Shown: one piece after another, positions 1 through 28,257 of the stretch | How positions within the stretch are numbered: position 1 is the stretch's first letter | Layout of the letters: each line of letters starts with the position of its first letter | Virus record (IMG/VR): IMGVR_UViG_3300020403_000062 | Span: 1 to 28,257 of that record | Direction: 5' to 3' (one strand) | DNA: 28,257 nucleotides | Origin: a virus | Lineage: Duplodnaviria; Caudoviricetes | The notes under the pieces: model-generated | Told to the model about the DNA's origin: nothing | Database searches by the model: none | What the model saw: the letters and a program-made list of their open reading frames with translations, nothing else | Made by a program: the position numbers and the translations under genes

Positions 1-149
1 GCGGCATCCGGCGCGGCTAATTTTTTAAAAATGTTAGCCCATGGCCAGCGGCCAGCGGGGCGCGGTAGGTTTTAGACTGGGGGCGGGCGGCGGGCCGCGG
101 CAAGATTAACTGGCATTAAACGCGATTTAAAGGCCAGTGAGCAGGCATG

Positions 150-180
150 AAAAAACCCGCCGATGAAATACACCGGCGGG
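150..180 (-). terminator. Intrinsic terminator downstream of gene 205-681
   Basis: Stem CCCGCCG (156-162)/CGGCGGG (174-180); the A-run at 150-155 reads as a U-tract on the minus strand. Confidence 0.75.
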
Positions 181-204
181 GGGCTTGTGTTAACTGGCGG
201 GGCT

Positions 205-681
205 TTAAACGTCGATTGTTAGAGTCGCGCCGGATAACACTTCTTTAACGATAGACTCAACAGCCTCGCGCTGTTCATCTTCGTCTTTTTGTTCGGGTAC
301 TTTATCGTCAATCATTTCGTGAATTTGGTATTCATATTCGGTGATATCAAAATTGTCTCGCACGTGATCGGCGACTGTTTCTATCATGCCGTCGGCAATC
401 GCTTCAACGCGGTCTCCGATAATCGACATTATCGCGTCGGCCAACCGGTTATTGCTTTGCACGATATCCCGCGTCCGCTTTTGATGATTTTCAGATTGTT
501 GCGTTAAAGATTCAATTTCCCGCGCCTGCTGTTCGATTTTATCGGCGGCCGCTTCGATATCAAAAGCATTAACCGGTAAATCCGAAAACCCTGCATTGCG
601 GGCGGCGTCCGCTAACTGGCGCAAATATTCCGCGCCAGTCTTTGGAGTTTCATTCTGGTTTTCAAGATTTGAGTTTTCCAT
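205..681 (-). CDS. Hypothetical phage protein (158 aa, acidic, coiled-coil-like)
   Basis: ORF with AAGGGA RBS, its own promoter and a downstream terminator; no motif recognised. Confidence 0.8.
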   Translation of the reverse strand: MENSNLENQNETPKTGAEYLRQLADAARNAGFSDLPVNAFDIEAAADKIEQQAREIESLTQQSENHQKRTRDIVQSNNRLADAIMSIIGDRVEAIADGMIETVADHVRDNFDITEYEYQIHEMIDDKVPEQKDEDEQREAVESIVKEVLSGATLTIDV

Positions 682-736
682 GGTTTAAATTCCCTTTTCT
701 AAAACCGGCGGCCAGACCATCCGGCCGCCCTGGGAT

Positions 737-765
737 AATATGGGGTAAATCTTATACAATGTCAA
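737..765 (-). promoter_or_regulatory. Sigma70-type promoter for gene 205-681
   Basis: TTGACA-N17-CATATT on the minus strand; TATGGGG-N4-TCTTATA inverted box pair at 739-756. Confidence 0.65.
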
Positions 766-772
766 CTCCCAT

Positions 773-801
773 AAAAAAGCCCCGCCGGATTAGGGCGGGG
801 C
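773..801 (-). terminator. Intrinsic terminator downstream of gene 820-1584
   Basis: GCCCCGCC/GGCGGGGC stem plus U-tract; the right arm continues as a tandem 10-bp repeat GGCGGGGCGA (794-819). Confidence 0.75.
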
Positions 802-819
802 GAGGCGGGGCGAGGCGGG

Positions 820-1584
820 TTAAGTATGAAATAGACCGCGCTTTATTTTAACGGGTTTTAAATCGTATTTTTCCGTTAATTTCTCTTTGCCAATATCACC
901 GGCTACATGATGCCTTAATATGGTGCCGGTTGGCAGGGTTTTAACAAAAGCTTTTAACCGCTCGCCGTCGGTCTCATTCTGCTTTTGCTTAGCGGTATGT
1001 TGCCAGTGAATATTGACGTTGCCGCCGTCGGCATAACAGCCGCCGCGCTCGCCGTCGTTTATTCTTTTTTTGCTCGCGCCGTGAGCAGTAAAGGTGATTA
1101 TGTAATCGCGGTCTGGTCTGGCGCATAATGGCAGGCCGTCCCCGCAATTATTGCACGTTACCGCGCTGTTATATTCGGCAGGACAGCGCACCAGTCGCAA
1201 GCCATGCGGGGCAGACCATTTGCCATTTGCAAAAAAGTTTTCCGGCGTAACGGTGACAACCGGCGCGCCGTAATTATAAGCATTATAAGCATGGTCTAAA
1301 TTATCCGCGCTGTAGTTTATGACGGTTTTACCGGCGGCCAGTTTATGTTGCCAGAATAGCGGGTCAAAATGTGAATAGGTAAATGATACGCCGCGGCGCG
1401 GTACGGCGTCGGCCAGTATGTCCAGATAATCAACATCAATCTGACCGGTAGAACAACCCCGCCCGCTAGGGTTCAATTTGCAATCGGCGGGGCAAGTTGC
1501 GAATTTGTCACCGGTTCCGGCGCGGTATGTAACAGCGCAACCGGCCGTCTTATTTGCTTGTGATATTGCGGTGGTTTTCAGCAT
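820..1584 (-). CDS. Cys-rich phage protein, DUF7227/gp88-like
   Basis: Motifs TCPxxC, FTYSH, INYSA, CPA..TCxxC..LC, FTAHG, GCYA, RHHVAGD; start moved to ATG 1584, which follows an ACGGGAA RBS and the promoter. Confidence 0.7.
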   Translation of the reverse strand: MLKTTAISQANKTAGCAVTYRAGTGDKFATCPADCKLNPSGRGCSTGQIDVDYLDILADAVPRRGVSFTYSHFDPLFWQHKLAAGKTVINYSADNLDHAYNAYNYGAPVVTVTPENFFANGKWSAPHGLRLVRCPAEYNSAVTCNNCGDGLPLCARPDRDYIITFTAHGASKKRINDGERGGCYADGGNVNIHWQHTAKQKQNETDGERLKAFVKTLPTGTILRHHVAGDIGKEKLTEKYDLKPVKIKRGLFHT

Positions 1585-1619
1585 TGTTTTAATTCCCGTT
1601 AAAGTTATGCGATTTGTCC

Positions 1620-1663
1620 TATATAGCAAAAATAAAAAGCCCCGTCAATATAACGGGGCTTTT
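1620..1663 (-). promoter_or_regulatory. Terminator hairpin of the DUF932 gene with an embedded promoter for gene 820-1584
   Basis: AAAAGCCCCGT..ACGGGGCTTTT hairpin; TTGACG (1648-1643)-N17-TATATA (1625-1620). Confidence 0.75.
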
Positions 1664-1685
1664 CTCAGTTTTTTATGCTTGCCGG

Positions 1686-2912
1686 TTATGCGGCCACCTT
1701 ATCCAGTAATGCGCCCGCTTTGCGTTCTAAGTCAATGCGGTTATCCTGATGCGGGATATCACGGGCAAGCGCGGTGATTGCCTGCGCGGCATCCCATACT
1801 GACCGGACGGGCTTTTGTTCTTCATCGAGATGACGGGCGGCGGCGGCCTTTGCCATGCGCTGGCTAAGCCCTGCCCGCTTAGTAAGAAAGTCCAGCCGGT
1901 CTTCGTCGGTACGGGCAACAACTGCATCCTGCGCGGCCTGTACGCCGTCCAAAAAGTTTGCGGTTGCCCCATGAGCAAAAGACTGCAAAGCCGGTGCGGC
2001 TTCATATGCGAAGCGGTCGGGCGCAAACTTGGTATGGCGGATTTTAATTTCTTGAAAATTTTCCACGCCCCAAAGATTGCGATTCATGCAAACACCGCGC
2101 AAATACATGGCCGCAATTCCGGCAGTCTTAGAGCCAGTCTCACTATTCCATGCATAAAAGCCCCTAAACATTAAATCAGGGTCACCGTTTGGAAGCTTGC
2201 CAACTTCAATCGGGTGCGTGTCATCTACCAGAAACAAAAAGACATCACGGTCAGATGCAAACAAAGTCGTCGTATCTTTAGTCACCGGAACGAACGGGTC
2301 ATAAATAGCGCGACCTTCTTTTTGGCCAGTCATCATGCCCGGAATTTTCCAGCGGTCAGGGTCGGCAAACTTCTTCACTGCTTCGATAATTTCAAAGTCA
2401 TAAATCCGGCCATAATCAGCACCGGTTGCCGCCCGTAAATCACCGCCTTCGGTTGCATGGCCATAAGCTTTCACCAATTCACGCGACCGGTTATAACGCA
2501 GGCCCCATTGCAGGGCGTCCGCCGCAATAGGTGCAGGCAGGTCTTTGAGATAACCGGCAGGCGCACCGGCCAACTGAGACAACTGACCAAAAGACCAATT
2601 TGTCGGCGCATTAAAACCCTCACGCCCCTGTTCATCGGTATACTCAACAAAGATATCTCCGCGGCTGGGGTTTTCTTCATCAAGCTTGCCGACAATGTTC
2701 ATTTTATGGGTATTGACAATGCGGCTATTCATAGAGCGGGCGTCCTGCTTTTTAAAGGCCAGCATTTCATCCAAAGATAAAAACTTCTGGTCATCCGGAC
2801 GGCTGAACCATTGTGATGAAACCGCGCTGTTACCAATACCATGCTGAATAGCATTAGTCTGATAAGCCCCTGTTACTGGGGCGGTGTTTGTGTTTTCGAT
2901 AATGTTTTGCAT
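1686..2912 (-). CDS. DUF932/DUF945-family protein (408 aa)
   Basis: Motifs SxQWFSRPDD, PTNWSFGQL, LFASDRDVFLFLVD, RGFYAWNSETG, RGVCMNRNLWG, IRHT; CTACGGGAG RBS. Confidence 0.8.
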   Translation of the reverse strand: MQNIIENTNTAPVTGAYQTNAIQHGIGNSAVSSQWFSRPDDQKFLSLDEMLAFKKQDARSMNSRIVNTHKMNIVGKLDEENPSRGDIFVEYTDEQGREGFNAPTNWSFGQLSQLAGAPAGYLKDLPAPIAADALQWGLRYNRSRELVKAYGHATEGGDLRAATGADYGRIYDFEIIEAVKKFADPDRWKIPGMMTGQKEGRAIYDPFVPVTKDTTTLFASDRDVFLFLVDDTHPIEVGKLPNGDPDLMFRGFYAWNSETGSKTAGIAAMYLRGVCMNRNLWGVENFQEIKIRHTKFAPDRFAYEAAPALQSFAHGATANFLDGVQAAQDAVVARTDEDRLDFLTKRAGLSQRMAKAAAARHLDEEQKPVRSVWDAAQAITALARDIPHQDNRIDLERKAGALLDKVAA

Positions 2913-2960
2913 ATTAAATGCTCCCGTAGAAAATGCGGGCTGGAATTAGCCCGTAAGGGT

Positions 2961-2989
2961 GTTGTCTCATAATTTCGCATATAATGCAA
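2961..2989 (-). promoter_or_regulatory. Putative promoter for the DUF932 gene (weak -10)
   Basis: TTGCAT-N17-GACAAC; spacer holds the direct repeat TATGCGA-aat-TATGAGA. Confidence 0.5.
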
Positions 2990-3008
2990 GTAATTTTTTC
3001 AAAAAGTT

Positions 3009-3038
3009 AAAACCCCGCCAGCGGTGACTGACGGGGTT
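3009..3038 (-). terminator. Intrinsic terminator
   Basis: Minus strand AACCCCGTCAG..CTGGCGGGGTTTT, directly after the stop at 3043. Confidence 0.75.
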
Positions 3039-3042
3039 CTGT

Positions 3043-3144
3043 TTATCTTCGCCTGCGGCGGCTTACATATTTGGGTTTTTCTTTTGTGTGTTTTTCCCAA
3101 TCTTCGCCATAAAGCAGGCGGCCGATAAGACTGAATAATATCAT
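3043..3144 (-). CDS. 33-aa microprotein MILFSLIGRLLYGEDWEKHTKEKPKYVSRRRRR (not in the ORF track)
   Basis: ATGA overlap with the stop of the upstream gene, GGAG RBS, terminator right after the stop. Confidence 0.7.
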   Translation of the reverse strand: MILFSLIGRLLYGEDWEKHTKEKPKYVSRRRRR

Positions 3145-3644
3145 GCTGGTTTATTCTCCCTTGTTTCAAGATAATAGTTTAATTCCTGCAACACTGGGAA
3201 GATATGGTTAGCGGGTTCACCTTCTTCAAAATAGTGTTGCTGTTCACTGCCCCAGTTGTAATCAATCAACTGACGCAATCCCTTTAGCATGAATGCCTCG
3301 CTGGTGCGCTGTTCTTGCCACGCCAACTGTATGCGTTCATCTAAAAAGCAATCGGCCAGCTCATATCTGCTTGACCATGTTGCGTTGGGGTTGCGTTCTT
3401 TCAACCCCTGAATGTCAGAAAAGACGGAATTATTATCGCCGTCGTTATTCAAACGATAGTATGCGTTTTGCATACGGCGAAACCGTTCAAGATGGTAATT
3501 TTCCCCGCCCTTTTGAACAGACGGTAACCGCCCCTGCCACGGGCCGGTCATAATCATTTTCTCAGCAATCATTTCGTGTAAAGCTTCAGCTTGTTTCTGA
3601 AAACGTCCAGTGCCGTTCCAATATGAATTTTCAGTCGTTCTCAT
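3141..3644 (-). CDS. Hypothetical phage protein (167 aa)
   Basis: Start at ATG 3644 after GAGGAG, overlapping the end of the upstream gene. Confidence 0.75.
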   Translation of the reverse strand: MRTTENSYWNGTGRFQKQAEALHEMIAEKMIMTGPWQGRLPSVQKGGENYHLERFRRMQNAYYRLNNDGDNNSVFSDIQGLKERNPNATWSSRYELADCFLDERIQLAWQEQRTSEAFMLKGLRQLIDYNWGSEQQHYFEEGEPANHIFPVLQELNYYLETRENKPA

Positions 3645-3825
3645 TGTCCAGCTCCTCAGCAAAAGAATTATAACATTCTGACCGCTCAAACATTTCCTGC
3701 CTATCCATATTTTGGATGGTCTCTAACAGGGCATTAGCAATTTTTTCTGGTGAGATTTTATCTGGGTCAGATTGGTGCGTGTTAACGGTGAACACGAAAT
3801 TAAAATCATGTGTCCATTTTTTCAT
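3631..3825 (-). CDS. Hypothetical phage protein (64 aa)
   Basis: AACTACGGGAG RBS and a consensus promoter immediately upstream. Confidence 0.75.
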   Translation of the reverse strand: MKKWTHDFNFVFTVNTHQSDPDKISPEKIANALLETIQNMDRQEMFERSECYNSFAEELDNEND

Positions 3826-3862
3826 CGTTTATAACTCCCGTAGTTTGTGAACGATACCCCCA

Positions 3863-3891
3863 TATATATGGGATTATGTCGGACACGTCAA
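3863..3891 (-). promoter_or_regulatory. Sigma70-type promoter
   Basis: TTGACG-N17-TATATA overlapping the 3' end of the nuclease gene; TATGGGA box at 3867-3873. Confidence 0.75.
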
Positions 3892-4338
3892 GTCAAAAAT
3901 AGTTTCCCACACAAACGGTTGCTCACATCTAAACAGGGGTTCTACTTTGCTGATGCCGTCCATTTTTAAATCGACTGCCGCGCTGGCCGGATATAACAGG
4001 CATTCAGCCGGTTCTGTCGGCTTGGTCTGTCGCTTAATTAAAACCCAACATGACCCATGCTGGTGTTTGGTAAGCCACGCCACCTGAGACGGTCGCAACT
4101 CAACACGGTTGCCGGTACAATATTTTAGTTCAATAAAATTAAACGCGCCGGTCTCATCACATATGACAAGGTCTGGTATGCCCGCGCCTACCCAGTTTTC
4201 AATCCTCGTCAGAGATAGTTTCCTCGATGACCTCTGCGCCGCTTCCTTCACTTGTTTGTAAAAGCCGCCCTCTCGCTTTATCGCGATTGCCGGTGTTTTC
4301 TTTTTCTTCTGGGGTGATGTCGATTGTGATCGGGGCAT
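3874..4338 (-). CDS. PD-(D/E)xK nuclease, VRR-NUC/Holliday junction resolvase-like
   Basis: RIEN..GIPDL..FIELK..RPSQVAW motif set; start uncertain (ATG 4338 or GTG 4251). Confidence 0.8.
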   Translation of the reverse strand: MPRSQSTSPQKKKKTPAIAIKREGGFYKQVKEAAQRSSRKLSLTRIENWVGAGIPDLVICDETGAFNFIELKYCTGNRVELRPSQVAWLTKHQHGSCWVLIKRQTKPTEPAECLLYPASAAVDLKMDGISKVEPLFRCEQPFVWETIFDLTCPT

Positions 4339-4801
4339 AACTATTCTTGATTTCCTCTAAAGCTTTCAAAACTTCATCCTTGCTCATGCTGTCGATTGAC
4401 CCATGCCGGACTTCCGATTTGCTAACATAGATGTCGCCCTGCGCTTGACCCCTCCGATACTCAGCTTGAACAGCCGCAGAGTAAGCCCCGTTTTGCAGGG
4501 CAAGGTCGCGGATGTTTTGAAGGTCACGGATATGGCGCAGATAAGTTATCCCGTATTTTGCGTCCAGTTCGTTTCGATAGGATTGGATGGCGTGAACAAC
4601 ATGAGGTGATATGGCAGGGTTGGTCAACTCATAAGCCCGCGTGTGAGCAGAGGTGGCTGAGTACCCAGCGTTGATTGCCGCTTCTCTCAAAGTTATCTGG
4701 CCGTCCTTGCTGACAAGCTCTTTTACAAAAAGCTCTTGCTTTCGCGTCAAAGGCTGGGCGGCAGTCGCTTTCTTCCGTCCACGAGTCTCAATCTTAGCCA
4801 T
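4199..4801 (-). CDS. terS: Terminase small subunit
   Basis: LTRKQELFVKE..AAINAGYS..AYEL N-terminal HTH signature and an AAVQAE..RG helical region. Confidence 0.85.
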   Translation of the reverse strand: MAKIETRGRKKATAAQPLTRKQELFVKELVSKDGQITLREAAINAGYSATSAHTRAYELTNPAISPHVVHAIQSYRNELDAKYGITYLRHIRDLQNIRDLALQNGAYSAAVQAEYRRGQAQGDIYVSKSEVRHGSIDSMSKDEVLKALEEIKNSYAPITIDITPEEKENTGNRDKARGRLLQTSEGSGAEVIEETISDED

Positions 4802-4849
4802 CAGAACAATCCTCAGTTAAAAAGGTCAACATCCTTATTTTGGAATATA

Positions 4850-5085
4850 CTATATAGGGGGAAAATTCAAAAAATATTTTTTTCTGATTTTGACACACTA
4901 AGGCCGATTTTCATTTTTGGTCTAAAGGTAACACCTCTGTAATCAATGGTGTTACCACTTGTGTTACCCTTAAAATCTTCTGTATCCCTTGTATATCAAC
5001 GGTTACAGAGATGGGTAACACCGGTAACGTCAGTACCGCCATATTTTTTCCAAAAAATATTTTTTCTTTTTTTCTCCCTATATAG
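4850..5085. repeat. Symmetric non-coding element with GGTAAC(ACC) repeats; candidate packaging site or origin
   Basis: Outer inverted repeat CTATATAGGG/CCCTATATAG, two AAAAAATATTTTTT palindromes, six GTAAC/GTTAC boxes. Confidence 0.7.
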
Positions 5086-5100
5086 GTAAAAGACAAAATA

Positions 5101-5126
5101 ACGGGGCAATCCGAAGACTGCCCCGT
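5101..5126 (-). terminator. Probable terminator hairpin after gene 5149-5610
   Basis: ACGGGGCA..TGCCCCGT stem followed by TATTTT on the minus strand. Confidence 0.65.
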
Positions 5127-5148
5127 GGTCCGTGGTTCGCGGTCAGAG

Positions 5149-5610
5149 CTACTTTGCGTGCAGCTCGTAGACCTCTGCCACTCTTGCTCTACGCTTCACC
5201 CGTTTATCACGGATGCTGACAATCTCTTTAGTGAGGCCACAGACATAACGTCTGCCCTGCACTAATTGCCAGTGCCAGCCTGCCACAACGAGGAATACGC
5301 TTTTGGCATCCCTGTCTTTGACAGAAGCTTTCAACCAACCGGCCAGCGTGACACCGTCCGTCCGATTGAACTTAACGTCCCAGTAATGCCGGACATCCCT
5401 CATTCGGATACCGTTCATGTGCAGGACATCCATCAGCTCGGTTTTGCCAGTACCGGTAATCATGCGGCGGCCGGTAACTCGTCTGAGCTGGGCGGCGGCC
5501 TCACCGGTTGTCATGCCGGTGATTGCGCTGATTACGGCTGGCCCACAAAAGCGGTTTTTATCCCGCTTGGATGAGCCGTGGTTGACAGGCTTGATGCGAA
5601 GATTGGTCAT
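5149..5610 (-). CDS. Basic protein with possible papain-like/C39 peptidase Cys-His motifs (153 aa)
   Basis: FCGPAVISAITG and a downstream HWQLV resemble the C39 motifs DCGxAxL and HF/WVV; ACTACGGGAGGG RBS. Confidence 0.6.
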   Translation of the reverse strand: MTNLRIKPVNHGSSKRDKNRFCGPAVISAITGMTTGEAAAQLRRVTGRRMITGTGKTELMDVLHMNGIRMRDVRHYWDVKFNRTDGVTLAGWLKASVKDRDAKSVFLVVAGWHWQLVQGRRYVCGLTKEIVSIRDKRVKRRARVAEVYELHAK

Positions 5611-5688
5611 AAGACCCTCCCGTAGTTATTAACAATAAGAAACAGCGATACCCATTTTGGGTATTGGGGCACCTCCAACAGGGGCCTC
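5611..5688 (-). promoter_or_regulatory. Structured 5' leader with three boxes complementary to the 9696-9764 RNA
   Basis: mRNA-sense CCTGTTGGA (5682-5674), ATCGCTGTTT (5649-5640), ACTACGGGA (5626-5618); two hairpins. Confidence 0.7.
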
Positions 5689-5694
5689 TCTTAT

Positions 5695-5723
5695 TATATA
5701 ACATATTATCGCATACTTGTCAA
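5695..5723 (-). promoter_or_regulatory. Sigma70-type promoter for gene 5149-5610
   Basis: TTGACA-N17-TATATA with a TATGCGA box in the spacer. Confidence 0.8.
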
Positions 5724-5750
5724 GTTAATTTTTTACAAAAGTTATTTTTT

Positions 5751-5797
5751 AATTACCCGTTTTGGGTATTAACAAATTACCCATAATGAGTATTAAC
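5751..5797. repeat. Tandem palindromic operator-like sites TACCC-N5-GRGTA
   Basis: AATTACCCGTTTTGGGTATTAAC (5751-5773) and AATTACCCATAATGAGTATTAAC (5775-5797); third copy at 5648-5664. Confidence 0.65.
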
Positions 5798-6015
5798 CTA
5801 GTTTAAGTTAAACTCCCATAATCGCCCATAGAAGCCCATACAGTGGCTTCAGGTGTTTTCCGGTGGGTAAGTACCACGGGCCTCGCTCATCGCATTTTTA
5901 GCTTCCAGCCTTGGTTACAGAGCCTTTTCTTTTTTTCAGGGGAGAAAGTTATAGGATGTAAGATTGTATGTTATATTATAAGAGTAAGTGTTTATTTTAT
6001 TGTGGGAGATAAAAA

Positions 6016-6276
6016 ATGATTTTTAATAAGCAAGTTCTTTGTCCTAACTGCGGCAAGAAAGCAAAAAAGAACACTGAAATTTGGTGGGAGAGACACTATG
6101 GTAAATACGAAGGAAACTTAAAAGTTATCCGGCGTGAACAAACTTTTAATGGAGACATTTTAACTTTGTGGGACGGGGAAAGTTATAAAATGTATTGTGG
6201 TTATTTTTGCACTAACCGGTGTGCTCAAGAATTTGGTAATGCGGCATTTCATGCCAGTATATGTGCGGACGCTTAA
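6016..6276 (+). CDS. Small putative zinc-binding protein (86 aa)
   Basis: CPNC and YFCTNRC motifs; GGGAG RBS; AT-rich upstream region with TATAGGA/TATAAGA boxes. Confidence 0.7.
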   Translation: MIFNKQVLCPNCGKKAKKNTEIWWERHYGKYEGNLKVIRREQTFNGDILTLWDGESYKMYCGYFCTNRCAQEFGNAAFHASICADA

Positions 6277-6350
6277 AATGTCTCTCAGCTCAACACACGT
6301 GTGTCAGATTGTCGCACCCCACTATATAATATGGGAAAAATCTTATATAG

Positions 6351-6378
6351 TTTTATAAGCTCAAGAGAGCTTATAAAA
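6351..6378. repeat. Perfect 12-bp inverted repeat
   Basis: TTTTATAAGCTC-AAGA-GAGCTTATAAAA. Confidence 0.8.
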
Positions 6379-6384
6379 TCTAAC

Positions 6385-6400
6385 TGTTTCACGTGAAACA
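6385..6400. promoter_or_regulatory. parS: parS site (chromosomal ParB/Spo0J-binding palindrome)
   Basis: TGTTTCACGTGAAACA, a 16/16 match to the canonical bacterial parS; intergenic. Confidence 0.85.
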
Positions 6401-6417
6401 TGAAAGGGAATACAACC

Positions 6418-6651
6418 ATGAAACTAGAAGCAAAAAATCAAAAGCAGGCCAATTTGTTTATAAAGTGGATCTGTCTTAATGAATGTAATTTCTGGGGCAA
6501 TGATGAAGCTGTAATCGCTCATAAGCGCGTCCTGCGTAGTTATCGTCAGTCAGTAGCCAAGGCGTTAGGCATGAAGCACACAGAGGTTCCCAGTGAAGCT
6601 CTGGACTTATACAAGGGCAATGAAGAGTTTGTTAAAGGTATGGAGCGTTAA
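6418..6651 (+). CDS. Hypothetical phage protein (77 aa)
   Basis: ATG 6418 preceded by AAAGGGAA RBS. Confidence 0.7.
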   Translation: MKLEAKNQKQANLFIKWICLNECNFWGNDEAVIAHKRVLRSYRQSVAKALGMKHTEVPSEALDLYKGNEEFVKGMER

Positions 6652-6652
6652 A

Positions 6653-6862
6653 ATGGATAATCATACTTGCGATAAACTGATTGAAATCCTCAAAGGGATT
6701 AAAGAAACCAACCACACTATGGGGATGGATAACCCCTATGAAAACCCTGATTTCGGAAAGGATTGGTATTATCCAGCCGAAAGGCAACACTATCAGCTTA
6801 TTGATGCGTTTGTGCGAACAATCAAAGACCAAACAGATATCAGTAAATCAGATTTTAAATAG
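6653..6862 (+). CDS. Hypothetical phage protein (69 aa)
   Basis: ATG 1 nt after the upstream stop, GGAG RBS. Confidence 0.7.
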   Translation: MDNHTCDKLIEILKGIKETNHTMGMDNPYENPDFGKDWYYPAERQHYQLIDAFVRTIKDQTDISKSDFK

Positions 6863-6868
6863 AATAAG

Positions 6869-7051
6869 TTAGGGGCAGAGATATTGGGATCGGCTAGTTA
6901 AAACTTTCTCTGCCCCTAAAAAGCAAAAAGACCGCTGAGTGCGGTCTTTTCTTTTATACGAGCCTTTGCCCTTTTTGGTTTTTATCACCTGCATCTTAAA
7001 CCGTGGTTCGCGGATGGGGATTGGATTTCTGTGTTTAATGGCACGTTTCAT
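6869..7051 (-). CDS. arfA: ArfA-like alternative ribosome-rescue factor
   Basis: EPRFKMQVIKTKKGKGSYKRK aligns with E. coli ArfA [21 protein letters not shown]; GAGGA RBS before ATG 7051 (alternative start 7066). Confidence 0.75.
   Translation of the reverse strand: MKRAIKHRNPIPIREPRFKMQVIKTKKGKGSYKRKDRTQRSFCFLGAEKVLTSRSQYLCP
6926..6950. terminator. Bidirectional intrinsic terminator inside the arfA-like ORF
   Basis: AAAAGACCGC-TGAGT-GCGGTCTTTT with T-tracts on both strands, between convergent operons. Confidence 0.8.
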
Positions 7052-7274
7052 TTTCGGTTTCCTCATATTCAGCCGCGATACGAGCACCGCTGGCCATGCA
7101 TGACGTAATCATGCCGATGGCTGTTGTGCTGTCTGGCGAGCTGACGATGAGGCGGAACACGATTGCAGTGAGCATACCACCAAGCACGGCACCGGCGTTG
7201 AGGTCTTCGTCCATCATTTGATCAATAAGGGCGTTTATCTCATCACCAGCTCTGTCGAAGTCTGTTTCGCTCAT
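7035..7274 (-). CDS. Hypothetical phage protein (79 aa)
   Basis: ATGA-coupled to the upstream gene. Confidence 0.75.
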   Translation of the reverse strand: MSETDFDRAGDEINALIDQMMDEDLNAGAVLGGMLTAIVFRLIVSSPDSTTAIGMITSCMASGARIAAEYEETENETCH

Positions 7275-7459
7275 CCGCGTTTAATCCTTTCCCATGATGC
7301 CAAGATGCGTTGTGCGCGGGCCACGGCTTCTGGGCTGTGGTTACCTTCAGCGGCAATGCGGGACGCATATAACTGCACACACATATTAACATCGCCAAGA
7401 GCTTCCGTGAAGTCTATGTTTTTAGACAGGTTATATATTTCATCTTTCTTCATCGGCAT
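7271..7459 (-). CDS. Hypothetical phage protein (~60 aa)
   Basis: Fits the operon with overlaps at both ends. Confidence 0.7.
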   Translation of the reverse strand: MPMKKDEIYNLSKNIDFTEALGDVNMCVQLYASRIAAEGNHSPEAVARAQRILASWERIKRG

Positions 7460-7565
7460 CTTTTTTCACCTTCTTGGCTTCGCCATATAAAATGCATTCA
7501 ATACAAGCGGTTTCGAAAAACTCGCACTCTTCACAACCTTCAACAGGTAAATATTCTTCAGCCAT
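7440..7565 (-). CDS. 41-aa Cys-rich microprotein (CEEC-x6-CIEC)
   Basis: TAATG coupling at 7563-7567 gives the start MAEEYLPV. Confidence 0.65.
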   Translation of the reverse strand: MAEEYLPVEGCEECEFFETACIECILYGEAKKVKKDADEER

Positions 7566-7861
7566 TAGTAACAAATCCCCTGATATTGCATACGTTTTTC
7601 CCACGGCACCCACCTGTCCTTCCACAGGTGGGCGTCCTTTTTTAGTTGCGCTTCGATGCGCGGGCTGGAGACCCAGCCTTTTATCCCCAAGTCGATGGAG
7701 TGCTGGAGATGTTCCAGATCCGTGATCCACGGTACGAGTTCGGGACTTTCACGATCAGCACCATTCCATTCGAGCTCATTGATATACCATAAGCAGATGA
7801 GGCGGGCAGACTCGTGTGGCAACCAGCCGTCGGGGTTGCGAATAATATTAGGCATCTTCAT
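7565..7861 (-). CDS. Hypothetical Trp-rich phage protein (~98 aa)
   Basis: AAGGGAG RBS before ATG 7861 (alternative start 7855). Confidence 0.7.
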   Translation of the reverse strand: MKMPNIIRNPDGWLPHESARLICLWYINELEWNGADRESPELVPWITDLEHLQHSIDLGIKGWVSSPRIEAQLKKDAHLWKDRWVPWEKRMQYQGICY

Positions 7862-8201
7862 CACTCTCTCCCTTGTGCTTAATGTGATAAGGAATGTCAT
7901 GGAACCCGCAATAGCCGATTACGTTGAGCACCTTGTCATCAAGAGACGGAGCGGCATCAAGGTTGACTAAGACCTTAAATTTATTGTCTTCGTCAACTTC
8001 GAGCCAGACCCAGTAATCACCATCGCCATCCCATGCCATAAGGCGGGCATCGCCCCCGATTGCAGTCACGTGGCCGACGATATTTGACAGGCCGCTCACG
8101 TGATTAATTATATCCACCGTGATTGGTGGCAGTTCTTCAGGCTTTTCCGTGTGGTGATGTTTGAACACGCGGTCTACCGCCTTTGGCAGTTCGTTAGTCA
8201 T
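7848..8201 (-). CDS. Hypothetical phage protein (117 aa)
   Basis: AACTACGGGAG RBS, consensus promoter upstream; first gene of the operon that ends in the arfA-like gene. Confidence 0.75.
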   Translation of the reverse strand: MTNELPKAVDRVFKHHHTEKPEELPPITVDIINHVSGLSNIVGHVTAIGGDARLMAWDGDGDYWVWLEVDEDNKFKVLVNLDAAPSLDDKVLNVIGYCGFHDIPYHIKHKGESDEDA

Positions 8202-8232
8202 CTTTTACTCCCGTAGTTAAGGTTGTTCATTT

Positions 8233-8261
8233 TATATATCTTATATTATCCTATATGTCAA
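8233..8261 (-). promoter_or_regulatory. Sigma70-type promoter
   Basis: TTGACA-N17-TATATA; spacer is TATAGGA-taa-TATAAGA; the TGA of the -35 is also the endonuclease stop codon. Confidence 0.8.
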
Positions 8262-9619
8262 GCGCGGTTACTCCAGCGCACTTCGCCACCGTTCATTAAA
8301 GGTGTCTTCAGCGCATCTTTCACAGACATACCGGCGGCAAGACGGCGGCTTACTGTTCCTGCGCCGATACCATGAGCTCTGGCCGCTTCGGCGAGCGAGC
8401 GATACCCCAATTTCTTCGCCTGCTCTAAGCGGTTTTGTGTTTCTGGTGGGGGGTTCCACCCACACGATTGCCCATCGCCTACTTTTGTGGTGAGGGCTTG
8501 TTCGATAGACCACCCGCTGTTTCTGACCCGTGAGGCGACTAGTTTTGGGTTTGCCCCAAAGGCCCGTGAAGCGTGGGTCATGGACTTATATTCGACACCA
8601 AAGGCGGTAACGGTTTTTAGCGGCTTATTATAGGGCGTGATCCGCGGTTCTATTTCCAAGGCTTGTTCGACGGGCCAGTTCAGCACCCGTATGCGCCGAC
8701 TGGCTGTCGAATAATCTACCGTACCGAAGTAGTCGCAAGCATCTTTTAGTGTGGGGAAGATTTTCCCAGAAACGGATATGTCGGTTATTTTACGGCAGGA
8801 AAACTTGGTTAAGCCGTGTTCTTTTTTTAGAAGGTAGAGGGTGTGCTTGGCCATACCGTATTTTTCTGTGATTTCGTCGTCGGTTGACCCACTTTTAACA
8901 TCTTCAATTATCTGTTGGCGGGTGGTGTCGTCGTATTTGACCATCATTTCGGCGCGGGTTTTGGTTGCCCCCGCCCGTTGCAGGATGCGGTTTATAGTAC
9001 CGCGTCCGACACCATACTTTTCCGCCAGATCTTCGGTGGTAATCCGGTCACTGGTGTAATCGTCTATAATCGCCTGTTCCTTTTCCTCAGACAGTTTAAC
9101 GCCGTAACCGCCCATCGGTGCACCGACTAGGCTGTTCAGGAAAACAACATCGGGGAATGCCTTCTTCATTTTTGCAATCAGTGCAGTTTCAAAGGGCGCA
9201 ATCCGTGATGCGCGGTATTTTTTAGGAAATACTTTAAAAGAGAAGCAGTCTTCATGGTCTTGCATTGCCTCGAACATGAAGCGGTCGCGCTTATTCACGC
9301 CGTTAGACCCTTCGTTTTGGGCTTTTCTTACGTGTTGTTTGAAGCGCAGGTTGGGGTCAGTGCTTGACCCAACATAAAGGCCGGTCTTTTCGCCGTGCAC
9401 AATTAAGACATATAATTGGCTGTCGCGCTCAGAGTGGCCGGTCATTTCCGCAGGAGTCAGACATTTAAGGCCAAGCTTTCTGCCCCAGTTACGCATGATG
9501 TCGTAATCATTGTTGGACAGCCCCCTGTTGCGGCAGGCTTGCCGAATAGACAGCCTATTTTTTGCCGCATACTTGTACATCTCGCGGACTTGTATGTTAG
9601 AAAATTTTCTAAATGGCAT
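8258..9619 (-). CDS. Free-standing GIY-YIG homing endonuclease-like protein with multiple HTH repeats (453 aa)
   Basis: SQLYVL..GLYVGSS..RFKQH..E..N catalytic pattern; repeated HTH-like units (LAEKYGVGRGTINRIL, ASRAFG..SRVRNSGWSIEQAL, AARAHGIGAGTVSRRL); TACGGGAG RBS before ATG 9619. Confidence 0.8.
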   Translation of the reverse strand: MPFRKFSNIQVREMYKYAAKNRLSIRQACRNRGLSNNDYDIMRNWGRKLGLKCLTPAEMTGHSERDSQLYVLIVHGEKTGLYVGSSTDPNLRFKQHVRKAQNEGSNGVNKRDRFMFEAMQDHEDCFSFKVFPKKYRASRIAPFETALIAKMKKAFPDVVFLNSLVGAPMGGYGVKLSEEKEQAIIDDYTSDRITTEDLAEKYGVGRGTINRILQRAGATKTRAEMMVKYDDTTRQQIIEDVKSGSTDDEITEKYGMAKHTLYLLKKEHGLTKFSCRKITDISVSGKIFPTLKDACDYFGTVDYSTASRRIRVLNWPVEQALEIEPRITPYNKPLKTVTAFGVEYKSMTHASRAFGANPKLVASRVRNSGWSIEQALTTKVGDGQSCGWNPPPETQNRLEQAKKLGYRSLAEAARAHGIGAGTVSRRLAAGMSVKDALKTPLMNGGEVRWSNRA

Positions 9620-9660
9620 ACTTTTCTCCCGTAAAAAAGTGCAGATGTTTTTGTACTTAG

Positions 9661-9689
9661 ATAATATCTTATAACATCTCATATGTCAA
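9661..9689 (-). promoter_or_regulatory. Sigma70-type promoter for the endonuclease
   Basis: TTGACA-N17-TATTAT; spacer is TATGAGA-tgt-TATAAGA. Confidence 0.8.
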
Positions 9690-9695
9690 GTAATG

Positions 9696-9764
9696 AAAAG
9701 CCCCCAGAGCCTGTTGGACACTCTGAGGGCTTTTACTACGGGAATTGCAACCATCGCTGTTTGC
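9696..9764 (-). ncRNA. Putative ~70-nt trans-acting antisense small RNA
   Basis: Own promoter (9771-9799), 5' hairpin TGCAA/TTGCA, single-stranded TTCCCGTAGT, terminator GCCCTCAGAG..CTCTGGGGGC-TTTT; no ORF; three segments complementary to phage leaders. Confidence 0.7.
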
Positions 9765-9770
9765 ACATTC

Positions 9771-9799
9771 TATATAAGACATTATGGGGTAAAAAGCAA
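9771..9799 (-). promoter_or_regulatory. Promoter for the putative sRNA
   Basis: TTGCTT-N17-TATATA; TATAAGA-cat-TATGGGG boxes at 9773-9789. Confidence 0.65.
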
Positions 9800-9872
9800 G
9801 AAATATTTTTGCTATAATATTTTTAAAAAGTTATACTAAAATTAGGGACTGGCGCGACCATCGGGGGGTGGA

Positions 9873-10271
9873 TTGCGTAATTTTGAAGCGGGAAAGCTGG
9901 GCGAATACATATGTGCAGTTCGCCTGATGAAACTTGGTGTATCGTGTGAAATAGTAAACTTGGACACAATAGATATTATTGCCAACCATGATAATCGCGC
10001 TATTCGGATACAGGTAAAGGCCAGTGATAAAAAACGACACCGACATAGCTGGACGTACCAGTTCGCGACTGCCGTGACCGGTAAGAAGCGGGCCATGACC
10101 AAAGAAGACTGTGATATTGTCGCGCTCGTAGCTCTGGACTGCGAGCGTGTTTTGTTTAAGCCGGTTGAATGTTTATCGGGGCAAGTCACTAAACGTGTCC
10201 TGCCCCGAAAGTTTGATAATGAATTTTTAGAAAGTAAGTCTTGGGAAGCTAGTCTAGCATATCTGGACTGA
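9873..10271 (+). CDS. PD-(D/E)xK endonuclease-like protein
   Basis: GKLGE..IDII..IQVK..DIVALV pattern; TTG start uncertain. Confidence 0.7.
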   Translation: MRNFEAGKLGEYICAVRLMKLGVSCEIVNLDTIDIIANHDNRAIRIQVKASDKKRHRHSWTYQFATAVTGKKRAMTKEDCDIVALVALDCERVLFKPVECLSGQVTKRVLPRKFDNEFLESKSWEASLAYLD

Positions 10272-10548
10272 CACTTCCGTTCTCCAATGCCGCCATCAAC
10301 TCATCATCTGTCATACTATCTATATCTAACATGAGCGGATCCGTGCGCCGCGGTTTAGGTTTCAATATCCGTTTTTTCGGCTTAACTGGAGCCGTGCGCC
10401 GCGGTTGTTTTTTGGTGGTTTGAATTAAGACTTCTTCGGTCTGATATTTATGTTCGCAAGATAAGCATTTTCTATACCGGTGTACCGTCCCCCTTCGTGA
10501 CCGGCTGTCGTACACTTTGCTCTTGCTCTTGCACTTGGGGCAATTCAC
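10249..10548 (-). CDS. NrdR-like N-terminal zinc-ribbon protein without ATP-cone
   Basis: MNCPKC..KVYDSR..HRYRKCLSC..YQTEE matches NrdR MxCPxC..VxDSR..RRRxCxxC..FTTxE. Confidence 0.75.
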   Translation of the reverse strand: MNCPKCKSKSKVYDSRSRRGTVHRYRKCLSCEHKYQTEEVLIQTTKKQPRRTAPVKPKKRILKPKPRRTDPLMLDIDSMTDDELMAALENGSVSPDMLD

Positions 10549-10705
10549 AGCGTTCTCCCTGACAACATTCTGATATGTAGAGGTGACAGACGGAGCATTG
10601 AATATGTCCGTGCACTTCTACGGGTGGTAGTTGGGTCATGCACCGCGGGCAGAGGTTAATGTCGAGATATTTTTTAAAGGTGCCATCACCCATCGTAATC
10701 GTCAT
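10472..10705 (-). CDS. Small Cys-rich zinc-ribbon protein
   Basis: CPRC..VHGHIQCSVC..ECCQGERC. Confidence 0.65.
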   Translation of the reverse strand: MTITMGDGTFKKYLDINLCPRCMTQLPPVEVHGHIQCSVCHLYISECCQGERCELPQVQEQEQSVRQPVTKGDGTPV

Positions 10706-10853
10706 TTTCTATTTCCCCTGCACCGTGGCACTTTTCACATTCCATTATGACGCCACGGAGTTCACCGCCTCGCCATGCCATCGGATCTGGAAACGCTACC
10801 TCGTATTCGCATCTCCCTTCCCCGCCGCATTCCGGACAAATCACGTACTCCAT
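10686..10853 (-). CDS. DnaJ-type zinc-finger microprotein (55 aa)
   Basis: CPECGGEG and CEKCHGAG (two CxxCxGxG motifs); start at ATG 10853. Confidence 0.75.
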   Translation of the reverse strand: MEYVICPECGGEGRCEYEVAFPDPMAWRGGELRGVIMECEKCHGAGEIENDDYDG

Positions 10854-10965
10854 TTGTATCCACCAAAGCATATTTAAACCAGTGCTCCGCGCAAAAAGGG
10901 ACGCCGTTATCCACGGCGTCCGCTTTCTTATCGCACTTGGAGCATTTAGTTACTCCACTAATCAT
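10762..10965 (-). CDS. Small putative zinc-binding protein
   Basis: TAATG-coupled start; CSKC..CAEH. Confidence 0.6.
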   Translation of the reverse strand: MISGVTKCSKCDKKADAVDNGVPFCAEHWFKYALVDTNGVRDLSGMRRGREMRIRGSVSRSDGMARR

Positions 10966-11261
10966 TAGACCACCTTTAATTCCGTTTTACGCGGACGACC
11001 TACCGGACGTTTCTTTTTGGGACGGCCCACCTTTTTCTTTGGCTCCGGTACAGAGAAGTCCGCTTCAAATTGAACCCCCCTAATCATGCTGGGGTGAACG
11101 TCCTTCAAAGTCAACTGACGTTTTTCCATATCAGCTTTGACAATGGTCTTCCAAGAAGCCAGCAATTCAACGTCCAATTTATTGACGCGGCCGTTGCTGT
11201 TGTAGCGATTAACGACATCGTCAATAGCGTCAAACAGAAAATTGATGGTTTGTTTCTGCAT
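10965..11261 (-). CDS. Protein with C-terminal AT-hook-like GRP repeats (98 aa)
   Basis: KKVGRPKKKRPVGRPRK; AGGAG RBS. Confidence 0.75.
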   Translation of the reverse strand: MQKQTINFLFDAIDDVVNRYNSNGRVNKLDVELLASWKTIVKADMEKRQLTLKDVHPSMIRGVQFEADFSVPEPKKKVGRPKKKRPVGRPRKTELKVV

Positions 11262-11295
11262 AGGTATCTCCTATATAAGAGTTAGTGTTAATTAT

Positions 11296-11324
11296 CCCAT
11301 ACCACGGGTAAATTTTTTTTGCAA
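11296..11324 (-). promoter_or_regulatory. Possible promoter for the AT-hook/zinc-finger operon
   Basis: TTGCAA-N17-TATGGG with TG extension; TATGGGA and TATAGGA boxes nearby. Confidence 0.45.
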
Positions 11325-11346
11325 GGTTATTTTTGATTTTTTAAAA

Positions 11347-11487
11347 TCAAGCGTGGGTCTTGCGCCAATGCTCCCACATCATGCGGAGTTGTCCGCTGAT
11401 GGTTCGGCCCTCAGCCTTTGCCATCCTCTTAATCTCTTCATATACCTCAATCGGCACGAGAACAGATTTCCATTTAGTTATATCCAC
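11347..11487 (-). CDS. Ribbon-helix-helix (Arc/CopG-like) DNA-binding protein (46 aa)
   Basis: GTG start after GGAG; WKSVLVP strand, IEVYEEIKRMAKAEG helix, RTISGQLRMM helix. Confidence 0.75.
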   Translation of the reverse strand: MDITKWKSVLVPIEVYEEIKRMAKAEGRTISGQLRMMWEHWRKTHA

Positions 11488-11521
11488 AGGTTTTCTCCAA
11501 GATGTTGTGTTTATATAAGCG

Positions 11522-11550
11522 AGGATATAGGATATCTTGTAGAGATGCAA
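11522..11550 (-). promoter_or_regulatory. Promoter of the RHH gene
   Basis: TTGCAT-N17-TATCCT, overlapped by a TATAGGA box (11526-11532). Confidence 0.6.
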
Positions 11551-11552
11551 CC

Positions 11553-11583
11553 AAAAAAGGGCTCTGCATTGCTTACAGAGCCC
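11553..11583 (-). terminator. Intrinsic terminator at the end of the replication operon
   Basis: GGGCTCTG/CAGAGCCC stem plus U6. Confidence 0.8.
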
Positions 11584-11624
11584 AGTTTTCTAAGGGAGGA
11601 GCCTACATTTTACTTTTCAAAAAG

Positions 11625-11840
11625 TTAAGTGGCAACAGAATTATCTATTTTGTGGCAGGAAGTGTGGTTGATGATAAAAAGTTGACCGGTTTGCGCCCAC
11701 ATAAAGGTTACATCTCTGACCATTTCTACAACTCTGGCTTCGCACTTCTCTGGTTCAGGATACGGTCCGCGGTTATCTAATATTGTAACGCACATATCTG
11801 GGTTATTTGCCCAACAGGCAAACAGAATTGCATAGAACAC
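11625..11840 (-). CDS. Small 4-Cys protein with hydrophobic N-terminus (71 aa)
   Basis: TAGTG coupling; MFYAILFAC..C..GPY..C..C. Confidence 0.7.
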   Translation of the reverse strand: MFYAILFACWANNPDMCVTILDNRGPYPEPEKCEARVVEMVRDVTFMWAQTGQLFIINHTSCHKIDNSVAT

Positions 11841-12046
11841 TATTCAATTCTCCGGCAATCCCAGCTTTCTATATGAATAATTTCTACCAAATTTGAGCTG
11901 TACATAACGTCCACGGCTTTCCGCAACAATAATTCTAATTGTTCTCTGCATATTGCTTCTGTCTTATACCGAAGCTGATCCCCTGTTACCTCAGCACAAT
12001 ATATAGGGGCTTCTGATAAACAAGTTAGCAAGAATGCTTCAAACAC
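11840..12046 (-). CDS. Small 4-Cys protein with hydrophobic N-terminus (68 aa), probable paralogue of its neighbour
   Basis: TAGTG coupling to the polymerase gene; MFEAFLLTC..C..Y..C..C. Confidence 0.7.
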   Translation of the reverse strand: MFEAFLLTCLSEAPIYCAEVTGDQLRYKTEAICREQLELLLRKAVDVMYSSNLVEIIHIESWDCRRIE

Positions 12047-13938
12047 TACTTTGCTTCGCCCCAGCTAGGCCCGATTTCGACATCGCACTTACTGGGCACC
12101 TCTAATGGTACAGCATTTTCCATGATGTTGGCAATGTACTCAGCTTGTTCTTTATCTTTAACTGACATAGCAACTTCATCGTGTATTTGTATTAGGGGCA
12201 ACAGCCCTTCTTTGTACAGATTTACCATAGCCTGCTTGGTCATATCCGCGGCAGAGGCTTGGATGAGGCGGTTCAAAGCTTTGTATGTGTAAGCCCGTTT
12301 TAATCTGGTGGTCTCGCCATATTCTTGAACTGCTTCCTGATAAGGCAAAGCTTTGTTCATGGCAAACGTGTCAGGCTCCCAAAGGTCAAACCGGCATTTG
12401 CGTCCTAGTATTGACCGAATAGACCCGCTAGACCCACGGTCGTTCAGCCGGTTCTGTACACCGTTCATCAGACCTTTAACGAAGGGGACACGTTCATGGT
12501 ACTGCTTAACCAGACCTTTTGCTTCATCTACGTCGATGTCGAGCTGGTCTGATAGTTTATTCACGCCCATGCCGTACATCATGCCAAGGTTAATTGTTTT
12601 GGCCTGCTTACGTGGGATGCTAGCCATCTCTGCCACCATGGTATGGAAGTCCATGTTGGGGTCGTTGCGGTAGCTGTCTACAAACTCTTCTACACCTGCC
12701 ATCTGCTTGCCGCGTGACTTGCCATATACATAAGCATAGTGGACCAAGATCCGTGGTTCCTGTTGCGAGAAATCAATCGCCGCCCACTGGTCACCTTCTT
12801 CCGGCAGGAACAGGCTACGTATCATCGGGCCCAGCTCTGGGTCGCGGGCAGGGATTTGTTGCAGGTTGGGGTTGTTCATTGAGATGCGGCCGGAGACAGT
12901 CCCACCATCATCAGATCTAATCTGATTAATGTGCGAATGAATGCGGCCATCACTGTGGCAGTGTTTCATTATAGTGTTAATAAATGTGCCACTGGTCTTG
13001 TTCAGGTTGCGGGCCTGCACAATAAGTTGCGCCAGCTCATGCGGGTGGTCCAATAGAAAAGCTTTTGTAAATGACGGCGCACCCTTTTCGGTTTTCGGGT
13101 ACGGGATAGATAACTTATCAAAAGCTTTAGCTATTGACGCGGCCGCCCACAGTTCCACTTCGGAACCGGCAACCCGCTTAATTTGTGTCAACACTTCTTT
13201 TTCTTTTTTGACCAGATGGTTTCTGGTGCGCTCTACGCGGTCTTGGTCAACACGGACTCCGCGCCATGTCATGTCAATTAGGCACGGTAGCAGGTCGAGC
13301 TCAAGGTTAGCTATTGGCCATAGCTCTTCTTTAGTAAGCTGGGTGGACAGATAGTTCCACAGTTGAAGCGTAATCTCAGCGTCGTTCTGTGCATATGGCC
13401 CGACATACATGGCAGGCATCTTCCACATTTCTGCTTTCGGGTCGAGACCAAACTCTCTGGCGGCTTCTTGTAAGGTCTTTTCTGTTTTTATCTTGCCCAA
13501 CAAATCGTAACACAAGTTATTTAAGCTGAAGCTATATCGGTTCTCGTCAAGCAGGGACGCGATTAGCATTGTGTCGATAATGCGGCCGTTAATTGTGAAG
13601 CCCATACGCTTGATCCAACCGGCGTCATACTGGGCATTGTGCATAATTTTATCGGCAGGGCACTCGAATACTTTCTTCAGCCACTTATTGACAATGCGCT
13701 CATCCAGATTGCCGCCACCCAGATGTCGAATGGGTACATAACCTGCCCAATCTGCAACGGCTATGGCATAGCCCACAACCTCGCCATCACCTGTCGGCCA
13801 TCCGGGCCCGTTGGTCTTGATGTTTGGGTCACGTGTTTCAACGTCGATGGCAATTTGCTTGGCATCAAAGATGTCTGGCAGTTCAGCCGGTGGAACCCAT
13901 TCACTCTTTGGTGCCCACATTGTCATTTGTAAAGACAT
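12046..13938 (-). CDS. polA: Family A DNA polymerase with 3'-5' exonuclease domain
   Basis: Exo motifs DVET, HNAQYD, YAQND; SGRISMNNPNLQQIP; motif A DFSQQEPR, motif B RKQAKTINLGMMYG, motif C IHDE; TAATG-coupled start at 13938. Confidence 0.97.
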   Translation of the reverse strand: MSLQMTMWAPKSEWVPPAELPDIFDAKQIAIDVETRDPNIKTNGPGWPTGDGEVVGYAIAVADWAGYVPIRHLGGGNLDERIVNKWLKKVFECPADKIMHNAQYDAGWIKRMGFTINGRIIDTMLIASLLDENRYSFSLNNLCYDLLGKIKTEKTLQEAAREFGLDPKAEMWKMPAMYVGPYAQNDAEITLQLWNYLSTQLTKEELWPIANLELDLLPCLIDMTWRGVRVDQDRVERTRNHLVKKEKEVLTQIKRVAGSEVELWAAASIAKAFDKLSIPYPKTEKGAPSFTKAFLLDHPHELAQLIVQARNLNKTSGTFINTIMKHCHSDGRIHSHINQIRSDDGGTVSGRISMNNPNLQQIPARDPELGPMIRSLFLPEEGDQWAAIDFSQQEPRILVHYAYVYGKSRGKQMAGVEEFVDSYRNDPNMDFHTMVAEMASIPRKQAKTINLGMMYGMGVNKLSDQLDIDVDEAKGLVKQYHERVPFVKGLMNGVQNRLNDRGSSGSIRSILGRKCRFDLWEPDTFAMNKALPYQEAVQEYGETTRLKRAYTYKALNRLIQASAADMTKQAMVNLYKEGLLPLIQIHDEVAMSVKDKEQAEYIANIMENAVPLEVPSKCDVEIGPSWGEAK

Positions 13939-14195
13939 TATTCTTCTTCGCCCCCTAGTGCGGCATACCCTGCGATATCTACCCAACTATCTTCATGGTC
14001 GGGTGTTTCGATTAAACGACAAAGTTTGACGGCCACCATACACTGATAAACCTGCTCAACAGAAACATCAGCATCTAAAAGCACAGACCACATCCGCGCA
14101 ATGCGGGCATGATTTTCATGGGCATCACCATATTCTTTGGCCCGTGGGCCGTTGACTAAGGACTCTGCTTTAGACAGGATTTCTGCACGATTCAT
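13938..14195 (-). CDS. DUF6378-like phage protein
   Basis: GPRAKEYG..RIARMWS..KLCRL..HEDSWVDIAGYAA. Confidence 0.8.
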   Translation of the reverse strand: MNRAEILSKAESLVNGPRAKEYGDAHENHARIARMWSVLLDADVSVEQVYQCMVAVKLCRLIETPDHEDSWVDIAGYAALGGEEE

Positions 14196-14325
14196 TTATT
14201 ACCACCTTTTCTTCTGTTTTATTTTTGTGTTCGCTCCAAGCCATAGTTATAGCGATTAGCGCAAAAGAAATATAGGCCGCCATAATTATCTGAAGCGGCA
14301 GTTTAAAAAACATCAGTATCTTCAT
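14170..14325 (-). CDS. 51-aa putative single-pass membrane protein (not in the ORF track)
   Basis: ATGA overlap with the helicase stop; hydrophobic segment LPLQIIMAAYISFALIAITMAW; fills the gap in the operon. Confidence 0.55.
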   Translation of the reverse strand: MKILMFFKLPLQIIMAAYISFALIAITMAWSEHKNKTEEKVVINESCRNPV

Positions 14326-15845
14326 ATCCAATAGCTCCTATTCATGTCTTCCGGTTCCATCAGGTAAAGGTTTTGCTTTGTTCTGGTTACCCCGACGTAG
14401 AACACACGATGTAAATCATCGGGGGCTGTCTCTGATGCTTTTACTGCCGCCGGAGATAGGTCCGTGTACAACGCAACATTCTCCGCTTCTCCACCCTTAG
14501 ATCCGTGGATCGTGGACAGGTTAATACGAGGCACGGCATTAAATTTTTCGCCCCGTCGTAACAAAGCCGTGATGTATGCCCGCTCGCGGCTGGGCATCTT
14601 ATCCATAGCCTCATGCCATATCATATCAACGGTAGCGACAAGACCGTGGTTAGTTGTCAACTCTTGCAAGCTAACTAATTCATCATCGTCCAGCGCAGGC
14701 AGTTTCTTAAAACCACGACGAACGCGGTCGCCCACCGACATGAAGTTATATATAGAACGCGCTACCTTGCCTGTAACTGACTTGCCTTTACGCAACTGCT
14801 CCCAGCCGTTCACGGCCTCGCTTATTGCTTCAGATATGGACCGTCGGCCGCGGTAGGCGAACAGATATCCACGGCTTTTTAGGTCTTCAGTTGCCCGCTC
14901 CAAAAAGTAACCGGCTTGCGCTAGTATAAGCCACGTACCTTGGTCAAAGTTTAGATAACTGGTATCCGGTATATGTTGGACGAGACCCTCTTCTTCACGA
15001 GGCAAATAGTTCTTCGGGACGCGGCGTTTGATGCGTTTGGCTACTCTCTCAGCTAGTGGGTGCACAGAGGATGGCACACGATAGGATTGCTCCAGTACGT
15101 CGTAGCCGCCATTCAGGCCGATGAAGTGCTCGACATCTGCGCCAGCCCAGCGGTAGATAGCTTGGTCGTCATCACCGGCGCAATAGATCCGTGAGCTATG
15201 TTCTTCGAGCACATGAGCTACGTCCCATTGCAGTGGGGACAAGTCCTGCGCCTCGTCGATAAAAGTAAGCGCGAGCCGCGGGCAGAAAGCTGCGCCCTCT
15301 CGCACAAAGACTTCGAGCATATCGGTGAAGTCATACAGGTTCCATCGGTTCTTATATTCTTGCAGGCTGTCAGCTATGTATTTGACCGTTGTCCAATCTA
15401 GATTAATCTCGCTCTGATCATACTGCTCACGCAGGTCTACCTTACGTAATCGGGCAAGGTTAATCAGGCTGATGGCAGGGTTATCTGTTTTAGTCAGGTC
15501 AAACACATCGTCGGAGCCTGCCTTATCTACGGTCAGGTCAAAGCCCAGTGCGAAGCCTAACTCTTTATAGTGCTCCGGTTGCATCACCTGTTCCTGACGG
15601 ATACCTGATAGCTTCAATGCAAAGCTGTGTAACGTCCGGAACCACGGCAGTTGTGACTTCTCCAGATTAAAACGAGAGCAGGCCCGCTCCACAGCTTCGT
15701 TTGCCGCCTGTCTGGTGAACGCAAAGTAACCAATATGTGAAGGGTTCACACCAGCGTGAAGAGCTTCGTCAATCTTGTTCAGAAGCGTGGTGGTCTTCCC
15801 CGTTCCGGGCGGACCATAGATGCGAAATATCTTAGTATTCCTCAT
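14322..15845 (-). CDS. UvrD/Rep-family SF1 helicase
   Basis: GPPGTGKTT, AFTRQAA, TLHS, DEAQD, GDDDQAIY, QSYR, STIHGSKGGEA, YVGVTR; start at ATG 15845. Confidence 0.95.
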   Translation of the reverse strand: MRNTKIFRIYGPPGTGKTTTLLNKIDEALHAGVNPSHIGYFAFTRQAANEAVERACSRFNLEKSQLPWFRTLHSFALKLSGIRQEQVMQPEHYKELGFALGFDLTVDKAGSDDVFDLTKTDNPAISLINLARLRKVDLREQYDQSEINLDWTTVKYIADSLQEYKNRWNLYDFTDMLEVFVREGAAFCPRLALTFIDEAQDLSPLQWDVAHVLEEHSSRIYCAGDDDQAIYRWAGADVEHFIGLNGGYDVLEQSYRVPSSVHPLAERVAKRIKRRVPKNYLPREEEGLVQHIPDTSYLNFDQGTWLILAQAGYFLERATEDLKSRGYLFAYRGRRSISEAISEAVNGWEQLRKGKSVTGKVARSIYNFMSVGDRVRRGFKKLPALDDDELVSLQELTTNHGLVATVDMIWHEAMDKMPSRERAYITALLRRGEKFNAVPRINLSTIHGSKGGEAENVALYTDLSPAAVKASETAPDDLHRVFYVGVTRTKQNLYLMEPEDMNRSYWI

Positions 15846-16077
15846 CGTGCAGAGCCTGAATGCTTGGCAGAATTTTGACAAACATTGGGGTTTGTTTCCC
15901 TACCCACGCCCCGACGACATTGTAATACATAAACTCTACGGCGTCGTCAAAGTTCATACCGTCTCGCTCACACAAGATTGCGACACATTTATCAAAGTCG
16001 TATACCGCAATATCTTCCTGACCGGCACGTTGGCCAATACCTAAAAACGCATCATCAAATCCATCTGCCACTAACAT
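15832..16077 (-). CDS. Phage hypothetical protein (81 aa)
   Basis: TAATG-coupled; ADGFDDAFLG..AVYD..AVEF..YN..GAWVG..TP pattern recalled from marine phages. Confidence 0.8.
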   Translation of the reverse strand: MLVADGFDDAFLGIGQRAGQEDIAVYDFDKCVAILCERDGMNFDDAVEFMYYNVVGAWVGKQTPMFVKILPSIQALHDEEY

Positions 16078-17621
16078 TAGAAGGGTGCCTCCGATTGTTC
16101 TGCCTGAAACTTAGGTGGCTTCATGTCCACCTCAGCTATCCGGTATGCAGGTATTACCCACACTCTTACCGGTCGTCCTTTAATCTTCATCTGACGGCTT
16201 TCTCCGCCCATGTCACGCAAGCGTTGAGCTACCTTGTGCGTCTTGTATTCAAAAAACTTGTTTCGCTTCAAAAACGCTTCAAAGTCTTTTAAACGGAAAA
16301 GTGTCTCTCCCGCTTCCTCATCTGTCCATGGACGCTTCAGCAAGATTTCTTCTTTGTCATTCGCTGTCTGTAAGTGGACGCAGAACTCTTCAAGGTAATC
16401 ATAGAACTGGCCACTAATGCTAGCATCTTCTGCCACTTCTATAACTGCACTCTCATTGTCCTTCATCTCAGTCAACAGCCCACCGATACGGCCTTCCCAT
16501 ACCTGCTTGCTCACTGAGCGTGGCATGAAGTTAAGTTGCTCCATACAGGCTTTCTGGAAAGTTGGCTGGCTCATCAGACCCTCTGTGTCCAGCTCCAGCG
16601 GCTCGCCATTTACATCGACAAACCAGACCGGCGGGATGGAGTCATACTTACGAAGGTTCGCGATAGCCGCGCCTTGTATGGCCGCCCCGATGCCGTGCTT
16701 TCTGGTTTGACATAGCTCTTTGTTACAGTGTGCGTTGATCGGACTGTCACCACAGCGATAGGCGTAGTCTTTCTTCTCTAACTGCTTTGCCACAATGTTG
16801 ACTTCATTCAGCGGCAACGGCGGCTCAAGATAAGTTAGATTATATGTCAGGATTTCGGACTCCCAGCTATCAGGATATGCTTTGCGTAAATACACACCAA
16901 TATTGAACAGACCGTTATTCCTGCCACCCTCACTGATTTTGTTCTTCAGCAAGTGTTGCAAGCATGGCGGTCCGTCCTTCATCGGGACAGACTCTTTGGC
17001 CTCGTCACCTATCTGAAGTTTAAGCAACTGCTCAGGGGTCTGCTTATGCGCCTCGTAGAGCGCGATAAACTCTTCTAAGGTAGCTGAGGTGCCATCATCC
17101 TTAATCGCGTAACGTAGGCCATCCTCAGCGTCGTAATACGGCAGGTTTAAAAAGTTACCTACGTCATCCCTGTCGAGACGGAGCTTAACCTGTTTTGGAA
17201 AGATTTCACACCCACCATAACCTAACGCGGCAGATATCTCTTGCAGGGTAGATTGCATATCTTTGGCTTCTACCCATTCTGTGGTGAACAAAAAGCAGTG
17301 CGCTCCACCGGACTTTGACCGGCAGACGATGAGAGGCAGTTTCATCTTTCTTATCTTTTCGACAAGAAGCTTATGATCTAATGGATATTGATCAATGTCG
17401 ATACAGCCCCAAACAGAGAGGTTGTCTTCATTGATTGGAATAATTCCAACAGAACGTCCCTTACCGGACAGGTGTCCCTCCCAGAGAGCCGCGGTCCGTG
17501 GTTCGCGCACGATGGCGGCCCGTCCGGAGTGCTTTCCGTTCGCCTGTTGTTTTTCTATTTTATATGTGCCATACGCGAGCTTGAGCCCGTCGAAAATGGC
17601 TGAAAACTTTTCTACAGACAT
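16077..17621 (-). CDS. AEP-superfamily primase/prim-pol with PriCT-like domain (514 aa)
   Basis: WGCIDID (DxD), RSKSGGAH, GNFLNLPY, PPC..GGRNNGLFNIG, Cys cluster; start at ATG 17621. Confidence 0.85.
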   Translation of the reverse strand: MSVEKFSAIFDGLKLAYGTYKIEKQQANGKHSGRAAIVREPRTAALWEGHLSGKGRSVGIIPINEDNLSVWGCIDIDQYPLDHKLLVEKIRKMKLPLIVCRSKSGGAHCFLFTTEWVEAKDMQSTLQEISAALGYGGCEIFPKQVKLRLDRDDVGNFLNLPYYDAEDGLRYAIKDDGTSATLEEFIALYEAHKQTPEQLLKLQIGDEAKESVPMKDGPPCLQHLLKNKISEGGRNNGLFNIGVYLRKAYPDSWESEILTYNLTYLEPPLPLNEVNIVAKQLEKKDYAYRCGDSPINAHCNKELCQTRKHGIGAAIQGAAIANLRKYDSIPPVWFVDVNGEPLELDTEGLMSQPTFQKACMEQLNFMPRSVSKQVWEGRIGGLLTEMKDNESAVIEVAEDASISGQFYDYLEEFCVHLQTANDKEEILLKRPWTDEEAGETLFRLKDFEAFLKRNKFFEYKTHKVAQRLRDMGGESRQMKIKGRPVRVWVIPAYRIAEVDMKPPKFQAEQSEAPF

Positions 17622-17637
17622 GATAATTCCCAAGGGC

Positions 17638-17703
17638 GGGGCGACAGAAAGGTAATGCTTGGAGAAAACAGCCATTCTCCGGTGAAATTATCTCTGCCGC
17701 CCC
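17638..17703 (-). promoter_or_regulatory. Long interrupted intergenic stem-loop
   Basis: Nested arms 17638-17648/17693-17703, 17651-17656/17687-17692 and 17661-17666/17675-17680; no U-tract. Confidence 0.65.
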
Positions 17704-17709
17704 TACTGT

Positions 17710-18498
17710 TTAGAACGGGATGTCGTCCGGTGTTTCGTTACCAGCGGACTCATCTTGGTGCTTCACAACCACATCGCCTTCGGTAATGCTCTTAGCAAAA
17801 TCTTTGGCGCGTTGGTATGTAGCCGCATCCTCTACAGGACCGACGCGGCTCATTTCCCAGCCATGCCAGCTACCCTTGCTGTTTTCTTCGAGCAGGGTCT
17901 TCAGTAGATAAACGTGGCTAAAACGTGGCGGTGTGAAAGGCCCGTTCTTACCTTGCATCGTCAGTGACGATATCATGCTGTTCCACTTACGCGACTTCTT
18001 CAGTTGCGTGGACTTCATGGCGATAAGTGCAGTTTCCGCCGCACCATCTTCATGCAGTACGATTACAAAGTGCTGATGCGTTTCCTCGATGTACTGACCG
18101 GAACCGTCCATGACGTATTCCTTGTTGTCCTCTGTGGACCGCTCAGTCTTTGGCATTGTTTCGCCGGGGCTGTAGATAGCCGTCGGTGCGCCAGTGCCTT
18201 CGCCACGGGGGGCCCACTGAATAAAGCGACGCTGGTAAGCGACAGGTATTACTTTAATACCATCCTTACCCTTGTAGACCGCGCCGGTCACAGTATTGTA
18301 GATGTCACCCTTCCGAGCGTCTTCCAGATCGTCAAGCTCTTTACTCATACCGCCCAGAATTTTGAGGAACGGCAGGGCAAGATCGTCTTGACCCATATTT
18401 TCTAAACCAACGCCAGCATCTTCCTCGAACATTGTTGGGTCAAACTGGACGATTTCAGCAGTTTTTTGCTCTGCTACAGCACTCTTCTTTTCAGCCAT
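17710..18498 (-). CDS. Probable single-stranded DNA-binding protein
   Basis: Acidic C-terminus ending DDIPF; position in the replication operon. Confidence 0.7.
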   Translation of the reverse strand: MAEKKSAVAEQKTAEIVQFDPTMFEEDAGVGLENMGQDDLALPFLKILGGMSKELDDLEDARKGDIYNTVTGAVYKGKDGIKVIPVAYQRRFIQWAPRGEGTGAPTAIYSPGETMPKTERSTEDNKEYVMDGSGQYIEETHQHFVIVLHEDGAAETALIAMKSTQLKKSRKWNSMISSLTMQGKNGPFTPPRFSHVYLLKTLLEENSKGSWHGWEMSRVGPVEDAATYQRAKDFAKSITEGDVVVKHQDESAGNETPDDIPF

Positions 18499-19076
18499 TA
18501 CTTGCTCCTTTTCACGACGGCTCTTTGTCCGATGTACGCTCCGAAGAGTTCCATCGGAAATTCGTCACCACTTTCCACCCGTTCTTTAACGAACGCACGG
18601 AGTGTTTGCGGATGTATTTCCGTTTTTTGTTCGGCATAGTAGCCTTGCTTTTCAGCGAAGGCTTTGAAGGCCGACGCTTGGTCGTCTTCGCCTCTGCCAA
18701 ACGCACAGGCAACCGTATTTTTGATGATGTCATCGTGACCATGCTCCCTTAGCCATTCGTATGCGGCTGGTCGATTGTCAACGAGGATGGATGCCCCATA
18801 AGTTGGCTTGACGGTCACCTCAGAGCCATCGTCAAGTTTCATGCTGGTCAGACCAATCTCTGCAAGCATGGTAGGCAGTTCTTCATCAGTGAGTTTAAGC
18901 AAAGCTTTCTTTTCGTCCTTCAGCTTTTGCTCAAGGGCGGCAACTTCTTGCTCTTTGTCACGGATTGCTCGGGCCATACCAGCGACTGTGGTTAAGTCAC
19001 CTTGGTCCATTTTTTCGACGGAAGATGCCATACTCTTTTCAAAGTCGGCTTCCATCTGATCGAATATATCGCTCAT
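18498..19076 (-). CDS. Phage replication-module protein of unknown function (192 aa)
   Basis: GGAG RBS; coiled-coil N-terminus; WLREHGHDDIIK and IHPQTLRAFVKE motifs. Confidence 0.8.
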   Translation of the reverse strand: MSDIFDQMEADFEKSMASSVEKMDQGDLTTVAGMARAIRDKEQEVAALEQKLKDEKKALLKLTDEELPTMLAEIGLTSMKLDDGSEVTVKPTYGASILVDNRPAAYEWLREHGHDDIIKNTVACAFGRGEDDQASAFKAFAEKQGYYAEQKTEIHPQTLRAFVKERVESGDEFPMELFGAYIGQRAVVKRSK

Positions 19077-19113
19077 CGCGTTTCTCCATTCGTTGTTAAA
19101 GGCACCGTTCGGG

Positions 19114-19158
19114 CCTTGACATAATCATATATATTCTTATATACTCGCATTGTCAAGG
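19114..19158. promoter_or_regulatory. Overlapping divergent promoters
   Basis: Plus: TTGACA (19116)-N18-TATACT; minus: TTGACA (19156)-N17-TATATA; bounded by inverted repeat CCTTGACA/TGTCAAGG. Confidence 0.75.
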
Positions 19159-19166
19159 AGAAAAAC

Positions 19167-20615
19167 GTGTCAAAATATAATTTTAAAACAAAGCCCTATG
19201 ATCATCAGCATCAGGCATGGAAAGACTCGTGGTCCGCAGAATACTATGCGCTGTTCATGGAAATGGGAACAGGCAAATCGAAAGTCGCAATAGATACCAT
19301 TGGTGCGTTGTACACCACCGGAAGAATTAACGCGGCTTTAATCGTAGCTCCGAAGGGTGTGTATGACAACTGGGTCAAGGGAGAAATACCCGCGCATCTG
19401 TCTGACAACGTAAAACGTATGATTGTGCGTTGGACACCGTCATCAGCTAAAAAGTTTCAGGAAGAAATGAAAGAGCTGGTGTATAAACCGTTTGACGGCC
19501 TCAAAATATTTGTGATGAACGTCGAGGCGTTGTCCACACCACGTGGCACAAAGGCCGCTTTTGCTTTTTTAAAAAATAATCCTGATAACATCATGGTGGT
19601 GGATGAGAGCACGACGATCAAGAACCGCAAAGCCACTCGCACCAAGAACGTAATGATGCTATCTGACGAGGCTAAGTATCGGCGCATCTTAACGGGCTCG
19701 CCTGTTACAAAGTCTCCAATGGACTTGTTTGCTCAGTGCACCTTTTTGGCTGAACGTGCGCTTGGCTTCAATAGTTACTACGCCTTTCAAAATAGGTACG
19801 CTGTTGTACAAAAACGAAAAATGGGAAACCGTGCGTTTCAGGAGATCGTGGCGTACCGTCGGCTAGATGAGTTAAATGAAAAATTAGAAAAGTTTAGCAA
19901 CCGTATTTTGAAAGAAGATTGTTTAGATTTGCCAGATAAGGTCTACACTAAACGTGAGGTGCCTCTAACAGATGAGCAAAAAAAGTTATATGTCCAGATG
20001 AAAAAGCTTGCTCTTGCTCAGCTAGATAATGGCGAGCTGGCCACAACCGCTAGTGTGTTGACACAAATTATGCGGTTACAGCAAATCTGTTGCGGGCATA
20101 TCACAGATGACGACGGTAACACCGTTCCTGTAGCAAGCAACAGATACAAAGAATTGGTTGACATCTGCGACGAGTTACAGGGAAAGGCAATCATTTGGGC
20201 GACCTATACACAGGACATTCAACAGATAGCCTCTACCCTGCGCGACCGCTTTGGGCCCGAGGCGGTCGCAACTTATTATGGCGATACGGCACAAGACGAC
20301 AGACAGGATACCGTCTCTAAGTTTCAGGATAAGGACAGTGCGCTACGGTTCTTTGTCGGCCAGCCTAAGACCGGTGGCTATGGTATCACTCTAACTGCGG
20401 CCAATACGGTCATTTATTTTAGCAACAGCTATGATTTAGAGATTAGATTGCAGTCGGAAGACCGTGCTCACCGTATCAGCCAGTCAAATAAGGTCACCTA
20501 TGTTGACCTTGTTGCGCCGGACACTATTGATGAAAAGATACTCAAAGCTTTGAGAGGCAAGATTGACCTTGCGGGTAAGGTTCTGGGCGAGGAAGCACGG
20601 GACTGGTTGCTTTAA
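19167..20615 (+). CDS. SNF2-like SF2 helicase/ATPase
   Basis: MEMGTGKS, DEST, LTGSP, RLQQI, GGYGITLT, QSEDRAHRI; AAGGAG RBS before GTG. Confidence 0.93.
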   Translation: MSKYNFKTKPYDHQHQAWKDSWSAEYYALFMEMGTGKSKVAIDTIGALYTTGRINAALIVAPKGVYDNWVKGEIPAHLSDNVKRMIVRWTPSSAKKFQEEMKELVYKPFDGLKIFVMNVEALSTPRGTKAAFAFLKNNPDNIMVVDESTTIKNRKATRTKNVMMLSDEAKYRRILTGSPVTKSPMDLFAQCTFLAERALGFNSYYAFQNRYAVVQKRKMGNRAFQEIVAYRRLDELNEKLEKFSNRILKEDCLDLPDKVYTKREVPLTDEQKKLYVQMKKLALAQLDNGELATTASVLTQIMRLQQICCGHITDDDGNTVPVASNRYKELVDICDELQGKAIIWATYTQDIQQIASTLRDRFGPEAVATYYGDTAQDDRQDTVSKFQDKDSALRFFVGQPKTGGYGITLTAANTVIYFSNSYDLEIRLQSEDRAHRISQSNKVTYVDLVAPDTIDEKILKALRGKIDLAGKVLGEEARDWLL

Positions 20616-21535
20616 TCGAACAGGCTTCCAAGTCCAACTTGGCTAGCCATTGTCTTACCTGTACCTGCGATCTGATCAAGAAAGTTTTTCTGTTTCTGTG
20701 TGCTAGATCTGCCACCAGTAGACGCTGAAGTATACGTGTTACCTCGTCTAGCTAAGTTGCCTTTGTATGTAGTTTGACCGGGCAAGGTTCCAAATACGTT
20801 TTGCACGGTGTCTAGAAAAGCAACATCTGTGGTCGGAGCTGTTGTAGCCTGCGGGTTGTTCACGCCGGAAGTAAGCGCATCCATAACCCTATTTTGGTCC
20901 AAGGAGCCAATGCCCTGTTGGTTAACACTAGAGGTGTTGAAGGGCATACTGAAATTCAAACCAACACCTTGATTTGCTGGATCAAAGGTGGGAGTTAGTG
21001 TTCCGGGCCCTAAATCAACACTTAATGGGTTTACGTTCTGTTGTGTGGGTGGACTGTAAGTGTTTACGTTCGCAGCAGGAGCCATGTTTATCATATCTGC
21101 CATGGACGGCAGGGAAGTTACACTAGGAAGCTCCGTGGTGAAGGAAGCCGGAGTAAGGGTCGACACGTTTTGCTGAGGAGTAACATTAGCTAAGCTGTCT
21201 GGAACTCTTGCCCCAAAAAGATCGCCAAGGCTAGGCGCGTTTTGTGCATTTGGCGGCGGAGCGGAGAAATCTTGTAAGCCCCGTTTTGCCTCTAAAGAAT
21301 CCTGAGCGGCTCGATTAACTATGTTAAGCGTTTCTTGCTTAGTAGGCGGAGCCGGTCTACCCCGTTTAGGTTCTTGGGCCGCGGCTTTTTTATTTTGCTT
21401 AGAAGGTGACTTGCCACCGCCACCACCGCTGTCACCACCACCGTCACCACCAAAGCAGTAGAACTTGGCTTCAAACTCGTTCAGGTGATCAAAATCTTGG
21501 TTAAGGCCGTCCGACCAACGCTTTTTATACAGCAC
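20612..21535 (-). CDS. Low-complexity probable internal virion/ejection protein with CFGG-polyGly motif (307 aa)
   Basis: FYCFGGDGGGDSGGGGGK at residues 25-42; Pro/Ser/Thr/Gln-rich; G(I/L)GSL motif shared with the C-terminus of the 1182-aa protein. Confidence 0.6.
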   Translation of the reverse strand: MLYKKRWSDGLNQDFDHLNEFEAKFYCFGGDGGGDSGGGGGKSPSKQNKKAAAQEPKRGRPAPPTKQETLNIVNRAAQDSLEAKRGLQDFSAPPPNAQNAPSLGDLFGARVPDSLANVTPQQNVSTLTPASFTTELPSVTSLPSMADMINMAPAANVNTYSPPTQQNVNPLSVDLGPGTLTPTFDPANQGVGLNFSMPFNTSSVNQQGIGSLDQNRVMDALTSGVNNPQATTAPTTDVAFLDTVQNVFGTLPGQTTYKGNLARRGNTYTSASTGGRSSTQKQKNFLDQIAGTGKTMASQVGLGSLFD

Positions 21536-22037
21536 AGCAATATCTCCTCACATCAAGTTCGGACTGTACTCCTGTTGCGTAGCCCAACCTTTTACCCAGA
21601 GCCTGACGGATAAAATTGGCCCCATCTAATGGATAGCTTTCAATGTAGCGTTCCGTCAAAACCTTTTGTACAAATCTACCTACTTTTAATGCGTTGTTAT
21701 ACGGTGCTATGAAATCTATCACGTATAGCATACCATCATCAGGACCGTTGCTCCAGATGTCTGAAGTTAATTTTTTAGACCCGTCTTTATAACCCGCCTC
21801 TTGTTCTTTGTTCAGAAACGCATATGAGAAAAGGCCCGTGGGCCACGCTTCCTTGTGCGCTTTCTCCTTAACGTCGCCATAGTCGTACATGACAAGAAGC
21901 TTGTCTTCTTTTAGTGCAGGTATGACCAGCCGTTCAAGGTCATGCAAAAACCAATCACGGTGCATTTCAGACTGTAACATCAGCTCAATAACAGCCGGTA
22001 TGTTAGATGACACTTTGTTAGAGCAGACGCAACTCAT
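21525..22037 (-). CDS. RTX toxin-activating lysine acyltransferase (HlyC/TAAT)-like protein
   Basis: LMLQSEMHRDW..VIPAL, PTGLFSYAFL..E..Y, DIW..G, YVIDFIAPY match HlyC SPLHRNW..VLPAI, PVAYCSWANL..E.KY, DW.SG, WFIDWIAPF. Confidence 0.85.
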   Translation of the reverse strand: MSCVCSNKVSSNIPAVIELMLQSEMHRDWFLHDLERLVIPALKEDKLLVMYDYGDVKEKAHKEAWPTGLFSYAFLNKEQEAGYKDGSKKLTSDIWSNGPDDGMLYVIDFIAPYNNALKVGRFVQKVLTERYIESYPLDGANFIRQALGKRLGYATGVQSELDVRRYCCAV

Positions 22038-25000
22038 CCCATCAAGCTCCCAATGCCTTGCTGTCGGATCATACCTGAAGCCATGTCATTCGGGAAAAGG
22101 GCCGCGAACCGCGAGCGGTCAACCGGACCTGACGGTGCAGGAGGTGTTGCCGACGCAAGGGTGGTTGTGGGTTGTGCCACCGGTTGCGCCGGAACTGGGG
22201 GCTGTACGATAGTGGGACGCACAGAGCTTTCTTCTATTGTTTCTTGTTCTTCTACTTCAATCGGCTCAACTTCGTCATCACTGAGAACTTGTGGCACAGC
22301 CCGACGACCAACACGAGTTGGCTCCGCGGAAGTGAATCCAAGTTTGTCTAAAACGGTGCCTACCACACCGGCTATTCTAATTTTTTCCTTATCATTGCGT
22401 GGTTTACGCATCATAGCTGCAAGAAGCTCTGGGTTTTCCATCATCTCAGACATAACGTCCATCTTCATGCTTTCCGGCACTTTATCAAAGATGTTACGCA
22501 TGGCTTTTGAACCCGCGGATGCGGCAATCAAACTGCCTGAACCTCCTCCACCGGGGAGCATTCTTTGCAGTTGCGTACCAAAAGCAGAACCAGAAATTCT
22601 TAAGTAGAAATCAAGCATCGGGCCCGCACCTTCGGCAATATCTCCCAAAGTGCCTTGAGAATCCATGACCTCAAGACGAACCATCTCTGTTAAATATTTT
22701 TTCATTTGGTTAGCTTGTTTTTCTTCTATGACGCCGTTCTCTAACATCCAATCCATAGCACTAATGTTGGATTTAGCATTTGGAATTTTACTGTACAAAT
22801 TATCGTACATACTGCGGGGGCTAAAGCTACGGCTAGTTGCTCCACCTTTTGTCATCGCCCATTCTAAAATAGAATGTTTTAATCCAGAAGCGGCATCGGC
22901 GCGAAGTTCTTCGGGAGCACTGTTAACAACATCCATTAAATTATCTAAAGATCGAATCGGAGCTTTTTGACCATTAGCTAGTGCGCGACTGACAGCAAAA
23001 GTGGGGCTTTCTGTATTGTTAGGCAACAAATTTTTAAAAGTTATCTGACCCCTCATGGCCGCTTCTGCGCTTTTATTTTGCATCTGCCGCCCTTGCAAAA
23101 CAGTATTTGCACGTGCCGCATTATTTAAATCCGCTCTAAGCGCAGGATAGGTATCTAACAACTCACTATTAGCATTCATCCATTTTTGCAGGCTTTTGAT
23201 GTTGATTTCACCAGTTTGAGGATCGAAGGCCGCGGCTCGTGCGTTACGAATAATCATTTCTTGAGTTCCGCGAATACTAGCGGCTATCCCTTCCGCACCT
23301 TCAAAACCATTATCTATGGCAAATTGTCCAAGATCATTAATTTGCTTTACCCGCAAGTATGTTGGATCAGAACCTCCTGTCATTAGACGTTGAGCTAGTA
23401 GTTCTGGAGCTATGCGTTCTGCCCCAGTTTTGCCTTTTTCTAGAGCACGACCCGCAAAAGCACGAGTAAAAGTATCGTTTAGAGACCTTGAATATGAGCG
23501 AGCAATATCATATGCCGCATTTTCACCTTCAGGAATGTTAAAATTAAGATCATCTAAAAGACCATCGGCAAAATTGGATGCAATACGAGCTGCGTTGTAA
23601 TCTCCAATAGCCGTTTGTTGACGAGCTATATTTAGTGCAAGCTGACGCATTTCTGTAGCCTCTGTTGTAGTTAACAGAGGAGCGTCAATACCGTCTAAAT
23701 CAACCCCTTTAAGACTTTCTAAATTAGTAAAAAACTTTCCTTCTTCGGTGTCTGGGCTAGTCCGAAGCAAGGCATCTTGCTCTGTTTTGATAAAAGCATC
23801 GCGTTGGTCAACAGGAGTCTCTTTAAGAATATCTCGGATAGTGTTAAATTTAGCCTGAAACTCTTCAGTCATGGGTAGCAGATTTAAGGTAGACCCCAAC
23901 TCTCCACGCTTACGGTTAATAAAAGTAGCTAATGGGCCAAGCTTTTTGTTAATTTCAGCCGCTGCCTCTTCTGTCTTGGGCATTGAATTTTCCCAAGCTG
24001 TTAGGAAGTTAGGCTGAGCAACCTCGTTACCGTCGGCATCGCGAAATACATTAATATCTACATCTTCTACTGCATTCCAAAGCTTTTTCTCTTGTGCACG
24101 AGCTTGAGAAAGTTGTGAACTGGCAAGTTCAAACAATTTTGTGGAAAGAGCTACATTGCTTTGTGGGTCCGTGCCACCCACACGGTCTCTAGCTGAAAGA
24201 ACATTTGCCGACGCACGTTGCAGACGGTTGGTTAGGCTAGCAGAGAATAGGTCTTCCGCCATTTGAGCGGCTAACTGTAACGCATCCGGATTACCCGTAG
24301 CAACTAGAGCCGCAATAGTGTTACGCAACGCGTTATTAGCCTGAACATTTTTAGCAGAGCGTTCTTTACCTAGTCCGGGGCTTGTTTGCGCTAAAGCTGC
24401 TTCAATAGCTAAAAGAGCAGGACTATCTGCCTTCATACCCGCAGTCAGTGTAATGGGTCTGCCAGTATCTGGATCAATTAAAACATCTTCAAATTCTTTT
24501 GAACTTAGACGTTCAATGATAGCATCTACGTCTTCTCCAGACTCCTCTAAAATATCTAAAATACGGTTTGCACCAGCTTGTTGACGACGACCTTTAAAAC
24601 CTTTTAGATTAACTTCTCCGCGGGCTACTTTACCGGGAAGTTGAACTATTTTCTTTAGGTTTGGAACAAGAGCGGTTAAACGATCTGAAAGAATAGCGGC
24701 ACTTATACCACCCGGTATTTCTGCCATTAGCCGTGTACTTGCATCACCCGGATCTACAGTCTCTGCAATGTAAGCTCCGCCTGCGGCTCCAGCTCCAGCT
24801 CCAGTTTCTATAGCCGCAGTGGCGATAGGAGATTTACGGGCCGCGGTCCCTGTTTTGCTCAGGAGCTTTTCTGCCCCAGCAATTAAGCGGGTGCTAAGAG
24901 GGCCCTTTGCTTCTCCCGCTAAGTTATCAAGAAACTGTGCTGCACCAAAATTTACGTTCGTAGAAATCATGTAAGGCATCGGCAACCAGCCGATTGCTCC

Positions 25001-25582
25001 ACCAAAAGTTTTCCCAGACTCATACGCGGCGATAGAGCCGGGAGTTACAGGTTTTTCTGGACCAAACAACTCATCGGCAGTAGCTTCACCTGCTTTATAA
25101 AAACCGGTAGCTCCCAAAAGGGTGGTAACGGTAGGAATAGCAACTTTTGCGGCAACAGCCCATGGCCCCGCTGGTGGGATCGGCTGTTGTAAACCCATGC
25201 CTATTTCTGCGCCAAGTTTGGCTCCAGCTAAGCTAAACACAGACGGCAAAATTTCACGCTTTACACCACCAGCAAAAGTACCTTCTTGAATAGGTTCGCC
25301 CTGCTCATCTACAGCAAACAAAGAAATAATCTGTGCGTTGCTAAGACTACGGTCTTCTGGTGCAAGGTTCGCGAACTGCGGTAGCTGACTAAACAACGGC
25401 GCAGTTCCGTCTCTCAAACCCTCGTAGGTAATCAGCTCCGGGTAATCAACGGCAACTTCAGACGTAAGTTGTTGAGCTAGAACAGGTTCTGCCCCTCCTT
25501 GTTCGTCCACAAAGAGCTGGTTAATCTGATCCATTTGATCTTTAGAAAAAGTAACTGGGCTTATATTAAGGTTTTCCGCCAT
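22034..25582 (-). CDS. Large probable internal virion/DNA-ejection protein (1182 aa)
   Basis: Ala/Gly-rich hydrophobic segments, helical character, coupled to its neighbours; function inferred from size and context. Confidence 0.65.
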   Translation of the reverse strand: MAENLNISPVTFSKDQMDQINQLFVDEQGGAEPVLAQQLTSEVAVDYPELITYEGLRDGTAPLFSQLPQFANLAPEDRSLSNAQIISLFAVDEQGEPIQEGTFAGGVKREILPSVFSLAGAKLGAEIGMGLQQPIPPAGPWAVAAKVAIPTVTTLLGATGFYKAGEATADELFGPEKPVTPGSIAAYESGKTFGGAIGWLPMPYMISTNVNFGAAQFLDNLAGEAKGPLSTRLIAGAEKLLSKTGTAARKSPIATAAIETGAGAGAAGGAYIAETVDPGDASTRLMAEIPGGISAAILSDRLTALVPNLKKIVQLPGKVARGEVNLKGFKGRRQQAGANRILDILEESGEDVDAIIERLSSKEFEDVLIDPDTGRPITLTAGMKADSPALLAIEAALAQTSPGLGKERSAKNVQANNALRNTIAALVATGNPDALQLAAQMAEDLFSASLTNRLQRASANVLSARDRVGGTDPQSNVALSTKLFELASSQLSQARAQEKKLWNAVEDVDINVFRDADGNEVAQPNFLTAWENSMPKTEEAAAEINKKLGPLATFINRKRGELGSTLNLLPMTEEFQAKFNTIRDILKETPVDQRDAFIKTEQDALLRTSPDTEEGKFFTNLESLKGVDLDGIDAPLLTTTEATEMRQLALNIARQQTAIGDYNAARIASNFADGLLDDLNFNIPEGENAAYDIARSYSRSLNDTFTRAFAGRALEKGKTGAERIAPELLAQRLMTGGSDPTYLRVKQINDLGQFAIDNGFEGAEGIAASIRGTQEMIIRNARAAAFDPQTGEINIKSLQKWMNANSELLDTYPALRADLNNAARANTVLQGRQMQNKSAEAAMRGQITFKNLLPNNTESPTFAVSRALANGQKAPIRSLDNLMDVVNSAPEELRADAASGLKHSILEWAMTKGGATSRSFSPRSMYDNLYSKIPNAKSNISAMDWMLENGVIEEKQANQMKKYLTEMVRLEVMDSQGTLGDIAEGAGPMLDFYLRISGSAFGTQLQRMLPGGGGSGSLIAASAGSKAMRNIFDKVPESMKMDVMSEMMENPELLAAMMRKPRNDKEKIRIAGVVGTVLDKLGFTSAEPTRVGRRAVPQVLSDDEVEPIEVEEQETIEESSVRPTIVQPPVPAQPVAQPTTTLASATPPAPSGPVDRSRFAALFPNDMASGMIRQQGIGSLMG

Positions 25583-28044
25583 CAGTTTTTCTTCCCTTTT
25601 TGAATGATGCTGCGGAGAGTGTCCACTTTGCCCTGTGACGCGCTGCCTAATCTGTAAGCATTTCTAAAAACACCATATCCATCTTCTAACTGGTTCATTT
25701 GCAACAAGAATGTTTGTGCGTCTTTATATTCTTTACTGTCTAAAGGAAGATTATCTATTTTATTTTGCAAAACTTGTTTCGCGTTTGTAATCATGCCTAA
25801 AATTTTATCCACTTTATCGGCTGATGTGTCTGGTCCGGTGAATAATTCCAAAGGTTTAGGTGTTAAGTCCTGCAATAATTGAGCTTGAAAAACAGATTCT
25901 CTAAGTTCTGCGGACTTTTGAAAAGTTTGAAGAAAGTTTTGATTTAAAGTTTTTGCCGCATTTATTGCAGATTTTTCCGGTTTAAACGGAGCACTTGCAG
26001 TAAAAAATTCAAACAAATTGTTTATGACATTTTTTCCTACAGCCACGGAGCCAAAAGCCGACATTGGGTTTTGTAGTCCTACAGTTACCGCGTTAGTAAA
26101 ATCTGTTTGTCTTTCTAAAGGTTTATTTTCTGGTGCGGCCTCGTCCAGTTTTATGTTTGGATATGTAAGACCATTTTCCCGACGAATCCGGATAGAAGAA
26201 AGAAGCTCGTTAGACAGCGGATTACCCGGTGATAGAACGAAGCGTTTCTCTTTTTCATTCCAAACCTGCTTCGGTGCGTTATAGTAAGCAATCGCCTGAT
26301 TGAACTCCAAAGTTTCATCTGGACCCATAGTCCCAGCCGCATATTTAGCCAAGCTCTCTGGATTAGAAAGAAGAGTCGTGATCCGCGCTTCGGTGCTCGT
26401 GCCCAAACGTGTAAGTCTCGCGGCGGCCTCTTCGAGAGCCAGCTTTTTATTCTTGTAGCCCTGCTCAAACGTATTCATCTCGGCTTCCATCTTCAAAGCC
26501 TCTTCTTCTAGTTCAATCTTGCGCTCACCCTGTGCCCGCGCAACCTCGGCCTTAATGGTATCAAGCTTTAACCGACGCTGAGCCAGCTCATTATCCATGT
26601 TAGCTAACTTTTCCCTCAGAGCGTTGTTTGTAGTGTTCAGCTCTGTTGCCTGCTCATGGGCTTTGTCCATCTTGGCAAGCTCATATTCGTTAGCTACGTC
26701 CATCTTACCCAATTCAATGTTGGCTTGAATTTCCATGTTTTCTTTTTTCAACTTGTCAGCAAGGACAATATCGGCTTGACTGCCAGACTGCTCAAGCTTC
26801 TCTATAGCTTCACGGTTCTGTTGCTGAACACCTTCAAGAGCCACACGGTTGGCCTGCTTTCGATCTTCCAGACTTTCGGCACCTTTTTGCTTTAGCTTTT
26901 CCAAAGCTCGCGACGATGCACTAGACAGTTTGTCCTTCAGCGTAATCTCAGCTATGTTCTGTGCGCCCTCTAGCTTTTTTTGCGCTAACTCAGAAGCGGC
27001 TTTTGCTTCTGCGGTCAGTCCGGCTTCTGCCGCACTAAGGGCTGACAGTTTAAGCTGTTGCTGTTGTGCTTTAGCCGCGGCCTCTTTATCGCGTTGCGCC
27101 TGTGCGCGAGCACCAATAGTCTGTGGAAGTTTCGTGGTCCGCGCTGCAAAAGCTAAGCGTTCTGCCGCACTCATACCGGGCCGTTCACCTTCCATAGGTG
27201 CGGCAAAAGCCAACGCAGTGTTGGCAATGTCAAATAGCATTTGAGACTGTGTCAGTTTTTTCTGCTCTTCAAGGTCAGCGGTAGGGTCCCCAAGGATGCT
27301 TGTATATAACGGCATCTTTTGCTGGTACAGCTCACCAAGACGACCGGCTTGAGCGATAGGGTCTCCACCTTGCTGCATTTTTATGACCGGCTGGTTGTCT
27401 CCGCGGCGGACCAGCCCGCCATCTTTAAAATTTACGGGAGGTGCCCCCTCCATGGGCATCGGCTGTGGTTCAGGTGGAGCAACTGTGGACATTATGCCCT
27501 GTGCCATCGCACCCTCTACCGGAGCAGACATTTCTTCTTGAGCAAGCTCGCCGATACCCTGATCGACAGAGGCCATCATCATAACAGGCTGAACCAGAGC
27601 TAGAACAGATTCTGGTGTTTGTTGAGCATCTTCAGGGCCTACAACCTGAGCTAGTTCTGCATAACGCTCTTCAACACTGGCTTCGTCGCCACGTATGGCG
27701 TTCATCATATCTTCGGGATCTTCAATATTTTCTAAATCCCCGATACCAGCATCTGCCGCACCCATTAGCATCTGTTCTATAACCGCAGGATCAATGGTTC
27801 CGGCGGCCTGTTGGGCAGGAGCACCGGGGTCTGGCATCATAGCCGCCTGTCCTGCCGCCATACCTGCCGCCATGGCAGGGGGCTGTTCTGGCATCATACC
27901 AGCAATACCGCCCTCTTGCTTGAACTCAACGCCTCGACCTTTCAGGATATCAGCTTGTGTGATTTTGCCGTCTCCAGTCAAATCAGGAAAAGCAGCTCCG
28001 CCTTTGGCAAACATCTGCCGTTGTAGTACGCCTCTATTCATCAT
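25582..28044 (-). CDS. Probable internal virion protein (820 aa) with coiled coil and xxGG motifs
   Basis: FAKGG, KQEGG, FKDGG, MQQGG; EF-hand-like DLTGDGKITQAD; long central heptad-like region. Confidence 0.65.
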   Translation of the reverse strand: MMNRGVLQRQMFAKGGAAFPDLTGDGKITQADILKGRGVEFKQEGGIAGMMPEQPPAMAAGMAAGQAAMMPDPGAPAQQAAGTIDPAVIEQMLMGAADAGIGDLENIEDPEDMMNAIRGDEASVEERYAELAQVVGPEDAQQTPESVLALVQPVMMMASVDQGIGELAQEEMSAPVEGAMAQGIMSTVAPPEPQPMPMEGAPPVNFKDGGLVRRGDNQPVIKMQQGGDPIAQAGRLGELYQQKMPLYTSILGDPTADLEEQKKLTQSQMLFDIANTALAFAAPMEGERPGMSAAERLAFAARTTKLPQTIGARAQAQRDKEAAAKAQQQQLKLSALSAAEAGLTAEAKAASELAQKKLEGAQNIAEITLKDKLSSASSRALEKLKQKGAESLEDRKQANRVALEGVQQQNREAIEKLEQSGSQADIVLADKLKKENMEIQANIELGKMDVANEYELAKMDKAHEQATELNTTNNALREKLANMDNELAQRRLKLDTIKAEVARAQGERKIELEEEALKMEAEMNTFEQGYKNKKLALEEAAARLTRLGTSTEARITTLLSNPESLAKYAAGTMGPDETLEFNQAIAYYNAPKQVWNEKEKRFVLSPGNPLSNELLSSIRIRRENGLTYPNIKLDEAAPENKPLERQTDFTNAVTVGLQNPMSAFGSVAVGKNVINNLFEFFTASAPFKPEKSAINAAKTLNQNFLQTFQKSAELRESVFQAQLLQDLTPKPLELFTGPDTSADKVDKILGMITNAKQVLQNKIDNLPLDSKEYKDAQTFLLQMNQLEDGYGVFRNAYRLGSASQGKVDTLRSIIQKGKKN

Positions 28045-28256
28045 CCGAATAACCCCGCTTTTGCTGCCCCGCCTGCCGCGGACAATCCTGCTATGCCCAG
28101 ACCAAGGAACTGCTGAGCTGGTGAAACACTAGGAGATACGCCTGACGCAATAGTTTGTTGAGTTGACGGCGCACCTTTGTAAATATCTGAAAGAAAAGCA
28201 TAACGCTGATATGGTTCAAACAGTTGTTGCATTTGAGTCTGACGCGCTGCTTCAAG
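28041..28256 (-). CDS. C-terminal part of a probable virion/DNA-transfer protein, truncated by the window edge
   Basis: Frame is open to the edge; ends in the Gly/Ala hydrophobic tail QFLGLGIAGLSAAGGAAKAGLFG; ATGA overlap with the next gene. Confidence 0.65.
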   Translation of the reverse strand, partial: LEAARQTQMQQLFEPYQRYAFLSDIYKGAPSTQQTIASGVSPSVSPAQQFLGLGIAGLSAAGGAAKAGLFG

Positions 28257-28257
28257 T

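Follow-up and report, generated by a model that had tools for sequence, protein, structure and literature searches.

The analysed window is the whole IMG/VR virus record IMGVR_UViG_3300020403_000062 (28,257 bases, estimated to be ~48% complete), with a G+C content of 45-49%. Its genes include those for a family A DNA polymerase, a primase, helicases and a small terminase subunit, and a tRNA and tmRNA gene search across the window found none. Comparisons of the DNA polymerase showed the closest identity to that of Phage DSL-LC04 (56.3%), followed by phage 023Pt_psg01 (54.5%) and the Pelagibacter phages HTVC023P (50.8%) and HTVC027P (49.5%). The arfA gene is the final ORF in a leftward series of small ORFs, and three small plus-strand ORFs (6016-6862) converge on its hairpin. 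The ORF immediately upstream of arfA is without a family match. The features of the locus are as follows.

7035 to 7274, minus strand: upstream ORF of 79 residues, with a 17-nt overlap between its 3' end and the arfA start
7059 to 7064, minus strand: Shine-Dalgarno-like GAGGAA, with a 7-nt spacer to the ATG at 7051
6926 to 7051, minus strand: conserved coding part, M1 to F42 (Pfam ArfA, PDB ArfA chains, purifying selection)
6947 to 6976, minus strand: KKGKGSYKRK motif, K26-K35, whose final codons provide the terminator A-tract
6925 to 6951, minus strand: terminator hairpin in the consensus scan, 11 pairs with 5 G-C and a loop of 5, then GCTTTTTAGG
6918 to 6929, minus strand: U-tract (TTTTTGCTTTTT), where terminated transcripts are predicted to have their 3' end, close to codons C43-F44
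6872 to 6916, minus strand: second hairpin, 13-bp stem and 25-nt loop, directly after the terminator
6869 to 6925, minus strand: read-through tail, unconserved as protein, up to and including the TAA at 6871-6869

Elsewhere in the window, a minus-strand ORF of 474 residues (8258-9682) carries a GIY-YIG nuclease domain and several helix-turn-helix domains. It is bounded by 27-nt direct repeats (8236-8262 and 9664-9690, 85% alike), and together the ORF and the repeats look like an inserted homing-endonuclease gene. An AT-rich near-palindrome of 19 nt (TAATTTTTTAAAAAGTTA-like) occurs in five copies. Those at 18-36, 2991-3009, 5726-5744 and 9815-9833 are located in gaps between ORFs of at least 90 residues, ahead of leftward ORF runs, and the fifth, at 2045-2063 (79% alike), is located within the ORF 1686-2912. 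The near-palindromes are possibly phage promoters or operators, and in the contig of a relative a similar string lies directly next to the second hairpin. Two very large minus-strand ORFs of 1182 and 820 residues occupy 22034-25582 and 25582-28044, for which searches of PHROGs and Pfam returned nothing.

The minus-strand arfA ORF is open to an in-frame TAA at 6871-6869 and has candidate starts at GTG 7087, ATG 7066 and ATG 7051. The ATG at 7051 was taken as the start because it is the sole candidate with a Shine-Dalgarno sequence and gives an N-terminus of the same length as in the relatives, in which GGAGG or GAGGAG also lies ahead of the start. Thus, arfA most likely starts at 7051, with GAGGAA at a 7-nt spacing, rather than at 7066 as the earlier note had proposed, a position with no Shine-Dalgarno sequence. 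From 7051 to the TAA the ORF comprises 60 residues.

The earlier note had claimed an ArfA-like ribosome-rescue factor at this locus and named a profile search as a check. The ORF matches Pfam ArfA (PF03889) at 31.9 bits against a cut-off of 25.5, covering model positions 20-43 of 44, and a six-frame search of the record recovered PF03889 at 31.1 bits. A PDB search at E up to 1 gave six distinct sequences, each of them an E. coli ArfA chain (E ~2e-3), with residues 13-37 of the ORF aligned to residues 20-44 of E. coli ArfA at an offset of 7; within KKGKGSY(K/M)RK, a single residue differs between the phage ORF and the PDB chains. KKGKGSYKRK is invariant in 8/8 aligned homologues, and PF03889 is carried by 7/7 database homologues. 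From K24 to F42 the homologues align without variation apart from two loop-encoded residues, and the alignment continues into divergent tails, the whole proteins ranging from 41 to 92 residues. An NCBIfam search of the ORF gave no match, a PHROGs search gave only an unnamed family (E 2.8e-4), and the INPHARED phage set, queried at the DNA and protein levels using the locus and the ORF of 60 residues, yielded nothing; the same set searched with a 47-aa alphaproteobacterial query gave seven weak places. Judged by homology, the ORF is a member of the ArfA family, as had been claimed.

The N-terminus of the window lineage departs from the family pattern. Positions 1-19 of the Pfam model are unmatched by the phage ORF, the N-terminal 12 residues of which lie outside the match, and at the NPxA of its nearest relatives the window lineage lacks the Ala and carries a gap of 2 residues. 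The alphaproteobacterial homologues are matched by the Pfam model only from position 17. The segment aligned to Q27-E30 of E. coli ArfA is M20-I23, in which MQVI stands against QRVE with V alone identical. ArfA is ordered only when on the ribosome. In the sections of PMC8012679 on E. coli ArfA, RF2 activation requires A18 and an ordering of residues 1-14, Q27-E30 recruit RF2, and the C-terminal basic motif occupies the mRNA channel.

The motif is followed by an in-frame terminator ahead of the stop, in agreement with the earlier note: the hairpin spans 6951-6925, and the TAA at 6871-6869 comes 54 nt after the stem. The core stem pairs 6946-6941 with 6935-6930 around the loop 6940-6936. Its two strands, GACCGC and GCGGTC, are codons D36-R37 and R40-S41, and codons D36 to F42 as a whole constitute the terminator. 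An A-U extension of the stem is formed by the KRK codons (the A-tract) paired with the first U run. The 43-nt stretch has a folding energy of -15.8 kcal/mol vs. -6.9 ± 2.2 kcal/mol in shuffles (z -4.07, with 1 of 200 shuffles equal). In random 130-nt segments of the same loci, with the same 26-nt range of start positions, any terminator-like hairpin was found in 91/3000 and one with at least 5 G-C pairs in 18/3000. On the plus strand, too, the hairpin was scored as a terminator (6926-6950), and it is thus bidirectional. An Rfam search gave sub-threshold matches only; the best, STnc540 (21.2 bits vs. a gathering score of 38), was set aside as a terminator look-alike, the RNA of that family deriving from the ihfA 3' UTR. 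A +1 slip on the U run that would reach a nearby TAG was rejected because the frame of this TAG varies among the relatives. A relative of the arfA region is held in two RNA libraries of one study (share 0.19), and its contigs, which are evidence of neither transcription nor ends and may come from a library that contains DNA, cover the gene and pass the terminator to 6895 and 6884. A tightly coupled ribosome could suppress formation of the hairpin.

Relatives were collected by pattern matching followed by confirmation. The viral contigs gave at least 600 pattern-matching stretches, at least 117 confirmed relatives and 80 loci kept; the contigs of species-representative genomes gave 119, 20 and 20, respectively; and the metagenome contigs gave at least 594, at least 123 and 80. 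Within the clade of the window, the protein continues after the motif as KRK-(D/G/E)R-x-x-R-(S/P)-F, and the hairpin begins at the same codon in every member among the matches listed. A hairpin with at least 5 G-C pairs located 15-40 nt after the motif is present in 18 of the 19 distinct clade sequences among the matches listed, a count that is partly circular, unlike the counts over all loci, as the clade was chosen by similarity and by the same hairpin geometry. The hairpin of the 19th sequence (L150) has a loop of 14 nt, beyond the limit of the scan. Covariation analysis of 13 distinct relatives from the viral and metagenome contigs (among the matches listed) showed that 130/130 cells are paired, a count that we regard as independent of the geometry-based choice of the clade. 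Three of the ten stem pairs (32-46, 33-45 and 36-42) have changed on both sides, with compensatory changes from A-U to G-C, from C-G to G-C or A-U, and from C-G to G-C. The covariation score was reached by none of 500 shuffles, and controls with slid partners pair in only 38-72% of cells. The U-tract T48-T52 is invariant in the alignment of relatives (A3).

Comparisons of closely related pairs showed that the codons up to KRK are under purifying selection in the relatives. Over these 32 codons, L011 and L012 differ by six synonymous and no non-synonymous changes, and L006 and L008 by three synonymous and one non-synonymous change; both pairs are unrelated after the U-tract. The window and its relative L107 differ by two non-synonymous and one synonymous codon changes, too few to judge. 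Among the relatives listed, the first in-frame stop lies +66 to +246 nt (22 to 82 codons) after the motif, and the tails after the U-tract vary in length, frame and sequence. In no clade member among the matches listed is KRK separated from the stem by a stop codon. Selection up to KRK, unrelated tails and shifting frames thus indicate that the conserved unit consists of the coding part, the hairpin and the U-tract. As far as such comparisons reach, the annotated C-terminal 16-18 residues are no conserved protein. A 28-nt deletion in the 5' part of arfA is found in the near-identical relatives L003, L004 and L005 (about 2990-3010 of L004) and also in L109. It lies between two CAC triplets and shifts the first seven codons into a stop. 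In L003-L005 it takes the N-terminal 19 codons out of frame, and the remaining ORF begins at the counterpart of M20, which suggests that the gene is dispensable or decaying in some genomes.

The second hairpin fills most of the gap between the terminator stem and the stop and is unique in the window. In five distinct relatives, 50/50 cells are paired over the 10 pairs counted, of which three have changed on both sides, and the loop of 25-29 nt contains many invariant letters. The two hairpins are separated by 13 nt in the window, 11 nt in L008 and 10 nt in L009. Thus, the frame in which the second hairpin would be read differs between L008 and the window. Candidate roles are those of a back-up terminator, a processing site or a 3' UTR element of the plus-strand operon. 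The 33-nt core of this hairpin also occurs, with unlike flanks, in other contigs of DNA runs.

The generality of the layout was assessed by classifying the distinct KKGKGSY loci in each collection, with identical segments in two collections counted twice, with the early-stop class defined as no hairpin within 75 nt and with hairpin criteria that may miss the weak hairpins of AT-rich homologues. The counts are as follows.

Viral contigs, 57 distinct loci (among the matches listed): hairpin before the stop, 15; early stop, 34; long ORF, 8; hairpin at or after the stop, 0
Genome contigs, 20 distinct loci: hairpin before the stop, 8; early stop, 11; long ORF, 1; hairpin at or after the stop, 0
Metagenome contigs, 65 distinct loci (among the matches listed): hairpin before the stop, 13; early stop, 49; long ORF, 0; hairpin at or after the stop, 3

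The stop-less layout is therefore not general among the phage homologues. The earlier idea that homologues keep a terminator before the stop holds for the clade of the window, where it is accompanied by compensatory changes, and fails for the 34 of 57 viral loci in the early-stop class (among the matches listed) and for gp30 of Pelagibacter phage HTVC027P. In L021, L023, L084, L025, L028-L034, L038, L039, L047 and L050, the motif is located near the start of longer ORFs of 124 to ~270 residues. The long motif-bearing viral ORFs have a common C-terminal end (…GQWSARKAQ…GGGY), and a weak hairpin and its T-rich run overlap their motif; a Pfam search of these ORFs found no family besides ArfA. Small ArfA-like ORFs bearing a stop are present in two phage isolates, in Roseobacter phage CRP-212 (L190), unannotated under an annotated CDS of 1203 residues, and in an unannotated stretch of Erythrobacter phage vB_EliS-L02 (L191). 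Six loci of Pelagibacteraceae (L090, L096, L097, L099, L100 and L103) are ArfA-like by tblastn and the KKGKGSY motif.

Read at the level of the DNA, a phage member of the ArfA family with the canonical terminator-in-ORF layout is real and well supported by the comparison of relatives, and its expression logic and rescue activity are predictions. This marine phage encodes an ArfA homologue whose transcript is predicted to end inside its own ORF, and we consider it probable that the product of this stop-less mRNA is tagged by tmRNA unless trans-translation is saturated. By analogy with bacterial arfA and brfA, RNA polymerase would halt at the U-tract (6925-6918). Ribosomes would then reach the mRNA's 3' end and produce a peptide of ~42-44 residues, which by the offset of 7 would end at positions 49-51 of E. 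coli ArfA. As in the bacterial systems, tmRNA-SmpB, when free, would tag this peptide for proteolysis. When trans-translation is overloaded, untagged peptide would build up, enter the empty mRNA channel of stalled ribosomes and, as bacterial arfA and brfA suggest, recruit host RF2 for peptide release.

It is quite unlikely, in our estimation, that the ArfA is real while the hairpin is only a shared bidirectional terminator of converging operons, with the protein read through to the annotated stop and no tmRNA gating. The hairpin does score as a terminator on both strands at a convergent junction, a role that could by itself select for the stem, the downstream ORFs (raw ORFs) are convergent in 13 of 16 clade loci among the matches listed, the RNA-library contigs of a relative extend beyond the hairpin, and ordinary stops are present in most phage homologues (34/57, among the matches listed). 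However, the lack of any stop between KRK and the hairpin in the clade members listed argues against this reading, as do the tails of 22-82 codons, unrelated even where the coding parts differ only synonymously. In the remaining 3/16 loci (L058, L107 and L148; raw ORFs, among the matches listed), the downstream ORFs are co-directional, which also speaks against the notion, put forward in the earlier note as a refutation, that the hairpin only serves a convergent operon. Selection on the stem may be increased by shared termination, which leaves the missing stop unexplained.

The atypical N-terminus bears on two further readings. A peptide that binds the mRNA channel through KKGKGSYKRK with no RF2 activation, acting as a blocker or competitor of tmRNA-SmpB or host ArfA or in another ribosome-directed role, is in our judgement very unlikely. 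The match to the Pfam model is confined to its C-terminal half, the conserved Ala is absent and the 2-residue gap present in the region of E. coli A18, and the L003-L005 variants retain only the channel-binding part; moreover, an E. coli A18T variant, as described in a section of PMC8012679, binds and recruits RF2 and fails to activate it. However, the strand-like stretch in the Q27-E30 region is similar (KMQVIK vs. RQRVEK), and the same short N-terminal pattern is found in the alphaproteobacterial chromosomal homologues, so that the short N-terminus is probably a normal family variant. We also hold it highly improbable that the arfA of this lineage is a decaying passenger with no present function. 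The 28-nt deletion in near-identical relatives and the atypical N-terminus would fit decay, to which the three codon changes between the window and L107 (two of them non-synonymous) can be added as too few to judge. Against decay, the frame is intact, with a good Shine-Dalgarno sequence and an overlap with the upstream ORF, the motif and the terminator are invariant across the clade members listed, and the sister lineages show clear purifying selection.

If the preferred reading of a tmRNA-gated rescue factor is true, the phage gauges the load on the main ribosome-rescue system of its host and responds with its own factor, and non-stop ribosomes would probably be a real bottleneck during infection. 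As a guess, the benefit to the phage would arise because heavy mRNA decay in infection or host nucleases would create non-stop ribosomes; the earlier note had proposed, likewise as a conjecture, a counter to host RNase or toxin defences. A bolder version, which we think unlikely, is a mobile cassette for rescue on demand: the coding part and the terminator would move between unrelated marine phages, sense the exhaustion of trans-translation and restore ribosomes against host nucleases or abortive-infection toxins, with the second hairpin serving in processing or stabilising. The stop-less and stop-bearing phage arfA genes offer a natural contrast for when gating is useful.

ArfA and its stop-less regulation are textbook knowledge for E. 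coli, and ArfA domains have been named in two phage genomes. In the passages of PMC12753301 and PMC8953757 that concern them, gp30 of Pelagibacter phage HTVC027P is named ArfA with only its function given, and g10 of Citromicrobium phage RXM is named ArfA with only the bacterial function restated. Full-text literature searches for ArfA and phage returned, in the passages retrieved, no stop-less phage arfA and no bench work on phage ArfA. HTVC027P resembles the window in encoding an ArfA-domain protein together with a related DNA polymerase (49.5%). Unlike the window, it carries in gp30 the motif form KKGRGSF, has no terminator there and reaches an ordinary stop 13 codons from where the motif begins. 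This gp30 overlaps the adjoining small terminase gene and reaches 20.2 bits on Pfam ArfA, under the cut-off.

Like the phage ORF, E. coli ArfA (YhdL, PF03889) is a small basic peptide with KKGKGSY-x-RK, and a hairpin within its ORF gives rise to an mRNA lacking a stop, an outcome predicted from sequence for the phage. As stated in parts of PMC8012679, the arfA stem-loop leads to premature termination or RNase III cleavage, and there and in parts of PMC3989591 trans-translation acts on the product made from the truncated mRNA. Truncated ArfA of 53-55 residues is fully functional in the account of PMC3989591 available to us, and the predicted phage product would end at about the same aligned position as this active form. 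The two systems differ in that the phage hairpin is a short intrinsic terminator starting from the codon after KRK, whereas the enterobacterial hairpin, as found in L088 and L092 (Klebsiella and another enterobacterium), is a long RNase III hairpin ~50 nt past the motif. The phage factor further differs from E. coli ArfA in being phage-encoded and in having 12 unmatched N-terminal residues.

A closer likeness in layout is seen in the marine alphaproteobacterial arfA-like loci L091, L093, L094 and L098 (Rhodospirillales and Thalassospiraceae genomes), in which a terminator and a T run come directly after the motif as in the phage. L093 matches Pfam ArfA at 40.9 bits vs. the cut-off of 25.5, and L091, L094 and L098 were assigned by tblastn and the KKGKGSY motif. 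These loci share with the phage gene the N-terminal NPxA..L..P, KKGKGSYKR and a G-C-rich terminator, and differ from it in being chromosomal, in having stems of 10-12 pairs and in their sequences, which are 40-49% identical. The same logic is known from BrfA (YqkK) of Bacillus subtilis. In the description given in sections of PMC8012679, brfA has a rho-independent terminator ahead of its stop, and BrfA combines control by trans-translation with dependence on RF2. BrfA is classed as a separate factor, and it is by this description that it is likened here to the phage arfA.

Follow-up and report, generated by a model that had tools for sequence, protein, structure and literature searches.

What does a short stretch with a promoter and a terminator and no open reading frame do in a phage genome, when its central word is the complement of the ribosome-binding sites (RBS) of the phage's own genes? 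The window, i.e., the whole stretch of DNA analysed (28,257 bases, the entire record), is a phage fragment that encodes DNA polymerase A, helicases, primase and the small terminase subunit. Its DNA polymerase is 51-56% identical to the counterparts in DSL-LC04, 023Pt_psg01 and Pelagibacter phage HTVC023P and, because of this level of identity, the window phage is, as judged by its polymerase, a distant relative of the HTVC023P-type marine podophage group. An earlier note drew attention to an ORF-less unit of about 70 nt driven by a promoter, TTGCTT-N17-TATATA, and described three exposed parts, each complementary to one and the same leader. The unit and its surroundings comprise the following features.

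9771..9799, minus strand: sigma-70-like promoter of the predicted sRNA (TTGCTT at 9799-9794, 17 nt, TATATA at 9776-9771), predicted from sequence
9696..9766, minus strand: predicted sRNA, ORF-less, ~70 nt, start at ~9766-9764, called from sequence, folding and homologous units
9753..9762, minus strand: 5' box in a weak hairpin, complement of 5640-5649, in near-identical relatives only
9735..9743, minus strand: seed UCCCGUAGU, predicted unpaired, directly 5' of the terminator, antisense to a common RBS tag, complement of 5618-5626
9696..9734, minus strand: intrinsic-terminator-like hairpin and U tail; its loop, 9718-9710, is the putative second contact, complement of 5674-5682
9661..9689, minus strand: TTGACA promoter of the next early unit, immediately past the sRNA terminator

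The coordinates given for the promoter and the unit hold, with the qualification that a stricter promoter scan did not list TTGCTT-17-TATATA. By sequence and folding, the hallmarks of a trans-acting sRNA are present: a promoter, an unpaired seed, an intrinsic terminator and no ORF. The predicted fold consists of a weak hairpin at the 5' end, an unpaired linker and the terminator hairpin (-30 kcal/mol, z -3.27). In the predicted ensemble, the unpaired probability is ~0.98 for the seed and ~0.95 for the core of the terminator loop, as expected of exposed segments; the 5' box, also said to be exposed, is partly paired and only partly single-stranded. Neither the window nor 10 related loci contain an Rfam match at gathering score, and matches at E up to 10 are weak and fall in unrelated families only; the earlier note had not recognised the sequence as that of the C4 or the CI family. 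The possibility that the unit is a plus-strand RBS was considered and rejected, as a start codon at usable spacing is absent.

The seed matches a tag, ACUACGGGA, that lies over the RBS of six genes in the window.

9627..9635, minus strand: tagged RBS, 7-nt match; GIY-YIG/HNH-type endonuclease gene, probable start 9619
8209..8217, minus strand: tagged RBS, 9-nt match; 117-aa gene, start 8201
5618..5626, minus strand: tagged RBS, 9-nt match; gene 5149-5610
3836..3844, minus strand: tagged RBS, 9-nt match; 64-aa gene, start 3825
2922..2930, minus strand: tagged RBS, 8-nt match; DUF932-like gene, start 2912
1591..1602, minus strand: tagged RBS, 9-nt match shifted 3 nt; DUF7227 gene, probable start 1584

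Six of the seven minus-strand occurrences of ACGGGA precede an ATG (starts 9619, 8201, 5610, 3825, 2912 and 1584), and these tagged starts rank 1-5 and 7 among 65 starts bearing a Shine-Dalgarno (SD) sequence when ordered by duplex energy with the seed. The idea of one target leader, that of gene 5149-5610, is not supported: the central box also matches the RBS at 9619, 8201, 3825, 2912 and 1584. A TTGAC-type promoter match is found no more than 140 nt from five of the six tagged genes, and the tag is absent from the replication, terminase and virion genes of the window. The tagged set is called early because of these promoters and its position; from these we infer its timing.

Several other features of the window deserve mention. 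The endonuclease gene (8258-9619, GIY-YIG/HTH/HNH-type) directly follows the sRNA, and close relatives have other genes at that spot. A short ORF at 6869-7087 has a Pfam match to the ribosome rescue factor ArfA above cut-off, over 24 residues, and 21525-22037, amid large virion-type genes, matches the Pfam HlyC-type acyltransferase family. A ribbon-helix-helix gene is located at 11347-11550. An operator-like word, TATG(G/C)GA or its complement, occurs 10 times in the first 12 kb but once in the last 16 kb, mostly at promoters (positions 767, 1606, 2975, 3867, 5709, 5814, 6330 and 11295).

The unit is not confined to the window. Loci gathered with the target protein, the polymerase, the DUF932-like protein and the seed pattern as queries yielded 114 seed-plus-hairpin hits, of which 25, mostly backwards-read tagged leaders or unrelated contigs, were removed by eye and seed class; the 89 that were kept represent 57 distinct promoter-seed-terminator units, all in related marine podophages and placed 0.3-2.5 kb past the polymerase gene. 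Among 45 DNA-polymerase loci with at least 2.6 kb downstream, 33 carry a unit that passes the filter; the 12 misses include four with a seed and a terminator recognizable by eye, four whose terminator loop contains a word resembling the seed and one with such a word 45 nt upstream, and three of the 45 (L229, L239 and L266) show no unit. In L254, L269, L273 and L274, the anti-RBS word sits in the terminator loop rather than the linker, ~400-650 nt past the polymerase gene.

A TTG..N16-18..TA pattern lies upstream of the seed in 56/57 units at a lenient cut-off (7/12 or better, run without a control); in 12 of these 56, the -10 box is only 7-8 nt from the seed, and the 5' part of the unit ranges from almost nil to ~30 nt. 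TTGAC comes after the terminator in 43 of the 57. One seed is common to 37 units, and in each genome the seed has 3-10 predicted target genes. The two genomes with terminal repeats contain seven and five sense copies, respectively, and exactly one reversed copy each; three other genomes have 2-3 reversed copies. No cultured member of the family was found among the unit-bearing relatives, and an exact search of viral contigs for the seed plus the loop word returned 0 stretches. The cultured phages HTVC023P (L350) and DSL-LC04 (L351) have their own start-associated words before early genes and a reversed copy is absent from either whole record (9+0 and 3+0); tags can therefore exist without a mirror. 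The 17-letter search pattern also recurs 2-5 times per metagenome contig in what is an unrelated repeat array, often 105-225 nt apart (L394:450-1036; L375, L381, L409 and L424).

If the reversed word acts on the tags, the two should change in step. The 22 units with TCCCGTA seeds accompany 121 ACGGGA-type RBS vs 2 of the TACGGAG type, and the 13 units with other seeds accompany 3 and 31, respectively; these counts come from related genomes and are not independent. Moreover, on a quick polymerase tree the division between the main seed types comes down largely to a single event, which counts against the sRNA reading. Three genomes (L251, L272 and L214) have seed variants of their own, each matching its own RBS; these seeds were picked beside terminators before the full listing of RBS. 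In a cross-matrix of 11 seed types and genomes, 18 perfect 8-nt matches are cognate, the off-diagonal mean is 0.14 per cell, and the permutation p is ~1e-5; five of the 11 genomes (L243, L265, L269, L254 and L273) lack a perfect 8-nt cognate match and either depend on G-U pairs or have a weak match. The L265 seed matches its own RBS weakly even when G-U pairs are allowed, and those of L237 and L243 fit their own RBS only via G-U pairs. A wobble-bias count over 113 and 34 tag sites gave 19 C-to-T and 9 T-to-C changes. Across the lineages compared, seed and predicted tag change together. The commonest seed resembles what we take to be the complement of a 16S stretch; 16S rRNA was rejected as the target because the seed tracks the phage RBS rather than a constant target.

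As a sequence element, the unit is thus real, conserved and covarying, and it probably encodes an sRNA that acts in trans to keep an early regulon from being translated. It would be a stand-alone gene for an RNA of 45-75 nt whose unpaired seed complements a private tag overlapping the SD sequence. The host RNA polymerase would make this RNA alongside its targets; upon accumulation, the RNA would pair over the tag and the SD and exclude the ribosome from the tagged set, and the ensuing shut-off would end the early phase, making the unit a delay timer. In some lineages, the terminator loop may form a kissing contact with a hairpin loop that certain leaders have 25-60 nt upstream, strengthening the capture; in the window sub-lineage there is a third match, with a putative role, over the boxA-like word in the main early leader. 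The switch from early to later phage genes is usually assigned to proteins; if the proposal is true, a widespread marine phage group has an RNA-only timer for this step.

The same pairing could serve another end: by silencing incoming phages that share the tag, it would confer superinfection exclusion or support a carrier state, with the seed variants as immunity types. The seeds are indeed lineage-specific in the cross-matrix, and a 4-nt difference in C4 RNA is, in the available part of one report, enough to limit P1/P7 cross-action (PMC5320573). This use of the RNA is nevertheless unlikely: with one seed shared by 37/57 units, diversity is poor for an immunity code, and the phage's own genes are targets anyway. 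A tyrosine integrase was not found in five related records, of which four are at least 90% complete; this result speaks for a lytic timer rather than for immunity.

An alternative that does away with RNA-RNA pairing treats the tag as a protein-binding site, on DNA or mRNA, or as a translation enhancer, and the reversed copy as an operator or a relic. The sites of one regulator would covary too, the ribbon-helix-helix gene could encode such a protein, and two cultured relatives have tags without a mirror. We nonetheless regard this alternative as rather improbable: the tags occur on one side only and keep a fixed place at the RBS, the reversed copy lies between a promoter and a terminator without an ORF or in a terminator loop, and the operator-like word found at the promoters, mostly in the first 12 kb, is a separate one. 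The L237 and L243 seeds, which rely on G-U pairs, and the loop-to-leader matches, which require RNA geometry, also speak for an RNA that pairs with its targets, as an sRNA would.

How much do the other two boxes add to the seed? Their complements lie in the leader of gene 5149-5610, arranged as follows.

5723-5695, minus strand: promoter TTGACA-17-TATATA of the main early leader, called from sequence
5674..5682, minus strand: loop word of the 5' hairpin of the main early leader, complement of the sRNA terminator loop
5629..5664, minus strand: hairpin 5664-5648, then the boxA-like word 5647-5629; contains the 5'-box target 5640-5649
5149..5610, minus strand: 153-aa protein with a predicted papain-like (C39-type) cysteine peptidase fold, invariant C22 and H113

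The predicted structure of the 153-aa protein (pLDDT 92.5) aligns to 6mpz with Z 9.3 and rmsd 3.3 over 122 residues and to 8brf with Z 9.6; the best E in support of the C39-type reading is 3.5e-3, and comparison of the protein sequence to solved structures found nothing useful. Among the matches listed, most of the 79 relatives of the protein have unrelated upstream sequences, and the peptidase-like protein is therefore dispensable to the proposed circuit. The word 5647-5629 resembles the consensus of boxA and is a putative site of that kind. BoxA is an antitermination signal, according to the part of PMC12360218 available. A hairpin plus a boxA-like word, one such site before a tagged RBS, occurs in 18 of 31 related units; since the bare boxA-like pattern is also found 16 times on the opposite strand, the argument rests on position and not on the pattern. 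The presence of this arrangement in one early leader per genome suggests the use of host antitermination factors.

The three exact, non-collinear complements in this leader that the earlier note had reported were found at 5640-5649, 5618-5626 and 5674-5682. A shuffled control, which that note had called for together with covariation in relatives, was run with the seed fixed and the rest of the unit shuffled: in 4/20,000 shuffles, a post hoc figure, both extra boxes (at least 9 nt) found their complement in one and the same leader out of the six that carry the tag. Across the family, the boxes fare differently from the seed. The 5' box is present in 2/57 distinct units; the loop word TCCAAC is present in four, the same four that have the leader word CTGTTGGAG downstream, a count to be read with the short downstream DNA of many of the 57 in mind. 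A targeted search recovered seven distinct unit-plus-leader pairs in the lineage of the window. All seven keep the loop word and the leader word together while both the terminator stem and the leader stem vary; the 5' box is kept in four near-identical pairs and missing in three, in one of which (L408) its target word is intact. In relatives, then, seed and tag covary and loop and leader words persist, and the 5' box does not follow. In L408 and L276, the leader sits before a different gene; the regulated object would therefore be the leader cassette.

Loop-to-leader matches are also seen outside this lineage. A TTGCCC terminator loop goes with GGGCAA hairpins before the tagged RBS (11/13 units vs 5/17), and the TTGCCC-loop group has loop-leader matches of 9-10 nt that differ between its sub-groups. 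The match of the loop beats shuffles in 6/27 units, and that of the 5' part in 3/27, two of which belong to the sub-lineage of the window and one of which is a promoter match; a generic 5' box across the family was rejected on these numbers. From the shuffle results and the lineage pairs, a lineage-specific, optional second contact via the terminator loop, probably loop-loop pairing, is credible, and the 5' box is, in the genomes compared, a local feature of the sub-lineage of the window. What survives of the switch initially proposed would be a trans-acting antisense sRNA that covers the RBS and makes a terminator-loop contact; the three-point design is not supported, the seed alone being conserved.

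The same results weigh on the idea that the unit is a three-point switch devoted to the leader of gene 5149-5610, where it might in addition mask a boxA-like signal for antitermination. The rarity of three matches in one leader (4/20,000), their retention in 4/7 lineage pairs and the coverage of a conserved boxA-like word by the 5' box all argue for it. However, the four pairs are near-identical, a sister sub-lineage lacks the 5' box even where the target word is intact (L408), a different gene follows the leader in L408 and L276, and the seed has five further targets, making a dedicated switch quite improbable. Chance, or a relic of inverted RBS copying beside an ordinary terminator, is barely credible: the words are short and the unit is known from sequence alone, but its place is kept across polymerases 71-97% identical with changing flanks and it tracks the tag through several variants.

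The unit that we favour as an sRNA for the early regulon has partial counterparts among known systems. P4 CI RNA, like the C4 RNA of P1/P7, is a small structured phage RNA that acts via short single-stranded boxes. C4 RNA pairs antisense over an RBS and, in the portion of the source available (PMC5320573), is phage-encoded, ~70-80 nt long and active in trans on the phage's own mRNA via short boxes, as predicted here from sequence; one box covers the RBS and an upstream box provides specificity, an arrangement predicted from sequence for the window's lineage and the TTGCCC-loop group, with a loop match that beats shuffles in only 6/27 units. By contrast, the window unit has no Rfam match, and in place of the three stem-loops (P1-P3) of the C4 cloverleaf it has one weak hairpin, a linker and a terminator. 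C4 RNA is processed by RNase P; the unit has its own promoter and terminator, an anatomy that suggests a primary transcript. The unit addresses 3-10 unrelated genes through one tag, and, while C4 belongs to a temperate immunity region, tyrosine integrase was not found in the five related records.

The start-associated sequences (SAS) of cluster K mycobacteriophages offer a second parallel. Their role was stated to be unknown in 2011 and 2024, in the passages available (PMC3203893, PMC11373665, PMC12699233), and the 2011 cluster K paper describes, in its available part, one reversed SAS copy in four K1 phages. As with the tag, the SAS described there is an asymmetric word a few bases before the starts of a subset of genes, in one orientation and extending beyond 16S pairing; as with the seed, a single reversed copy lies away from gene starts. 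The word is a different one (the 13-bp SAS consensus is not matched) and the phages are unrelated; furthermore, the reversed copy here is in a promoter-terminator unit and covaries, and antisense RNA is not proposed for SAS in the cited passages. In Anaya, the reversed SAS (L353:29850-29905) lies in the gap between genes 96 and 97, where a hairpin is predicted (z -3.98) whose 10-nt loop holds the word; this gap is gene-free and conserved, matching 182 phage records. Of eight phages aligned, three share the loop word, Anaya, Adephagia and Mdavu (also L359:437 and L356:438). The remaining five have a different loop word, and one of these, Pixie, does carry SAS sites. The K1 reversed SAS in a hairpin loop is a lead rather than a result. 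It is conceivable, if somewhat doubtful, that phages tag the RBS of a gene class and silence that class through a single micro-gene in mirror image, with loop-loop contacts adjusting the effect on each leader, and that the same logic explains the K1 SAS. If true, SAS, open since 2011, would have a function testable in cultured mycobacteriophages on M. smegmatis, co-regulated gene sets would be readable from phage genomes, and natural orthogonal seed-tag pairs would be at hand for synthetic translation control.

Among other phage sRNAs, one of the PreS type reportedly acts on host functions, to go by the title of the report (10.1101/2024.10.31.621285). The literature searched, with most subscription papers outside the search, holds no description of an sRNA made by a phage against an RBS tag that several of its genes share; the searchable part of the supplement of PMC10690425 does not contain the seed words, and the sRNA may be among the unnamed candidates there. 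The unit would thus represent a form of phage antisense control for which no earlier description was found. Multi-target trans-acting sRNAs of bacteria combine a seed with an intrinsic terminator hairpin and a U tail. The phage unit resembles them in its seed, terminator, U tail, several targets and predicted RBS occlusion, and differs from them in what it would silence: the phage's own early genes, which bear an evolved address tag.
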